Shown: in pieces, positions 1-64,000 of the stretch | Numbering within the stretch: position 1 is the stretch's first letter | Layout: each line of letters begins with the position of its first letter | NCBI GenBank assembly: GCA_023301565.1 | Contig: JALZUO010000037.1 | Coordinates: 2,138-66,137, forward strand | Length of the DNA stretch: 64,000 nucleotides | Source of the DNA: Oligoflexales bacterium | GTDB lineage: Bacteria; Bdellovibrionota_B; Oligoflexia; Oligoflexales; JALZUQ01 | Direction of reading: 5' to 3' | The notes under the pieces: model-generated | What the model saw: only the letters and a program-made list of their open reading frames with translations | The model's database searches: none | Told to the model about the DNA's origin: nothing | Position numbers and translations under genes: made by a program

Positions 1-55
1 AGTTGCGGGCTTCTTCAAACAACAGTTTCGATTTTTGTGACACTTCAGAAGTCTC

Positions 56-1915
56 CTAATTGGCCGTGTTTGAGCCGGATTGTCTGGCTTTGACTATAAC
101 GCAAAAAACTAAAATCCCTGAGAGGCCTGCGATAAGTCCGACCCATGAGCTTCCGGTCATAGCAGCCGGAATGTAGCCAAAGGCTACAGAGAAAAAAGCC
201 ACAACTAAAGCATAAGGCATTTGAGTGCGTACATGGTCCATGTGGTCACAGCTTGACGACATAGAGCTCATGATAGTTGTGTCTGATATAGGAGAGCAGT
301 GGTCGCCAAAAATAGCTCCATCAAGAATCGCAGCAAGTGAGATAAGCGTCACGATTCCAAAGCCGCCGTCAATACTTGAGGCAAGCGGTGCGACCGTCGG
401 AATTAAAATAGCCATGGTTCCCCAGCTTGTTCCCGTAGAAAAAGCAATCAAGCCACCTAGGCCAAACACAATGGCTGGAAGCCAAAGAGCAGAAACGCTT
501 CCTTCGGTCAATGCCACAAGAAACTTCCCGGTGTTTAGATCGTCACAACAGTTTTTCAACGCCCAAGCAAGAATTAAAATAGTCACTGGAAGCAAAGCGC
601 CTTTGAGGCCACTGTAGAGTGCTTTGCCAATGCTGACTAGCGAGCATTGCGCCAAAAGAAAAGAGCATAGTGAGGCGACGATTAAACCAATTCCTGCAGA
701 TTTCCACAAAACGGTAGCGTTGTTTTCAGAGGCCGAAAGAACGTCTTTCCATTTTCCTGGGCTGAGCAGGTTTGTAAAGCTTTCGTTGAATATGGCTGCG
801 CCGCCTCCGTCGAGCCAAAGCCCTCCGAGGATGCAAACAAACAAAACTCCAAAAGGAATCATTGCAGCAGAGACTCGAAGCGTTGCGTGTGGGTCTGGTT
901 GTAGGTCAGAGTAGCCAGCAGATGTTAGAGGGGAAGAGCCGTCTGCTAAAAGTTTTCCTGTTTTTCGCGCGCGCTCTTCTGCTTTTTTCATAGGGCCAAA
1001 ATCAAAATCTAACCATACGTTTAAGAGGACAAAAAAGATCATGAAAATACAATAGTAGCGAAAGAAGATAGCATCGAAAAAGATAGAGTATCCATCTACG
1101 CCCCATTCAAGCTTTTGCGCAATTTCGCCAAAAAGCCCAACCTCGTAGCCAATCCAAGTGCTGATAAAAGCAATGCCAGCAATAGGTGCAGCAGTTGCAT
1201 CTACGAGGAACGCAAGTTTTTCGCGGCTGATTCTGTACTTGTCTGTGAGCGGCCGCATGGAGTTTCCGACAAGCATGGAGTTTGCGTAGTCGTCTATGAA
1301 GATAAGTAAACCTAGTAGAAACGTGATCCACTGCGTTGACTTCCTGCCGTTGCTATACTTGCTTAAGATTTTGATGACTGCGTGAAGCCCACCCGAAGAA
1401 ATAACCACCGCGATCATTGCCATGATAAGTACAACAAACATCAGGATTTCTTGGTTCCAAGAGTCCGTGGCGGCATCAAAAATATATTTTGCTCCAAGCC
1501 ACGCTCCTACTTCACTTGCTTCAGACCCACGTTGCATCAAAACAATCAGTCCACCGACGATTACAGATAAGCTTAAGCTAAGCCTAATCTTGCCTGAGGC
1601 AAAGGCTGCAAAGATGGCAAATATAGGTGGTAAAAACGCAAGCCAAGAAACGGGCGTAGACTCGCCCCCTTTACTGACATAAGCCAAGTTGTCTGGGGTG
1701 ATAAAGGCTAAAAATCCACAGACGCAGAGTAGTCCCACTGCTGCAACAACTGATCGATTGCTCACTTTTATGTTTCCTTTCAGGGGGTTAGCTTCTTCTT
1801 TGGGTTCTGCTGTAATTACCATTAGAAAGTTCGATGGCAAAAAATTAGCGATTGCCGCATTTTTGGGTGGCCAGCCGCTCAACATATAGGTTACTACAAC
1901 AAACCAGCCGAGCAC
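56..1915 (-). CDS. NhaC-family Na+/H+ antiporter-like membrane transporter
   Basis: 619-aa polytopic ORF. The segment FIDDYANSMLVGNSMRPLTDKYRISREKLAFLVDATAAPIAG matches the conserved core I associate with NhaC-type antiporters. The first 30-40 codons may be over-extension from the longest-ORF call. Confidence 0.7.
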   Translation of the reverse strand: MLGWFVVVTYMLSGWPPKNAAIANFLPSNFLMVITAEPKEEANPLKGNIKVSNRSVVAAVGLLCVCGFLAFITPDNLAYVSKGGESTPVSWLAFLPPIFAIFAAFASGKIRLSLSLSVIVGGLIVLMQRGSEASEVGAWLGAKYIFDAATDSWNQEILMFVVLIMAMIAVVISSGGLHAVIKILSKYSNGRKSTQWITFLLGLLIFIDDYANSMLVGNSMRPLTDKYRISREKLAFLVDATAAPIAGIAFISTWIGYEVGLFGEIAQKLEWGVDGYSIFFDAIFFRYYCIFMIFFVLLNVWLDFDFGPMKKAEERARKTGKLLADGSSPLTSAGYSDLQPDPHATLRVSAAMIPFGVLFVCILGGLWLDGGGAAIFNESFTNLLSPGKWKDVLSASENNATVLWKSAGIGLIVASLCSFLLAQCSLVSIGKALYSGLKGALLPVTILILAWALKNCCDDLNTGKFLVALTEGSVSALWLPAIVFGLGGLIAFSTGTSWGTMAILIPTVAPLASSIDGGFGIVTLISLAAILDGAIFGDHCSPISDTTIMSSMSSSCDHMDHVRTQMPYALVVAFFSVAFGYIPAAMTGSSWVGLIAGLSGILVFCVIVKARQSGSNTAN

Positions 1916-2006
1916 ATTGCTTAAGGGTGACCTTTTGCAGATGGATGCGTGCCGCGCAGAGAACGTACTAAAGCATGATGCAATTGAAAAGGGATAATAG
2001 GCTTTT

Positions 2007-3386
2007 ATGGACGCACTGAATAGTTTTTTAGGGGTATTAGTAGGCTTCGTTTGGGGTTTACCTCTAGTTTTTTTACTTGTTGGTACAGGTCTGTTTTTAA
2101 CTTTTTATTTGGGTGGTTTTGCGACCATTCAGATCAAAGGCTTTGTTCATGCAATTCAAGTAGTGATGGGGAAGTACTCTCACGAAGAAGATGAAGGTGA
2201 CATCAGTCACTTTCAGGCTTTGACCACCGCACTCTCGGCTACAGTTGGCCTGGGTAACATCGCCGGTGTTGCCATCGCTATTTCCGTAGGTGGACCAGGA
2301 GCTACCTTTTGGATGGTTGTAGTTGGCCTTGTTGGTATGGCTACAAAATTTGCTGAATGTACCCTGGGAACCATGTACCGGAAGATTGATGATGATGGAA
2401 CCATTCGCGGTGGTGCCATGCACTATATCGAACGTGGTTTGGGTAAAAGCTGGCGACCGCTAGCTCTGTTTTTTGCTTTTGCTTGTATTTGCTCGAGCTT
2501 TGGTTCAGCCAATATGTTTCAAACAAACCAGGTAGCTACTATTTTGAATGGTAGCTTTCAAATCCCTCCTTATTTAACAGGTCTTGTTCTTAGTATTGCT
2601 ACCGGTGTGGTGATCATAGGTGGTATCCAGAGAATTGGTAGGCTTACATCTATTCTGGTTCCGGTCATGGGTGGTATTTACGTTGCCGCAGCTTTGTGGG
2701 TGATCCTCGGTAACATTGCTGTTGTCCCGTCTTTAATTGGGCAAATTTTTTATGATGCATTTAATGGTACGGCTGCGATTGGTGGCTTTACCGGAGTAGC
2801 TGTTTCTCAGGTGATCATTCAAGGGGTTCGTAGAGCTTGCTTTTCGAATGAGGCTGGACTTGGCTCGGCTCCAATTGCACATGCTGCTGCTGCCACCAAA
2901 GAACCTGTACGTGAAGGTGTAGTTGCTCTGTTAGAGCCATTTATCGATACGGTAGTAATTTGCACGATGACAGCCTTAGTAATTTTGATTTCAGGTGCTT
3001 GGAAGGATGCAAATGGCATCGAAGGTGTAGAGCTAACAGCTCGTGCATTTAACTCGGGTATTGCTGGCTTTGGTACTTATTTCGTTCCGGTTGCTGTTCT
3101 TCTTTTTGCTTACTCTACTCTGATTTCTTGGTCTTACTATGGCGAGCAAGCTGTAGAATACATGCTAGGTAAAAGTGCAATTGTTCCTTATAGGATTCTT
3201 TTTTGTGTCTTTGCGTTCGTCGGTGCTATCTGGTCTGTGACTCCGGTGCTCAGCTTCTCTGACATCATGTTGGGTCTGATGGTTGTGCCAAACTTGATCG
3301 CAGTGATCATGATGCTTCCTCGCATAAAAGCAGCAACGGTCAGTTATTTTGATAGACTTAAGCGTGGTGAATTCGACGAAGCGTAA
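2007..3386 (+). CDS. alanine/glycine:cation symporter (AGCS family)
   Basis: 459-aa multi-TM ORF. FQALTTALSATVGLGNIAGVAIAISVGGPGATFWM is the typical sodium:alanine symporter signature. Confidence 0.9.
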   Translation: MDALNSFLGVLVGFVWGLPLVFLLVGTGLFLTFYLGGFATIQIKGFVHAIQVVMGKYSHEEDEGDISHFQALTTALSATVGLGNIAGVAIAISVGGPGATFWMVVVGLVGMATKFAECTLGTMYRKIDDDGTIRGGAMHYIERGLGKSWRPLALFFAFACICSSFGSANMFQTNQVATILNGSFQIPPYLTGLVLSIATGVVIIGGIQRIGRLTSILVPVMGGIYVAAALWVILGNIAVVPSLIGQIFYDAFNGTAAIGGFTGVAVSQVIIQGVRRACFSNEAGLGSAPIAHAAAATKEPVREGVVALLEPFIDTVVICTMTALVILISGAWKDANGIEGVELTARAFNSGIAGFGTYFVPVAVLLFAYSTLISWSYYGEQAVEYMLGKSAIVPYRILFCVFAFVGAIWSVTPVLSFSDIMLGLMVVPNLIAVIMMLPRIKAATVSYFDRLKRGEFDEA

Positions 3387-4296
3387 AGTCTATTTTTTAG
3401 AGCAGGTTTTAACCGCTCTCAGCTGTGTTGTATTCAACTATTTTAGATTTAACAGGGCCAGTTTTGCTGGGCCTGTTTTTTTATGCCTATGTATCAGCTT
3501 CACCGGGTGCAAGAAGAATGCAGTTGGTTTTGCCGGTGGGGGGCAAAGTGGCCTTTGCTTAGATCAGGTCGACCTGGAGATTCACTTTTTTTTGGATACG
3601 ACGAACAGCTTAAGTGAAAACTTTGCCCCGCTAAGAGCAAACGTGGTAGCTCTGGCCGGTGAGTTAGAAGATGCAATCATCCGTGGCGGCTCACTGGGAG
3701 TAAATATAAAGTACGCCTACACGCTATACTCTGATGCGGACATGGACCCAGCAAATGTTCCGCTTACTAGGCTGGGTCTGGACAGTAGAGAAATATTGAG
3801 CGCATTTCAGTCGCTTTCAATAAACGATGTGCAAGGTAACGGGGATGGCCCTGAAGCAGGTTTATGGGCTATGGAAGAGGCGATTTCTAGCTTGGCCCAA
3901 ACACCTCAAACAATTACTCCCTTTCGAATTTGGATCGTAGTTACAGATAACTATTCGCACCGTAGCAGAGAGGTTGCCAGTAACTTCAACCGTGACTATA
4001 GCCTGCTACCAGTTGTTTCTGGCATCAACCGTCTTTTAACAGGTGCGCAGACTATGCTGCTTTTTGATAGTACTCCAACGTTTGAGCCAGAAGACCGTTG
4101 GTCGAACGGGCAGCAAGTACAGCCGACCTACGAGGAGGCTCGAATCGTTTCCCCTGCTCAGCAGTGGGGTCTTTTTCGGGAGCTTTCCGGCGGAAAAGTT
4201 CAAGGGTCTAATGTTCCGTACCCAATCAATGCTGAGGTGATGCTGGGTCAAATTCCGCAATCTGTTTTAGCCTACAAAAATCAGCTTTGTCAGTAA
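3349..4296 (+). CDS. vWA-like domain protein, possibly a lipoprotein; start uncertain
   Basis: MIDAS-like FFLDTTNSLS (DxTxS) follows a beta-strand-like stretch, with WIVVTDNYSH later. A possible lipobox is ISFTGC. The longest-ORF start (TTG 3349) overlaps the AGCS gene, and the terminator hairpin lies inside the predicted 5' end. Confidence 0.45.
   Translation: MIDLSVVNSTKRKVYFLEQVLTALSCVVFNYFRFNRASFAGPVFLCLCISFTGCKKNAVGFAGGGQSGLCLDQVDLEIHFFLDTTNSLSENFAPLRANVVALAGELEDAIIRGGSLGVNIKYAYTLYSDADMDPANVPLTRLGLDSREILSAFQSLSINDVQGNGDGPEAGLWAMEEAISSLAQTPQTITPFRIWIVVTDNYSHRSREVASNFNRDYSLLPVVSGINRLLTGAQTMLLFDSTPTFEPEDRWSNGQQVQPTYEEARIVSPAQQWGLFRELSGGKVQGSNVPYPINAEVMLGQIPQSVLAYKNQLCQ
3451..3482 (+). terminator. 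rho-independent terminator candidate downstream of the AGCS gene
   Basis: Stem AACAGGGCCAG / CTGGGCCTGTT (11 bp, one G-G mismatch) with a 5-nt loop. It is followed by a run of 7 T, the first two shared with the stem. Confidence 0.55.
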
Positions 4297-4391
4297 ATAC
4301 AGATAGTTATATTTGGATATCTTGTTTTAACCTAGGCTAAGCGTTGTGCTAAGCTCTGGCCGAAGTCCTATGGCGGGCTTTTAAAGGTATT

Positions 4392-5504
4392 TTGTTTATG
4401 GCTCTAGAAGCATCAACGACATCGTCTGTAAGTTCTGTAGATTTAAAATCAAAAAAAGCGACTTTGCAGACTAGGACTACAAACCAATCAGGTGACAAGG
4501 CAACAGATTCTTTTGCTGGTTTTCTTTCTGCTGTAGAATCAGATGTAGCAAGGTGCGAGGCCTTGATGCCGTCGCTTGTTGCAAGCGCTAGTGGAAGCTC
4601 AAAAGAAATCATTAGCTATATTCTAGAACGGCCTGGAAAAAGAATGCGTATAGCGCTTTTTTACTTTTGTGCTGAACTAGTCGGCTTTAACCGTGAAGAC
4701 AGAGACGCCTTAGCGGCTGTCGGTGAGCTGGTGCACACGGCCAGTCTTCTGCATGACGACATCATCGACGAATCAAGTATGCGAAGGGGCAGAGCTTCTC
4801 CACACACTATTTTCGGCCCAAAAAAAGCAATACTTGTCGGAGACATGCTTTTAGCTAGTGCTTCACGCGTTATGTGTAGGTCTGGAAGCACAGAAGTTGT
4901 AGATGGTTTTAGTCATGCCATCCATCAGATGAGTGACGGAGAACTTTTGCAGCTTGACCACCTCTACGATGAAAAAACTACAGAGCAGACCTACTGGAAA
5001 ATAATGGAATACAAGACGTCGGTGCTGCTTGCAGCTATTTGCCAGACCCCAGCGATTCTTCAGGGGTTGGAAGCAATAAAGGTTCGGGCACTCTGGGATT
5101 TTGGTATTGCCTTGGGGAATATTTTTCAAATTTGTGACGATATTTTAGATTACTTTCATTCATCTGGTTTTGCTGGAAAGAAAACCTTTGCTGATTTCCA
5201 AAGTGGAAAAATGACTCTTCCTTTGTTTCTGTTAAAACAGTCTTTGAACCGTCACGAGTGGTCGAACATCGAAAGTGTTTTTTGCGGTAAGCAAGGTGAG
5301 GCCGCAGCTAAGAATATTGTTTACACTGCGATGGATAAGCACGGTATTTTTAAACAGTGCATAGAATACTGCAGTGCAAAAAACACGGAGTCATTGAAAC
5401 AATTTTTCATCCATTTTCCGGATGCTGTAGAATCACCATTGGCCAAGATTGGAACCCTCTTTTTAGCACGCCTACCAAAGGCTTCGGAGCATTTGACAGT
5501 TTAA
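4392..5504 (+). CDS. polyprenyl diphosphate synthase (IspB-like, trans-prenyltransferase)
   Basis: Two aspartate-rich motifs: LLHDDIIDESSMRRGR and FQICDDILDY. GKRMR lies upstream. The protein carries an N-terminal Ser/Thr-rich extension of about 40 aa. Confidence 0.85.
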   Translation: MFMALEASTTSSVSSVDLKSKKATLQTRTTNQSGDKATDSFAGFLSAVESDVARCEALMPSLVASASGSSKEIISYILERPGKRMRIALFYFCAELVGFNREDRDALAAVGELVHTASLLHDDIIDESSMRRGRASPHTIFGPKKAILVGDMLLASASRVMCRSGSTEVVDGFSHAIHQMSDGELLQLDHLYDEKTTEQTYWKIMEYKTSVLLAAICQTPAILQGLEAIKVRALWDFGIALGNIFQICDDILDYFHSSGFAGKKTFADFQSGKMTLPLFLLKQSLNRHEWSNIESVFCGKQGEAAAKNIVYTAMDKHGIFKQCIEYCSAKNTESLKQFFIHFPDAVESPLAKIGTLFLARLPKASEHLTV

Positions 5505-5564
5505 CTCGGAATTCATGTTAATATCTTGTGTGGTTTTTAATCCAAAAAATTTAAGGGTGACATT

Positions 5565-7880
5565 GTGTTAAGTATATTTCGCCGTGGTGATGCTGAACAA
5601 AGCAAGGCGACGCCTTCTAAAAATGGCACTGCAAAACCTACTTTGCAGGCTAAAGGAGCAAATGTGCAAAGTGCCGGTTACGGTACGTTTAAGGGCGTTT
5701 TCGTCCCAAGTATTCTAACGATTTTAGGTATCATTCTTTATTTGCGGCTGGGCTGGGTTTTAGGGAACGTTGGGCTCGCACAAACCTTGATTATTATTAC
5801 CATTGCTTCTGCCATTACATTTATCACAGGCCTTAGCATCGCGGCGACTGCGACCAACATGAAGGTTGGCGGTGGAGGTGCATACTACCTTATTTCAAGA
5901 AGTCTTGGTGTGGAGCCAGGGGCTGCCGTAGGTTTACCTTTGTTTCTTGCGCAAGCCTTGGGGATTTCTTTTTATATTGCTGGTTTCAGTGAATCTGTGG
6001 TTGCGCTTATTCCGGAAACGACATCTGCTATGCCAGAGGTTATTGCTTATTTTTTAGATGTTATCCGAAACCCCATGATTCTAAGTACAGGCACTCTTGT
6101 TCTGTTAGCTCTAATCGCATTTTTCTCTACCAACGCTGCTTTGCGCGTGCAGTTTATTATCTTGATATTGATCGTAACCTCGCTTGTAGCGCTTTTTTGG
6201 GGGAACCCCGATTACGTTCCAAAATCTGATTGGGGACCTATCCCTGAAAAGGAGTCTTTTTGGTTTGTCTTCGCTGTATTCTTTCCGGCTGTTACGGGTA
6301 TCGAGGCTGGGATCGCCATGTCCGGCGACCTAAAAGACCCTGGCAAGTCTTTGCCGTGGGGCACAATTGCAGCTGTGGTCGTAGGTTTTGTTGTTTATAT
6401 GGCTATTCCTGTGGTTCTTTTCTTTCGCGTAGATGAAGCTAGCTTGATCATGGACAACATGGTGATTCAAAAGATTTCAGCTTACGGCCCTATTGTAGTG
6501 GCAGCTATATGGGGTGCTTCCTTGTCTAGTGCTTTGGGTGCGATTTTAGGCGCGCCGCGAACGCTGCAGGCTCTCGCGCGAGACAGGGTGGTTCCACGCG
6601 TTCTTGGTATTGGGTCAGGCGAAAAAGACGAGCCTCGTATTGCAACGATTTTAACTTTTGTGGTGGCTTTACTCGGGATATCTCTTGGTAGCTTAGATGC
6701 TATCGCTCCGATTCTTTCAATGTTTTTTCTTACATCCTACGGTGCTCTTAATATGATTGCCGGGCTTGAGGGAGTCATTGCAAACCCCTCGTGGCGGCCA
6801 ACGTTCAAGACACCCTGGATGCTTTCGATTGTAGGAGCGTTTGCCTGTTTTGCCGTGATGTTTATGATCAATGCCGGGGCTACTATTATGGCAATCGGTT
6901 GTACGATTGGTGTTTACTACTTCATGCAAGCAAGGAATATGACTGCCCATTGGGGTGATATGCGCCGTGGAATTCTTATGTACCTCGCACGCTACTCTAT
7001 CTACAGCCTTGAGTCGCTTCCTTCCGATGCAAAAACCTGGCGACCAAACGCACTAGTGCTTAGCGGTAGTCCTACCACGCGTTGGTATCTAATCGAGTTA
7101 GCTGATGCGATCACGCAGGGAAAAGGTTTTTTGACGGTAGCTGCCATTTTAGGTGAGCACCAAGCAGACGAAGAAAAAATAGCGTCTCTGCGAAAAACCA
7201 TTCAAGATTACCTTTACAAAAAGAATGTACCAGCTATGGCTCACGTCAGTAGCTCTACAACTGTGCAAGAAGGCGTGCAAAACCTGATAAAAAACTATGG
7301 CGTCGGTCCAATAAAGCCCAATACTATTTTTCTTGGGGAAACTGAAAAAGAAGAAAACTTTAGTTCTTTTGGTAAGATGATTCACCTTGTGCATTCCGGT
7401 AAAAAGAATCTCGTGATCGTTCGCGAAGGTGACCCAAACCGTGTGGTGACAGGAAGAAAGAAAAATATTGATATTTGGTGGGGGCGAGAGCGCAAAAACG
7501 CAGGTCTTATGCTAGCCCTAGGCTATATGCTGCAAACCAGCCCGCAGTGGAGAGGTGTGTCTCTAAACCTAAAGACCATCGTAAAAACCCAAGAAGAAGA
7601 GCCAGCAGCAACTGAATTCCTCGAAAACTACCTTGCTAACAGTAGGATTGAGGCCAACACCAAGGTTAAGGTAAGCCAAGACATTTGGATGGGTATTCAC
7701 GAGTCTTCGAAAGCAAGTGACTTGATCTTTATTGGTATAAGGCCGCCAGGAAAAGAGGAGACCCCAGAAGAGTATGGCGTCTACTACCGCTCTTTACTCG
7801 AAAGCACTAAAAGGCTACCGCAGGTCGCGATGGTTATGACTGCCGAGGATATTAAGTTCACTGAAATCTTTAGTGGGTAG
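5565..7880 (+). CDS. SLC12/cation-chloride-cotransporter-like APC-superfamily permease with large cytoplasmic C-terminal domain
   Basis: 771 aa with a GTG start. GTFKGVFVPSILTILGIILYLRLGWVLGNVGL resembles the CCC TM1 signature. About 12 TM segments are followed by a soluble tail of about 270 aa. Confidence 0.7.
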   Translation: MLSIFRRGDAEQSKATPSKNGTAKPTLQAKGANVQSAGYGTFKGVFVPSILTILGIILYLRLGWVLGNVGLAQTLIIITIASAITFITGLSIAATATNMKVGGGGAYYLISRSLGVEPGAAVGLPLFLAQALGISFYIAGFSESVVALIPETTSAMPEVIAYFLDVIRNPMILSTGTLVLLALIAFFSTNAALRVQFIILILIVTSLVALFWGNPDYVPKSDWGPIPEKESFWFVFAVFFPAVTGIEAGIAMSGDLKDPGKSLPWGTIAAVVVGFVVYMAIPVVLFFRVDEASLIMDNMVIQKISAYGPIVVAAIWGASLSSALGAILGAPRTLQALARDRVVPRVLGIGSGEKDEPRIATILTFVVALLGISLGSLDAIAPILSMFFLTSYGALNMIAGLEGVIANPSWRPTFKTPWMLSIVGAFACFAVMFMINAGATIMAIGCTIGVYYFMQARNMTAHWGDMRRGILMYLARYSIYSLESLPSDAKTWRPNALVLSGSPTTRWYLIELADAITQGKGFLTVAAILGEHQADEEKIASLRKTIQDYLYKKNVPAMAHVSSSTTVQEGVQNLIKNYGVGPIKPNTIFLGETEKEENFSSFGKMIHLVHSGKKNLVIVREGDPNRVVTGRKKNIDIWWGRERKNAGLMLALGYMLQTSPQWRGVSLNLKTIVKTQEEEPAATEFLENYLANSRIEANTKVKVSQDIWMGIHESSKASDLIFIGIRPPGKEETPEEYGVYYRSLLESTKRLPQVAMVMTAEDIKFTEIFSG

Positions 7881-8453
7881 TTTGTCTATTTTTTTTACTT
7901 TGGCGCCATAGGACTGCAAGGTTTGTTTGTCTGTTTCCGAAGAATCTATTTCCATAAGAAAAATAGGGACACCACCAAGAAATATATTCACTTCATTGCG
8001 ATTTTCTGCAATCAGTCTAAAACCTAACCTTTCAAAGGTTTCCTTTCTCTTTTCGCCAACAGCAAGGCAAAGTATTCTTTGGCATTTAGAGTTTCTTGAA
8101 AATAAAATTCTTTCTCTGTCCAGGGCTTTTGAAAGGTTCCTGCCTTGAAACTTTTGGGCTGCGAAGCAGCCATTGAGCATATAAAAAGGAGTTTTTATTT
8201 TTTTGAATTCTTCGAAAAAATACTTTGTTTCAGCATTTTCTACTAAGTTTTGATAGTAAATTAGTCTTGCACCTGCGGCAATTGAACCAGATTCGTCATA
8301 GATTACGAAGTCGGTAACATCGTTGCGGTCTGAGTTTCGGTACTCTAGAAAGGATGGGTTAAATTTCACCCCAAGAGACTGCCAAGTCTCAAGCCACAGA
8401 CTCTTTATTCTGTCGCGCTCAATTCCGTCAATTTTTCCAATAAAAATATTCAC
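7815..8453 (-). CDS. GNAT-fold N-acyltransferase-like protein
   Basis: 212 aa. QKFQGRNLSKAL looks like GNAT motif A (Q/RxxGxG/A). The N-terminal half (SDRNDVTDFVIYDESGSIAAGARLI) resembles acyl-amino-acid / LuxI-like synthases. It is the last gene of a same-strand run with the two sensor kinases. Confidence 0.5.
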   Translation of the reverse strand: MNIFIGKIDGIERDRIKSLWLETWQSLGVKFNPSFLEYRNSDRNDVTDFVIYDESGSIAAGARLIYYQNLVENAETKYFFEEFKKIKTPFYMLNGCFAAQKFQGRNLSKALDRERILFSRNSKCQRILCLAVGEKRKETFERLGFRLIAENRNEVNIFLGGVPIFLMEIDSSETDKQTLQSYGAKVKKIDKLPTKDFSELNILGSHNHRDLR

Positions 8454-8505
8454 GTGCGCAGTTTATCCCTAAAGTAGCAAACTTCCAATATGTCATAGTG
8501 GCACC

Positions 8506-10281
8506 TCATAGAGCTACCTTTGGTGCAATAACTAAAGTAATCATATTAGCGTCTTGCCGAATAAGGCGGCTGGTCATCCCCGACATTTCCTCGAATGCTT
8601 CTATGTACTGGCGTAAAACTCTTTCCTCAAATTGGGTTCTTTGTTTCTTTGGTGAGCCCGAAATACCTAGAGCTATAGAGCCAGGCTTCGATGGCCTGAG
8701 GCTAGCTGTCAGAGTTCCCCCTGAAAGCTCAACCCTTGTTAAAGCGGACAGGTAATTGTGCCAATCAGAGACGGGGATATTTGTTTCTACAGTTTGACTG
8801 CTTGAGAGAGTTTCTGTGGTCAAGTGGCTAGGGAATGAAAATAGTTCATCCAGGGATACTAGCACTGCTTTTCCTGCGCTTGGTTTGAGGGTAGCAGTTT
8901 TTAGCATAGTTCCAATGTTACTATTCATTTTTGCGATTTTACTCAGTATGTCCCTGTATGCTTTAGAGTTTGGGTTGGATTTGTCGGTGGCTCCTAAGTA
9001 TTCAATGCCGCCTTGGATCTGCGCTATGGGAGTTTTTAAGTTGTGACTGATAAGAGACAAAAAATTCTTACGAATATCTACTGTGTTTTTAATCGCTACA
9101 GCTACAGTTTGCGAGCGCAGGCCGCGAAGACGTACCCAGAAAAGATGCAAGTACACGATGGATATAACGCTAAGGAAAAGAACCGAAGAAATAAAAAACT
9201 TTGGAATATATATATCTAAATACTGAATTTCTACATAGGAAATAGGTATTAGCATAACTAACAAAGCTAACATCGATAGAATGGAAGGGCCCAATCCTTG
9301 TGTTAGGTAGAGAAAAAGAATTAGTGCAGAGCACAAAAAGGCAATGGTGTTTTCTTGGGTTTTATTTGCAACATAGACACCTTTGTCTTGGCGTAGCATC
9401 GTGATGAAAGCTGCAAAGAAATTCGATAGCGGAACGCCAGTATCTTGTATTTTTCCGGAATACCAAAAACCATTGGTTTTAGCGTACCTTGTTCTTTGTA
9501 AGTCAATTTTGTTGTTTTCAAAGACCTTGGGCTGCGGCACATCGTTACCAAAAATGATTACATCTGCCGTTGTGGTAAAGTCTTTACTCAGAAACGTTTT
9601 AGCAGAGACTGCCTCTATTTTTTTTGGTGCAGGAAGGTTGAGTATAAGGTTGTCATACTGGTGTGTAAGATTCTTGCTTAGGTAGTTGTTCTTGGCATAT
9701 TTTTTATAAAGTTTGGTGAAAATCCAATTGTCCCAGTCTGGAATACTACATTGTATATTCATTTTATAGATACAGTCAGATGCTAGAGTAGTACTGTATT
9801 TTCTGTTGATTTCTTTGGGGACTTGAAACATATAGAAAAAAGAAGCAGTCAGGGTGATCTTGTCATGAATCATCAGCCTATCGACTATTTCGAATACTTC
9901 ATTTGTTTTGTTTATATGTAGTTGGTGAGCGCCCGAAAGCCAGCCAAGGATGATATCTTGTGCACCAAGAGCATCGGCTTTTTCAATCATTTCAGCATAT
10001 ACGCTTGCATCTAAATCTAAGAGCTTGCTCTTTTGAGTGGTTGGCAGAGATAGGGTGTCTTCAAGGGTGGCGTTGACCACCAATACGTCCTTGTATGGCC
10101 CTTCAGATTGGGAATCATATGATGTGTGTCGAAGGGCTAGTGCTAGTGCAGCACGCTCGCCTTTTGCAGCAATATTCTCTCTTTTATGGCCGGAATAGAC
10201 AATAGAAAGCAGAGAATAGTTGATTAAAATCAAAACCAGGATAGATGCCATGGTACTTAGATCAAATTTGTTTCTAAACAT
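8506..10281 (-). CDS. CHASE2-like membrane sensor with an intact HisKA H-box but a degenerate ATP-binding domain
   Basis: One N-terminal TM, about 270 aa periplasmic, then 3 TM. The H-box is FLSLISHNLKTPIAQIQGG (His codon 9043-9045). I could not recognise N/G1/F/G2 boxes in the C-terminal ~120 aa. Confidence 0.75.
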   Translation of the reverse strand: MFRNKFDLSTMASILVLILINYSLLSIVYSGHKRENIAAKGERAALALALRHTSYDSQSEGPYKDVLVVNATLEDTLSLPTTQKSKLLDLDASVYAEMIEKADALGAQDIILGWLSGAHQLHINKTNEVFEIVDRLMIHDKITLTASFFYMFQVPKEINRKYSTTLASDCIYKMNIQCSIPDWDNWIFTKLYKKYAKNNYLSKNLTHQYDNLILNLPAPKKIEAVSAKTFLSKDFTTTADVIIFGNDVPQPKVFENNKIDLQRTRYAKTNGFWYSGKIQDTGVPLSNFFAAFITMLRQDKGVYVANKTQENTIAFLCSALILFLYLTQGLGPSILSMLALLVMLIPISYVEIQYLDIYIPKFFISSVLFLSVISIVYLHLFWVRLRGLRSQTVAVAIKNTVDIRKNFLSLISHNLKTPIAQIQGGIEYLGATDKSNPNSKAYRDILSKIAKMNSNIGTMLKTATLKPSAGKAVLVSLDELFSFPSHLTTETLSSSQTVETNIPVSDWHNYLSALTRVELSGGTLTASLRPSKPGSIALGISGSPKKQRTQFEERVLRQYIEAFEEMSGMTSRLIRQDANMITLVIAPKVAL

Positions 10282-12079
10282 TTTTTGGCACCTTTACAGC
10301 AAAGGTTGAGCCTTCAGCGAGTTTGGAAGAGACTAAGTAGACATCCCCACCAAGCTGGTTTGCAAAAAGCTTCGATAGGTATAAGCCTATACCGCTGCCT
10401 TTTTCCTCATATACATGGTCATCTTTTACTCGGTAAAATTTTTCAAAGATTTTTTCTTGGTTCTCTTTATCTATCCCGTATCCATAGTCTTTGATGTGGA
10501 TAAGGACTTGGTTGGCTTTTATATAAGAAGATATTTCTATTTTCCCGCCTTTTGGAGAGTACTTTAAAGAGTTCGATATAAGGTTTTGAATGATTGTATC
10601 TAGCACTTCAGGGTTTGTTTTTAAGTGAAGTTTGCCATCTACATAGTTGATGATACGAATTGATTTTTGCCTGGCAGCGCTTTGAAAACGATCTATTATA
10701 CGCTCTGTAAGCTTTTTTAGGTATACTGGGTTAATAGTGCCTTTATCTACTTTGCCCATGTCGATGTCTGCCATCGTAGAGATGCCTTCGAGGAATTCTG
10801 CAAACTGCCTAGAAGACTTTCTAGTCCCTGCCAAGATTTCAGCTTGCGTGCCTGTAAACGATGTTGATTGTAGGGAACCAAGCTGGGTATCTATCTGCGA
10901 ATTGTTTTTGCTAAGGTATTTGGCAAGGTCAGAGATAAATATAGAGTATACAGAGTCTAGTTTTTCTCTTTGCTTAACTTTGAGTACTTGCTTTTCTTTT
11001 TGCATAAACTGGTTTTCAGCAAATCTTGCAACCATCATGATCTGAGAAAAAAGTGCAAATATGCAGAAATCTGCGCTTGGCAGGTATACAGAATAGAAGT
11101 GCAAACTAAGCATGCCAAGTATGATGATCAAAAATATTAGAACAGTGGGGTAGAGGGATTTTTCTACCTTTGTCTTTAGCAAGATAGAGACAAACAATAG
11201 AGCTGCGATAATTTGCAAAAACAAGGAGAGTGGAGTCGCGGCTATATGAATTTGTTTTTTCTGGACGATATTTTGCGCTTGCAGTGAAGCAAATTCAAGT
11301 ACCGAAACTCCCTCGGCTACGTTGTAAGGGTTGTTTCGGTAGGGGGTGTTGACGGTGGTTGGTTCTAGGGTCTGTGTGGCCCAGGGCTTGTAAGTCTTCT
11401 GCCCGATGAGGATAATGTCATACTTTGCTAGTGGGGGAAGCTCTGTAATAGAGGCGATGGTTTTCGTATTTATTTTTATATTACGTAGCGCTATCTGTTG
11501 GGGCAGGTTTTTAGGTTGTCTGCTTTTCATGAGGTCGTGCGCAAATAAAAATGATTTTTCTGTTCCCTGGTAGGCCGTCGTAGGAACCGTTCTTACAATC
11601 TCATAGGATCTGTTTCGTAGGGCGTCTATCCCAAGTATGTTTTTTCTGTAGTTAGCTAGGTGTACCGGGAAGTCTAACGATATGGGGTGTTTTTGGTTTA
11701 GAGCCAGCGTCAGGAGTTTTACATTTTTATGAGTAGACAAGACCTCTTTTAAAAATGCAGGGAGTCTTTTTTGATAATCATACTCAGACAGCAGATACGT
11801 GGCATAGATATCTGGTATGCCTGCCTTGAGGGCTTCACCGATAACATTGGTCAGTAAGCTCACTTTTTGCGATGGCGTTGATTGTTCGGTATCAAGAGCG
11901 AGGGTTAGGATCTTCTCTGTGGGTTTTAAGGCCGGTACAGATGTAACGGTTAGATCAAACAGAAACTCTTCGGTTTGCTTGCGCAAATCAGAAGTATAAA
12001 ATGCTAGCCCAACCATCAAGAAAAGAATGGCTAGGTAGAGGATGACTTTATTCTGAAAAGGGTTTTGCAATTTAACCAC
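10274..12079 (-). CDS. CHASE2-like membrane sensor kinase paralog with an intact HATPase_c domain but no phospho-acceptor His
   Basis: Same topology as the downstream paralog. N box NLISNSLKYS, G1 DYGYGI, F FEKFYR, G2 GSGIGLYL. The H-box position reads SIFISDLAKYLS (Asp codon 10928-10930). It overlaps the next gene's start by 8 nt. Confidence 0.8.
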   Translation of the reverse strand: MVKLQNPFQNKVILYLAILFLMVGLAFYTSDLRKQTEEFLFDLTVTSVPALKPTEKILTLALDTEQSTPSQKVSLLTNVIGEALKAGIPDIYATYLLSEYDYQKRLPAFLKEVLSTHKNVKLLTLALNQKHPISLDFPVHLANYRKNILGIDALRNRSYEIVRTVPTTAYQGTEKSFLFAHDLMKSRQPKNLPQQIALRNIKINTKTIASITELPPLAKYDIILIGQKTYKPWATQTLEPTTVNTPYRNNPYNVAEGVSVLEFASLQAQNIVQKKQIHIAATPLSLFLQIIAALLFVSILLKTKVEKSLYPTVLIFLIIILGMLSLHFYSVYLPSADFCIFALFSQIMMVARFAENQFMQKEKQVLKVKQREKLDSVYSIFISDLAKYLSKNNSQIDTQLGSLQSTSFTGTQAEILAGTRKSSRQFAEFLEGISTMADIDMGKVDKGTINPVYLKKLTERIIDRFQSAARQKSIRIINYVDGKLHLKTNPEVLDTIIQNLISNSLKYSPKGGKIEISSYIKANQVLIHIKDYGYGIDKENQEKIFEKFYRVKDDHVYEEKGSGIGLYLSKLFANQLGGDVYLVSSKLAEGSTFAVKVPKNV

Positions 12080-12153
12080 CTCTGGAGAAGTGGTATTGTA
12101 CTTTTTTTAAGCACTTTGTCACGAATGAAATATAAATTGTGGTTAATATTGGG

Positions 12154-12978
12154 TTATTTGGCCTTGTGCGCATATGCCTGCATGACGGAGTCGTAGACTA
12201 TCGCATGGTTATTTTCCATAGCCCGCTGGAAGCCAGCATTCATTTCTTTCCTGAGGTTTTGATCGACATAGCCAGCATCAATGAGCCTCTCCGCACTACT
12301 ATCGAGCAGATCTCTCCAGTCTTCTAGGACTTGGTGGCGAAGGGCTGGCTCTCGCCCGTCAATATGAGTGTTCAGTACTTTGGTTTGAATGTCCGTGTAG
12401 CCTGCTGTCTTTAAAAGTTGGCCGAGTTTTACCCCAACAAATGGGTCACCTGTTTTTTCATATTGGTAGTCGTTAAAAGCCATCCAGTACTTCCAAACAT
12501 TAGGTGAATACGGGTCAAGGAAAAAAGTGAAGTTCATGACTTCTGTAATGTAGACCTTGCCGCCAGGCTTAAGTACTCGAAGTGCTTCTTGCAGGACTTT
12601 TACAGGCTTTTTCGTGTGTTCGAGCATAAAGCAAATAAAGACCGTATCAAACGTTCCGCCTTTAAACTGCATGTCAGTTGCATCCATCGATTGAGTGCTC
12701 CAGCGAGCCTCAAGGTGGGGTGATTTAGCTAGGTAGTGCTTCGCACTAGAAAGTTGGTGCTCACTAAAGTCAATGCTTGTGAGTTCGATTTTGGGGAAGC
12801 GGCGAAGTAAAATCTCCGTTTGGGCCCCGACCCCGCAGCCCACTTCTAAAACAGACTGATTTTGATATAGGTTGATATCGGCATAGACGTTTGGCTCAAA
12901 TAGGCCCGCTTGCCTTATCAGTCGATCGGTTTCTTTTTGGTTGTATCCGTGAAGATAGCCTTTTTTGGGTGTTTCCAT
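12154..12978 (-). CDS. class I SAM-dependent methyltransferase
   Basis: 274 aa. Motif I is VLEVGCGVGAQTE, followed by LKPGGKVYI (post-I/II motifs). Confidence 0.8.
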   Translation of the reverse strand: METPKKGYLHGYNQKETDRLIRQAGLFEPNVYADINLYQNQSVLEVGCGVGAQTEILLRRFPKIELTSIDFSEHQLSSAKHYLAKSPHLEARWSTQSMDATDMQFKGGTFDTVFICFMLEHTKKPVKVLQEALRVLKPGGKVYITEVMNFTFFLDPYSPNVWKYWMAFNDYQYEKTGDPFVGVKLGQLLKTAGYTDIQTKVLNTHIDGREPALRHQVLEDWRDLLDSSAERLIDAGYVDQNLRKEMNAGFQRAMENNHAIVYDSVMQAYAHKAK

Positions 12979-13167
12979 ATCATCTCCTAATTAGTTGATT
13001 TTACGATAAAAATCATCATCGTGGCTATATGCTGGCCGTCTTGGCAGGCAAAGAGTTGGTGGGTATGGATTAGCTGTTTGTTTTTAGGGCATTTGTGGTA
13101 CATTCGGCCCAACTGCTCGTAGCCTCTAGTCATAGAAGGCTGCCAGGGATTTTAGGAGGCTTCTAGC

Positions 13168-14937
13168 TTGCAACACACCGAAAATGCATCCTTGCGAGAA
13201 ATAACAGCAAAAAGAGTGCGGGTACTGTCTCAAGGGACAGAAACTTTACCCATAAAAAAAACAAACTCTTTAAGCTCGCAGTTGGGCAACCCCGAAGATC
13301 GTGCCGTTAAAACCTTAGATGATGCATTGATGTCCGAACATCCATTGCAGCGAGTCCAAGAAATAGCTCCTCAGGTTCTATACTTTGGTCTTAAAAAAAC
13401 TACGGCTGAAAACCTGGTTCAAGCAATGCAGTACTGCAGTCCGGAACAGTGGCAGCGTATAGTTGATTATGATTGTTGGAACGAAGACAGGCTTAGGCTT
13501 CCGGCTCTAGCGTCTTGGCTACTTGTGTACAGGGCGATGGACGGCGAAGGAAAAGCATTTCTTGAGCGCTTTAAGCAGTTGGGTGATGAGCTTCAAACTG
13601 CAAGTGTTTGCGGTCAGTTCGATCTTATAAATGAAGATGAATATGATAAAATGCCGGACCACGAACGTGATAGTTTTGTTCCACTTCCCGGTCATGCTGG
13701 ATACTATAAAACCTCTACTAGCGATGAGCGCATGCAAGAGTTTTTCGATGCTTTGATCAACTCATCTTTTCAAAACGACATGCACTATGCATTTTCTATA
13801 CTTGGGCACGGTGCTTTTAGCCCTCCTCAAGAGTCTGAGTACCAAGCGATGCGGTTTCGCAAAGCTAGGGTTGAAGAAGACGGGTTTGTCGATAAAGATG
13901 ACGCTCTGCGCTTTTGGAAGCCAACAGGCATAATGCGAAAAGATATTTCTGCTTACTGTGAAGCAAGCTTTACAGATGCAGCTACAACCACAAATACAAA
14001 TAAAGGCGAAGCATTGACTGAATGCTCAGAACAAGGATCGTTTTTAGATCGTTGTTTGTCTCTGCTAGGTTCTCCATCGCTTGGTGAAGATGTTCTTCAG
14101 CAAAAGCTGCTTCTTTTTGCAAACTCAATTGCATCGGCTGTCGGCTTTGAAGTTTACGAGTTAGGTCGGTCAAGTAAAAGTTTGGAGCTGGCTAAAGGTG
14201 CTCTTTCCTTGGGCCTTGAAAAAATGGCAAATAGGGACCCTTCGGTTGGAGCTAAACTGTTGGTTGATGAAAACTGGCAAACCCTGTTTCAGGTTGGGAC
14301 TGGGATCACAGATTTTTTTCGTTTAAGAGTTTTAGATATGCTTCGCAGCGCATTTGGTGCAAAGGTTGATCAATTGACCGAGTTTCATGAAACTCGCTCA
14401 TTTGGCAAAGCGCTTCTTTGGATAGATCAAGAGTTGAATGGCCCGCTTGAATCGGCGCATTGCGACTTGTTGAGGGGGTTGTTTAACCGGTTTCCGTTGG
14501 CTGGCGACGCTTCGGCAGCTTCAAGGGGAGGCGTCGAACAAGCAGAGCTGGAAGTGATTTCGGATTTTGCCTCTTTGCGGTCCTTAGGTGCCCAAATTGA
14601 TGCCGTTCTTTCTATGGTTCAATTTTTCAAGAATCAGTCTAGCGTAGAACTTCTTAGCTCTTTTGAGGCGATCCGCTCTAGCCTGATTTTGTCTACAAGG
14701 CTGAAGCAAGAAAAAAGTCTTGATTGGGGGTTGACCGTAAACGAGAGCGACCTAGCAAGGTGGAAAGATTTTTCACCGAATGATAAAGCAGCTGCGACCT
14801 ATACGCTTTTAAGCCGTATGCAAAAAGATTTCCCAAGTGTCGAGCAGTCGATGTTTGCAGGGATATTAGGTGATGCAGTTGGCGGTAAGCAATTTTCATT
14901 GATGGAAAGTGGAGAGTTATTTTATGCATTTGGGTAA
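13168..14937 (+). CDS. hypothetical protein (589 aa, acidic, soluble)
   Basis: TTG start preceded by TAGGAGG with 9-nt spacing. Long uninterrupted ORF with ordinary protein-like composition. I can name no motif. Confidence 0.6.
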   Translation: MQHTENASLREITAKRVRVLSQGTETLPIKKTNSLSSQLGNPEDRAVKTLDDALMSEHPLQRVQEIAPQVLYFGLKKTTAENLVQAMQYCSPEQWQRIVDYDCWNEDRLRLPALASWLLVYRAMDGEGKAFLERFKQLGDELQTASVCGQFDLINEDEYDKMPDHERDSFVPLPGHAGYYKTSTSDERMQEFFDALINSSFQNDMHYAFSILGHGAFSPPQESEYQAMRFRKARVEEDGFVDKDDALRFWKPTGIMRKDISAYCEASFTDAATTTNTNKGEALTECSEQGSFLDRCLSLLGSPSLGEDVLQQKLLLFANSIASAVGFEVYELGRSSKSLELAKGALSLGLEKMANRDPSVGAKLLVDENWQTLFQVGTGITDFFRLRVLDMLRSAFGAKVDQLTEFHETRSFGKALLWIDQELNGPLESAHCDLLRGLFNRFPLAGDASAASRGGVEQAELEVISDFASLRSLGAQIDAVLSMVQFFKNQSSVELLSSFEAIRSSLILSTRLKQEKSLDWGLTVNESDLARWKDFSPNDKAAATYTLLSRMQKDFPSVEQSMFAGILGDAVGGKQFSLMESGELFYAFG

Positions 14938-15403
14938 TTGGAAAGTGGAATCTTTTTCACGCGAGTTTTCGGAGGTTTTAAAAAAATCAGATGAGATTTT
15001 GGCCTTAGAAACTCTGCTTAACGAGAAGCATGGCGCACAAAGAAACTCGCGCCAGTTCTACGTAAGTGTCGGTTACCGCGCGCCCTGGGTTGGTGTAGAA
15101 GTTGTTTTGCAGTCTTTAGACCAAAAGTTTTATTACCCCGTACAAGCTGTCGCAGAATACAAAAAGTCGGGACCGAGCAAACAAGACCTGGCTAGCTTTC
15201 TATTGGATTTCATCGACCTTTATTTTTCTGAGTATTTAGAAGATGACCAAACCTTGGTACCTATTGATTGGACTGAGTTTGAGTGCGAAGGTGTGCCGCT
15301 GTTTATGCGTGGGCAAATACTCAACAAAAAGCTAGAAAACCAGGCTAATGAACTTTTGGGTTTATCTGTAGGGTCTAACGCTGGCACAAAAGACTTGCAC
15401 TAA
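14924..15403 (+). CDS. hypothetical protein (159 aa), translationally coupled to the upstream ORF
   Basis: ATG at 14924 lies inside the last codons of the 589-aa ORF (14-nt overlap, ATGCATTTGGGTAA). The track start at 14909 is probably an over-extension. Confidence 0.5.
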   Translation: MHLGNWKVESFSREFSEVLKKSDEILALETLLNEKHGAQRNSRQFYVSVGYRAPWVGVEVVLQSLDQKFYYPVQAVAEYKKSGPSKQDLASFLLDFIDLYFSEYLEDDQTLVPIDWTEFECEGVPLFMRGQILNKKLENQANELLGLSVGSNAGTKDLH

Positions 15404-15434
15404 CGTTACATTTTCTAAGTTTTAGGTTTTTCTA

Positions 15435-17336
15435 TCAAGTACTTAAGTAAGGATAACCCTCAAAGCTATTTCGTATTATCCCCATAATTCGCTCGTTTTC
15501 GGCTGCGCTGAGCTCGCCGGCAGCGAGTTGTTTTTTATAGGATTTGCGCATTTCTTCCGCCGAAAAGTTTCTGCACATAAGCAGCTCGCTAATGGGGTCG
15601 CCTTCGGTGATTTTTTCACAGCTTACTCCAGCCTCATCTAGGCGAACTTCAGCTTCGTGGATGGCGCCAAACAAATTATGTTCGTTGGCCAGACTTTCTT
15701 GATAAGCTCCAACCAGAAAAAAACCAATATAGTAGGGCTTTCCGTCAGGTGTATGAAGGTCTAATACATCTTTGACAGACTTTTGATCAATGAAACGGTC
15801 CAGGCATCCGTCTGAGTCACAGGTGATGTCTACAATCGTAGCTTTGTGGCTTGGTACCTCATCATGCCTGCTAAGAGGCATCACTGGAAATAGCTGATCG
15901 ATGGACCAAGCGTCTGGAATACTTTGAAACATCGAAAAATTTGCTAGGTACTTGGTGACCATAGCTTTTTGCAGTTGACGAAACTCTTCTGGTTGGTGTT
16001 TTTCCCGAAGAGAGCAGACTACAGCTTTTTGGCAAATACTATAAAAAAGTCTTTCGCCATAGGCTCTTTGCCGTAAGTCAATCTGCCCGAGGTTAAACAA
16101 GGTGTGCATCTCTTCTTGAAATGCTACAGCGTCGTGGTAGTACTCGACATAGTTTTTTTGGCTTAGCTCTTTGTGAGCTTCCTCAAACTCAACTAAAATA
16201 CTCGGCATCTTCTCGCCGGCCTCTACTTCATAAGGAATTGGGTCTTCACCCGGGCTTTGTACTTCGCGTATATCAGTAATTACCACAGAGTGATAAGCGG
16301 CTATGACACGCCCGCTTTCTGTCACAATTATCGGTCGAGGTACGTCTTCGTCTTCGCATACCTGTAGGATGTTATAGACAGCGTCACTGGCAAATTCGTT
16401 GAGAGAGTAGTTAGCGCTGGACTGGGCAGAAGATTTACTGCCGTCGTAGTCGACTCCAATCCCGCCGCCAATGTTTAGATATTTAGGTGCAAACCCCATC
16501 TTGACCACTTTGGCATATATGCGCGACCCTTCTTTAATCGCATTTTTAATACGCCGGATCTGGGTTATCTGAGAGCCGTTATGAAAGTGGAGCATCGACA
16601 GTGTGCCAACCATGTCGTTTTCTTTTAACATGCGAAGGCAGTGCAGGGTCTCGTTGGTTGAAAGACCAAACTTACTTCCATCCCCTGAAGACTTCTCCCA
16701 TTTTCCAGAGCTTCGGGAATAAAGCCGGACACGAAGGCCAATCTGTGGACAAAACTTTGCAAGATCAGGTTCGCTTTTCATCAAAGCAAGAAAGATTTCA
16801 AGCTCGTCTGGCCCCTCGATCACGACCGTTATGTTTTTGCCCATGGCTTTAGCGACAAAACAAAGTCGAATGTATTCTTTGTCTTTAAAGCCATTGCAGA
16901 TCATCAGAGCGTTAGGGCTAAGTTTATAGCTTAGAGCAGCAATGAACTCGGTTTTACTTCCGACTTCTAGGCCGTAGCTAAAACTTTTACCGCTTTGCAC
17001 AATAGAGTCGATAAACTCTCTGCGTTGGTTCACTTTAAATGGAAACACACCTAGATGGGACCCCTGGTATTCATTGTCTTGCATTGCCTTGGCAAAGGCC
17101 TCGTGCATGGTTGCAATTTGGCCGTGGACAATCTGCGGAAACCTAAGGATTAGCGGGGTGGAAATGCCATCAGACTTTTTAAGCTTTTCTACAAGGTTTG
17201 CCATCTCAATAGACTTGGTCTTGTCTTTTGTCGGGTAGCACTCGACGTTTCCAGCTGGGTTGATGCCGAAATAACCGGCGCTCCAGTCGTCGATGGCGTA
17301 AGATTCACGAGCTTGTTGAATAATAAGAGGGTTCAT
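15435..17336 (-). CDS. speA: biosynthetic arginine decarboxylase
   Basis: 633 aa. The N-terminus ESYAIDDWSAGYFGINPAGNVECYP and the overall length and layout are typical of SpeA (PLP-dependent, alanine racemase fold). Confidence 0.9.
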   Translation of the reverse strand: MNPLIIQQARESYAIDDWSAGYFGINPAGNVECYPTKDKTKSIEMANLVEKLKKSDGISTPLILRFPQIVHGQIATMHEAFAKAMQDNEYQGSHLGVFPFKVNQRREFIDSIVQSGKSFSYGLEVGSKTEFIAALSYKLSPNALMICNGFKDKEYIRLCFVAKAMGKNITVVIEGPDELEIFLALMKSEPDLAKFCPQIGLRVRLYSRSSGKWEKSSGDGSKFGLSTNETLHCLRMLKENDMVGTLSMLHFHNGSQITQIRRIKNAIKEGSRIYAKVVKMGFAPKYLNIGGGIGVDYDGSKSSAQSSANYSLNEFASDAVYNILQVCEDEDVPRPIIVTESGRVIAAYHSVVITDIREVQSPGEDPIPYEVEAGEKMPSILVEFEEAHKELSQKNYVEYYHDAVAFQEEMHTLFNLGQIDLRQRAYGERLFYSICQKAVVCSLREKHQPEEFRQLQKAMVTKYLANFSMFQSIPDAWSIDQLFPVMPLSRHDEVPSHKATIVDITCDSDGCLDRFIDQKSVKDVLDLHTPDGKPYYIGFFLVGAYQESLANEHNLFGAIHEAEVRLDEAGVSCEKITEGDPISELLMCRNFSAEEMRKSYKKQLAAGELSAAENERIMGIIRNSFEGYPYLST

Positions 17337-17518
17337 GGCAAAACGTATTCCTACTCAGACCGCATTGGTAGAGGTAAACTTAAAGGCCAACTGCCCATGC
17401 AATCGCCGGTGCGAAAATGGGGTTGTCAGGGCGATCTTAAAGCAAGAAGGGCAAGCTTTCCAGCCAATTTAACGGATATGAAGAAGCGGTCAGCCATCAC
17501 TAGAAGGACTTGTAAGTT

Positions 17519-18106
17519 ATGAAGATCATTGGTGGATTACTAAAGGGTCACCCGCTAACTGTTTTAGGTGGCGAGGAAACTAGGCCAACAAGCGCGAAAG
17601 CTCGTGATGCCTTGATGCAAGTACTGAACACGGTTGTCCCCGAATCGTCTTTCGTAGATCTATTTGCAGGGTCTGGTGCTGTGGGTATGGAGGCTTTGAG
17701 TCGCGGAGCGAGCGAGGTTATTTTTTATGAGCTTGATAAAGGTGCGAGCAAAGCTATCAAGCAAAACATGGATATGGCTATACGTTCTTTTGCAAAACAG
17801 GGGCTTCCAAAACCCAGCTGTATCTTGCGTCCTGTGGATGCTTTCAAAAGCTTTGAAGGCTGGTCAAAGTATGAGGTGGTTTTTGCAGATCCTCCTTATG
17901 AAAGTAGCGAGTTGTTTACATCGCAGCTAATGAAAAACTTGCGACTAAAGCCTGCTCAAATGCAAACAATTGTTTGTGAGTATGACCAGCGTGACCATGA
18001 TAAGATAGAAAATAGTTTGAGGCTGTGCCCTGATGGGTGGAATTTGAAGTTTCGTTCTTACGGCCGCAATTCATTTTATTTCTTGCAGCGGGAAGATCAG
18101 CAGTAG
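17519..18106 (+). CDS. rsmD: 16S rRNA (guanine966-N2)-methyltransferase
   Basis: DLFAGSGAVGMEALSRGA and FADPPY motifs. Classic rsmD-coaD synteny. Confidence 0.85.
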   Translation: MKIIGGLLKGHPLTVLGGEETRPTSAKARDALMQVLNTVVPESSFVDLFAGSGAVGMEALSRGASEVIFYELDKGASKAIKQNMDMAIRSFAKQGLPKPSCILRPVDAFKSFEGWSKYEVVFADPPYESSELFTSQLMKNLRLKPAQMQTIVCEYDQRDHDKIENSLRLCPDGWNLKFRSYGRNSFYFLQREDQQ

Positions 18107-18132
18107 CTCATGATAGGAAAAGGAAGGTAAAA

Positions 18133-18630
18133 ATGTCAAAGTCTTCAGTAGCCATATATCCAGGTAGCTTTGATCCCTTTACGACAGGACATCTAAATAT
18201 TTTGAAAAAAGCCCTCTTGGTTTTCGATACAGTTATTTTGGGCGTAGGTGTTTCTGAAACTAAAAAAGAGATGTTTTCTCCTGAGCGCCGCGTGGCCTTT
18301 ATTAGCAAAGTCGTTGCGGCAGAAGGTATCGACCCGAAAAGAGCCAAAGCACAGTCTTTTTGCGGACTAACCGTCGGCTTTGCACAGGAGGTGAATGCAT
18401 CTCACATCGTGCGGGGCGTTCGAAACTCTCTTGACTATATCTACGAGCAGCAGATGGCATTTACAAATGCAGGCTTAAACGAAAAAATTCAAACGATGTT
18501 TTTGCCTAGCTCTCAAGATACGATTCATATTTCTTCTACGCTGATCCGCTCGATCCTGAGTATGAACGGCGATTTGAAGGGGTTGGTGCACCCAGTTCTT
18601 GCTAAAGAGTTAACTGCCACAGGTGCTTAG
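18133..18630 (+). CDS. coaD: phosphopantetheine adenylyltransferase
   Basis: MSKSSVAIYPGSFDPFTTGHLNIL (the T/HxGH nucleotidyltransferase motif) and ISSTLIR near the C-terminus. The internal ATG at 18133 is preferred over the track start at 18037, which overlaps rsmD. Confidence 0.9.
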   Translation: MSKSSVAIYPGSFDPFTTGHLNILKKALLVFDTVILGVGVSETKKEMFSPERRVAFISKVVAAEGIDPKRAKAQSFCGLTVGFAQEVNASHIVRGVRNSLDYIYEQQMAFTNAGLNEKIQTMFLPSSQDTIHISSTLIRSILSMNGDLKGLVHPVLAKELTATGA

Positions 18631-19571
18631 TCTAACTTTTGAATTCGAGCCCATAGTGTAAAAGAAGACTTTTTTTCACTTTTACCCCACCGCGTAATCA
18701 GTGGGCTGAGGATTGGTATCTTGCGTATTCCCGTAATTCGGCCATATTCTTTTCGGTTCGAATGCATGCCAAGGTTTCCGATTTTAGTATTTTTTTCAAA
18801 ACTCAAAGGTATGCGACTTTTTATTTTCTTACTCGAAAGAGACCTGGAGCTCTCAGATGCTTTATAACTAGCATCTAAAGCAAGTACAGGTTTTCCTTTG
18901 TGGCTGCTGTCTACTCTGCCTTTTATGAATAAACCAACATTCTTCCAGGCGGCATAGTGGTATTGGTCTATGTTTTTGTGGTGTGTTTGTTGTTCTCCAC
19001 CATCTCTTGCTTCAAAGGGCGCCCCAGCTTGTATGATTATTTCAATTTGCTCTTTAAACCTGCTGTGGTTGCCATGGCTAGGTAGGGCTGATTCAAGCCT
19101 TGCATAGGCGTGCATACGACCGACACCAGCCTTAGGCCTGCGTAGGTTTTTGCCAAGTCCGCTAAGATTTATTTCCGCCATTTTATCTGTTGTGTTTTCT
19201 TGAACCCAAAACTGCAGGCGGTAAAACTTTCTAGGTGAGTTTCTATGGGTTTTCTTTAGTCTATTTTTTTTAATAACCTCTATCACTACCCTCGGCGATG
19301 GCCCGTAGGCGTCCTCTTCCGCGTCGCGGATAACCACAACTCCCTTTTTAAGGCCAGTGATAAGGTAGGATTCCCCTGCCAGGTTTTGGATATCTATGAT
19401 GTTTCTTCTGCTCAGTCGTAGGCCGCCAGGAAGTTGTAGTAGAACCTCTTTGCTTTCCCCCTCGATAAGAACTATTTTTTGATGCAAGGCAGGGTTGTTT
19501 TGCGCTTGGGCCGCAGGTGTTTGTGAGCATAAGAATAGAAGCCAAGATGAAAGCCTTAGGAGTGATTTCAT
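18627..19571 (-). CDS. compact secretin-like outer-membrane protein (CpaC/RcpA-type N-domain plus short secretin-like C-terminus)
   Basis: Signal peptide ending AAQAQ. KIVLIEGESKEVLLQLPGGLRLSRRNIIDIQNLAGESYLITGLKKGVVVI resembles the pilus-formation N-terminal domain. The C-terminal GIRKIPILSPLITRWGKSEKKSSFTLWARI resembles the secretin IPxLGxxPxLGxLF...L-I-F-I-T end. Confidence 0.45.
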   Translation of the reverse strand: MKSLLRLSSWLLFLCSQTPAAQAQNNPALHQKIVLIEGESKEVLLQLPGGLRLSRRNIIDIQNLAGESYLITGLKKGVVVIRDAEEDAYGPSPRVVIEVIKKNRLKKTHRNSPRKFYRLQFWVQENTTDKMAEINLSGLGKNLRRPKAGVGRMHAYARLESALPSHGNHSRFKEQIEIIIQAGAPFEARDGGEQQTHHKNIDQYHYAAWKNVGLFIKGRVDSSHKGKPVLALDASYKASESSRSLSSKKIKSRIPLSFEKNTKIGNLGMHSNRKEYGRITGIRKIPILSPLITRWGKSEKKSSFTLWARIQKLD

Positions 19572-19572
19572 T

Positions 19573-19977
19573 TTATCTATCTCCGTACTTTATTTTATAA
19601 ATTTTTATACATTTCTCGCGGATGCTATTTTTTTTTGCCCAAACTATGTTTTCAAGCTGTTCAACTTGCCTTCGGTGAATGCGGTCAAACTCTAAAACAT
19701 GTTTTTGACCAAAAGAAAGATGACGCGCCCCTCTGATTTTGCAAGGTTTTCCGTCGAGATTGATAGCGGGCACGAGACTTTGGCTTTTTGGGTCTTGACT
19801 AGGTTTTTTGATCAGATATAGCCATTTCCCTGCTGGTAGAGAGGTTGCGTCTAGCCTTGGCTGTGTAAATAAGCTTGCAGAAAATAAGCCTAAAAAAAGA
19901 ACCGCGAGGTGAGAAGACAGAGGTGGAATGGTAGGTATTTTTTTAAGTATTTTTTTTTTCATAGCTAGTTTTTCCAT
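19573..19977 (-). CDS. hypothetical membrane-anchored/secreted protein (134 aa)
   Basis: Basic N-region plus hydrophobic segment HLAVLFLGLFSASLF. It sits 1 nt upstream of the secretin-like gene and 4 nt downstream of the 201-aa ORF. Confidence 0.5.
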   Translation of the reverse strand: MEKLAMKKKILKKIPTIPPLSSHLAVLFLGLFSASLFTQPRLDATSLPAGKWLYLIKKPSQDPKSQSLVPAINLDGKPCKIRGARHLSFGQKHVLEFDRIHRRQVEQLENIVWAKKNSIREKCIKIYKIKYGDR

Positions 19978-19981
19978 ATTG

Positions 19982-20587
19982 TTAATAAGTTTGTTGGCAT
20001 TTTTTCAAGCTTTTACTATCTAATGGCACAATTTCCTGGGTACACAAAATGTCTAGCCACTCATTTTTTCTTTGATAGTCAAACCTTGCTAAGGCTTTTA
20101 TGGGCCTTGCATCGCCGAACAAAATTTCAAGAGATTCCTTGTGACTGTAGGTTTCCATAACAACTTTGCTGGTTTTTATAAGTAAGAGGTTTGATCTTAC
20201 AATCTCTGCCAAACTCAACAAGACAGCGAGCGGTGCAAAAAAAATAGTTTGATATGCTCTGTGGTTAGCTTGGGAAGATACCTTGCGCTTATACCTGTAG
20301 TTCCACAGCCCGTTTTGGCCTTCAGACTCAAGAGTGATGTTGCCTGGAAGGTTGTGACACGTCTTGAGATCTCGCGGATCTTTATGGGTTGTGAGTTTTT
20401 TCTCATGAAGTAAAGCAGTCAGGTTTTTTTTTGCAGCCTCCCAACTGTGGCATATAATATGCTGTTTGGTTTGCTGCAGTTGGTTGTGAGTTGTCCTAGA
20501 TATTTTGATTTGGCGAGTTGCTAGGTGAAAGCATCCTCCTATGCAGATGGTCCAAATAAGTATTTTTTCTGCCAAAGCTTCATACAT
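19982..20587 (-). CDS. hypothetical membrane protein (201 aa)
   Basis: Two hydrophobic segments: ILIWTICIGGCFHL and IFFAPLAVLLSLAEIV. It is the first gene of the tightly spaced three-gene minus-strand unit. Confidence 0.5.
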   Translation of the reverse strand: MYEALAEKILIWTICIGGCFHLATRQIKISRTTHNQLQQTKQHIICHSWEAAKKNLTALLHEKKLTTHKDPRDLKTCHNLPGNITLESEGQNGLWNYRYKRKVSSQANHRAYQTIFFAPLAVLLSLAEIVRSNLLLIKTSKVVMETYSHKESLEILFGDARPIKALARFDYQRKNEWLDILCTQEIVPLDSKSLKKCQQTY

Positions 20588-20710
20588 GGCTGGGTTCTAC
20601 ATAAAAGAGAGCTATGCCCTGAAGTGACGTCTTTCTTGGTGATTTAAATAAGTAAAAACAAATACTTGCAGAGCTTAAGGTTTGACCTAATTCTTCCGAA
20701 AGGAAGTAAT

Positions 20711-21517
20711 ATGAGAATTAAAAAACATTTATACTTGGTCTCTTTATTTTCGTTAAGCCTTCTGTTTGCCGGCTGTTCGTCGGAAGCAGAGATTCGCGCT
20801 ACTACCGGCGTTGCTGGTATAGGCCCAGGAGGGTCCGGGGATTTTGGCACCGATTTGCCTGGTGGTGACACAGGTGATGGTTCGGTCAATAACGGAGCTG
20901 CATGTACTGACCTTTTGTGCTTGCAAGTAACACTTTTCTTTCGTGACACAGGCATTGCTACGCCTTTAACAAACTGTAGATCTAGCGGGTTTGACACCCT
21001 ATGTTCTGTATCAGTTCCCGAGCGGGATTTGTTTCTAAACGATCTGCAGTTCGTTTCTCAGACAGGAGATAGTCAGACCTGTGAGTACCTGCAGTTTGAA
21101 TACTACAGGTATAGACGCTCAGACAGCGCTGTCTATACTCCTCCTGGTTCTCAGGTTGAGGTGGATTGTTCCATTGGTGATGCAGCACAGGAATCAAAGT
21201 CTTGTTGGGGTGGAGCTTGGACAGAGTCTGAAATTTTTCCTAACTTTACAAGGAGATTTATAAACACTGCAGTTAATAATTTGTTAACTATCGACGTACT
21301 CTCTTCACTTTCCTTTTCACCAGGAAACCCAATTGGCAACCGGTTTGCAGCAAACGACCTAAGTAGCCGCTCGGTATCGGCGGCAAACTATCATGGTGGT
21401 TCTATGGTGGATTATGAGGTGAGCTGTTTGGATGAATTCAATGAGACTGTTTCAAACATCATCCTAGAGATTGTCGAAGACGATGGCCCAATAGATCAAA
21501 TTAATGGTTGGGATTGA
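20711..21517 (+). CDS. cysteine-rich lipoprotein, function unknown
   Basis: MRIKKHLYLVSLFSLSLLFAGC has a textbook lipobox (LFAGC). A Gly/Asp-rich linker is followed by about 10 Cys. The ATG at 20711 follows GGAAG and is preferred to the track start at 20666. Confidence 0.6.
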   Translation: MRIKKHLYLVSLFSLSLLFAGCSSEAEIRATTGVAGIGPGGSGDFGTDLPGGDTGDGSVNNGAACTDLLCLQVTLFFRDTGIATPLTNCRSSGFDTLCSVSVPERDLFLNDLQFVSQTGDSQTCEYLQFEYYRYRRSDSAVYTPPGSQVEVDCSIGDAAQESKSCWGGAWTESEIFPNFTRRFINTAVNNLLTIDVLSSLSFSPGNPIGNRFAANDLSSRSVSAANYHGGSMVDYEVSCLDEFNETVSNIILEIVEDDGPIDQINGWD

Positions 21518-22463
21518 TCGCATAAGGCAAAAACAAATCTAACGAAGAACGTATGTTCTGTTTTTCTTGCGCGGCTGCAAATAGTCTTTCTACACCAAAG
21601 GCTGCACCACATGCAGGTGGAATGCCATTTTCACAAATGTGCTTGATGATAGGCTCTTTTGCGGGCACCTCTGAGCGGTAAGTAAAGACCTCATGTACTC
21701 TTGATTTAATTTGCTCTGCTTCATTTTCTTCAAGAAAACAGTTTCCAAGCTCAATGCCATTTAAAAACAATTCAAACCTTGCAGCATATCCAGTTTTCTT
21801 GTCACCGACTCTTTTGCTAAGTGCTGATTGTGAGCGAGGGTACTTTTCGAGGACCACTTTTCCAAGCTCTGCTATTTTAGGCTCTACTTTCTCAATAAGG
21901 GTCTTAAAAAAGGCATCTTCAAAGGAATCTTCTTTTTTTACTGATACAGTCCCGGCAGCCATAGACTTTGCGGCAAAGTCAGTGTCTTCATCTATGAGCT
22001 CTACCCCCGCAAACTGCTCAAAGGCTTCTGCCATCGTGATTCGATGCCATGGCTGGTCTTTTTTTGCATCGATACAAGTGTCTACAAGTGTCGTGCAATG
22101 CTGCATAAAACTCTCGTATTCCCACCCGGTTTTGTAAAACTCCAGCATGGTGAACTCAGGGCTGTGCCACGGTCCTAGTTCTTCCCCTTGGCGCATACAT
22201 GGGCCGATTTCGTAGATTGCATCCATACCGTTTGCTAGCAAGAACTTGTGCATGACCTCAGGGCTGCTTCGCAGGTATAGCTTGTGCTCGCCCCTTACAG
22301 GGTGGTTCCACTGTGTTGCGAAATACTTTAGGTGCTTTTCAACGCCTGGGGTTTTAACTAAAACAGGTGTTTGGATTTCCATAAAATTCTTTGAGTCAAA
22401 AAAATCTCGCAGCTTCTTTCGAAAAGCTGCGAGATTTTGAAGTTCTTGTTTTAGATTTTGCAT
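21501..22463 (-). CDS. epmA: EF-P lysine ligase (class II LysRS paralog)
   Basis: 320 aa. FMEIQTPVLVKTPG, YLRSSPEVMHKFLLANGMDAIYEIGPCMRQGE and SPEFTMLEFY align by eye with E. coli EpmA/PoxA. Confidence 0.8.
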   Translation of the reverse strand: MQNLKQELQNLAAFRKKLRDFFDSKNFMEIQTPVLVKTPGVEKHLKYFATQWNHPVRGEHKLYLRSSPEVMHKFLLANGMDAIYEIGPCMRQGEELGPWHSPEFTMLEFYKTGWEYESFMQHCTTLVDTCIDAKKDQPWHRITMAEAFEQFAGVELIDEDTDFAAKSMAAGTVSVKKEDSFEDAFFKTLIEKVEPKIAELGKVVLEKYPRSQSALSKRVGDKKTGYAARFELFLNGIELGNCFLEENEAEQIKSRVHEVFTYRSEVPAKEPIIKHICENGIPPACGAAFGVERLFAAAQEKQNIRSSLDLFLPYAINPNH

Positions 22464-22488
22464 GTTTTGTTCGACTCTATTGCTTTGG

Positions 22489-24921
22489 TTATTTCGACTT
22501 CACAGAGTCTTGTAGTTTCTTCTCGCGTTTTACTGCAAAAAGCTCCGTCGAATGCAGTTTCTTTTCGATTTTCTCAAGGGCCGAGCCGGGGCTGTAAGAT
22601 TTTTCACGCAGACTCTTTATGCCGAGCGGCACGCCTGTCGCAATCTCAAAGACCTGCCAGAAGTACTTGACGGGTATGACTTTAAACGTCCCCTTCTTCA
22701 CAGCTTCTTGAATGTCACGGTGTAGCATTAGATCAATTGCGTTCTGGTGTGGCAGCATAATTGTAAACGGCCCCTTTTTGCCCAGAAGTTTCGTTACCTT
22801 AAAAAAGCCTTCGATCTTCTCGTTGACCCCGCCAACCGGTTGAACCTCACCAAACTGGTTAACGCTCCCTGTCATAGCCAGGTTTTGCATCACGGGTATT
22901 TCCGATAGCGAGCTTAAAATTGCTGTGAGCTCGGTGATGCTGGCACTGTCGCCGTCAATCATTCCGTAAGATTGTTCAAAACAAACGCTAGCTGAAAAAC
23001 CTATTTTGTACTTTCTGCACAGCAGTGAATTTAAAAACCCAGTGAGGATGTACATGCCTTTATCGTGGATTTTTCCGGAAAGGCGGACAGCTCGCTCAAT
23101 GTTTAAAATTCCGTCATCGGAAAAGTTAGAAACAGCTGTGACTCTGCACGGTTTTCCAAAGGAATAATCACCGAGATCAAGTACGGTGAGGCCATTCACT
23201 TGTCCTATGGTTTTGCCCGATACAGATAGCAATATGTTGTCATCTTTGATCATTTCAAGAAGCTGAGCTTCGTAGAGGTTATGACGGTAATATTTTTTTT
23301 CTAGAGCTTCTTCCACATGTGTTCTTTTGACAACTTTAGACCCTTTAAGTTCAGCTATAAAATCCGCTTCAATCGAAAGATCTTTTAGCTGGCCGAATTG
23401 CGTACTTAGCTGCGACTGGTTATCGATAAGCCTTGAACCAAACTCAACAAAGGCTGATACTGCAGCCCGGTCAAACGGTTTGAGTGACTCTTGTTCGCAA
23501 CGCTTGGCTACAAACTTTGTATAAGAGCGCATGTTCTTTTTGTTTCGTGGCATCTTATAGTCGAAGTCTGCCTTGATCTTGAATATTTTTGGAAAGTCTT
23601 CATCCATATCAAAAAGGCTGTGATAGATATAGTCGTTTCCAATCACAATAAGCTTTAGGTTTAAAGGCATGCTCTCTGGTTTTAGGCCAGAGGTCGGCAG
23701 CATTGAGTACTGCTCTCCCATGTCTTCAATAAAACCCTCGCCGTGTCTTATAACCCTTTTTAAGGTATCCCATATGGCTGGGTTGGTTAAAAGGTCCGAA
23801 GCATTTAATACAAGGTATCCGCCATTGGCTTTATGAACGGCCCCGGCTTTGATCATAGAGAAGTCTGTCGAGTAGATCCCGTTTTCTATGTTCTTCTCTA
23901 TTTTTCCAAAAAGATTGTAATAAGTAGGCTTGTTTTCAACTACCAATGGTGCGTTTTTTTGGTTTTTATTATCAACAAAGACATTGACCCGGTACTTCAC
24001 AAAAGGGTCCCGCTCTTGACGGCGCACTGCTTGGTTTTGTTCTTCGTCTTCAGATTGATAAAAGTGAGCCAAGTTTTCTAGAACAGCTTCTTCGATATCA
24101 TCAAGGTAAGACAGTATTTGTTCGAGATCTCGGTAAGACTCTCTAATGGGCTTAATCAAAGAACGTATGACTTCTTGAGCTGTTTCGTCGCGTTGCTTTT
24201 GAACGTAAGCTCTTGTGTCGGTGTCGATAGAACGAACACTCCTGGCAAAGTCAAGAATAGCAGGCTCTAGCTCTTTTCGGCCGGTTTCAATCTGCTCTCT
24301 TTGCGCAGGGCTTAGGTTTGCATAAGCAGCGTCGTCTAGCTGTTGCCCCTCCACAAGTGGAATGGTTTCTATGCCTTGGTTAGACATTTTTACTTCAAAG
24401 CTTAGTGAACGTCCGACTTTTTCTAGTTCGTTGAGAAGCGTGTTTTTGCGTTCGTTGGCGCTGCCAACTCTGGCGTTTACAACTTTTTCGAACTCTTCGC
24501 CTTGCAAGACATCGGAAATTTGTGAGCGTAAGTTCCCAACCAACTGGTCCATGGTTTTGGCGAACTTGCGTGCACTGCCTTGCGGCATCGGAACAGCTTT
24601 AGGTTTATCTTTGTCCTCGAAATTGTAGATATAGATCCAGTCTTCTGGAGCTGGCTGTTTGTTGGCCCATTTTCTAAGGTATGACCTCATAACACTGGTT
24701 CGCCCCGTGCCTGGAACGCCACTTACATAAATATTGTAACCTGGCCTGGTGATCCCAAGTCCCATTTCAATTGCTTGGATGGCGCGTTCCTGAGAATAAA
24801 TCTCGTTGGTTGGTTTAAAGTCGTCCGTTGTTTGGAACTTTGGCAAATCGGAAGAAGAACAGGCTTTGTACACTTCGGATTTTTTGAGCGGTTTTGGTAG
24901 GCCAGCAGTTACTTTTGACAT
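22489..24921 (-). CDS. Lon-like serine protease with degenerate AAA+ motifs and a helical insertion (LonC-like)
   Basis: 810 aa. The S16 protease domain has DGDSASITE (Ser) and GGVNEKIEGF (Lys). Walker A reads GVPGTGRTS (Arg instead of Lys). The Walker B position reads GGYLVLNASDL (NA instead of DE). Confidence 0.8.
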   Translation of the reverse strand: MSKVTAGLPKPLKKSEVYKACSSSDLPKFQTTDDFKPTNEIYSQERAIQAIEMGLGITRPGYNIYVSGVPGTGRTSVMRSYLRKWANKQPAPEDWIYIYNFEDKDKPKAVPMPQGSARKFAKTMDQLVGNLRSQISDVLQGEEFEKVVNARVGSANERKNTLLNELEKVGRSLSFEVKMSNQGIETIPLVEGQQLDDAAYANLSPAQREQIETGRKELEPAILDFARSVRSIDTDTRAYVQKQRDETAQEVIRSLIKPIRESYRDLEQILSYLDDIEEAVLENLAHFYQSEDEEQNQAVRRQERDPFVKYRVNVFVDNKNQKNAPLVVENKPTYYNLFGKIEKNIENGIYSTDFSMIKAGAVHKANGGYLVLNASDLLTNPAIWDTLKRVIRHGEGFIEDMGEQYSMLPTSGLKPESMPLNLKLIVIGNDYIYHSLFDMDEDFPKIFKIKADFDYKMPRNKKNMRSYTKFVAKRCEQESLKPFDRAAVSAFVEFGSRLIDNQSQLSTQFGQLKDLSIEADFIAELKGSKVVKRTHVEEALEKKYYRHNLYEAQLLEMIKDDNILLSVSGKTIGQVNGLTVLDLGDYSFGKPCRVTAVSNFSDDGILNIERAVRLSGKIHDKGMYILTGFLNSLLCRKYKIGFSASVCFEQSYGMIDGDSASITELTAILSSLSEIPVMQNLAMTGSVNQFGEVQPVGGVNEKIEGFFKVTKLLGKKGPFTIMLPHQNAIDLMLHRDIQEAVKKGTFKVIPVKYFWQVFEIATGVPLGIKSLREKSYSPGSALEKIEKKLHSTELFAVKREKKLQDSVKSK

Positions 24922-24963
24922 TCAGTAGTTCCCCCGCGGTATGTGCGCTAATGCATAGATTTT

Positions 24964-25003
24964 CAAAATAAAAACCGGGCTTTCGTTAAAAAGAAAACCC
25001 GGT
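24964..25003 (-). terminator. rho-independent terminator (minus strand)
   Basis: On the minus strand: ACCGGGTTTTC / GAAAGCCCGGT, an 11-bp stem with one G-U pair and an 8-nt loop. It is followed by TTTTATTTTG. Confidence 0.65.
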
Positions 25004-25097
25004 GAATATTTTGTCATAGATCATGTTCAGCGTCTTTTTTAGTTGTTTTTATGCCTATAGCATCAACAACTGGTCAGACATGCCTTACAAACGGACT

Positions 25098-25199
25098 CTA
25101 CGTTCGAAGTTCGCGTCTTTTACGCATCATTCTTCGCTTTTTTCTACCTAATTTACGTCGCCCCTTGGGGTGCTTTCTCTTGTGCCTACATCCGTTCAA
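25098..25199 (-). CDS. candidate small hyper-basic protein (33 aa), possibly a ribosome-associated bS22/AURKAIP1-like peptide
   Basis: Below the track length cutoff. TTG start with AGGAG 9 nt upstream. Translation is MNGCRHKRKHPKGRRKLGRKKRRMMRKRRELRT (18/33 Lys+Arg). An intrinsic terminator lies ~95 nt downstream. Confidence 0.35.
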   Translation of the reverse strand: MNGCRHKRKHPKGRRKLGRKKRRMMRKRRELRT

Positions 25200-25360
25200 A
25201 TGCTTGTACTCCTGGTCTGTTTCGTGAATGAGCTCACGTCAGTCCGAGCAATTTACCCAACTTGGACAAGCACTGCAAGTAAAGTTGTAGGTCAGTGAGC
25301 AGAAATGCTAAACTACTGATAGATTTGAGCTTTTTCATTGAATATTAGCCGGGAGCGCTT

Positions 25361-25843
25361 ATGACTGAGTCAAGAGGGACTAGAGGACTGTTTTCATCGA
25401 TCGTCGAGCCCTTTCGCCAGCTGCGGTTTGGCGTATACGCCATCCTGCTTTCTGTTCTATTTTTACTCGCCGCCGGCTGGATTTTCTATACAGCCTTTAT
25501 GGACCAATACCAGCAGGTGATGGGGCTATTTAACGTTGTAGACGAAGATGTGCAGTGGGAGCTTGTGACCAACGATATCTTTAAAAAGCATGTTTGGCGG
25601 GTAGCTGGGCTGTTTCTTGTTTATTTGGTCGCTCTTTGCTGGATTCTGTTCAAAATTTCTCACCGGGTGTATGGTCCCCTCATATCGGTCGAGCGCTTTG
25701 TAGAAGAGCTTGCCGCTGGGCACTATCAAAAAAGGCTAAAGATACGGCAAAAAGATGACTTGCAGCGACTTACAGAAAAACTCAACTCCCTTGCCAGCTC
25801 CCTTGAAGGGTCAAAGGCAGGAGCAAAAGCTAGATCCGACTAG
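25361..25843 (+). CDS. two-TM HAMP-domain protein without an output domain
   Basis: 160 aa. TM segments are VYAILLSVLFLLAAGWIFYTAF and VAGLFLVYLVALCWILFKI. A HAMP-like YGPLISVERFVEELAAGHYQKRLKIRQKDDLQRLTEKLNSLASSLE follows. GGGAG lies upstream of the ATG. Confidence 0.6.
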   Translation: MTESRGTRGLFSSIVEPFRQLRFGVYAILLSVLFLLAAGWIFYTAFMDQYQQVMGLFNVVDEDVQWELVTNDIFKKHVWRVAGLFLVYLVALCWILFKISHRVYGPLISVERFVEELAAGHYQKRLKIRQKDDLQRLTEKLNSLASSLEGSKAGAKARSD

Positions 25844-26747
25844 CCTTAGTTTTCCTCGTATTCAAACCACGCAGGTATCTTCTTACGACGGAAGTGCAAA
25901 GTTTGTAGTTGAACTGTGGGATGGGCACCTAATTGAAATGGTGCTTATGCCTGAGAAAACCAGAACGACTTTGTGCTTATCTTCGCAGGTAGGCTGCGCT
26001 AGAGGTTGCCGGTTTTGCAACACTGCTCGCCTCAAGCTAGTTCGAAACCTAACCCTTGCAGAGTTTTCAGCGCAAATCGAACTTTCGCATAAATGGATGG
26101 AGTCCAACCGGGTTTGGGCAGAGCGTTGGAGGGTAACTTCTAAAGTCACAAACCTTGTGTTTATGGGGATGGGTGAGCCGCTCGATAACTTTGATGTTTT
26201 AACAAAGTTCTTGCCGGTAGCTATGGATCAAAAAGGTTTTTGCATCGCGCAAAAAAACATCTGTGTTTCTACTGTAGGCAGAGTAGATCACCTCTATAAG
26301 CTACATGAATTATATCCTCGCTTGCCGGTGGCTATTTCTTTGCATGCAGGACAAAGCTCGCTGCGCAAAAAGCTGATGCCGATAGAGCACGAATACTCTT
26401 TGCCAGAGATAGCTGAGTTTATTCAGATGAAGGTTTTAAACCACCGGCGAGACCCCCGCCTATTGATTCAGGTTCTTTTGATGCAAGGGGTAAACAACCT
26501 TGAAAAACATGCAAATGAACTTTTAGACTTTTTGAAATCCACAGGTTTACCGCAAGACCGGTTTAAAAAGATAAAAATAAACCTGATCCCTTTTAACTCT
26601 TTTGGTGAGTCAAACTTCGTAGAGCCTGACTCTGAAAGTGTGCTGGCCTTTAGGCACACTTTGGCACAAGCAGGGTTGCGGGTGATGGTCCGCTATTCTA
26701 AAGGACAAGATATTGCTGGTGCTTGTGGGCAGCTGGCTTTGAAGTAG
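25755..26747 (+). CDS. rlmN: radical-SAM 23S rRNA/tRNA A-C2 methyltransferase, N-terminally short
   Basis: SSQVGCARGCRFCNT (CxxxCxxC), GMGEPLDN, and C-terminal GACGQL. The first radical-SAM Cys is at residue 81, versus about 125 in E. coli RlmN. The ORF overlaps the HAMP gene by 89 nt. Confidence 0.8.
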   Translation: MTCSDLQKNSTPLPAPLKGQRQEQKLDPTSLSFPRIQTTQVSSYDGSAKFVVELWDGHLIEMVLMPEKTRTTLCLSSQVGCARGCRFCNTARLKLVRNLTLAEFSAQIELSHKWMESNRVWAERWRVTSKVTNLVFMGMGEPLDNFDVLTKFLPVAMDQKGFCIAQKNICVSTVGRVDHLYKLHELYPRLPVAISLHAGQSSLRKKLMPIEHEYSLPEIAEFIQMKVLNHRRDPRLLIQVLLMQGVNNLEKHANELLDFLKSTGLPQDRFKKIKINLIPFNSFGESNFVEPDSESVLAFRHTLAQAGLRVMVRYSKGQDIAGACGQLALK

Positions 26748-26756
26748 GTGGACAGT

Positions 26757-27866
26757 TTAAGAATGGGTAAGGGTTATAACAGACTCAATCTCTTTTTGAA
26801 GAAAATAGCGCACAGTCTTTAGGCTCCCTTCCTTTCTGAAAATTTTGAGTTGCACAAGAGCAGATAAATCTCTTGTGGCTGTTGCTCTCGAACACTTAGT
26901 CATAGCTAGGTAGTTGTTTGCGCTCAACCCCCCATCAAACCTGTCTGGCGCAGCAGCAAAAACTCGATCAATTGCTTTTCTTTGCCTCGGGTTTAACTCG
27001 CCAGCAAAACTATCATAAACCTTTGCTTTCTCAAGAATGGATCTGATCTTTGCGATTGTTCCGTCCATACTTTGCAGGACCACCTCAGAAAAGTATTCAA
27101 GCCAGGTTGTTATTTCAAGGCCCTTAGAGCATTGAGATAGCAGGGCATAATATTCTTTTTGCCGTCGGCTGATTGCCCAAGAAAGGTATAACAAAGGAGC
27201 AAAATCTAAGTCTTCCATCAAAGACTTCTCTACTAAAAGCCGCCCGATTCTTCCGTTTCCATCTGCGTATGGGTGGATAGATTCAAAATAAAGGTGAGCA
27301 ATGGAGGCATGAACAATAGGTGGTTGGACTGGGTTGTTGAACCATTCGATAAATCTTTTCATTTCTAAGTCAAGCTTGTTGTGCTCTGGAGCTTCATAGT
27401 GAACGGTCTGGTTTTTGCTTCCACCTGAAATAATATAAACTGGAGCTGATCGAAAAACACCTATATTTTTAATCTTTAAGCTCTTGTTTAGTAAACCCTT
27501 GTGCCAACTGTTTAGCAAGGGCACCGTGATGATTTTTCCAAGTGATAGGTGAACATCTGTAATTGCTTTTGCTATATTCGCTTCTTTTTGCGGGAGGCTT
27601 TTGCTTGCCGGGCTCAAGCCAAAATGATTTTCAATCGAAGCCCTAATACTTTGTCTGTGAAGATACTCTCCTTCGATTTCAGAGGTGATATAGGCTTCTT
27701 CAGTTAGAATGTCAGCGATGGCTTCGCTTCTGCTTGTTTTCAAAAGAGGCTCTAAGTAGCCTTTTAGTACACCTGACTTGTGTAGGTACTGTTCGTGCAC
27801 TTTTTGAAACTGACTTTTCTCAAAAACAAAGTTGGGCCAATCCTCGTGCTGCCAGTTCCATTTCAT
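26757..27866 (-). CDS. Fic family protein (class II, N-terminal inhibitory helix, C-terminal wHTH-like region)
   Basis: Fic motif HPYADGNGRIGR. Inhibitory motif TSEIEG ([S/T]xxxE[G/N]) lies N-terminal to the core. The N-terminus MKWNWQHEDWPNFVF is typical of DUF4172-type Fic proteins. Confidence 0.9.
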   Translation of the reverse strand: MKWNWQHEDWPNFVFEKSQFQKVHEQYLHKSGVLKGYLEPLLKTSRSEAIADILTEEAYITSEIEGEYLHRQSIRASIENHFGLSPASKSLPQKEANIAKAITDVHLSLGKIITVPLLNSWHKGLLNKSLKIKNIGVFRSAPVYIISGGSKNQTVHYEAPEHNKLDLEMKRFIEWFNNPVQPPIVHASIAHLYFESIHPYADGNGRIGRLLVEKSLMEDLDFAPLLYLSWAISRRQKEYYALLSQCSKGLEITTWLEYFSEVVLQSMDGTIAKIRSILEKAKVYDSFAGELNPRQRKAIDRVFAAAPDRFDGGLSANNYLAMTKCSRATATRDLSALVQLKIFRKEGSLKTVRYFLQKEIESVITLTHS

Positions 27867-27889
27867 GAGTTAAAGTGCCTCTATTTATA

Positions 27890-27937
27890 CCTCATATTAT
27901 CGATTTATATGAGTTATAAGTAAAGAGTTTATAACTC
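27890..27937. promoter_or_regulatory. nested inverted repeats immediately upstream of fic (operator candidate)
   Basis: Perfect 10-bp IR TGAGTTATAA (27909-27918) / TTATAACTCA (27928-27937) with a 9-nt spacer. An overlapping 7-bp IR is CTCATAT (27890-27896) / ATATGAG (27906-27912), also with a 9-nt spacer. No T-run follows, so it does not look like a terminator. Confidence 0.35.
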
Positions 27938-28211
27938 AGACTATTGTAAGGCACTATAATTATTGCTTTTTAAAAAGAAGTTTTATTCCTCCCATCATCC
28001 GTTGCCCCGCCCAAGTTTGAGTCGCCCCCTAGCAAGAGCTGCTTTATAGCCAGGATGCAAGGCGACGATGGGTTTGCACAGGTGCCTTTCGGGCCGTTTT
28101 TACACCAAGATATGGCGAATGCTCTAGGAGTTCTTGGCTTGTTAGAATTAAGTAAGTCTGCAAAAGATCTTCCGGCAGCTCCGAACGGGCTTTTTTGACT
28201 TTTTAAGATAA

Positions 28212-28241
28212 AAGACCTCTGAAGATAACTCCAGAGGTCTT
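28212..28241. terminator. hairpin, probable (bidirectional) terminator after the REC-PilZ gene
   Basis: Perfect 10-bp stem AAGACCTCTG / CAGAGGTCTT with a 10-nt loop. On the minus strand it is followed by TTATCTT. On the plus strand it is followed by CGCAGTTTTT. Confidence 0.5.
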
Positions 28242-28265
28242 CGCAGTTTTTAGCCTGCATTTGAT

Positions 28266-28997
28266 TTACATGTAGTATTTAAGCTCACCCTGCATTTTAT
28301 TTTGTAGAACAAACTTTTCTATTTTCCGCTTAGCTTCGGTAGAAATATTGCTAAATCTTAGAGCTGTTTTGTAGCCTGTGTCTGTTTTTTCTTCTTCTTG
28401 GCGAACCACCTGAGCACCTAGAACAAAAGCGCGTTTGTAGCCTGGTAGCTTCATTTTTACTTGCACGGAAGCTTCTTTTTCGGTGCGGTAATCTGTTTCT
28501 ACTAGTATGCCAGTAGGTGAAATATCTAGAACCGTGCTCATCATCAGTTCGTCGTTGTATTTTAGCTCAGCGTCAAAGCTCGTTGCTACCCGGTCAGAGG
28601 TGCGCGTAGCTTGAGATAAAAAAGATTTCACTTTCTCAATGAAAAGATCGCGTGGTATAGGCTGCTCGATGTATTCATCTACGCCTGCTGCATTTACTTT
28701 GCGGCGCAAACGCCCGGACTGCACGCTTGCTGCAACAACAGGGATGTCCTTAAATTTTTTGCTAGTTTTCAGGTATTGCACCAAAGACACTCCGTCCATA
28801 TTCAGTTGATCTAAGTTGATCAAGATCAACGAGATTTCTCTATTGAGAAGATGCTTTTCGACCGTATTGAAGTTTTTGGCCGTCCACACTCGCATACCCA
28901 TTTTGCGGTAGGCTGCTCTGTCCAAATCCGAAGTCACACCACGTGCATCTACCGAAAGGATATCGTTTAAACCGGACTCTATTGCGAGCTGTCCCAT
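28266..28997 (-). CDS. receiver-like domain fused to a PilZ (c-di-GMP binding) domain
   Basis: PilZ motifs RTSDR (RxxxR) and DISPTG (DxSxxG). The N-terminal REC-like fold has LILINLDQLNMDG. The acidic pair reads VDAR and the conserved Lys position reads YIEQP. A strong SD (GGGGAG) is present. Confidence 0.75.
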   Translation of the reverse strand: MGQLAIESGLNDILSVDARGVTSDLDRAAYRKMGMRVWTAKNFNTVEKHLLNREISLILINLDQLNMDGVSLVQYLKTSKKFKDIPVVAASVQSGRLRRKVNAAGVDEYIEQPIPRDLFIEKVKSFLSQATRTSDRVATSFDAELKYNDELMMSTVLDISPTGILVETDYRTEKEASVQVKMKLPGYKRAFVLGAQVVRQEEEKTDTGYKTALRFSNISTEAKRKIEKFVLQNKMQGELKYYM

Positions 28998-29243
28998 GAT
29001 TTTCTCCCCTTTTTTGCGGAGCTAGCTGCCTGCTAGTTCTCCGTCAAAAACAAAAACAACTGATATATAGGTTTCGGATTGTTTGAGGCTCGAAGTTAAG
29101 AAAGGTGACATCACCCACCTAAAGGTTCGTTTTCATTGATAAAAAAGAGCTTCGAAAAGGGTTAATTAGCATCAAATTTGCGGATTCTGCGTTATGTTCT
29201 ATGGTGGGGGTGTCTAAGGTTTTTACGCAAAATACGGGAAATA

Positions 29244-30008
29244 ATGGAAAAAGAAGGTCAAAACAAGAATAAGCTCCCCGTCTGGGAACTGCTGGTAAGT
29301 CGTGGTTTGGCCGATGGTAAGAAGCATGCTCAGAGCCTTGTTATGGCCGGGCAGGTCGTAGTCAATGACCAGCGCATAGACAAACCAAGCACCCTGGTAA
29401 AAGAGAGTGGAGCCATCCGCATTAAAGGCAGGCCTATGTTTGTAAGCCGCGCCGGTGAAAAGCTTTTTCAGTGGGCTGAGGCAGGCGGCAGGCTAGAGTT
29501 GTTCAAAGGCGCTTCTGTTCTCGACATTGGCTCTTCTACAGGTGGGTTTAGTGATGTTGCTCTGCGCTATGGAAGTACTTCTATATCTTGCGTGGATGTC
29601 GGCACCAACCAGCTTGCTTGGAAGCTGCGCTCCGACCCTAGGGTGTCCGTATATGAAAAAACAGATATTCAAGCATTTGATCCTTTAGATGAACGCTATA
29701 GTTTGGTTTTGATGGATGTTAGCTTTCAGTCGGTAGCAAGGCTGCTTCCCAAGCTTCCTTGGAAATCTTTTATCTCAGAGTGCAACTTTGTTTTTTTAGT
29801 AAAGCCTCAGTTTGAACTGTCGTCGACAAAGATTCCTAGTGGAGGGGTCGTGGTAGATTCTAGCTTGCACGCTGAAGCAAATAAGATTGTACTTGAGAAA
29901 CTAAGTTCTTTGCCACTTGAGGTTATAGATCTTAGGCCTAGCCCGGTTCTGGGACGAACAGGAAACCAAGAGTTTTTCTTGCACTGCAAGTTGAATTCTA
30001 CGGCTTGA
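29244..30008 (+). CDS. tlyA: TlyA-family rRNA 2'-O-methyltransferase (S4 + FtsJ-like)
   Basis: S4-like LVSRGLADGKKHAQSLVMAGQVVVNDQRIDKPSTLV and SAM motif VLDIGSSTGGFSDVAL. The ATG at 29244 is preferred to the track start at 29178. Confidence 0.85.
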   Translation: MEKEGQNKNKLPVWELLVSRGLADGKKHAQSLVMAGQVVVNDQRIDKPSTLVKESGAIRIKGRPMFVSRAGEKLFQWAEAGGRLELFKGASVLDIGSSTGGFSDVALRYGSTSISCVDVGTNQLAWKLRSDPRVSVYEKTDIQAFDPLDERYSLVLMDVSFQSVARLLPKLPWKSFISECNFVFLVKPQFELSSTKIPSGGVVVDSSLHAEANKIVLEKLSSLPLEVIDLRPSPVLGRTGNQEFFLHCKLNSTA

Positions 30009-30173
30009 ATCTGGGTCGAAACCAGGCACTACAAAGCTTTTTGTACTCTTTGAACCCTATGGTGTCCATGGGGCAAGGCGCCATATCTGTCTTTTGATTG
30101 CCAATGTTTGGTCAAGCAGTTAAAAAATAAGGAAGAGAATACATAAATTGATTGCAGGGATAGGAGTAGGTTT

Positions 30174-31649
30174 ATGGCTCATTTTTTTAGGTTTCTTAGA
30201 ACAAATATTGGCAAAACTGCCACAGTCACAATGTTCGCAGCTGCGATCGCAGCAACCATGGGATTTTCTTCTATGGCCTTGGGTGGTGAACTTGATCTTG
30301 CACCAGACAACTTTGCTTATGGAGATACCAACGCAGTCTTTGTTGACTTGCAAAGCTCTACTGCTTCGGTGGAGTTTGATGTTAGCTCTAAAGAGTACCG
30401 GGGGACATCACGCTTAGAGTTTATCAGCGAGCAAGCAGGTAAACCGCTTTTTGATTTTGCTGGCAAGATAGAATCTGTGGTTTTAAACGGTCAGCAGCTT
30501 GATGCCGACCAGGTTAAGAAAATATTTGATCCGGACAATAGATCGTCACTTCGGCTTATAGATGCTTATTTAGATGCTGGTAGGCATTCAGTTGAGTTTA
30601 GCTTTACGGCCAGCTCCTCCAACTTTAAATTTTTAAGCGATGCAGTACGTGCTGGCTTTTTTATGAGTGATTTGAGCGGCGCGGTGGTTGGCGATGGCCG
30701 AAACTTTATAGAAGAGTACCTGCCTTCTACCTTTGAATATGACCATTATCAGCAAGATCTTGAGGTTAAAATTGTCGGCGCTTCGAAGTCTCATGTTTTG
30801 ATGGTTAATGGAAAGAGCACAGTCTTAGGAAAAAACCACTGGTCGATATCTTTTCCGGCCTATTATGGCCCGTCTTCTTTTTACCTTCATCTTTTCGAGG
30901 ACGGACATTTTAAAGTTGAGGAGTTTGCCTATCAAGGTTTAGAAAAGAAGATTCCGCTAACTGTTTATGCAAATTCAGACTCGCTCGTAAAGCAAGGAAT
31001 GAACGGGTCAAAAAAGGTTTTAGCCGATCTAGAAAAAACATTTGGAGCGTACCTTCATGATTACGCCATTGTTTATGTTACCAAAGTATATGATGGCGGT
31101 ATGGAACATGCAGGTGCCACAATTACTGGGATTTGGGCACTAGAGCATGAGTTTACGCACTTTTGGTTTGCCCGAGGTGTTATGCCAGCAGGTGGAAACT
31201 CTGGTTGGATTGACGAAGCAATTGCCAGTTGGAGAGATGATGGCTTCCGTGCAGCAGCTGTTCCAAGCGCAAGAAGGTCGGTGAACCTTGGGGGTTATTC
31301 ACAGTATAGGCGAGATACCGAGTATCAGGCATATGAAAAAGGTGAAGCGTATCTTCGTGAGCTGCATACCCAGTTCAAGGTTCAATATGGTGTCTCGGGC
31401 CTTAAAAAGGTTTTAGCCGAGCTTTTTGCAGAGAAAAAAGGACAGAGTATTTCCAGCGAAAACTTTAAAGAGTTTCTAGAGGAAAGAGCTGAGTTTGATA
31501 TAGAAGAAAGCTTTGATCGTTATGTTTACGGAAAAAAGTCTGTGGGAGAGGTTGTTGAAGAGACGCAGCTTAGTGGTTTTGGCCAGGGCCCAAGGTTGAC
31601 AGATCACCCGGTGCCATTTACCTCTGATCAGCTGAGGAACCTGTTGTAA
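30174..31649 (+). CDS. secreted M1-family zinc metallopeptidase (short aminopeptidase-N-like)
   Basis: Signal peptide present. GGMEHAG is GAMEN-like. HEFTH followed 18 residues later by E (WIDEAIASW) fits HExxHx18E. Confidence 0.75.
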   Translation: MAHFFRFLRTNIGKTATVTMFAAAIAATMGFSSMALGGELDLAPDNFAYGDTNAVFVDLQSSTASVEFDVSSKEYRGTSRLEFISEQAGKPLFDFAGKIESVVLNGQQLDADQVKKIFDPDNRSSLRLIDAYLDAGRHSVEFSFTASSSNFKFLSDAVRAGFFMSDLSGAVVGDGRNFIEEYLPSTFEYDHYQQDLEVKIVGASKSHVLMVNGKSTVLGKNHWSISFPAYYGPSSFYLHLFEDGHFKVEEFAYQGLEKKIPLTVYANSDSLVKQGMNGSKKVLADLEKTFGAYLHDYAIVYVTKVYDGGMEHAGATITGIWALEHEFTHFWFARGVMPAGGNSGWIDEAIASWRDDGFRAAAVPSARRSVNLGGYSQYRRDTEYQAYEKGEAYLRELHTQFKVQYGVSGLKKVLAELFAEKKGQSISSENFKEFLEERAEFDIEESFDRYVYGKKSVGEVVEETQLSGFGQGPRLTDHPVPFTSDQLRNLL

Positions 31650-31685
31650 GGCGCAGTCTTCAAAAAAAATCGTATTTTTTTGCTA

Positions 31686-31717
31686 AGTCTCGGTGTTTTT
31701 GACACCGAGACTTTTTG
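31686..31717 (+). terminator. rho-independent terminator after the M1 peptidase gene
   Basis: AGTCTCGGTG TTTTTGA CACCGAGACT, a perfect 10-bp stem, followed by TTTTTG. Confidence 0.7.
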
Positions 31718-31768
31718 TTTAATAGACTGATATCACAGGTTATTTTTAAAAAACATCGATTGGGCGAG

Positions 31769-31798
31769 TTGAGTAACCGATGGGTGGTTTGTTACAAT
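31769..31798 (+). promoter_or_regulatory. sigma-70-like promoter candidate for the 31834 lipoprotein gene
   Basis: TTGAGT (31769-31774), an 18-nt spacer, then TACAAT (31793-31798). It lies about 35 nt upstream of the ATG. Confidence 0.4.
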
Positions 31799-31833
31799 GA
31801 TACAGTCCCATTTTTTGCCCGGCTTGGAGCTTT

Positions 31834-32469
31834 ATGAACATACCTTTAAACCATTGGTTTTCTGCAAAAGCATTGTTTACCGTTTCTCTTTGCTTTTTTA
31901 TTGTTTCATGTGCCGAAGGAGAGCCCGAAGAAGAGCAAGGTTCAGCGCAGCAGCTTGTTTTGACTAAGGGAGATGTTCAAAGCCGCTCTTCGGTAGAGGC
32001 TGTTTGCGGATCTCTTCTCGAAGGCTTTAGCCTAGCGATCGACTCGGTGCTGCCAGCTAACCATCAGCCAAACTTAGCGCTGCCACCAAAGTACAAACTT
32101 ACAGTAGAGCCTGCTAGAGCTGGTGCTACTGCTGAGATTGTTGGGAAGCTTGAAACACGCATTTCTAAAGACGAGTTAACCACTTCTTTTCTTTCGCAAG
32201 AACAGATTGCTGGCGTCTGTCAAATCATCCAAACAGATTGGAAAAACCTGACAAACGAATCCGTGGAAGCAGAGTTCAACGATCACTGCAACGTAGAGCT
32301 TGCCGGCGACCAGTTGGTCGGGGCTTTTGTTCAGCTAGAATCTTCTTTGAAAGAGTTATACATACTACGCTGGGGGCTGGATCTATTGGTGGAAACATGT
32401 ATTCCCGCTGGTTCTCATACGGCTATGCAAAGTGGCGTAAATTCTTTTTTAGACATTGTTTCGAAGTAA
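31834..32469 (+). CDS. hypothetical lipoprotein (211 aa)
   Basis: The N-terminal hydrophobic segment ends in the lipobox-like FIVSC, followed by an acidic linker (AEGEPEEEQG). Confidence 0.55.
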   Translation: MNIPLNHWFSAKALFTVSLCFFIVSCAEGEPEEEQGSAQQLVLTKGDVQSRSSVEAVCGSLLEGFSLAIDSVLPANHQPNLALPPKYKLTVEPARAGATAEIVGKLETRISKDELTTSFLSQEQIAGVCQIIQTDWKNLTNESVEAEFNDHCNVELAGDQLVGAFVQLESSLKELYILRWGLDLLVETCIPAGSHTAMQSGVNSFLDIVSK

Positions 32470-32522
32470 GCGTTTTAAGTTAGATTCAGAAACTGAATTT
32501 AAAAACTAGTAGGAATATTATC

Positions 32523-33134
32523 GTGGTTGATTGGAATGCCTTGTATAAAGAGTCAAGGACTGGTTGGGATCTTTCTGGCCCACACCCTTGCTTGCCCGAC
32601 TTGGTCGCATTAGCCGAAGGCCACGTACCTGGTGTTTTGCCTTCCTCGGAAAAGTTAAAATCAGTTCTAGTTCCAGGTTGTGGCTATGGGCATGCGGCAG
32701 ATTTTTTTTCTAAGCTTGGCTACTCGGTAGTTGCCGTGGATCTGTCCGAGCTGGCAATTGAACAGGCTACAAAAAAGTATGGCGGCCCAAACTGCAAGTT
32801 CATTGCCGGCGATTTCTTTGCAGCGGATTTTCTAAAGGGTAAGTTTGATCTGGTCTACGACCGGGCGATGTACTGTGCCCTGGATGCAGATAGGCGGGCG
32901 GCTTACTTCAAAAAGTGCACAGACCTGCTAAAGCCAAATGGTTCCTTTCTGTCCATTCTTTTTCATGAGATTGATCCGCAGCTGGTAGAGAACGGACCAC
33001 CGTTTGAAGCCGACTTTGCGGCCCTTTTAGCAGATGCTGGGGGCTTGGATATGAGCCTAATATTTCGTCAGGATGTGGCCGGTAGTGGCCCCAAAGCTAT
33101 CCTTCGTGAATCTCTGGTTGGGTTTCTCAAGTAA
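32523..33134 (+). CDS. TPMT-like SAM-dependent (thiol/halide) methyltransferase
   Basis: GTG start. W..LY......WD at the N-terminus, VLVPGCGYGHAADFF (motif I) and VVAVDLSELAI. The length (203 aa) fits the thiopurine S-methyltransferase family. Confidence 0.65.
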   Translation: MVDWNALYKESRTGWDLSGPHPCLPDLVALAEGHVPGVLPSSEKLKSVLVPGCGYGHAADFFSKLGYSVVAVDLSELAIEQATKKYGGPNCKFIAGDFFAADFLKGKFDLVYDRAMYCALDADRRAAYFKKCTDLLKPNGSFLSILFHEIDPQLVENGPPFEADFAALLADAGGLDMSLIFRQDVAGSGPKAILRESLVGFLK

Positions 33135-33173
33135 ATTTAGGTATAAAGCTCTATATAGTTGGAGCATATACAC

Positions 33174-35123
33174 GTGGCAAAAAAGCCTGAAGTTCGCGAA
33201 CTTTCGCAGCAAATTCTACTTGCTAAACATTTGTACTATAAAGGTAGCCCTGAAATCACAGATGCCGCTTATGATGCCTTGGAGGCCAAGCTTAAAAAAC
33301 TAGACCCAGACCACCCTGTCCTTTCCATGGTCGGCTTTGATGCTGATGCTGCAGGCGGCGAAGAAGGTTCGAGTAAAATTGAACATGTAAAACCTATGCT
33401 TTCTTTAAGAAAAACCTATAAGTTAGCCGAACTGCTTTCTTGGGTAGATGGCAAAGATATTCTAGCCACACCTAAACTAGACGGTAACAGTCTAAGTTTA
33501 GTCTATGAACAAGGGCAGCTTGTACAGGCTAAAACACGGGGCGATGGCACACGTGGCGAAGATGTCTTAGCGAAGGTTGTATTTGTTCCTAATATTCCCA
33601 AAACTCTGCCAGCCAAGCTTGATTTGGAGGTTCGAGGGGAGCTAATTTGTTCAATTTCTCAGTTTTCCAAACTGCAAACACATATGCAAAACCTTGGCTT
33701 TGAGGTTCCAGCAAACCCTAGGAATACAGTTGCGGGTATCTTAGGCCGCAAGTCGCACGGTGATCTAGCGGTTTATTTTGATTTTTTTGCCTTTGATTGT
33801 CTTGGTAGTTCTGTAGAAGAAAATGCATTGTTTTCTACAGAAACGCAGAAGATGGATTGGCTTGCTAAGTACTTTTTAGCGCCGTCTTTTGAAAAGTTAA
33901 GTAGCCCGGAAAAAATAGAGACTTATTTAACCAAAACCCAAGAGATTTTAGCTACCAGCGAGTGGTCGATGGATGGGGCTGTGTTTAGCTACGATGACCT
34001 GTCTGTTCACGGCGAGCTTGGAGAAACCTCTCACCACCCACGCTATAAAATGGTCTTTAAATGGCAAGGAGAGTCTGCAGACACGGTGATCAAGAGTATT
34101 GATTGGCGGACATCGCGAGCTGGAATCCTAACGCCTGTGGCTATAGTTGAGCCTGTAGATCTAAGTGGTGCCAAGATTTCTAACGTAACCTTGCATAACT
34201 TTGCATTTGCAAAAAACGTAAACGCAGCAGCCGGAGACACCATCAAGATTGTTCGTTCAGGCGAGGTTATACCCAAGTACCTGGAGACAGTCACAAAGGG
34301 TGAGTCTGTGTTTGTAAGTCCAAGCGTATGCAGCACATGCGGCTCAGGGCTAGAGCTAAGAGACGAGGTTCGTATTTATTGTGGGAATGCTACGAGCTGC
34401 CCGGCTCAGATCATAGGTGGCATCCTTCACTGGATCGTTCAGGTGGGTATAGATGATTTAAGCGAGAAGCGGCTTGAACAGCTACTTGAAGCTAAACTGG
34501 TCAAAAACCCTGCTGACCTCTACCGCTTAAAAGTAGAGGATCTTTTGCAGCTTCCGCAGACCAAAGAAAAACTTGCAACGAAACTTGTAGAAAATATTGA
34601 GCAGTCAAAAAAATCAATAACTTTGGTTTCTTTTTTGAGCGGCTTGGGAATTGCAGGTGGTGGAAAGACTAGTTGGAAAAAAATAACACAGGACTACTGC
34701 AGCCTAAATAGTGTTAGAAGTATTTCTGCCGACCAGTTGGCTGGGTTAGATGGGTTTGCCGAAAAATCTGCAGAGACCTTGCTTGACGGTCTTAGTGCAA
34801 AAAAACAATGGATAGATGATTTGCTATCTGCTGGGGTTGTTCCGCCTGATGCAGCTAGCTCGGCGGGTGCTGGAGCCGGCTCTCTTTCTGGAAAGAGTCT
34901 GGTTATCACCGGAACTTTAAGTGCCCCGAGAAAACAGATTGAACAAGCGATCGAAGCTGCTGGCGGAAAAGCTTCGAAGGCCGTCTCTAAAAACACTTTT
35001 GCTTTGGTGTGTAACGATCCGGAGTCGTCGTCTAGTAAAGCCAAAAAAGCCCGTAGTTTAAACATTCCTATATGGTCTGAAAGCGATCTCGAACAGAAGC
35101 TAACAGAAGATATTATCAAGTGA
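33174..35123 (+). CDS. ligA: NAD+-dependent DNA ligase
   Basis: KLDGNS adenylation motif. Zn finger CSTCGSGL...CGNATSCPAQ, followed by HhH and C-terminal BRCT regions. GTG at 33174 has GGAG 9 nt upstream and is preferred to TTG at 33159. Confidence 0.9.
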   Translation: MAKKPEVRELSQQILLAKHLYYKGSPEITDAAYDALEAKLKKLDPDHPVLSMVGFDADAAGGEEGSSKIEHVKPMLSLRKTYKLAELLSWVDGKDILATPKLDGNSLSLVYEQGQLVQAKTRGDGTRGEDVLAKVVFVPNIPKTLPAKLDLEVRGELICSISQFSKLQTHMQNLGFEVPANPRNTVAGILGRKSHGDLAVYFDFFAFDCLGSSVEENALFSTETQKMDWLAKYFLAPSFEKLSSPEKIETYLTKTQEILATSEWSMDGAVFSYDDLSVHGELGETSHHPRYKMVFKWQGESADTVIKSIDWRTSRAGILTPVAIVEPVDLSGAKISNVTLHNFAFAKNVNAAAGDTIKIVRSGEVIPKYLETVTKGESVFVSPSVCSTCGSGLELRDEVRIYCGNATSCPAQIIGGILHWIVQVGIDDLSEKRLEQLLEAKLVKNPADLYRLKVEDLLQLPQTKEKLATKLVENIEQSKKSITLVSFLSGLGIAGGGKTSWKKITQDYCSLNSVRSISADQLAGLDGFAEKSAETLLDGLSAKKQWIDDLLSAGVVPPDAASSAGAGAGSLSGKSLVITGTLSAPRKQIEQAIEAAGGKASKAVSKNTFALVCNDPESSSSKAKKARSLNIPIWSESDLEQKLTEDIIK

Positions 35124-35242
35124 TTTTAGGCTGTTACCTGAGATCCTCGCTTCGGCCCAGGATGCATTGTAAAACACCTCTTGAGCTAGCAACCGCCGCC
35201 GCAAAAGGGGCTGTTTAGAGACAAACGAGAGGCAAAGCTTAG

Positions 35243-36316
35243 ATGAGTTCAGAGCAGGTAGCGATAGATACGTCCAGATTGATTTACCCTAAGCTAGGGA
35301 GCCTCGAGGCTCCCGGCGAGGGCGCAGGCTTGTTTGGTTTGAACCATGAGCTTGGCGACTCGTTGTTGCGGATTCTTCCTGTTGCTTGGGAGGGAAGTAC
35401 AAGCCAAGGGTCAGGGACATCGCAATGTTTTGACGGCTTGCTGCGGGCTTCGCACTACGTAGACCTTTTTCACGAACGTTATGGTGATGCCTACCGGGCT
35501 GGGATTGCTTGTTGCCCAGACACTCTAATTGCTTCTAAAAAGGCCCAAGCAAAGTGTAGTACAGATAATGAAGGTAGAAAGCGTGACGCGATTTATCAGG
35601 AGCTATATGAGGCTTTGTATTTAAAAACCCAAGAGGCGCTCGACAGCCACAGCATACCGCTAGTGGTCGGCGGAGACCACTCGGCTCCGCTTGCTAGCCT
35701 GGTGGCAATTGGTGAAAACAGGAAGAAGAATACAAAAGATCAACAGTGGGGTGTTTTGCACCTGGATGCACATCTTGATATGCGATCTTCTTATGAAGGC
35801 GTAGAAAATAGCCATGCATCTATCATGTATCATGCAAGTAGAAAAGCGGCTGGGCTCACAAAAATTGTCTCACTTGGAATCCGTGATTACTGCAAAGAAG
35901 AAATGGCCTACGCCTCGTCGATTGGAGCTTGCACTTTGACCGACAGAGCCATGCGCCGTGCTCTGGCCGAAGGAGCTTCGCTGAAGGGTTTGCTCTCTAG
36001 GGCTTTGGCAGAGCTTCCGCAGAATGTTTACTTGAGTTTTGATATCGATGGTTTGGATATGGCTAACTGTCCGGCTACCGGTACGCCGGTTCCGGGTGGT
36101 TTTCAGTTTTATGAAATGCAGCTTTTGCTCGATCTGCTCGTAGAGTCCGGAAGGGCCATCGTCGGAGCAGACCTTTGTGAAATTGTCTGTTCTGGCGAGC
36201 GCCCCGAAGAAAGTTTGGATGCCAACGTGGGCTCACGCGTGCTGTGGGAAATGTGCAATGCGATCATTGCCTCTCAGATTGGTGCTGGATCAAGCGCAGC
36301 AGGGGTGACTGCATGA
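35243..36316 (+). CDS. ureohydrolase (agmatinase/arginase/formimidoylglutamase family)
   Basis: Mn-binding motifs VVGGDHSAP, LDAHLDM, SFDIDGLD and DLCEI. Confidence 0.8.
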   Translation: MSSEQVAIDTSRLIYPKLGSLEAPGEGAGLFGLNHELGDSLLRILPVAWEGSTSQGSGTSQCFDGLLRASHYVDLFHERYGDAYRAGIACCPDTLIASKKAQAKCSTDNEGRKRDAIYQELYEALYLKTQEALDSHSIPLVVGGDHSAPLASLVAIGENRKKNTKDQQWGVLHLDAHLDMRSSYEGVENSHASIMYHASRKAAGLTKIVSLGIRDYCKEEMAYASSIGACTLTDRAMRRALAEGASLKGLLSRALAELPQNVYLSFDIDGLDMANCPATGTPVPGGFQFYEMQLLLDLLVESGRAIVGADLCEIVCSGERPEESLDANVGSRVLWEMCNAIIASQIGAGSSAAGVTA

Positions 36317-39114
36317 GCAAGCGGTTGAAAAAACCAGATTCTATCAGCCTAAAAGGAGTATATACCCATAACCTTAAAGGAATCGACGTAGACATTCCCA
36401 TTGGTAAGCTTACGACGGTTTGCGGCGTGTCAGGCTCTGGAAAAAGCTCACTTGTTTTTGATACTTTATATGCAGAAAGTTACCGCAGGTATTTAGAAAG
36501 CCTATCTAGTTTTGCGCGCCAGTACATGCAGCAACTACCAAAGCCAAAAATTGACTCTATTCATAACTTGCCGCCTTCTATCGCCGTAAGGCAAAGCAGG
36601 TCTAAAGCTACATCTAGATCAACGGTAGGGACTATGACTGAGCTTCTAGACCTCATCAGAACGCTTTATATCCACCAGTCTAAGGTCCAATGTTTTACCT
36701 GTGATATTCCGGTGAAAAAGTACCAGGCCTCTGATATATGGAATGCTTTGCAGGCCTCGGAAGAGCCATTTTACAACTCTTTGCGTAGGTCTTCGGCGGT
36801 GATGGTTGCCGCTCGCAACGCAGGTTGGAAAAACCTAAAAGCAACCGATCTAAAAGCTTATTTGGTGGAACAGGGTTTTAGCCGTGCCTGGGTAAAAGGT
36901 GCGCTGATGCGTATTGAAGACTGCAAAGCCACGGCGCTTAAAGCTGCATACGTTGTTGTCGACAGACTGAAAAACCAACCCAGCTCTAAGTCGCGGTTTA
37001 TGGAAGGGGTTGAGCTTGCCTATAAACTTGGTGCGGGCAGGTTGGTTTTAATACCTGTCGATCAGGACGGCAAAAGTAAAGATGAGTTTTTATTTACGCA
37101 AAAGCTAGAGTGCAGTAAGTGCGAAGAGGTCTATCCAAAACCATCTCTATCTTTGTTTTCTTACAATCATCCGCAGGGTGCTTGCGATGTTTGCCAGGGT
37201 TTTGGGATGGAGTCCAAGGTCGATATGCGCAAAGTGATTCCAGACCGCAAAAAAACTTTGCGTGAAAAAGCGGTGGCTTTATTTAACTTTGGAGATCAGG
37301 CTAGATTTACAAAATATTTGATCACCGAAGCAAAAAAACAAAAAGTCTCGATGGATAAATCGATTGAAGACTTTAGTGAAAAAGAAATGGAGTGGCTCAC
37401 GCAAGGCACCAAGTCTTTTTTAGGCGTAGATGGTTTTATGGAATGGCTTAGACGTAAACGCTATAAGACACACTATAGGGTGCACATAGCCAGGTACCAG
37501 ATGTATGTCTTATGCGGTGAGTGCAAGGGATCCCGGCTGCAAAACCGTTCTTTGGCTTACAAGCTTGGCAAAAGAAGCATTGCTGACCTCTGCCAAGATT
37601 CTATTGATACACTCAGTGAAGAAGTAAAAAGGTTGAAGCTTGTTTATGAAGAAAAAAGCAAAGCCGAAAACTCAGCCCTGAGCGAAGCTTATGCTGAAAT
37701 TGATACTCGCCTGGAATACCTGCTCGAGATGGGGCTAGGTTACCTTCATTTAAACCGAGCGTCCCGGACACTTTCGGGAGGCGAGTATCAGCGCATTTAT
37801 ATGGCAAGAAGCCTTGCTAACCAGCTAACCGAAACCTTGTACTGTTTGGATGAGCCTAGCAGTGGGTTGCATCCGCGCGATAGTCAAAGGCTACTAAAAA
37901 TTTTAAAAGCGCTGCGTGCACAAGGCAACACTGTGGTGGTTGTAGAGCATGAAAAAGTCTTAATCGAAGGCTCAGACGAGATTTTAGAGATAGGTCCTAA
38001 GGCTGGCAAAGATGGTGGCGAGGTCATATACCAAGGCAGTGCAACTAAACGAGCAGAACGTCAAAAAATAGTTTTCTCTGGGGGCCAAGAAGAGCCCGAA
38101 CATTTTTTCGAGGTAAAGGGTGTAACTACCCATAACCTGAAAGAAATAGACCTTAAAATACCGATCAGAAGAGTTACGGGCATTTGCGGCGTCAGCGGCT
38201 CTGGCAAGTCGTCTGCAATTGTCCATACGGTGGTCCCTGCAATCGCTAATGCCCTTGGCATTAAAGAGTTTGCAACGTCTACGGCCCTAGAAAAAGCTAA
38301 CTTTAAGTCCATGAGCCCACCAAAGCTCGACAGGTTTTTTCAAGACATCATGGTTCTTTCTCAGGGGGCTGTAGGGCGTTCTACAAGAAGCAACATTGCA
38401 ACTTATTTAGGGATCTACGATGAGGTTCGTAAAACCATGGCAAAACAACCTGCTTCGAAACGTCTAGGGCTAAAGCCAGGTGCGTTTAGTTTTAATGTGT
38501 CAGGTGGCAGGTGCGAAAACTGTAAAGGCCTGGGTGTGGTCGAAGAGGAAATGTCTTTTCTTGGCGACTTGAAGGTTAAATGTCCGGAGTGCAATGGAAA
38601 GCGCTTTAGTGAAGATGTTTTGGGTGTGGAGTTTAAAGGCAAAAATATTTTGCAAATTCTTGCTCTGACCGTAGAAGAGGCTGCGCACTTCTTTTTTGAC
38701 CAAGCAAATGTACATGCGGTTTTAGCCAACGTAGTTCAGCTTGGTATGGGGTATTTATCTCTAGGTCAAAACACAAGCTCGTTTTCTGGTGGAGAAGCGC
38801 AGCGGCTTAAAATATTACAGATTCTTTTGGGTGGTAAAAAATCAGATCGCCCAAGCTTGGTTGTATTGGACGAGCCGAGCACGGGGCTGAGCGATTCAGA
38901 TGTAGCTTTGCTGCTGCGCCAGATACGCACCTTGGCTGCTCGTGGTCATACGGTAGTGGTCATTGAGCATCACGGCGGGGTCTTGGCAGCTTGTGATCAT
39001 ATGATTGAGCTAGGGCCAGATGCTGGGCCAGATGGTGGCAAAATCATCTTCGAGGGTAAGCCAGAAGAGGTTTTGAAGTCTAAGAAGTCGCTGTTCTCAG
39101 AGTTTTTTCATTAG
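36313..39114 (+). CDS. uvrA: excinuclease ABC subunit A
   Basis: Two ABC modules (GVSGSGKSS twice, LSGGE twice). Zinc modules include CFTCD, CSKCEE...CDVCQGFG and CENCKG...CPECNGKRF. The ATG at 36313 overlaps the upstream stop (ATGA). Confidence 0.85.
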   Translation: MSKRLKKPDSISLKGVYTHNLKGIDVDIPIGKLTTVCGVSGSGKSSLVFDTLYAESYRRYLESLSSFARQYMQQLPKPKIDSIHNLPPSIAVRQSRSKATSRSTVGTMTELLDLIRTLYIHQSKVQCFTCDIPVKKYQASDIWNALQASEEPFYNSLRRSSAVMVAARNAGWKNLKATDLKAYLVEQGFSRAWVKGALMRIEDCKATALKAAYVVVDRLKNQPSSKSRFMEGVELAYKLGAGRLVLIPVDQDGKSKDEFLFTQKLECSKCEEVYPKPSLSLFSYNHPQGACDVCQGFGMESKVDMRKVIPDRKKTLREKAVALFNFGDQARFTKYLITEAKKQKVSMDKSIEDFSEKEMEWLTQGTKSFLGVDGFMEWLRRKRYKTHYRVHIARYQMYVLCGECKGSRLQNRSLAYKLGKRSIADLCQDSIDTLSEEVKRLKLVYEEKSKAENSALSEAYAEIDTRLEYLLEMGLGYLHLNRASRTLSGGEYQRIYMARSLANQLTETLYCLDEPSSGLHPRDSQRLLKILKALRAQGNTVVVVEHEKVLIEGSDEILEIGPKAGKDGGEVIYQGSATKRAERQKIVFSGGQEEPEHFFEVKGVTTHNLKEIDLKIPIRRVTGICGVSGSGKSSAIVHTVVPAIANALGIKEFATSTALEKANFKSMSPPKLDRFFQDIMVLSQGAVGRSTRSNIATYLGIYDEVRKTMAKQPASKRLGLKPGAFSFNVSGGRCENCKGLGVVEEEMSFLGDLKVKCPECNGKRFSEDVLGVEFKGKNILQILALTVEEAAHFFFDQANVHAVLANVVQLGMGYLSLGQNTSSFSGGEAQRLKILQILLGGKKSDRPSLVVLDEPSTGLSDSDVALLLRQIRTLAARGHTVVVIEHHGGVLAACDHMIELGPDAGPDGGKIIFEGKPEEVLKSKKSLFSEFFH

Positions 39115-39315
39115 AGTCTTCAAAATACCAGTAAAAACAGGCTCTTAATCCACCCCGAGGACATCTTGCTATATTGGCAAAACCACTTACATTAGATGGG
39201 CGCTATGCCTTTAGCTAAGACGCATGTAAGGCTTATCTAAGGCGTGGAGTCTATGGGGAGAACAGATATGAGTAAGGTGAATCTAGAGGGTGAAAACCTT
39301 CCCGGAGCAAAGACC

Positions 39316-40128
39316 ATGGCCGTGAAAACAAAAAAGAAGATAACCGTCCGTAGCCTTTTGAATAAAAAAAAGAACGGGCAAAAGATAACAATGCTTACTT
39401 GTTATGATAGCAGTTTTGCTAGAATTTTAGATCGCACACCTGTGGACACAGTTCTGGTTGGTGACAGCCTAGGAAATATAATGATGGGCTACAGCAGCCC
39501 TATCCCTGTCACTTTAGATGACATAGTACATCATACAGCTTGTGTGTCGCGTGCAATGGACAAAACTTTTATCGTAGCTGATATGCCTTTTGGCACTTAC
39601 TTGCAGCCAGAAACAGCTGCTAAGAATGCGGTGCGTTTAATCCAAGAGGGCGGTGCACATGCAGTAAAGCTTGAAGGTGGTTCTGAGATTTTACCTCAGA
39701 TATCTGCAATTCTTAGTGCCGGTATACCCGTGATCGGTCATCTTGGCTTAAGGCCTCAAAGCCAGCACAAAACCTCTGGGTACCGCGTGCAAGGCAGAAG
39801 CGCAGAAGATGCAGATAGAATGATGGCAGACGCCAAAGCGCTTGAGGCAGCTGGCGTTTCGATGATTGTCTTTGAACTGATCCCGGCAAAGCTGGCCAAA
39901 AAGATAACCGGGGCAGTCTCTGTCCCAACTATTGGCATTGGTGCAGGAAGCGACACCGACGGCCAAGTTTTAGTTTTACAAGACATGCTCGGTTTTGACC
40001 CAGACTTTAATCCGACTTTTTTAAAGAAGTACGCCGATTTTTATACAAGTACCATTACAGCCGTAGAAAAGTATTGTGAGCAAGTAGGAAGTCAATCGTT
40101 TCCGACTGCGCAGCAGTCTTTTGAGTAG
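39316..40128 (+). CDS. panB: 3-methyl-2-oxobutanoate hydroxymethyltransferase
   Basis: [30 protein letters not shown] and IGIGAG align by eye with E. coli PanB. The ATG at 39316 (GGAG upstream) gives the expected length. Confidence 0.85.
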
Positions 40129-40148
40129 AGAAAGTTGGAGAAGAAGCT

Positions 40149-41249
40149 TTGAGTCAACGAGATTATTACGAAGTACTTGCTATTGATAAATCAGCAAGTG
40201 AGCAAGAAATCAAAAAAGCTTACCGCAAACTAGCTGTTAAGTTTCATCCAGACCGAAACCCTGGAGATAAAAAAGCAGAAAGTTCATTTAAAGAGTGCGC
40301 CGAGGCGTACGAGGTTCTTTCCGATAAAAAGAAGAAGGTGGTTTACGACCAATATGGTCATAGCGGCTTGTCTGGTGGTGGACATCAGGGGTTTCAAAAT
40401 GCAGATGATGTTTTTCAAAATTTCGGGTCGATTTTTGACGACTTCTTTGGTGGAAGAGGTGGCATGGGTGGCGGCAGCGGTAGGCGAGTTCGCTACGGTG
40501 CCGACCTTAAAGCTAGGCTGAAACTGACCTTTAAAGAAGCCGTGTTTGGCTGTGAAAAAGATTTAGCATTTACTAAGTCTATTCACTGTAAGCCTTGTGA
40601 TGCATCAGGTTGCGAGCCTGGAACGAGCAAGACAACATGCGGGACCTGTGGCGGTCACGGCCAAGTCCGAACCACCCAGGGTTTTTTCAGTGTTTCTCAA
40701 GCTTGCCCTGCCTGTCGCGGTGCCGGTCAGGTGGTGAGTTCACCTTGTAAAACCTGCAACGGAGAGACTCGGGTTTCCGAAAAGAAAACTATGTCGGTGA
40801 CGGTTCCCCCTGGCGTCTACGATGGCATTCAGCTGAAGCTCGGCAGTGAAGGTGACGAAGGGCCAGACGGTGGTCCATCCGGGGATCTTTTCGTGCAAAT
40901 GCAGGTAGAAGAAGACTCAAGATATGAACGAGAAGGCCAAGACATCATCCACCAGGTCTCTATTGGGGTTGCGCAGGCAAGCTTAGGGTCTGAGATAAAC
41001 GTAGAGACACTTGATGGAGAAGAGCCTGTAGCCATTCAAGCTGGGACCCAGCATGGCCATCACCACAAAATCAGTGGTAAAGGCATGCCTTCTTTGCGCG
41101 GCGATAGGCGCGGCGACTTTATCGTTCTTTGGAACGTTGTGGTCCCACGAAAGCTGAGTGCAAAGCAGCGTGAGCTGATGGAAGAGTTTGCTAAAACAGA
41201 GAACGTGCCTGTGAATGCGGAAAAAGGATTTTTTGGAAAGTTCTTTTAG
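40149..41249 (+). CDS. dnaJ: molecular chaperone DnaJ
   Basis: J domain (DYYEVL..., HPDRNPGD), a G/F-rich region, and four CxxCxG-type zinc repeats. TTG start with GGAGAAG upstream. Confidence 0.9.
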
Positions 41250-41290
41250 GCTTTTGAGTTTTGAAACAAATCTGTACTTCAATAAAAAAA

Positions 41291-41327
41291 ATGCTAACTA
41301 AAAAATTTCAGTTAGCATTTTTTTATT
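41291..41327. terminator. bidirectional rho-independent terminator between dnaJ and the astacin gene
   Basis: ATGCTAACT / AGTTAGCAT, a 9-bp stem flanked by an A-run upstream and a T-run downstream. Confidence 0.7.
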
Positions 41328-41390
41328 GAAGTTTATTTTAGTAGAATTTCCCTTGTCCAATTTCAGCCCACTGGTCGACACTATTTACGG

Positions 41391-42527
41391 TTAGGCCGCT
41401 GTCTTTGATAAACTGTCTTTGTAGGTAAGCATCGCCTTGAGATAGTACAAGCCTATATCTTGCCCATTGCCTATGTTCTTTAGAATAAGCACTTTGCCAC
41501 TGCTTTTTGTTTTTTCCCCGTTGGGGTGTAAAATAACTTCTAGCCCAGATCCCGGTCGAACCGATCGTTTTACCTCTACCCAGCTATGCTCTTCAATGGA
41601 GCCTTGGTCACCATTGTTTATGTCGTATTGCATCCAGATGCGTTGACCGCCTATGTTTGTCGCAATCCCTTTGAAGTTAAAAGCAGGGTTGCAATGATGC
41701 TTCCAGTTGTCCGTCTGTTCGGATTTGTAGTCGAATTCGTTGAAGTAAATGGGGTTTCCAAAGTTAGTACAGGTTGTCTTGTCTTTGTAGGCGTTAGAGT
41801 AGACGCGGTTCGTGAATTCCACATCTATATCTGATAGCTCAGAAATCTCTGGAATTTCAAAATTATTAAGAGTCCAGTCTCGAGGGATAGGGTAGGTCAT
41901 GATTGATTTTATGTCTGGTTTGCTGACTAACATGCCACGAAAATTAAGTGGAGTGAAAATGTTGCGGTCAGTTTGCTGCTTGCCCCAACAATTTAAGTCT
42001 AGCATATCGGCATAGACTTTAGGCTTGTTCCATTTGATGTTTAGATCTGGTCTTAGATGTTCATGTTTAAAGCCTAGGGCGTGGCCAAATTCATGCAAGA
42101 CGTTTCTTTTATCTAGCCAAGCAAAATTCATCGTGTGTTGACCTTTTGCTTTTTTGGCGTTGTTACCTAGCTTAGAATAACTTCCCTTGGTTTTGTCAAA
42201 AGTGATGCGAATGTCACTTTTGAAGTTTGCATGAAACATTAAGTTGATGTTTGTTTTTCTAGCCCAGTCTAGAGCATACCTTCTGACTTTTTCTCGCTCG
42301 TCAGCCGTTCCGTTTAAAAACTGAACTCTTAATGTCGTTTTTTTCCAAGTAATGTCTTTCCATGTGGTTAGATCGAAAGACGTTCCGCCACCTGGTTTTT
42401 TAGAAGCTTTCACACCTTCTTGGGTTGAAGTATCGGTCTTGCACTGAGATTGTCCACTCGCGATACTTGCTGAAAAGCCTAACGATAAAAACAGAAACAC
42501 TATTTGTTTAAATGCTGAATTAGTCAT
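41391..42527 (-). CDS. secreted astacin-like (M12A) zinc metalloprotease
   Basis: HEFGHALGFKHEH (HExxHxxGxxHE) and a Met-turn-like SIMTY. N-terminal signal peptide and an extra C-terminal domain. Confidence 0.8.
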   Translation of the reverse strand: MTNSAFKQIVFLFLSLGFSASIASGQSQCKTDTSTQEGVKASKKPGGGTSFDLTTWKDITWKKTTLRVQFLNGTADEREKVRRYALDWARKTNINLMFHANFKSDIRITFDKTKGSYSKLGNNAKKAKGQHTMNFAWLDKRNVLHEFGHALGFKHEHLRPDLNIKWNKPKVYADMLDLNCWGKQQTDRNIFTPLNFRGMLVSKPDIKSIMTYPIPRDWTLNNFEIPEISELSDIDVEFTNRVYSNAYKDKTTCTNFGNPIYFNEFDYKSEQTDNWKHHCNPAFNFKGIATNIGGQRIWMQYDINNGDQGSIEEHSWVEVKRSVRPGSGLEVILHPNGEKTKSSGKVLILKNIGNGQDIGLYYLKAMLTYKDSLSKTAA

Positions 42528-42716
42528 AATTTAAAAACCCATCACATCAAAGTTAGGCTATTTGATAGCCTGAGCCTAGCCAAAATAGCCAGTAAAATGT
42601 TCAATTTATATAGAGAAGGGGAAATCTATTGCGAAGATATGTTTAGCGTAAACAGCTTGTTTTCTAAACATTGATAAACTGCTAAATTCTCAGGACTGTT
42701 GGGGTTTTATTTGTAG

Positions 42717-43610
42717 CTACCTCGGTTTATTGTTTGTAAAAACTCGCCTGATTTTTTTTGCATAGGCTGCCGATATCGTGTCTTTGTTAATAGATAGAAT
42801 TAGTGGCCGTTCCTGTGTTTCAAGCACTACGCTGAGCCTAGCTAAGTTGCCTTTGTCGACCTCTTCTTGGGTGGCTATCTCTGGCAGGCATGCAATAGAG
42901 TCTGTTTGTTTTAAAATTTGCATGGAATAACGTGAATTTTCGCAACCGTGAGATCTGGATGCATCTAACTTAATCTGGTTTGCGTTGGCGACCTGTGCAA
43001 TTCTGCTGTTTTCAATGTAGCTAAATCCAAGTAGATCATAATTTTTTAGTGACCTGATATTGTTTTTGTTGGCCAGCGGATGATTTTTTCTTGCGAAAAA
43101 ACCCCAGCGTACCGTTCCCACTTCTTTTCGCATCCAGTTTGGTCCTAACAAAGTGTCTTCAAAAGAAAGGATCACATCAAGTAGCCCGCTTCTTGCAGCT
43201 TGCTCTGTTTTTTGTGGACTTAGGTCCATCAAGTCAAAAACGTAGTTTTTTTCTTTGAGAAGTTCTGCCTTACAAGAGTAAAGAAAATGACTGATCATAT
43301 ACCCCCTGCCACAAAACCTAATACGCTTCTTTGTGTGTTCAGATTTTTGTATAAACAGAAATGCATTTTCAAGCGAATAAACAGTATCTGAAAATTTTTT
43401 CGATAGGTAGTCACCTTGTTTAGTTAAGCTGATTCCTTTCGAGGAGCGATTGACAATTTTAGCGCCGAGGGTTTCCTCTAGTTGTTTAATCCTTTTGGTC
43501 AGGTTTTGTGGGTCGACAGAAATTCGACGGGCAAGCTCTCGAATCGAATGCACACCTGCAAGTTCTTTGATTAGTTTTAGGTCTGAAACACGAATGTCTT
43601 CGAGCTGCAT
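42717..43610 (-). CDS. LysR-family transcriptional regulator
   Basis: N-terminal wHTH (LIKELAGVHSIRELARRISVDPQNLTKRIKQLEETLG) plus a substrate-binding domain of ~200 aa. It is divergent from the fasciclin gene. Confidence 0.85.
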   Translation of the reverse strand: MQLEDIRVSDLKLIKELAGVHSIRELARRISVDPQNLTKRIKQLEETLGAKIVNRSSKGISLTKQGDYLSKKFSDTVYSLENAFLFIQKSEHTKKRIRFCGRGYMISHFLYSCKAELLKEKNYVFDLMDLSPQKTEQAARSGLLDVILSFEDTLLGPNWMRKEVGTVRWGFFARKNHPLANKNNIRSLKNYDLLGFSYIENSRIAQVANANQIKLDASRSHGCENSRYSMQILKQTDSIACLPEIATQEEVDKGNLARLSVVLETQERPLILSINKDTISAAYAKKIRRVFTNNKPR

Positions 43611-43632
43611 GATTTGGGGGCCTCCTGAAGTT

Positions 43633-43649
43633 GGTGTAAATTTAACACC
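43633..43649. promoter_or_regulatory. LysR-type operator candidate in the divergent intergenic region
   Basis: GGTGT-N7-ACACC dyad (GGTGTAAATTTAACACC) containing a T-N11-A core. It lies between the LysR gene and the fasciclin gene. Confidence 0.35.
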
Positions 43650-43753
43650 ACTTGTTGCAATACTTAGCCTATCGATGAGTAGCGAGCTTTTCTATAACTA
43701 TAAACATAAACGGTCAAAACGGCCACGGATTAGAACTAAAAAGGAGTTTAGTT

Positions 43754-44242
43754 ATGAACATAACAAGGATCGCTATTATCTCATTAATTTCACTGTTTGC
43801 ATCTGTTTCAGTACATGCAGGAGTGACGAGCAACGAAGACATTGTCGACATTGCTGTAGCTAACGGCAGCTTCAATACGCTAGTCGCCGCAGTAAAAGCA
43901 GCTGGTTTAGTAGAAACCCTAAAAAGTGAAGGACCTTTCACAGTCTTTGCGCCGACAGACGCGGCTTTCGCTAAGCTTCCAGCTGGGACCGTTGAGGCTC
44001 TTCTAGCAGACAAGGAAAAGCTTACAGAGATTCTTCTCTATCACGTTGTTGCTGCAAATGTTCCGGCGAGTGTGGCTGTCACTTTGACTGAGGCAAAAAT
44101 GATCAATGGGAAATTCGTCGATATTGAAAAATCAGATGACGGTTTGTTTATCAATGACTCTAAAGTGATCAAGGCTGACATTGAAGCGAAAAACGGTGTG
44201 ATTCACGTGATTGATACAGTCCTTCTTCCTCCTGCAAACTAA
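43754..44242 (+). CDS. secreted fasciclin (FAS1) domain protein
   Basis: Signal peptide present. [17 protein letters not shown] and [13 protein letters not shown] are the two canonical FAS1 motifs. Confidence 0.85.
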
Positions 44243-44370
44243 ATTCCAGCATAACAAAAATATCTTCTGCCAGTTGCATTTATGTAGCTGGTAATTTTAT
44301 GTATTTAGCTGCATTTTTATTTTTATACTCTTATACTCCTAGGGTAATATTTCACTTGGGCGTATTTAGA

Positions 44371-45396
44371 ATGCTTGCAACTAATTTTAGACCACTATTT
44401 TCTCTTCTTAGAAACGACTACCCTGAAAATACGGTTCATGGCGAAGTTTTTATTGCCTCTAGCGGTGTGCTTTTAAACGGAAAAGAGGCAGAAAAAAACC
44501 TAGGCCAGAGTTTTTGCCCTAGATCTGTTTTAAAAATTTGGCAGACTAAGTATTTGCTAGAGAAGATTCGCAGTAAGTCAGAAGAGGCTTACGAGCGTGT
44601 GGCTTCTTCATCCTATTTACCGTTGCTTTTTGCGTCGCATTCTGGCCAGAAGCAGCATTTAGAGCAGTGGCATTATGCAGCCAAAGAGCTTGCCATTGAT
44701 TCTTCAGAGCTTGAGTGCCCGGATTCTTATCCGCGTGATCGCTTGATCGCGTTTGATCTTAAAAAGCAGGGCGTAGAGTCTTCGGCGGAATATCACCAGT
44801 GCTCTGGCAAGCACCTTTTGTTTGTATATGCGTGCAAGGTTTTGGGCGTAGACGTTAAAGAGTATGTGGACTTAGATCACCCAATTCATACCGGCATGCA
44901 CTCGCTTATGCAGTCTTGGATAGATGGACCTTTAAAGGTTTTAAAAGATGGCTGCGGGTTGCCTAACTACGTTGTTTCGACTCAGCGCTTTTTGGACGCA
45001 AGCTTTCGTCTTTCATTGAAGGGGCGTGAGCCAGGCTCGGTTGAGCACACTTTGTTTGAGGCGTGGAAAAATAGCCCGAGACTTGTTGGGGGTGTTAGGC
45101 GCCTAGATTCCGATATCACCGAAGAGACTGGTGGTTTGTTTTTTGCTAAAGAGGGCGCAGACGGGTTGCTGTGGTTACAGTCTTTATCAAACGACCCTGT
45201 TACGATTTTAATCAAGCTAGGGTTTGGTTATAAAGAGCGTTATCTCGCCTATGGAATATTTTCTGAGCTGCTTCGGCTCAAGAAGAGGAATGCTTTAGAT
45301 CACCCTGACTTAGAGCATTTATACAGCTACCTAGGGTTTTTGGTTCGGAATAAGCTCGAAGAACATCAGCAGTTAGGGCTTTGTGGGCTAACGTAA
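44371..45396 (+). CDS. asparaginase-II-like (Rhizobium-type) protein
   Basis: CSGKHLLFVYAC and DGCGLPNY resemble the conserved blocks of the asparaginase_II family. The start is uncertain (44299 or 44371). Confidence 0.55.
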   Translation: MLATNFRPLFSLLRNDYPENTVHGEVFIASSGVLLNGKEAEKNLGQSFCPRSVLKIWQTKYLLEKIRSKSEEAYERVASSSYLPLLFASHSGQKQHLEQWHYAAKELAIDSSELECPDSYPRDRLIAFDLKKQGVESSAEYHQCSGKHLLFVYACKVLGVDVKEYVDLDHPIHTGMHSLMQSWIDGPLKVLKDGCGLPNYVVSTQRFLDASFRLSLKGREPGSVEHTLFEAWKNSPRLVGGVRRLDSDITEETGGLFFAKEGADGLLWLQSLSNDPVTILIKLGFGYKERYLAYGIFSELLRLKKRNALDHPDLEHLYSYLGFLVRNKLEEHQQLGLCGLT

Positions 45397-45417
45397 TTAA
45401 AAGACAGAGTGGCGTGG

Positions 45418-46659
45418 CTACAGGTTTCTTATTCCGCGCATCAGCGAAAGCCGCGCAGCTTGCCTTGCAGGGATATAAGCTGAGATAAGGCAGATAGCGA
45501 TGGATATAGCAGGTAGAACAAAGAAGTAGCTGTAGTGGTAGTCCACGGGAAGAGTCTTCATATAATAGCTAGATGCAGGGATTTCTATGATTTCTGTTAC
45601 GCGCACAAACTCACAAAACCCCCAGCCTAGGGCTACTCCAAGAGCGCTGCCGACAACACCTATAAAAAGACCTTGTTTTAAGAATACAGAGACAATCCCT
45701 CGGCTAGTAAGCCCTAGGATTCTCAAAATACTGATGTCGCTTTGCCTAAGGGTAACCGAAATAAATAAAGTGGTTAAAATATTGAACCCTGCAACTAGAG
45801 CAATAAGAGAAACAATCATCCAGATTACTTGTTTGTCTTTTGCAATCATGGCGAACATATCTTTGTTGAAAGTCTGCCAAGCGGTGTTCTGTGTTTTTCT
45901 GTCTTTGTTGATTTGTGAAGCTATTTTTGGTGCTTTGCTTGTATCATTTAATCCAAGCTCAAAGCCCGTCACAACTCCTTTGAAGTTTAAAAGAAACTGG
46001 CCTGTGTTTAGGGCGACCAGAGCAAGTTTTGAGTCATAGTATTGAAATCCGGAATCGTATATTCCTACGACCTCAAATAGGTAGTTGTTGCCAAATCCTT
46101 TGCGGTCGTTTGGCTGCATGATCGATATTTCAGAGCCTATAGATGCCCTTAGTTTTTTGGCTAGGCCCGTTCCCAATATAATGGGTGAAAGCCTTGTACC
46201 CGAGGGGTCAAAGGGCTTTGTGAGTTCTGCGTGTAGCTTTTCTACGGCAAGCCCTGGTTGGATGAACTTAGTTAGCTCTGTAAGCCCTTTTCTCTTTTCA
46301 AGGTGAATTCCTCGTACTAGAGAACCTGTATAGACGCCTTCACTTTTGAGAATAGATTCAAAGTGGACAAAAGGCGAAACCGTATGAACATCGTAAGGGA
46401 ACTTCGCCCAAAGGTAGTCTTCATACTCTTGAGGGTTTTGAATTCCATTAGTGTAGTCAAAGCTGAGTACGTGTGCGTTTGCAGCCAAAAACCTGTCACG
46501 GATGGTCGTTTCAAACCCAGTAACTATGGCCATAGCAGAAAACATCGTCGCAACACCAAGAGCTACCCCAAAAATACTGAGTATGCTGACCCATGCAAAA
46601 AGTCTATGTTTGCTTGCGATGTTTAAATAACGCTTTGCAATGATACTGGTGACGTTCAT
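45418..46659 (-). CDS. lipoprotein-releasing system permease (LolC/LolE, FtsX/MacB type)
   Basis: 413 aa. The N-terminus IAKRYLNIASKHRLFAWVSILSIFGVALGV is followed by a large periplasmic loop and three C-terminal TM segments. Confidence 0.8.
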   Translation of the reverse strand: MNVTSIIAKRYLNIASKHRLFAWVSILSIFGVALGVATMFSAMAIVTGFETTIRDRFLAANAHVLSFDYTNGIQNPQEYEDYLWAKFPYDVHTVSPFVHFESILKSEGVYTGSLVRGIHLEKRKGLTELTKFIQPGLAVEKLHAELTKPFDPSGTRLSPIILGTGLAKKLRASIGSEISIMQPNDRKGFGNNYLFEVVGIYDSGFQYYDSKLALVALNTGQFLLNFKGVVTGFELGLNDTSKAPKIASQINKDRKTQNTAWQTFNKDMFAMIAKDKQVIWMIVSLIALVAGFNILTTLFISVTLRQSDISILRILGLTSRGIVSVFLKQGLFIGVVGSALGVALGWGFCEFVRVTEIIEIPASSYYMKTLPVDYHYSYFFVLPAISIAICLISAYIPARQAARLSLMRGIRNL

Positions 46660-47139
46660 TTAAGGCTTTCTAAGTAGGGCGCGAAGATTGATCTTTGTTC
46701 CATTTGGTTTTTTAGCAAGGATTTGTATCTGTACTATCCCATTAGGTAAGCTGGTTTCCGTCCAAGAAACAATGTCCCAGTCCTGAAGTTTTTTATTCTC
46801 CAGCACAACCTCAGTGTTTGAGCCTAGTGCGTTTAATAGAAGCTTTTTTTGCGACGAATCTCTGGCGTTGCCACTGCTTAGCAAGACAGTATCTTCAGGA
46901 AGAAGTTTAAGTTTAATTTTTGGACTGTCTAGTCTTTTATAAAATGAGCCGCTTTGAATCGGGATCAAAGCACGCATCTTGCCATGGTAGACGTGAAGGC
47001 TGCTTGCAAGCCTAAGGACATCTAGTTGCTCTATGCCTTCGTTTGCTAGAGCTGTTCCGGGTGTTGCAAAGCAGAAACCAAAGAAGAAAACTGAACGCAG
47101 CCATTTACCAATTTTAAAATATCCCATAGACTCTTCCAT
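46660..47139 (-). CDS. hypothetical periplasmic protein (159 aa)
   Basis: Signal peptide ending ALANE. Its stop codon abuts the lolC/E start (TAAATG). Confidence 0.5.
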   Translation of the reverse strand: MEESMGYFKIGKWLRSVFFFGFCFATPGTALANEGIEQLDVLRLASSLHVYHGKMRALIPIQSGSFYKRLDSPKIKLKLLPEDTVLLSSGNARDSSQKKLLLNALGSNTEVVLENKKLQDWDIVSWTETSLPNGIVQIQILAKKPNGTKINLRALLRKP

Positions 47140-47158
47140 ATGATGAAGTCGCTACTAA

Positions 47159-47683
47159 ATGATAGCGACTCAAACACGGAGTGTCATCTTGCGTCTGTTA
47201 GGCATAGATCCAGGTTCTCGGTTTACAGGTTTTGCTTGTATTGAGAGTGAGGTAGGTACACAGCAGTGGAGCTTGCTTGGCGCAGGGGTGTTGAAACCCA
47301 AGTTGTCCAACGAGTTCCCACAGAGGCTTGGAGAGCTGTTGACGGGGTTTCAGCAGCTGCTGGGTGAGTATAAGCCCGATCAGGTTATTTTAGAGAAAGC
47401 ATTTGTGCATAAAAATGTTTCAAGCGCTTTAAAGCTAGGTGAGGTTAGAGGGGCGTATTTGGCGGCTGCAATACAGTGGGGCGTGAAAATTGGCCAAATT
47501 GCACCGAAGAAAGTGAAAAAGCTCGTCTCTGGCAACGGGAATGCATCCAAAGAGTTTGTCGCAGACTGTGTTAGCAAGCTTTTGAGGCAAGACTTTAGTA
47601 ATGCCAAAAACGATGTCACCGATGCTGCAGCTATTGCCCTAAGCTGTTTTCTTAGCCCACACGATGCTGAGTGGTACAAATAA
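47159..47683 (+). CDS. ruvC: crossover junction endodeoxyribonuclease
   Basis: LGIDPGSRFTGFACIE, ILEKAFVHKN and NDVTDAAAIAL carry the catalytic acidic residues. Confidence 0.9.
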   Translation: MIATQTRSVILRLLGIDPGSRFTGFACIESEVGTQQWSLLGAGVLKPKLSNEFPQRLGELLTGFQQLLGEYKPDQVILEKAFVHKNVSSALKLGEVRGAYLAAAIQWGVKIGQIAPKKVKKLVSGNGNASKEFVADCVSKLLRQDFSNAKNDVTDAAAIALSCFLSPHDAEWYK

Positions 47684-47691
47684 CTATTAGC

Positions 47692-49104
47692 TTAATAGAA
47701 GCTTTTTGGATCGATCTCAAATTTTTGCAATTTCCTTAAAAGAGTGACCTTGGTCATATTCGTGTGTTCAGCGGTTTGGTTGATTTTACCGCGAAACGCT
47801 GTCAACGCTCTAACAATGAACTCTCGCTCGAACTTTTCTTTGAGTATCGGATAGTCTAATTTTTCAGTTCCAAAAAAATCATCTTCTGAAGGATTTGAGC
47901 TTTTTGATGTAGCGCCAGATCTTGCGTCAGAGCATACATTCGGTGGCAGAGACTCTAATGTCAGTTTTGTTCCAGCCTCGCAAATAAAACTGCGTTCTAT
48001 CGCATTTTCCAGTTCGCGGATATTTCCAGGCCAGTTATAAACCAGAAGTTTTGCCAAAGCGTTTTTTTCCATACCTTGGATCTTGCGCTTATGTTTTTCA
48101 TTGAACTTTGCGATCATGAAATCAACCAAAGAAGGAATGTCTTCGCGCCTTTGCCTAAGCGGAGGTAAGCTAATCGGCAGTATGTTCAGGCGGTAAAAAA
48201 GATCTTCGCGGAAAGTTTTGGCTTCCATCATCTCTTCTAGCGGTTGGTTGGTAGCAGCTAGGATACGGGCATGAACCGGAATATCTTTGTTTGCTCCGAT
48301 CGGGGTTACCACCTGCTCTTGGAGTACCCGCAATAGTTTGGCTTGCATGGACACGCTAAGTTCACCGAGTTCGTCTAAAAAAATCGTTCCGTTCCCGGCA
48401 AACTGAAACTTGCCTATTTTCTTTTTGTCAGCGCCCGTAAAGGCACCTTTTTCATGTCCGAACAGCTCGCTTTCAATCAGTGATTCTGGAATCGCAGCGC
48501 AGTTGATGGCAACGAAGGGCTCTTTGCGGCGGTGGCTATTGCAGTGAATGGCCCTTGCTACAAGTTCTTTGCCGGTTCCACTTTCTCCGCGGATTAAAAC
48601 AGGGGTATCTACTTTTGAAAGTTTATAAATGATGTCAAAGACCTGGTTTAAACTCTCAGAGTCTCCGATAATATCTCGTTTTTGGTCGAAGGCTAATTGG
48701 GGTGCAGAATGTGCGATGGTTTGCACTAAGTTTGATGCTTGAGAGGCTGTATTTAGGACGTCGGCCAAAGCGTCTGAACTGACTGGTTTTTCAAGGTAGT
48801 CAAAAGCACCTAATTTAATTGCTTTGACTGCATCGGAAACATCCGAATATGCAGTGAGCATAATACAGATGGTTTTAGGTGACTTTTCTTTTATCTTTTC
48901 AAGTGTGCCTATGCCGTCGAGGCGGGGCATATTTACGTCAAGCAGTGCAACGTCGAATTTATTGGATTCTTCGAGCTTGCCTAGGGCATCTATCCCGTCC
49001 ACGGCCGTTTCAACTTGCCAGCCTTGTAGCTCCAGGTTCCCTTTGGTCGTGAGCCTAAGCTGGGCGTCGTCGTCGACAAGCAGAAGGTTTCCTTTTTTAG
49101 CCAT
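47692..49104 (-). CDS. sigma-54-dependent response regulator (NtrC family)
   Basis: Intact REC domain (LLVDDD, LLDVNMP, MLTAY, DYLEKP). AAA+ domain with GESGTGKE and GAFTGA. C-terminal HTH. No kinase gene is adjacent. Confidence 0.9.
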   Translation of the reverse strand: MAKKGNLLLVDDDAQLRLTTKGNLELQGWQVETAVDGIDALGKLEESNKFDVALLDVNMPRLDGIGTLEKIKEKSPKTICIMLTAYSDVSDAVKAIKLGAFDYLEKPVSSDALADVLNTASQASNLVQTIAHSAPQLAFDQKRDIIGDSESLNQVFDIIYKLSKVDTPVLIRGESGTGKELVARAIHCNSHRRKEPFVAINCAAIPESLIESELFGHEKGAFTGADKKKIGKFQFAGNGTIFLDELGELSVSMQAKLLRVLQEQVVTPIGANKDIPVHARILAATNQPLEEMMEAKTFREDLFYRLNILPISLPPLRQRREDIPSLVDFMIAKFNEKHKRKIQGMEKNALAKLLVYNWPGNIRELENAIERSFICEAGTKLTLESLPPNVCSDARSGATSKSSNPSEDDFFGTEKLDYPILKEKFEREFIVRALTAFRGKINQTAEHTNMTKVTLLRKLQKFEIDPKSFY

Positions 49105-49379
49105 ATGGTTCTTATCCTTAACTCTTTAGTGAGTGTAAAATGCTGAAATACACGTCTGACATCTAACACGTAAAAAGACTTTTAAAAAAATCAGCATACT
49201 GCCTAATATATAAGCAATCAAGGGCAATCAAACCATAATTATAAGCTCAAATCAATAGAATTCTTAATTTTATTGAAATCCATAGAATCTGGACGCTATA
49301 GGCGCCAGCCCCTTTACGGGTGGGAAAAAAGTTCCCCTGATTTCATGCGATTAGGTGGCAGAGTGGGGATAATGGCTTT

Positions 49380-51584
49380 ATGAAGCAAAACATCAAATTA
49401 CGTCCAGATGCACTGTCATGGTTCCGCGCCATGAGGGTTGCTCAAGAGTTCACTGAGCTGTCTAGCGACACGCTCCTCGCCCTAGAATCTAGAATCTTCG
49501 TACCGGTAAAGAAAGAGCCCTTGAAGCGCTCTTCGAACTCTGGCCCGAAGCTAAACGCTATAGAGCAGAGAATTTCTTCGCACAAACAACCTGCTCAGCA
49601 GGCTGCTAGAGATTTTTTAATTCAGTTTGACCCTGTCAACGCAGACCAATCGGCAAAATTGCTTCTTCGCTGGGAGTCTTTGTTTGGTTCTATTTACGAG
49701 AAGCTACCTATAAGTATCCGTAAATACCTGTTGGTGTGTTCTGGAGATCATAGAAGCCTTTCGAAGCGTTTTATGGGCCTCAAAAAATTACACATTGAAG
49801 GATCTGAGCTAAACCAGGAAGAAAAGTGCCTTCTATCCTTAGGGTTTTTGGTCAAGCAAGACACCAAATCCATGGCAAATATTTTATCTAAAGACATGAG
49901 AAGCATTGCAAAGAATAAAGCTTTTTTGAACTATATCATCGAAGACAAATTCAATTTTACCGAAGAAGTAGCAAAGCTTTTGATGCGTGCAAAAAAAATG
50001 GATCTAGCGAAAAGCTTCTTGGGCCACCTGCCAACAAAAGAGCGTCTCGCACACAAAGATATTTTGCATTACCTAGGTTCTTACAAGGAAATCTCACCGC
50101 AGAGCAAGTCCAAAGCATTTAATCAATGGGTTCACTTGCCTGACCTAGAAAAAGAACGAACCATCTCTGGCTTTTTTGCTGAGCTAGAACGCGGAAACTA
50201 TATAAATACCCAGACGCTGGCCATCTATCTTTCAACCTTAAAAAAATGGTGCAAGGACGAACGGTTGAAACTGTTCACCTTTCAGCTGGTAGCAAAAAAC
50301 ATTTCTAATTTAGCAAAAATAAAAGTCGGAACTGTTTTTCTAAAACAGTTGACAGCAAACCTGTTCTCTCCGATCTACGCAGACTTGTGGGCCATGATTC
50401 GGCACTCTAAATCTAAAAACAATGTAGCCGTTTTCTTTCGAAGTTTAGCAAAGGTTCAGCTTTTACTTGTTTCACCTAGGTTCGAACCTAGAGAAGTAGT
50501 TTCGTTGTATCGATCTTACGAGTCTTCCATAAGTTTTCAGTCGCTAAAGTCATTGTATTTACCGTGGAGCGGATTGCGGCAAGGTCTTGTGGCTGAGCTC
50601 AAAAAAACAAAAACTGATTTTGCTGTTGCCCGAAGAAAAATATTAGCTTTGTCCATCTGTCAGCCTAGACGAAAGATCACTAAGCCACAGCTGGCGATGT
50701 TTGTAGGTGTTTTTGGTTTTGATCCATTTAGTGTCCATGGGAAAAAACCAGATATGGAAGGGGAGAGGTCCTCGGATATGCATCTGTATCAATCTATAGC
50801 GTCTTCAGCTGGCGAAGAGTTTGGCCGCGACAAAGCTTGGCTAGTGAGCGGAATTCGTCATTTCCGAAAACCAGCTATGTTTCAGCAGTTTAAAAACACT
50901 GGGGAGTTTAAGCCGAGCTACGCAAAAATGAACCTAGAAAAAACCTCTGCATGGTTGATGTCGGACTTTCCGCCAAGGGTTCAAAAGGTACTTTCATTTT
51001 GGTTAGGTAGCGCAAACTTTCGCCTTGTGTTGAATCATGTTTCTAGTGAAACGATGCGGGCAAAAGACCACCCAATATTTCACAGAAAAATACACCTCCA
51101 AAAGGTTGCTTTTCATCTTTCTAGTTTAGGTTGGGTGTCTAGGAGCGATAGAATATCATGCCCCGATATGACGACCCCTTTTGCAGGCTCTCAAGGCTAT
51201 GATACCGGAGCTATTCTGGTAAATTACCTTTGGTGTTGTCTTGGGTTTGACCTGCTGACCGATCCATCTAAGATCCGTTTTAAAAACCCAAGGTTTTCGT
51301 GGTTTGTAGGGACCCAAAAAAGTGAAAATCTGATTATCAGAGCAAGATCTATTGTTTCAAAAGTCAATGAGAAGACTCTGCTAGAGTATTTGCCTATATT
51401 TGCTTTAAGGCTAGCGTGCCTTTTTCACAAACACCCAACGCACCTTCTGCATTGCGTAGCAAAAGAACGTGGAGATATGTGCGACTTGAAGACTGTTTCT
51501 GTCCTTGAGCGCTGGATACTGTCCAAACATCACCTGCGTTTTAGAGAAAAGGCTGGCCTGAGTATAAAAACACCTATCGGTTAG
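49380..51584 (+). CDS. hypothetical protein (734 aa, basic, no recognisable motif)
   Basis: Long uninterrupted ORF with GGGGA upstream of the ATG. I recognise no signal peptide, TM segment or catalytic motif. Confidence 0.55.
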   Translation: MKQNIKLRPDALSWFRAMRVAQEFTELSSDTLLALESRIFVPVKKEPLKRSSNSGPKLNAIEQRISSHKQPAQQAARDFLIQFDPVNADQSAKLLLRWESLFGSIYEKLPISIRKYLLVCSGDHRSLSKRFMGLKKLHIEGSELNQEEKCLLSLGFLVKQDTKSMANILSKDMRSIAKNKAFLNYIIEDKFNFTEEVAKLLMRAKKMDLAKSFLGHLPTKERLAHKDILHYLGSYKEISPQSKSKAFNQWVHLPDLEKERTISGFFAELERGNYINTQTLAIYLSTLKKWCKDERLKLFTFQLVAKNISNLAKIKVGTVFLKQLTANLFSPIYADLWAMIRHSKSKNNVAVFFRSLAKVQLLLVSPRFEPREVVSLYRSYESSISFQSLKSLYLPWSGLRQGLVAELKKTKTDFAVARRKILALSICQPRRKITKPQLAMFVGVFGFDPFSVHGKKPDMEGERSSDMHLYQSIASSAGEEFGRDKAWLVSGIRHFRKPAMFQQFKNTGEFKPSYAKMNLEKTSAWLMSDFPPRVQKVLSFWLGSANFRLVLNHVSSETMRAKDHPIFHRKIHLQKVAFHLSSLGWVSRSDRISCPDMTTPFAGSQGYDTGAILVNYLWCCLGFDLLTDPSKIRFKNPRFSWFVGTQKSENLIIRARSIVSKVNEKTLLEYLPIFALRLACLFHKHPTHLLHCVAKERGDMCDLKTVSVLERWILSKHHLRFREKAGLSIKTPIG

Positions 51585-51589
51585 TAGAG

Positions 51590-52504
51590 TCAGTGAAGCT
51601 CTAGCAGTAGTTTTTCGAGTGCGGCTGGCTGCTCAAGCGCATACCCTCTGGATTTAACATAGGGTTTGTTCTGGTGGAGAAAGAGTTTTTCAGACGTTAT
51701 TTTTCTTTCAACTTCAGCTTCCCAGAACCCTTTTTGGGGTTCCACTATATCTTTAACTGCAGCTACGATGAGATCCAGAAAACTGTTTTGATGTTGCCGC
51801 TTAGTGTTGCGTTGCCCCCGGCCTTTCCTTAGCTGATCAAGGCTAGGGTATTGGGCATCGTTGTGTGTGGAACCAATCACAGAAACTTCTCGTAGGTTAG
51901 TGCCAAGGACTCTGCGGAAATACTTTCTTCCTTTTGCTAGAAACCGTCTTCTGTCAGCACCCAACAAGTATACAGGCTTTTTTATTTTACTAAGTTCAGA
52001 TAAAACACGTTTATGAAAAAGTGCAGGATCTAGAAGGATGAGGCCGTCTACCTGTGGCTTTCGTCCCTCAGCAAAACTAACGGCAGTACCTCCGAAGGAG
52101 TGGCCAACAAAAATAACTTTTGTTTTTGTGTTTTTTGCATACCTATTTTTAAGTTTTGTAGTGACAAATGCTATTCGCTTTCCGTTTGTGAGCCACTGGT
52201 GCTCGTTTGGGAGCCGTAGTGCGATAGAAATAAAGCCATGTTTAGCTAGCGTTAGAGCTTGTATAGAGTGGGCTTTGTTTGTGCTTTTGTTTCCATGAGA
52301 GAAAAAGACGATACCTTTTCCGGTCCCTTCGGTCAGGTCCGGCAAGTATAGCCTGTATTTGATTTTAGTTTCGCCCACTGAGACGGTGTGGTTGGATTTT
52401 TTGACTTTAAACTTTTTGTCCACAGGTGTCGCTGCGGGAGCAACATCTGGGTCTATCCACGTAAAAAGTATAGCAATGAATAAATATAAGTAGCTTAGCT
52501 TCAT
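51590..52504 (-). CDS. secreted alpha/beta hydrolase
   Basis: Signal peptide present. Nucleophile elbow GHSFGG. FFSHGN lies upstream (oxyanion region). Confidence 0.65.
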   Translation of the reverse strand: MKLSYLYLFIAILFTWIDPDVAPAATPVDKKFKVKKSNHTVSVGETKIKYRLYLPDLTEGTGKGIVFFSHGNKSTNKAHSIQALTLAKHGFISIALRLPNEHQWLTNGKRIAFVTTKLKNRYAKNTKTKVIFVGHSFGGTAVSFAEGRKPQVDGLILLDPALFHKRVLSELSKIKKPVYLLGADRRRFLAKGRKYFRRVLGTNLREVSVIGSTHNDAQYPSLDQLRKGRGQRNTKRQHQNSFLDLIVAAVKDIVEPQKGFWEAEVERKITSEKLFLHQNKPYVKSRGYALEQPAALEKLLLELH

Positions 52505-52715
52505 ATGATTCTGATCGGTAAATCAATCATTTTTGGGCTAGGCAAACATTTCCGAGGTTTGTGCAGGCGCAGAATACAGAAGAAGCAGTTTGAGGGTCAA
52601 AGGGCTGTTTTGACGTAATAAAAATAACGTTAAAGCCACGGCCCCGCCTTGTTTTGGTATAAAATCATTGTTTTGGACTAATCGGTTTAATATAGTCCTC
52701 TCTGAAGGAGTGGCT

Positions 52716-54263
52716 ATGAAGCTAAACTCGAAAAAGTACAATTTAACTACATTTTTTCTTGTTTTCTGGTGCGTAGGTTCAGTCTTGGCTGGCTCCGAAA
52801 TGCCGAACCCCAGTTCGTGGTTTCCCGGAAAAACTGCAGAAGCCTTTGCCGTGGCGAAGAAGAAAAATAAAAATATTTTTGTTTATTGGGGGGCTGAATG
52901 GTGCCCGCCTTGCAATAAGCTAAAGTCAGATGTTTTGAGCCACCCGGGTTTCCCTGCTTTGACTAAAGACACGATCAATATTTACATGGATGGAGAGGCT
53001 GAAGGAATTCAGTTGTGGTCCGAGAAATTAAACGTAACAGGGTATCCTACTCTTCTTTTTTTAACACCCGAAGGCAAAGAGATTATGCGGCTGCAAACAG
53101 CTCTTGATTTCGCGGGTTTTTCTGAGAACTTTAAATACGCTCAATCACAACACGAAGACGGTGTTTTGCTTCTTCGTAGGTTGCTCGGTTATAAAAAAAT
53201 TGATTCAGAAGCTGCTAGCTTGACGCTTAGGGCATTTAGAAACCACAAGGATCTTGAAGCTATTACGAAAAACCACAGAGTTAAGCTTCGCAAGCTTTTG
53301 CACAGGCTAAAGAAAAAGAAAATGCACGCTGGTTTGGCGAGCGAGTGGTACCTTTACAACTTAGGCTTAGGAAAAACAGGCAAAAAGCTCCCAAAGGTAG
53401 ATGTCTCGTGGGCGCAAAGATACTTTTTAGATGTTGTCTTTAAGGAAGAGAACCTCTCTACATTCAGCAGTTTTATCACGCGCGATGCTTCGGGCGTAGC
53501 TAAAATGTTTCATCGGAGGCTTTCTTCAAAGGATTTTACAGTTTTCGGTAGAGCCTGGGAGCTAGCTGCTAAAAAGATTAGAACGATAAAAGATCCGGTT
53601 CAGAGCGTTCGCGTGTTAGCTTCAAGCGAATACCCGTATATTACCCTGCATGACCTGGACCCCGAGCAGTTCCCGTTAGGCGCCGCTCGAAAGACACAGA
53701 TAGGCTCTCGATCCATTGAGCTAATCTCTAAAATGGATGACGGATACAAAAGAAAAAGTGCTCTTAGCGTTGTTGCATATGTTTTGAGTAGGGTTGGTAA
53801 GTATTCGGAGGCAAAAAAAGTTTTACAAAAGGAAGCGGAAACCTCTAGCTCTAGCTGGTACTTTTTAGACGTACTTTCTTATTTAGCAAAGAGCAACCAA
53901 GAAAACGCTGATGCCTTGAGCTTTTCTAAGATGGCCTTAGATGCTGCAGATACTCCGGCTGCAAAAATACAAATGTATAAAAACTATTTTGGTAGTCTCT
54001 CCTCTTTAGGGGGTAAATCTAAAAACAAGTTGTTAGCGGCTGCCACAGTGGATTTTTATGGGTTTTCTGCAGGGGTTTCCGGGGCCTTTGTTGGGCGAAA
54101 CGTCCGTGCGTCGAATTGGCTTTTGCAAAATAGAAAAAGTGATTTTTTTACGGGTAGTTTGCTTGCAGAATTTGCCAAAATATCTAAAAGCCTTTGCGCT
54201 AAGCAGGAGGGGGCGTCTTTGGAGGCCTGCCAGGAGCATGTGAGAGCCATGTCAAAGGGATGA
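52716..54263 (+). CDS. secreted thioredoxin-fold protein with a long helical C-terminal region
   Basis: ATG at 52716 preceded by GAAGGAG. Signal peptide present. The thioredoxin-like segment is IFVYWGAEWCPPCNKL (CPPC). Confidence 0.65.
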   Translation: MKLNSKKYNLTTFFLVFWCVGSVLAGSEMPNPSSWFPGKTAEAFAVAKKKNKNIFVYWGAEWCPPCNKLKSDVLSHPGFPALTKDTINIYMDGEAEGIQLWSEKLNVTGYPTLLFLTPEGKEIMRLQTALDFAGFSENFKYAQSQHEDGVLLLRRLLGYKKIDSEAASLTLRAFRNHKDLEAITKNHRVKLRKLLHRLKKKKMHAGLASEWYLYNLGLGKTGKKLPKVDVSWAQRYFLDVVFKEENLSTFSSFITRDASGVAKMFHRRLSSKDFTVFGRAWELAAKKIRTIKDPVQSVRVLASSEYPYITLHDLDPEQFPLGAARKTQIGSRSIELISKMDDGYKRKSALSVVAYVLSRVGKYSEAKKVLQKEAETSSSSWYFLDVLSYLAKSNQENADALSFSKMALDAADTPAAKIQMYKNYFGSLSSLGGKSKNKLLAAATVDFYGFSAGVSGAFVGRNVRASNWLLQNRKSDFFTGSLLAEFAKISKSLCAKQEGASLEACQEHVRAMSKG

Positions 54264-54289
54264 ATGCGCTTGTAAAAGAATGTATTCTC

Positions 54290-55792
54290 TTAGGTGAGTA
54301 GCTCTACTTTTTGCTTTAGGCTTTCTAGTGATTCTTTCGAGAGATTTACTAGATCTACATATATCCTGCAAATGAATGTTTGCTCAGGGTTTCGCACTAA
54401 AGAAGAGCATGTTTCTATCGGAACCACTCGAGGTATCTGGTCGTTGTCCTTTTTGATGACGTGAAACCTGTTTTGGCTGAGGCCTTCTTTGTCTATGCGA
54501 GACTTTAGCCTAGTCAATACGTTGCTTGTGGTTATCTTCTGGTATTGAATTTCTTGCTCTTGCAAGATGGCTTCAATGTTTTTGATTCGGTCCATGGTCT
54601 CTGGGTTTTTATCTGAAAACTCGTAAAGCTTTTTCCAAAGCACCCTTGTGATCAAAAGCCGGTCGAGCAGCTCGGAGGTTTGGGTTTGTTTAGCAGGCTT
54701 ACAGTTTGACTTTATAGCTTCCTGAAACCAGCCGTACACGTTGTACTCGTCTAGCTTGAAATAGTCTGCAGAGTTAGCAGGAAAGTGCGCACCTGGTATC
54801 TCAGCCCTTACTTCTTTGAGCATGGCCTCACAGGCAACCGATGTTTTGTGAAAGTAGAGGTTTAGGTACATGCTTTGCCGCGCTCGAAGGTAGTCCTCAA
54901 ATGATGCAAGCCCAGAGTATTGAATACCAAGGTGCAAAGACTTACTAGCTGGGTTGTAGTAGGCGCAGATGCTGTCTAGTACCCGCGTGAGGTCAAACAT
55001 TCCGTAGATGACCCCGCACTCACGCGTGTCGCGCATCAGATAATCCATGCGGTCCACATCTAACTCACCCGACAAAAGCTCGTGAAAGAGGTGATAGACA
55101 CCAAACTCCATTAAAGGAGATTGTGGCGATGGTCCGATTTCTGGGGCAATCACGCAAAGCACATCACGCGGATCGATTTGCGCGTCTACACCCGTCTCTT
55201 TAAGGATTGTGTAGGCTCCCAGGATGGAATAAATCTCATGGCGAACCGGCTTGTCTTTAAAGTGAGAAGATCCAAGTTCTTTGAAGTAAGACACCAGATA
55301 GCTAGGAATGTCTTGGTTGTCTTTTAAAACAGTTTTCATGGTCGGGAGCAAAGGCTCGCCGCTATGACTGAAAGCTGAATGCCCGACGTCATGGAGCATG
55401 GCAGCAATACGCAAAACCTGCTGATTATATGGAGAGTGCAAAACTCTTTCTACAGCTGCAAACGATGGGGTTAGAAGCCCGTTGTGTTTGTGAAGCTCGG
55501 CTCTTTCTTTTTTTTCAAAACCATTGATTTTTTGAACGGACCCGTGAAGCCGCGATTGATTACGGATGATTTGTTCCATAGCAATTCTTGCCAGGTGCAA
55601 CGTACCAAGCGAATGTTCAAAGCGCGTGTGTGTTGCGCCTGGAAAAACGTTACTTAAGAAAGCTGTTTGCTTTACTCTACGCATTCTTTGAAAGTACGGG
55701 TGTGCGATAACCTTGTCTTCTACGTCAGACAGGTCGATGGTTCCGTGGATGTTGTCGCGGACTACGCGTGCAATATTTAAACTCATAGGCAT
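54290..55792 (-). CDS. HD-domain phosphohydrolase (COG1078 / SAMHD1-like dNTPase family)
   Basis: RFEHSLGTLHLA, LHDVGHSAFSH and DVDRMDYLMRD motifs. Confidence 0.8.
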   Translation of the reverse strand: MPMSLNIARVVRDNIHGTIDLSDVEDKVIAHPYFQRMRRVKQTAFLSNVFPGATHTRFEHSLGTLHLARIAMEQIIRNQSRLHGSVQKINGFEKKERAELHKHNGLLTPSFAAVERVLHSPYNQQVLRIAAMLHDVGHSAFSHSGEPLLPTMKTVLKDNQDIPSYLVSYFKELGSSHFKDKPVRHEIYSILGAYTILKETGVDAQIDPRDVLCVIAPEIGPSPQSPLMEFGVYHLFHELLSGELDVDRMDYLMRDTRECGVIYGMFDLTRVLDSICAYYNPASKSLHLGIQYSGLASFEDYLRARQSMYLNLYFHKTSVACEAMLKEVRAEIPGAHFPANSADYFKLDEYNVYGWFQEAIKSNCKPAKQTQTSELLDRLLITRVLWKKLYEFSDKNPETMDRIKNIEAILQEQEIQYQKITTSNVLTRLKSRIDKEGLSQNRFHVIKKDNDQIPRVVPIETCSSLVRNPEQTFICRIYVDLVNLSKESLESLKQKVELLT

Positions 55793-56135
55793 ATCACTAG
55801 CTTACATTGAATAAGGGGGCAAGAGTGCATTGTGCTGGTCAAGCTTTGCCTGGCTAGTGTGGTTGTAGATGCTTGTAATTGTTTATCTTTTTAGAAGGTG
55901 TGGCTGTACTACACGAAAGAGCAGCGGTAGCTTGCAAGGTTCTCTGCGCAGTGGAGTAGGCAGGTCTATCTGTAGCAATGCGGTAAGGAAAACTTCGTAT
56001 GGAAAGGGGGGGCTTGCGTGGCTAGGCTTTGGCGCAATTAGCAGGGATAAAATATATGCTTTCTTTTTCCTATCCCCAACAGCCTCTAAAACGGGTATCA
56101 TTAGTTATAAATCTAGATTTATCGGAGTTCAAAGA

Positions 56136-57056
56136 ATGAGGCAAACACTCAAAGTTCAATTACTTTTCATTGGGTTTGTATTCAGTTTATGTCTTACAAT
56201 TAAGCCCGCATTTGCAAGTCCTGCTTGCATCATATTGAACGCGCCAAGCAAATCTAAGCGACAGCATGTATTGTATAGAGGAAAAAGAGAAATAAGACTT
56301 TATTTGAACAAAGAAAAACCATCTGAAAATAGATTTGCTAATGTAGAAATAAATGTTGTTAAGCCATCAACTCTAAAAGAACTTAGCAAGTATGCAGGTG
56401 ATGAAATTTTAGCAATTATTCCGAAAAAATCGGTAAGGGATTTGTCCGTTGAAGCTCAAAAAGTTGGTAATAGCAAAGTTGAACTAAAAAACGCCGTTCT
56501 TAAACTCAAGTTCGATTCCATAAAATGTTTTAAATGGGGATGTTTAGCAGGTGTTGCCATTGCTTCGTCACCCATACTTGACCCAACAATTACCAGACAA
56601 TTAGGGGGTGTTGTTGCAGAATATTCGCCTGAAAGCATTATCAAGGCTTTAGAGTTTATAGGGCAACACGAATGGTCATATAGCGCACGCAATTTTTTGT
56701 TAAAGCAAGATTGGATCCAACCTGCGACTTTAAAAATAGCTTCCATTATATTTGCTGTTGCTGGGGCTGGAGGATCAGTTGCGAGTGCAATTCGCGCAGT
56801 TACAGCATCTTTTAGAGGTCTTTTAGAACTACCTCTTAGGACCGTTGGATTAGTTCACGCTAGCACGAGTGACGCAACATCCCCAGAATTTGATTTCCCA
56901 AGGATGCATAAATTAATCTTACACATTATGAGGGCCTATGGCTCATCAGATCCCGAGAAAATCCCAGATATTAAAGTGTATTTTACCGGCCAACCCGATA
57001 AAGTGGTGGACATGTTTGATCAAATTATTGAAAGGGAATTCAGATATTTTAGATAA
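56136..57056 (+). CDS. hypothetical secreted/membrane-interacting protein (306 aa)
   Basis: MRQTLKVQLLFIGFVFSLCLTIKPAFAS is a signal peptide. There are two internal hydrophobic Gly/Ala-rich segments. The 267 nt upstream of this ATG that the track includes do not look protein-like. Confidence 0.5.
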   Translation: MRQTLKVQLLFIGFVFSLCLTIKPAFASPACIILNAPSKSKRQHVLYRGKREIRLYLNKEKPSENRFANVEINVVKPSTLKELSKYAGDEILAIIPKKSVRDLSVEAQKVGNSKVELKNAVLKLKFDSIKCFKWGCLAGVAIASSPILDPTITRQLGGVVAEYSPESIIKALEFIGQHEWSYSARNFLLKQDWIQPATLKIASIIFAVAGAGGSVASAIRAVTASFRGLLELPLRTVGLVHASTSDATSPEFDFPRMHKLILHIMRAYGSSDPEKIPDIKVYFTGQPDKVVDMFDQIIEREFRYFR

Positions 57057-57196
57057 AAGCTTTCTAGAGAAAAAACAGAACTTTCTTGCTAAAATTTCAT
57101 CTGTAGTTTGGCCACTCTACGCTGCTACCATGAAAAATACTCCACATGACCTAGGAGCTACCCTTTGCTAATTGGTCGGTCCGTACCGACCTAGCT

Positions 57197-58255
57197 TTAC
57201 GACCGAACCAATGCCCCCCGAGCCTCTGCAAGGCTTTGGAAGCCAGCGTTGCGCATGGCAAGCCAAAGCTCTTCTAGGAGAAGATCTACCACCCCTGCGC
57301 CGCGGTAGACCATAGCCGTGTAGATTTGCACGGCGTCAGCTCCACGCATGATTTTTTCTAGTACATCTCTGCCGCTAAGCACACCGCCACTTGCTATTGT
57401 AGGCATAGACCCTTGGTGTACCTCGTAAGCTACTTCAAGGCTACGGTTTGAAGTAGACATCAGCGGTGCTCCACTAAGGCCGCCTTTTTCTGGGTAGGCC
57501 GTTGCAGAAGTGTTGCTAAGGATGATGCCAGCGAAATTTGTTTTAGAGATCATCTCTATAAGTTTTACAAAGTTTTGCTTTGGCCGGTCGGGGTCAATTT
57601 TTATATAGGTTTTTTTTAACTGCTCTGGGTCTATTCCATTTTCTAAATCACTCAGAAAAGTTTGAGAGCCCAAATCGCGTAGCCCCTGTGTGTTAGGCGA
57701 AGATATATTAGCAACAAAATAGTCGGCGAGGCTTTTTGTTTTGTCTAAACAAAAGAGGTAGTCATCTACAGATTTTTCTTGAAGCGTGACTTTGTTTTTT
57801 CCGACGTTGATGCCAATTTTCATTTTATCGCGTCGCTTGGCTGCGGCGACGTTTCGTACAAACTGATTGATCCCACTATTGTTAAAGCCCATTCTGTTTA
57901 TAAGCGCTCTTTGCTCTTTTAGGCGGAACAGCCTCGGCTTCATGTTTCCTGCCTGCGGCTGTGGGGTCACCGTCCCGTATTCTGCCGTAGAAAACCCTAG
58001 TTTATGCAGGTTTTGTGCCGTCTCTGCGTTTTTATCAAAACCCGCAGCAAGGCAGATGGGGTGAGCCAGAGGCCCAACTCCAGGCAGCTCTGCCGTTTTA
58101 AAAACACCTTCTGCTAGCTTGCGCTGCATTTGAGTTTTGGACTCAGGTACGAGGCCTGACTTTAAAGCCCAAACTGCTAGGTTGTGTGCCGATTCAGGCG
58201 GGAGTCGCCAAAGTGTTGCCAAGCCTAGTTTGTGAATACAAGCCGTGATGTTCAT
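57197..58255 (-). CDS. pyrD: dihydroorotate dehydrogenase (quinone), class 2
   Basis: PPESAHNLA at the N-terminus, LAAGFDKN, GTVTPQPQAGN, RMGFNN, NISSPNT and GGLSG. The internal Met at 58255 matches the E. coli N-terminus better than the track start at 58294. Confidence 0.9.
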   Translation of the reverse strand: MNITACIHKLGLATLWRLPPESAHNLAVWALKSGLVPESKTQMQRKLAEGVFKTAELPGVGPLAHPICLAAGFDKNAETAQNLHKLGFSTAEYGTVTPQPQAGNMKPRLFRLKEQRALINRMGFNNSGINQFVRNVAAAKRRDKMKIGINVGKNKVTLQEKSVDDYLFCLDKTKSLADYFVANISSPNTQGLRDLGSQTFLSDLENGIDPEQLKKTYIKIDPDRPKQNFVKLIEMISKTNFAGIILSNTSATAYPEKGGLSGAPLMSTSNRSLEVAYEVHQGSMPTIASGGVLSGRDVLEKIMRGADAVQIYTAMVYRGAGVVDLLLEELWLAMRNAGFQSLAEARGALVRS

Positions 58256-58462
58256 AGTGCTTTGATCTCTTTCTTTTAAAATCACCAACTTCATGCTGCA
58301 TGTCTAGGTTATACTATAACTACCTCCGGTCCCCAAGGGAGCCTCTGGCTAGTGCAAAAAGTTTAATGCAAGGGCAGAGTAGGATCTTTTTTGAAGATAG
58401 CTCGTGGAACCGAACCCTTAGACAAATAATGTAAGAAATGTACTCAGGTAGGGAGTAAAGCT

Positions 58463-59026
58463 ATGATTGTACGTAAGATTACCATGCAAAGAGTTTCCGA
58501 TATGTTGCAGTACGCGTGGCCGCTGCAAGGCGTTGGGACCATAGGGAGTCAGTACAGAAAAAAAGTAGCTGTACTTGAAATGCCTAACAAAGAAATCAAT
58601 GGAATTTTCTTGCGTGCCTTAGACAGCTATTTTGGAGAAAACCTTCAAGACGAGTTTATGAAGGTTGAGTTTAGCTGGACAGATCCAGCAGGTGTAAACT
58701 TGTCTTTGTCTAGAAAGACAGTTGGTTGGGAGCTTCGAAAAGATGAAAAGGTCTTCCCTTTGCAAAACGGTAGTCCCATTTTGGCCAAAATTGTAGGCCA
58801 GCTTAGAGGGTGCTTTTTTAAAGAAGATGCGGTTGCATCTGAGTGTACTTGGGATAACATCCAGGTTGAAAATACTGATCTTCAGGGCCTAACCCAGTTT
58901 CAAAGTAAAAACTCCGAGCAAAACTTTTTTCTTCGCATCACAAACTCAAAAGAAACCTTGCGAGGGACGACAAAAAAAGGCTACGGCTGGGCGCATTGTT
59001 TGCGAAGCACTTACTCGCTGGTTTGA
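58463..59026 (+). CDS. hypothetical protein (187 aa)
   Basis: An ORF of reasonable length with GGGAG upstream. No motif recognised. Its 3' end overlaps the convergent GT4 gene by 16 nt. Confidence 0.4.
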   Translation: MIVRKITMQRVSDMLQYAWPLQGVGTIGSQYRKKVAVLEMPNKEINGIFLRALDSYFGENLQDEFMKVEFSWTDPAGVNLSLSRKTVGWELRKDEKVFPLQNGSPILAKIVGQLRGCFFKEDAVASECTWDNIQVENTDLQGLTQFQSKNSEQNFFLRITNSKETLRGTTKKGYGWAHCLRSTYSLV

Positions 59027-60087
59027 TTTTCTTTGAGATCTTTAAATAGGTCGAGAAATTTTTCCCCAACTATTTTTGCATCGAACCTAGTCGCAACGGT
59101 TTCTAGCCCGTTGGCAGATAGTTTTTTCCGCAAATTTCGATCGACTATCAGCTTTGACAGATGCTGGCACAAATCCATTTCATCTCCGGACGTAAAAAGT
59201 AGGCCGTCTACTCCGTGGCTTATAGTTTCAGCTATGCCCATGATGTTGCTTCCTACGGCAACAGCTCCAGAAGCCATAGCTTCTTGGGTGACGAGACCTT
59301 GCGACTCGCTGAGGCTTGGTAGCACGTGAATGTCACAGGCTTTCATAAAATCTGGCGCGTGAGCAAAACCATCGAAAGAAACTATTTTTTCTAGGCCTAG
59401 CTCGGTAGAGAGCCTTCGAAGCATAGGTTCGTCGGGGCCAACGCCGCCTATTTTTACTTTTTCTATATAGGCCAGTAGTTCCGCCGGAAGATTGCTGATC
59501 GCCCGAAGCAGAAGGCTTTGGTTTTTTTCTACGCGTAGCCTTGCCAGGCAGCCAATTACCAGCTTTTTTTTATCAAAACTGCGGGTGGGGTGAGAAAAAA
59601 GCTCTGCGGTGACTGGGTTTGGCATAACCATTCCCTGACTTGGTTTAATCCAAGGATTGTTTTTCAGTGTTTCTTTTTGGGTATAGGCAGAGCAAAAGAT
59701 GATGTGCCTTGCAAAGTTTTTCCGAATCCATGTATCTCTTGTTTTTCCTGAAAAATCTCCGCTTCCACCGCAAAGCGTCACGCGTAGGCTGTCTTTGGCA
59801 ACAAGCCCGGCCATAAATATATCTTTTTCCATATTGGTAATTACGACATCAAATGGAGCTTTTTTTCTTAGACCTAAAATTTTCCAAAGTGTGAGAGGGT
59901 TTCCGTGTGGGCTAAACTTTACTTGTTTGCTGTCCATTTTAAGCAAAGCTAGTTTGTCGGCAAAGTCTTTATTGCGTGCCCTTACAAGCACCTCAGCTCC
60001 CAGGTTTTTCCAGCTGGTGCATAGGGTTTCAAGGACCGAGTTGATTCCGGTCCACTTTCTATTTGAATTTAAAACTAAGATACGCAA
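59011..60087 (-). CDS. glycosyltransferase family 4 (GT-B)
   Basis: The C-terminal half has VLPSLSESQGLVTQEAMASGAVAVGSN (EX7E-type region). The length and layout are typical of GT4. Confidence 0.8.
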   Translation of the reverse strand: MRILVLNSNRKWTGINSVLETLCTSWKNLGAEVLVRARNKDFADKLALLKMDSKQVKFSPHGNPLTLWKILGLRKKAPFDVVITNMEKDIFMAGLVAKDSLRVTLCGGSGDFSGKTRDTWIRKNFARHIIFCSAYTQKETLKNNPWIKPSQGMVMPNPVTAELFSHPTRSFDKKKLVIGCLARLRVEKNQSLLLRAISNLPAELLAYIEKVKIGGVGPDEPMLRRLSTELGLEKIVSFDGFAHAPDFMKACDIHVLPSLSESQGLVTQEAMASGAVAVGSNIMGIAETISHGVDGLLFTSGDEMDLCQHLSKLIVDRNLRKKLSANGLETVATRFDAKIVGEKFLDLFKDLKENQTSE

Positions 60088-60098
60088 TTTTTTTGTCT

Positions 60099-61394
60099 CT
60101 AGATTTTTCTTAGCCAGCCGAATTTCTCTGAACCACCCAGCTGTTCTTCAATACGCAAAAGCTGGTTGTATTTGGCAACCCGGTCACTTCGGCTTGCAGA
60201 TCCAGTTTTAATCTGTCCGCATCCAACAGCGACAGCGAGGTCTGCAATAAATGTATCTTCGGTTTCGCCGCTTCTGTGCGAAACAACTGAAGTCCAGTTT
60301 ACTTTTTCTGCCAGCTGAATAGCTGTAAGTGTCTCGGTTACCGTTCCTATTTGATTGAGCTTTATTAGAATCGAATTTGCTGCTTTTTGCTCAATGCCTT
60401 GTTGGAGTTTTTTAGGGTTGGTAACAAACAAGTCATCACCGACAATTTGGACACTTTCTCCAATTGCGGCCGTAAGGCTTGTAAACCCATCCCAGTCTTC
60501 TTCGTCTAAGCCGTCTTCAATAGAGATGATCGGAAATTCTTTGGCGTAGCTTTGTAGCTGGCTTTGCATCTGTGCGCTTGAGAGTTTTTTATCTTCTGAG
60601 GCTAGGTTGTAGGTTCCGTCCCGAAAAAAGGAAGATGCAGCAACGTCAAGGGCTAGAGCAATTTCTTTGCCTGGCTCGTAGCCAGCTTTGCGGATAGCGG
60701 TCAACACAGCTTCGATTGCCTCTTTGTTTGAAGCAAAGTTTGGAGCAAACCCACCTTCATCACCCACGGCTGTGCTTTGACCGTTTTGGTGAAGAAACTT
60801 TTTTAAGTGATGAAAAACTTCTGTGCCTTTGCGTAGCGCCTCAGAAAATGAATCGGCCTTGTGTGGGACAAGCATGATCTCTTGGATATCGACGCTGTTG
60901 TTTGCGTGGTCTCCACCGTTTAAAACATTCATCAAGGGTACTGGCATGCGCATGGGGTGTTTGCCGCCTGCAGCTTCGTAGAGCCCGCGAAGATGTTGGT
61001 AAAGAGGTTTTGCTTTTGCAACGGCAGCAAGCTTTGCAGATGCCATCGACACAGCAAGTATTGCATTGGCCCCAAGTTGGGTTTTTTGTTCGGTTCCATC
61101 TAGATCAAGCATCGTTTGATCAATGGTTTTTTGATCGCATGCATCCATACCGATTAACTTTGCTGCAATAGGCCCTCTTATGTTTTTTAAGGCAGATAGA
61201 ACACCTTTGCCGAGGTAGCGATCTTTGTCTCCGTCACGAAGTTCGCAGGCTTCAAACTTTCCGGTTGATGCACCAGAAGGGACAGCAGCTCTTCCAACAA
61301 AGCCACATTTAGACAGAATGTCTGCCTCGACTGTTGGGTTTCCGCGTGAATCGAGGATCTCTCTACAAGTTATTTTATCAATAATAACAGACAT
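60099..61394 (-). CDS. eno: enolase
   Basis: [33 protein letters not shown] and [23 protein letters not shown]. Confidence 0.95.
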
Positions 61395-61539
61395 ATATGT
61401 ACCACCCTGTTAAATGTTGGATATTGACGATGTTTATATCACAGAATCTGGTGGCAAGTCTGTGACTTATCAGAGCAGTTTGGGTATTCTTTGGGTGTTT
61501 TTTAAGACAGAAATTTTGATTTGAAAAGGAAAGCAACAG

Positions 61540-63045
61540 ATGAGTCAGCGATTTTCAACCAAACCTTGGAAAGATTATTTACCCGCAAGTTTCGATTGGC
61601 TTGCGAAAAAACTAAAAGTTGATTTTTGCGAAACCTCTGATTCGTGCAAACTCGTACTTGTTCCGTGTTCAGCTGGTAAAGACGGCGGCGTAGCAACCGT
61701 CCTGGGTGATTTTCCCGCAAAAAATGAAGTTCAAAAACAAGTGGAATTACACGCATGGACAGGCGGTGGAGCCTTTCATTGCACTGCGGACGGCCGTGCC
61801 TATGCTGTGGTTACAACTTCTTCGGTAAAGTCATCGACCAAACAGCTTGCACGTGAGTGGGGCATACAGGCGCAAAAAGCTCTTGGTAGCCGCAAGGTAT
61901 CTTGCCTTGGCGTAGTCTCTGGTGACGGGTATGAGCCAGGAGATATTTTCGAAGGTTTAGCTTACGGGTTTTACGACACAGATTCATTCCGCAGTAAAAA
62001 AACAGAAGATAAAAGCTTTCCTGGAAGCATATGCTTTTGGGGTACTCCAAAAGAGCCTGCCTCTTTTGCCAAGGCACGTGCAACGGCCGAAGCCACAACC
62101 CTTACATCTTTCTTGCAGGATGCGCCTCCAAACTGGCTCGATACGACTCGCTTTGCTGAGATTGCTACCGATCTTTGTAAAGAAGCTAAAATCAAGTGCA
62201 AGGTTCTTGGTGATGAGGAACTTGAGAAAGAAGGTTGCCACCTATTTTTGAGTGTAAGTAAAGGTTCGCAGTGTCCCGGGCAAATGATTGTGATGGAAAT
62301 AGCAGGAAAAGACACAAGCAAAACACGTGCGATCATTGGCAAAGGCCTTACCTTTGATGCTGGCGGTATCAGCTTGAAGCCATCAAAATCGATGGAAGAG
62401 ATGAAGTATGATATGTCGGGTGGCGCAGCTATCATGGGCTCGGTTTACCTACTTTCAAAAATTCAGCCAGTAACAAATGTGGTAGCTTTGATTGGTTGTG
62501 CCGAGAACATGCCTAGTGCAGTTGCTTCGAAGCCTTCCGATTTGATTCGTGCACGTAACGGTAAAACCGTAGAGATTCTAAACACAGATGCCGAGGGGCG
62601 TTTGGTCTTAGCTGACACGATCAACTATGCGGCAACAGAGTTTAAACCAGAATTTATGATCAATGCCGCTACTTTGACTGGCTCTGTAATTCACGCCCTT
62701 GGGCACAACGGCGCTGCTTTGATGTCTAACGATTCCTCGCTTGCTGCGCGGGTTCTGCAGGTTGCAAAAAGCGAAGGCGAGCCTACTTGGGAGCTTCCGT
62801 TCTGGCCCGAGCTTGGCAAAGAAATCAAAGGTACCTGTGGCGACCTGCAAAACATTGCAAAGCCTGGCGTCTTAGCAGGGTCGATTATCGGTGGTATTTT
62901 CCTAAGAGAATTTGTCGAAGACCTTCCGTGGGCTCACTTGGATATCGCGGGCGCGGCTTGGCAGTGCAAGGCAACAGGGTTTCCGGGGCAGGGCGGCAGT
63001 GCTTATGCAGTACGGACCATGGCTGGGATGTGCTTAGTAGACTAA
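61540..63045 (+). CDS. pepA: leucyl aminopeptidase (M17)
   Basis: GKGLTFDAGGISLKP, MKYDMSGGAA and NTDAEGRLVLAD. Confidence 0.9.
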   Translation: MSQRFSTKPWKDYLPASFDWLAKKLKVDFCETSDSCKLVLVPCSAGKDGGVATVLGDFPAKNEVQKQVELHAWTGGGAFHCTADGRAYAVVTTSSVKSSTKQLAREWGIQAQKALGSRKVSCLGVVSGDGYEPGDIFEGLAYGFYDTDSFRSKKTEDKSFPGSICFWGTPKEPASFAKARATAEATTLTSFLQDAPPNWLDTTRFAEIATDLCKEAKIKCKVLGDEELEKEGCHLFLSVSKGSQCPGQMIVMEIAGKDTSKTRAIIGKGLTFDAGGISLKPSKSMEEMKYDMSGGAAIMGSVYLLSKIQPVTNVVALIGCAENMPSAVASKPSDLIRARNGKTVEILNTDAEGRLVLADTINYAATEFKPEFMINAATLTGSVIHALGHNGAALMSNDSSLAARVLQVAKSEGEPTWELPFWPELGKEIKGTCGDLQNIAKPGVLAGSIIGGIFLREFVEDLPWAHLDIAGAAWQCKATGFPGQGGSAYAVRTMAGMCLVD

Positions 63046-63061
63046 AGCTTGCTTTGAACTG

Positions 63062-63763
63062 TTACTTAAGCGTTTTGTGTTTTGCATAAAACGCTTTTAC
63101 TTTTTTAGGGTCTCCGCTGGTGAGTTCTGTCGGGACGTTCAGTCCTTTGAACTCTTCGGGCCTTGTGTAGTATTCGGGGCGCCAGCTTAGCTCGGGCGTG
63201 TCTTGCTGGTTTTGTGTTTTGATTACCTTACAGCCAAGCCTAAGTATAGACTCACAAATGCTGAGAGCAGCGAGCTCTCCACCGCCTAAGACGTATTTAC
63301 CGCAAGATATTTTTCGGTGCCTTTGCAGCTTAAAAAACCTTTCGTCCATCCCCATAAAACGCCCACAGACAAAAAGAATAGAAGGCGGCTTCTCTTGTTG
63401 CCAATACTCGCTAGCATCGTCTTGGCTCCACGGTTCGGCGCGTGGGTCTGTGATCCAAACTTCCGTTCCAGGGTTTTTAGAAAGTATCTTTTGTGTGGCT
63501 TGGTAAAGAGCGTCAGCCCTTAAAATCATGCCTTCACCACCACCGTATGGTCGTCCGTCTACGGTCCCATGCTTGTCTATTGCGTAGTCCCTTAGCTGGT
63601 GGGCTCCAAGCCTTGCTGCGCCGGCAGAGACTGCTTTTTTATAGGTACCAAACTCAAAGTACTTTTCAAGCCACTCAGCGTGCAGGCTAAGAAACTCAAA
63701 TTTAGGCGTGTTTTCACTTCCAGGATTTTTATCCACGTATGGACTCCCAAAGCTGTTCTTCAC
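63062..63763 (-). CDS. trmD: tRNA (guanine37-N1)-methyltransferase
   Basis: DGRPYGGGEGMILR and CGRFMGMDERF (the CGRYEGxDeR-like block). The start may be GTG 63763 or GTG 63737. Confidence 0.9.
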   Translation of the reverse strand: MKNSFGSPYVDKNPGSENTPKFEFLSLHAEWLEKYFEFGTYKKAVSAGAARLGAHQLRDYAIDKHGTVDGRPYGGGEGMILRADALYQATQKILSKNPGTEVWITDPRAEPWSQDDASEYWQQEKPPSILFVCGRFMGMDERFFKLQRHRKISCGKYVLGGGELAALSICESILRLGCKVIKTQNQQDTPELSWRPEYYTRPEEFKGLNVPTELTSGDPKKVKAFYAKHKTLK

Positions 63764-64000
63764 TTAGGTTTAACTCTATATGACTGGGCGGGTCTTTATC
63801 TGTTAGCGCTTTGCTAAAGTAACCCTGCCACCCGTGCCAATCCAAAGGTAGGTCGATGGATTCGTTTGTTTTGGTATTATGTATGCCGAGAAGAAAAATA
63901 TTACCGCGGGTAATCCAGTAGCTGACTTCAGACTCTGTAAAGGACCCTGATGTGCCTTGGATAGGAAGGCCTTCGAAAGAAAGTAGCTTTACTCTTGGCA
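63729..64000 (-). CDS. rimM: partial ORF (C-terminal part, runs off the window), probably rimM
   Basis: My own translation of the minus strand gives an open frame from the window edge to TAA at 63729-63731. The call rests on conserved rimM-trmD synteny and a loose PRC-barrel-like ending, not on strong motifs. Confidence 0.4.
   Translation of the reverse strand, partial: PRVKLLSFEGLPIQGTSGSFTESEVSYWITRGNIFLLGIHNTKTNESIDLPLDWHGWQGYFSKALTDKDPPSHIELNLSEEQLWESIRG

Follow-up and report, generated by a model that had tools for sequence, protein, structure and literature searches.

Overlapping genes for two CHASE2-type membrane sensors with reciprocal kinase defects, probably a natural two-protein histidine kinase

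Two genes predicted to encode CHASE2-type membrane sensors lie side by side on the minus strand of a 64-kb window, by which we mean the whole stretch of DNA analyzed: gene A (10274..12079, 601 aa), annotated from its ORF, Pfam, AF2 and orthologs in two other loci (L001 and L002), and gene B (8506..10281, 591 aa), annotated from its ORF, Pfam, AF2 and its family. We confirmed both ORFs, as well as the 8-nt overlap ATGTTTAG (10274..10281, minus strand) that a sequence-only reading of this DNA had reported; direct reading places the ATG of B at 10281-10279 and the TAG of A at 10276-10274. With its start codon inside the end of A, B is probably translationally coupled to it, and an AAGGTG motif within the A coding sequence (10289..10294, minus strand), 7 nt upstream of the B ATG, may act as a Shine-Dalgarno site. 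On the 5' side of A, a consensus scan found a promoter-like site, GTGACA-16-TACAAT (12095..12122, minus strand; 10/12 positions, a consensus match only). On the 3' side of B, 52 nt away and on the same strand, is a GNAT-like gene (7815..8453; BLASTP 3e-7 to an Acetyltransf_1 gene in L005), homologs of which adjoin the A/B pair in 13 related loci. No terminator-like site was found between B and this gene, which is possibly co-transcribed with B. As previously noted, no response regulator gene adjoins the pair, and the sole ORF with a REC domain in the 64-kb window is at 47692-49104. By Pfam, neither A nor B contains a receiver domain, and most related loci have none beside the pair.

CHASE2 proteins have an N-terminal transmembrane (TM) segment, about 250-300 aa outside, three further TM segments and then an output module. 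Hydropathy and AF2 helices recover this topology in both A and B, in agreement with the earlier outline of one TM, a periplasmic part, three TM and a kinase core; in each, a single TM is followed by ~260-280 aa outside, three more TM segments and a cytoplasmic core made up of a DHp and an α/β part. For A (AF2 pLDDT 75), the hydropathy scan places TM1 at residues 12-30 (11990..12046, minus strand; AF2 helix 7-28) and TM2-TM4 at residues 283-351 (11027..11233, minus strand; AF2 helices 282-302, 310-329 and 336 onward). For B (AF2 pLDDT 88.5), TM1 spans residues 10-28 (10198..10254, minus strand; AF2 helix 8-28) and TM2-TM4 residues 313-380 (9142..9345, minus strand; AF2 helices 307-328, 330-355 and 361 onward). 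Between TM1 and TM2 lie the putative extracytoplasmic sensors, both assigned as divergent CHASE2 domains: about residues 31-282 of A (11234..11989, minus strand), from relatives and an hhalign match to the B-family sensor, and about residues 29-312 of B (9346..10197, minus strand), from family matches and conserved columns. The B sensor is modeled with pLDDT above 90 and carries the near-invariant residues W114, C170, C178, W186 and H286.

The name "CHASE2-like" given to both proteins from the sequence is supported through their relatives but not directly, since the Pfam CHASE2 profile (PF05226) matched neither window protein at E<=1. It did match 13/42 B-family members (best E 4.9e-6), the B-like protein of locus L007 (5.7e-5), and the A-type partners in L005, in L006 and on the P0075 and P0085 contigs. 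At the family level, this supports placing A and B in divergent CHASE2 kinase lineages. The two proteins had also been called paralogs, a description that fails at the level of BLASTP, with which no similarity between A and B is detectable, but stands at the profile level: hhalign aligned the A and B families end to end (probability 99.3%, E 5e-20, 574 columns), supporting distant paralogy along the whole length.

A appears to retain the ATP-binding half of a kinase. Its CA domain (residues 450-599; 10283..10732, minus strand), which matches HATPase_c in Pfam (6.4e-22) and the PDB entries of YycG (1e-20) and VicK (2e-19), has the N, G1, F and G2 boxes intact, as the sequence-only reading had stated, with all ATP-binding residues in place (N499, N503, D531xGxG535, F545, F548 and G561xGxG565). 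The preceding DHp-like hairpin, identified by phmmer, family alignments and AF2 (about residues 355-440; 10760..11017, minus strand; AF2 helices 336-404 and 410-440), has no HisKA match in Pfam and no phospho-acceptor histidine. Indeed, there is no His at all in residues 328-484, consistent with the reported lack of one between the last TM and the ATP-binding domain. What changed is the residue taken to stand in its place: not the Asp first proposed (D384) but K387 (codon 10919-10921), as indicated by phmmer alignment to VicK (4i5s) and YycG (4u7n), by three-family alignments anchored on a conserved Phe, and by one A relative that reads RFAHEL in this column. One MAFFT run gave a register four residues off, at S383. 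Nonetheless, His is absent from the acceptor position in every alignment register, and none of the profile alignments puts an A histidine into DHp helix 1.

B presents the converse picture. Pfam HisKA matches it at 4.3e-5 (23.9 bits, slightly below the gathering score of 26.9), and its DHp (about residues 395-464; 8890..9099, minus strand; AF2 helices 361-432 and 439-464), delimited by HisKA, conservation and AF2, contains the H-box NFLSLISHNLKTPIAQ. The AF2 models put the two acceptor positions at the same height, since K387 of A is reached after 51 residues of the TM4-α1 helix and H413 of B after 52. This H-box had been described as perfect; the histidine is where it was said to be (H413, codon 9043-9045), but the next residue is Asn (N414), not Glu or Asp. 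Thus, of the HisKA-class catalytic residues, B lacks the acid at His+1 and has the Thr at His+4 (T417). The C-terminal residues 470-591 (8509..8874, minus strand), which by profile, hhalign, AF2 and Foldseek form an α/β sandwich, bear out the claim that the N, G1, F and G2 boxes are missing: HATPase_c in Pfam matches neither B nor any of 42/42 family members, and no local CA-HMM match was obtained in the B family. B likewise has no ATP lid, some 20 residues of which are missing, although the domain itself is a remote, degenerate CA homolog, as indicated by hhalign of the B-family C-terminal domain against CA (probability 86%, E 5e-6, 132 columns) and by Foldseek, which aligned the B model with the DHp+CA of ZraS, YycG, RetS, DivL and ChpT over 200-240 columns. 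Judged by sequence, neither A, with no acceptor His, nor B, with no CA boxes, is a complete, self-sufficient HisKA-class kinase.

Recent decay could explain the reciprocal defects: a CHASE2 kinase gene duplicated in tandem would be degenerating into pseudogenes, and the complementarity would be coincidental. The C-terminal sequence of the B family is indeed poorly conserved, and in the window B this domain is ~50 residues shorter than in most relatives. The comparative data, however, already contradict decay, which we regard as extremely improbable. Both ORFs are intact, the pseudo-CA fold is retained (pLDDT about 70-90), and the same pattern is seen in relatives with as little as about 18-25% identity. 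L001 and L002 contain the orthologous pair with the identical 8-nt overlap, and among distant loci an A-like gene is directly upstream of a B-like gene in 22/23 (5/6 distant contexts plus 17/17 informative metagenome loci). The junctions of 20 related pairs fall mostly between -13 and +9 nt, the commonest form being ATGA. The most conserved segments are precisely the H-box in the B family and the ATP boxes in the A family. In 19 A-family members, N499, N503, G533, G535, F545, F548, G561, G563 and G565 are conserved in 100% and D531 in 18, while the His column holds 10 different residues and is His in a single sequence. In the B family, taken as at least 95 CA-less cluster representatives, the His is invariant and Thr stands at His+4 in 94/95. 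Since the complementary pair recurs in 22/23 distant relatives, it is probably a natural two-protein kinase and not a product of gene decay; likewise, the conservation of both the reciprocal defects and the tight coupling, in orthologs and in relatives at ~20-25% identity, argues for design. None of the three sequence-level conditions that the sequence-only reading had named as refuting its idea was observed.

Starting from the observed anatomy of the two proteins, their homology, and the conserved reciprocal pattern and coupling, we favor, with a little more than even confidence, a hard-wired asymmetric split kinase in which the CA domain of A would phosphorylate the histidine of B. At the sequence level, the ATP-binding domain and the phospho-acceptor site do reside on separate polypeptides. 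The ancestor of both proteins would have been a canonical CHASE2-HisKA-HATPase_c kinase; A would have retained the catalytic, ATP-binding domain but not the acceptor His, whereas in B the His would have survived, in an extremely conserved H-box, and the catalytic domain would have degenerated into a scaffold blind to ATP. Because the genes appear to be translationally coupled, the two proteins would be made together. The homologous TM and DHp helices may then bring them together in an A:B heterodimer or a higher A/B complex, within which the A CA domain would phosphorylate B H413 in trans. Phosphorylated B could in turn donate its phosphoryl group to a response regulator whose gene lies elsewhere, and the output would depend on two different periplasmic CHASE2-type sensors. 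Two relatives do not fit easily: the A relative in L020 retains His-Glu (RFAHEL) and could be a complete kinase, and the B-like gene in L007 has no A gene upstream, which counts against the split kinase. These same exceptions speak for an alternative in which each protein works independently by non-canonical chemistry, A autophosphorylating another residue or acting as a Ser/Thr kinase and B being phosphorylated by an unrelated kinase or acetyl phosphate, with adjacency reflecting mere co-regulation of two sensors; orphan and incomplete histidine kinases are, after all, common (PMC3591291; 10.64898/2026.02.27.708494). Yet pairing in 22/23 loci with overlapping stop and start codons is far tighter than co-regulation needs, the DHp of the A family has no conserved alternative acceptor column, and the defects of A and B are exactly reciprocal, so that we consider independent action quite improbable.

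A more serious difficulty for the split kinase is the residue next to the histidine. Asn occupies His+1 in 86/95 B-family members, whereas the CA-containing sister kinases of B have Asp there in 29/34; the CA HMM gives 0 matches in the B family and scores 34 sister kinases with SHDLKTP H-boxes at 1e-35 to 1e-42. Loss of the acid is correlated with loss of the CA motifs. In four HisKA kinases, an acid at His+1 has been reported to be required for kinase, but not for phosphatase, activity (PMC3510030), and the near-universal Asn counts against phosphotransfer from A to B. Some HisKA-like families also lack the His+1 acid, a partial mitigation (preprint 10.64898/2026.02.27.708494). By its sequence, B with Asn at this position fits a protein no longer phosphorylated from ATP, and Asn at His+1 together with Thr at His+4 is a kinase-minus, phosphatase-plus signature (PMC3510030). 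B might then be a sensor-controlled phosphatase or histidine phosphotransferase of the ChpT/Spo0B kind, never phosphorylated by A, with A a DivL/RetS-like pseudo-kinase partner that regulates B allosterically and uses its nucleotide pocket as a sensor, or phosphorylates another substrate. The structural matches of the B model to RetS, DivL and ChpT agree with such a role, and heterodimer-based regulation is already known for RetS (PMC12189002). We nevertheless hold this explanation to be rather unlikely, because every catalytic ATP-binding residue of A is kept across lineages at about 25% identity. Such retention is difficult to account for if no phospho-acceptor exists, and the invariant His of B is the only conserved candidate encoded alongside: among the 19 A-family sequences, neither the His column nor its neighbors hold a conserved Ser, Thr or Tyr. 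Moreover, in neither the window nor the neighborhoods of related loci is the pair linked to a REC-bearing hybrid kinase able to supply a phosphotransferase.

Our literature search found no published description of such a reciprocal pair. The closest natural split kinase is CheA3/CheA4 of Rhodobacter sphaeroides, neither of which autophosphorylates alone while the mixture does (PMC3591291); Hik36 and Hik43 of Synechocystis (PilL-N/PilL-C) interact and have also been described as a split histidine kinase (PMC7656254). As proposed here for A and B, these systems place the ATP-binding and phospho-acceptor functions on two polypeptides. They are, however, CheA-class proteins split by domain loss (an HPt/P1 protein plus a P3-P4 protein), soluble or cluster-bound, and the genes of Hik36 and Hik43 are not adjacent, whereas A and B are full-length homologous HisKA-class transmembrane sensors with overlapping genes, each retaining a degenerate copy of what its partner contributes. 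Canonical CHASE2-HisKA-HATPase_c kinases (e.g., P0196 in L009), detectable as relatives of B, and of A and B through HMM scores, share the topology and the H-box family NFxSLxSH[DN]LKTPIAK, but carry both functions in one chain, a complete CA domain and a His followed by Asp (+1), where A and B have one function each. P0196 has a CHASE2 match and, in the one neighborhood examined, adjoins an NtrC-type regulator; A/B pairs usually have no adjacent regulator.

Among pairs of membrane sensor kinases in which one partner is not a normal autokinase, RetS-GacS of Pseudomonas aeruginosa (6dk7, 7n0e) interacts through the DHp regions (mechanism summarized in PMC12189002), and in Foldseek the kinase region of RetS ranks with the best structural matches of B. 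RetS, however, inhibits a complete, self-sufficient GacS, their genes do not form a coupled pair whose defects are reciprocal, and both are hybrid kinases with receiver domains, which A and B lack. DivL of Caulobacter (4q20), which matches B by structure and the A CA by sequence, is again built of DHp and CA with another residue in place of the acceptor His, and it works by contacting a second kinase protein (PMC4211667). Unlike the A family, whose His column is unconserved and whose partner has no working CA, DivL has a Tyr conserved at that position and regulates a complete kinase, CckA. Incomplete histidine kinases, with HATPase_c and no recognized HisKA or the converse, have been surveyed (10.64898/2026.02.27.708494), and SMART counts put the HATPase as missing in 3.66% of HisKA proteins (PMC3591291). 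P2CS-type surveys consider these proteins one by one, in search of hidden HisKA variants that do contain a His; unlike the present case, they report no conserved pair of adjacent homologs with reciprocal defects. In its modeled cytoplasmic part, B resembles ChpT (4fmt; Foldseek E about 1e-4) and Spo0B, with a DHp-like His bundle and an apparently ATP-blind CA-like domain. ChpT and Spo0B combine a DHp-like bundle, bearing a phosphorylatable His, with a CA-like domain unable to bind ATP; they are soluble, have no sensor domain and receive phosphate from receiver domains in phosphorelays. B is instead a sensor with four TM segments, whose coupled partner is an ATP-binding paralog.

Whether the pair stands for a widespread family of obligate heteromeric HisKA-class sensor kinases, in which gene duplication froze the transient asymmetry of a dimer into two genes, is a broader proposition, to which we give slightly less than an even chance; its members have so far been seen solely in uncultured Bdellovibrionota-like bacteria. 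If it is true, the His-less subunit would always be the ATP donor and the ATP-blind subunit, with Asn in place of the catalytic acid, always the acceptor. Each complex would read two different CHASE2 sensors and be phosphorylated on a single His. Such a family would then be the histidine-kinase counterpart of pseudokinase pairs of the HER2/HER3 type, or of those ABC transporters that are heterodimers with a single degenerate site.

The two minus-strand genes, A (10274-12079, 601 aa, with the ATP-binding domain) and B (8506-10281, 591 aa, with the H-box), are tightly linked. B starts within the 3' end of A: its ATG is at 10281-10279 and the TAG stop of A at 10276-10274, giving the 8-nt overlap that the sequence-only reading had reported (ATGTTTAG), and an AAGGTG motif is found 7 nt 5' of B's ATG. 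A promoter-like site is present just upstream of A (12122-12095, minus strand), and a scan for terminator-like sites between A, B, and the next gene returned no convincing one. By hydropathy, each protein has one N-terminal transmembrane (TM) segment, ~250-280 residues, and then three TM segments. The AlphaFold2 models agree with this topology (mean pLDDT 88.5 for B, 75.0 for A); in both, the last TM helix is continuous with a long α1, followed by a loop, α2, and a C-terminal α/β domain.

Protein A matches Pfam HATPase_c (6.4e-22) and, in the same scan, none of the HisKA models. In its C-terminal half it aligns with NCBIfam kinase models and with the solved kinases YycG (1e-20) and VicK (2e-19), some of the alignments reaching on through the DHp region, the helical hairpin that carries the acceptor His in HisKA kinases. 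These alignments, together with two family alignments in which the conserved H-box Phe serves as anchor, make K387 the counterpart of the phospho-acceptor His; D384, initially proposed as the substitute, was rejected on the same grounds. One MAFFT run, with A out of register by four residues, put S383 at this position. No register brings a His to it, and residues 328-484 contain none, in agreement with the earlier claim that His is missing between the last TM segment and the ATP-binding domain. S379 was considered as an alternative acceptor and discarded, its column holding S, G, A, D, and E in 19 relatives.

Protein B matches HisKA at 4.3e-5 (23.9 bits, gathering score 26.9) around H413 (NFLSLISHNLKTPIAQ). 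The His is invariant among B-type proteins, and no segment of the family is better conserved than the H-box; what does not hold is the supposed perfection of this box, most of the family having Asn after the His. The sequence-only reading was right that B lacks the N, G1, F, and G2 boxes of the catalytic ATP-binding (CA) domain: the Pfam scan gave no HATPase_c match, although a remote CA fold could be found. With a cutoff of E≤1e-3, an exhaustive profile search with B yielded 307 cluster representatives, mostly 600-680 aa long and aligned from the first TM segment through DHp, and among 42 family members compared with Pfam, 37 match HisKA, 13 match CHASE2, and none matches HATPase_c. The C-terminal 120-180 residues of the family show weak sequence conservation and retain a common pattern. 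In profile-profile comparison, this region (61 sequences) aligned to bona fide CA domains with a probability of 86% (E 5e-6) over 132 columns, spanning the whole domain. Its AlphaFold2 topology in B is strand-helix-hairpin-helix-strands (pLDDT about 70-90), and Foldseek aligned cytoplasmic B over 200-240 columns to the DHp+CA units of ZraS, YycG, KdpD, RetS, DivL, and the phosphotransferase ChpT. B thus ends in a CA fold that is degenerate and ATP-blind, rather than in some domain of other descent. Judging by the AlphaFold2 models, B is short of roughly 20 residues at the segment corresponding to G1-F-lid-G2 of A. That A and B are each active independently in some non-canonical way we consider quite improbable.

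BLASTP detected no significant similarity between A and B. Their family profiles can be aligned over the full length (probability 99.3%, E 4.7e-20, 574 columns), so the proposed paralogy stands at the profile level only. The CHASE2-like identity is likewise indirect: neither protein of the window matched CHASE2 in the Pfam and NCBIfam scans, B relatives do match it, and A-type partners at other loci have PF05226 CHASE2 on record together with HATPase_c. CHASE2 proteins also share the 1+3 TM topology. A and B are, by sequence comparison, distant paralogs with CHASE2-type sensors. In the AlphaFold2 models, K387 of A lies 51 residues and H413 of B 52 residues into the respective TM4-α1 helix, so the two would be level in a shared bundle. 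The periplasmic domain of the B family (window 9346-10197, minus strand) has near-invariant C170, C178, W114, W186, and H286, the two cysteines likely forming a disulfide. The A-family sensor lacks this set, and thus A and B probably sense different signals.

Whether the reciprocal defects reflect design or decay depends on their distribution. A word-indexed protein search found only three B relatives and one true A orthologue, and its repetition with a 42-sequence profile added no further family members; a scan of genome contigs gave a single match, a weak and irrelevant HisKA in a Saccharibacteria MAG, and a first metagenome scan found nothing. Two marine metagenome contigs, L001 and L002, carry an orthologous pair in which both the synteny and the 8-nt overlap are preserved, at 55% (A) and 50% (B) identity to the window proteins. 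In L002, the B orthologue (5072-6851, plus strand) is divided into ORFs of 231 and 379 aa around an ambiguous base (X in translation). As the near-identical copy in L001 is intact, this split is probably due to an error of assembly or sequencing. B relatives at about 18-25% identity have a CHASE2+HATPase_c gene without HisKA directly upstream in five of six contexts. The exception, at L007 (5001-7082, plus strand), is P0095, a B-type protein of 693 aa with CHASE2 (5.7e-5), HisKA (4.4e-5), and no CA, which has no A-type gene upstream and neighbors a divergent ABC transporter operon. A second metagenome scan, with the pattern SHNLNTP[VI]A, recovered 20 more loci, and all 17 with upstream DNA have an A-type gene with a CA match directly upstream on the same strand. 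A/B junctions mostly range from -13 to +9 nt, a 4-nt ATGA overlap being the commonest.

Across 19 A-family sequences, all from loci identified by way of B, N499, N503, G533, G535, F545, F548, G561, G563, and G565 never vary, and D531 is kept in 18. The His column of the same proteins holds A, T, K, S, V, D, Q, F, or N, with His once, and their DHp region has no other conserved His column. The single His belongs to L020 (1899-3884, plus strand), whose RFAHEL motif includes both His and Glu; this protein may still be a complete kinase, and its partner B is normal. The profile search with B also recovered 34 canonical sisters (SHDLKTPIAK) that possess a CA domain, with scores against a local CA HMM of 1e-35 to 1e-42. 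The sister in L009 is a CHASE2-HisKA-HATPase_c protein followed by an NtrC-type regulator. The reciprocal substitutions proposed from the window are conserved in orthologous pairs. Recent decay, under which the two defects would be chance losses in this genome, is contradicted by these comparative data, and we find it scarcely credible. Because the pair and its reciprocal defects are conserved and canonical CA-bearing sisters exist, the two genes appear to stem from an ancient duplication of such a canonical kinase, after which each copy lost, under selection, what the other kept.

With moderate confidence, we suggest that A and B together constitute a split, permanently asymmetric kinase. The two proteins would be co-translated and would associate via their TM and DHp helices, which are homologous; the CA domain of A would then phosphorylate H413 of B in trans, and B~P would serve a regulator encoded elsewhere. 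What speaks most strongly for this reading is that the ATP-binding residues of A are all strictly conserved, A has no conserved acceptor, and the His of B is the only conserved one encoded with A. The main evidence against simple A-to-B phosphorylation is the residue following the His of B, which is Asn in 86 of 95 CA-less B-type proteins and Asp in 29 of 34 CA-containing sisters; nearly all retain Thr at His+4. In four HisKA kinases, Willett and Kirby found that kinase activity, and not phosphatase activity, depends on the acid adjoining the His, and that the reverse is true of Thr/Asn at +4 (PMC3510030). Read literally, this would give the DHp of B a kinase-minus, phosphatase-plus signature. 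The main rival explanation follows: B would be a sensor-controlled phosphatase or phosphotransferase, and A its regulatory partner, similar to DivL or RetS. The rule is not universal, since some HisKA-like families are without this acid (preprint 10.64898/2026.02.27.708494). About half of A-family proteins retain Glu at His+1 although their His is gone. Given the strict conservation of ATP-binding residues in A, we regard the rival as rather unlikely.

As claimed from the sequence, no response-regulator gene adjoins A/B. The only receiver protein in the 64 kb is an orphan NtrC-type sigma-54 response regulator (REC + Sigma54_activat + HTH_8; 47692-49104, minus strand), flanked by RuvC and unrelated genes and by no kinases. 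It scores 501 bits, mostly from the conserved AAA+ core, against the regulator beside the canonical CHASE2 kinase in L009, and is a candidate partner of A/B. At L008, a 259-aa response regulator (7207-7986, plus strand) follows the pair; its receiver domain is joined to a C-terminal domain of about 130 aa that is uncharacterised and matches nothing in Pfam. In the window, 52 nt downstream of B, lies a GNAT-like ORF (7815-8453, minus strand, 212 aa), which has no Pfam match itself and is homologous to GNAT (Acetyltransf_1) genes adjoining A/B in 13 loci (L001, L002, L005, L006, L010-L017, L019; opposite strand in two). Its product may be a functional partner or target of the A/B system. A class I SAM-dependent methyltransferase gene (12154-12978, minus strand) directly upstream of A is missing from the orthologous L001 locus and thus is probably not part of the system. 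It separates A from a divergent DUF6178 gene (13168-14937, plus strand, 589 aa), a neighbor also present in L001, L002, and L006.

Histidine kinases are taught as homodimers, and paralogs usually evolve away from cross-dimerisation. Since the early 1990s, laboratories have paired a mutant lacking the His with one unable to bind ATP, and complementation between the two has served as proof of trans-phosphorylation. A related in vitro split of EnvZ is cited in PMC3591291. Natural split kinases are represented by CheA3/CheA4, neither of which autophosphorylates alone (PMC3591291), and Hik36/Hik43 (PMC7656254); both are of the CheA class, whereas the proposed A/B split would be of the HisKA class. 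Heteromeric regulation between sensor kinases is exemplified by RetS-GacS (PMC12189002), and DivL is a pseudo-kinase (PMC4211667). Incomplete kinases have been catalogued (10.64898/2026.02.27.708494), with SMART counts in PMC3591291. The literature searched, of incomplete journal coverage, did not yield any account of homologous, full-length HisKA-class sensors that are encoded side by side as a conserved pair and have reciprocal defects.

Family members come from uncultured bacteria (P0125 is labelled Bdellovibrionota and P0069 Pseudomonadota), and those that are named carry the annotation "hypothetical protein" or "signal transduction histidine kinase". A natural pair of this kind would flag that genome annotation presently labels such proteins "hypothetical" or plain "histidine kinase". 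Asymmetry has been seen in homodimeric kinases (PMC3904827), and a split kinase, if true, would fix it genetically. A natural pair built on the complementation principle would also offer a clean system for the directionality (cis or trans) and asymmetry of autophosphorylation, because each complex would have one active site and one acceptor, and would show two sensor inputs combined in a single catalytic event. For B, the question becomes how its His could accept a phosphoryl group when the neighboring catalytic acid is missing; if it does not, the family would embody a new sensor-phosphatase logic.
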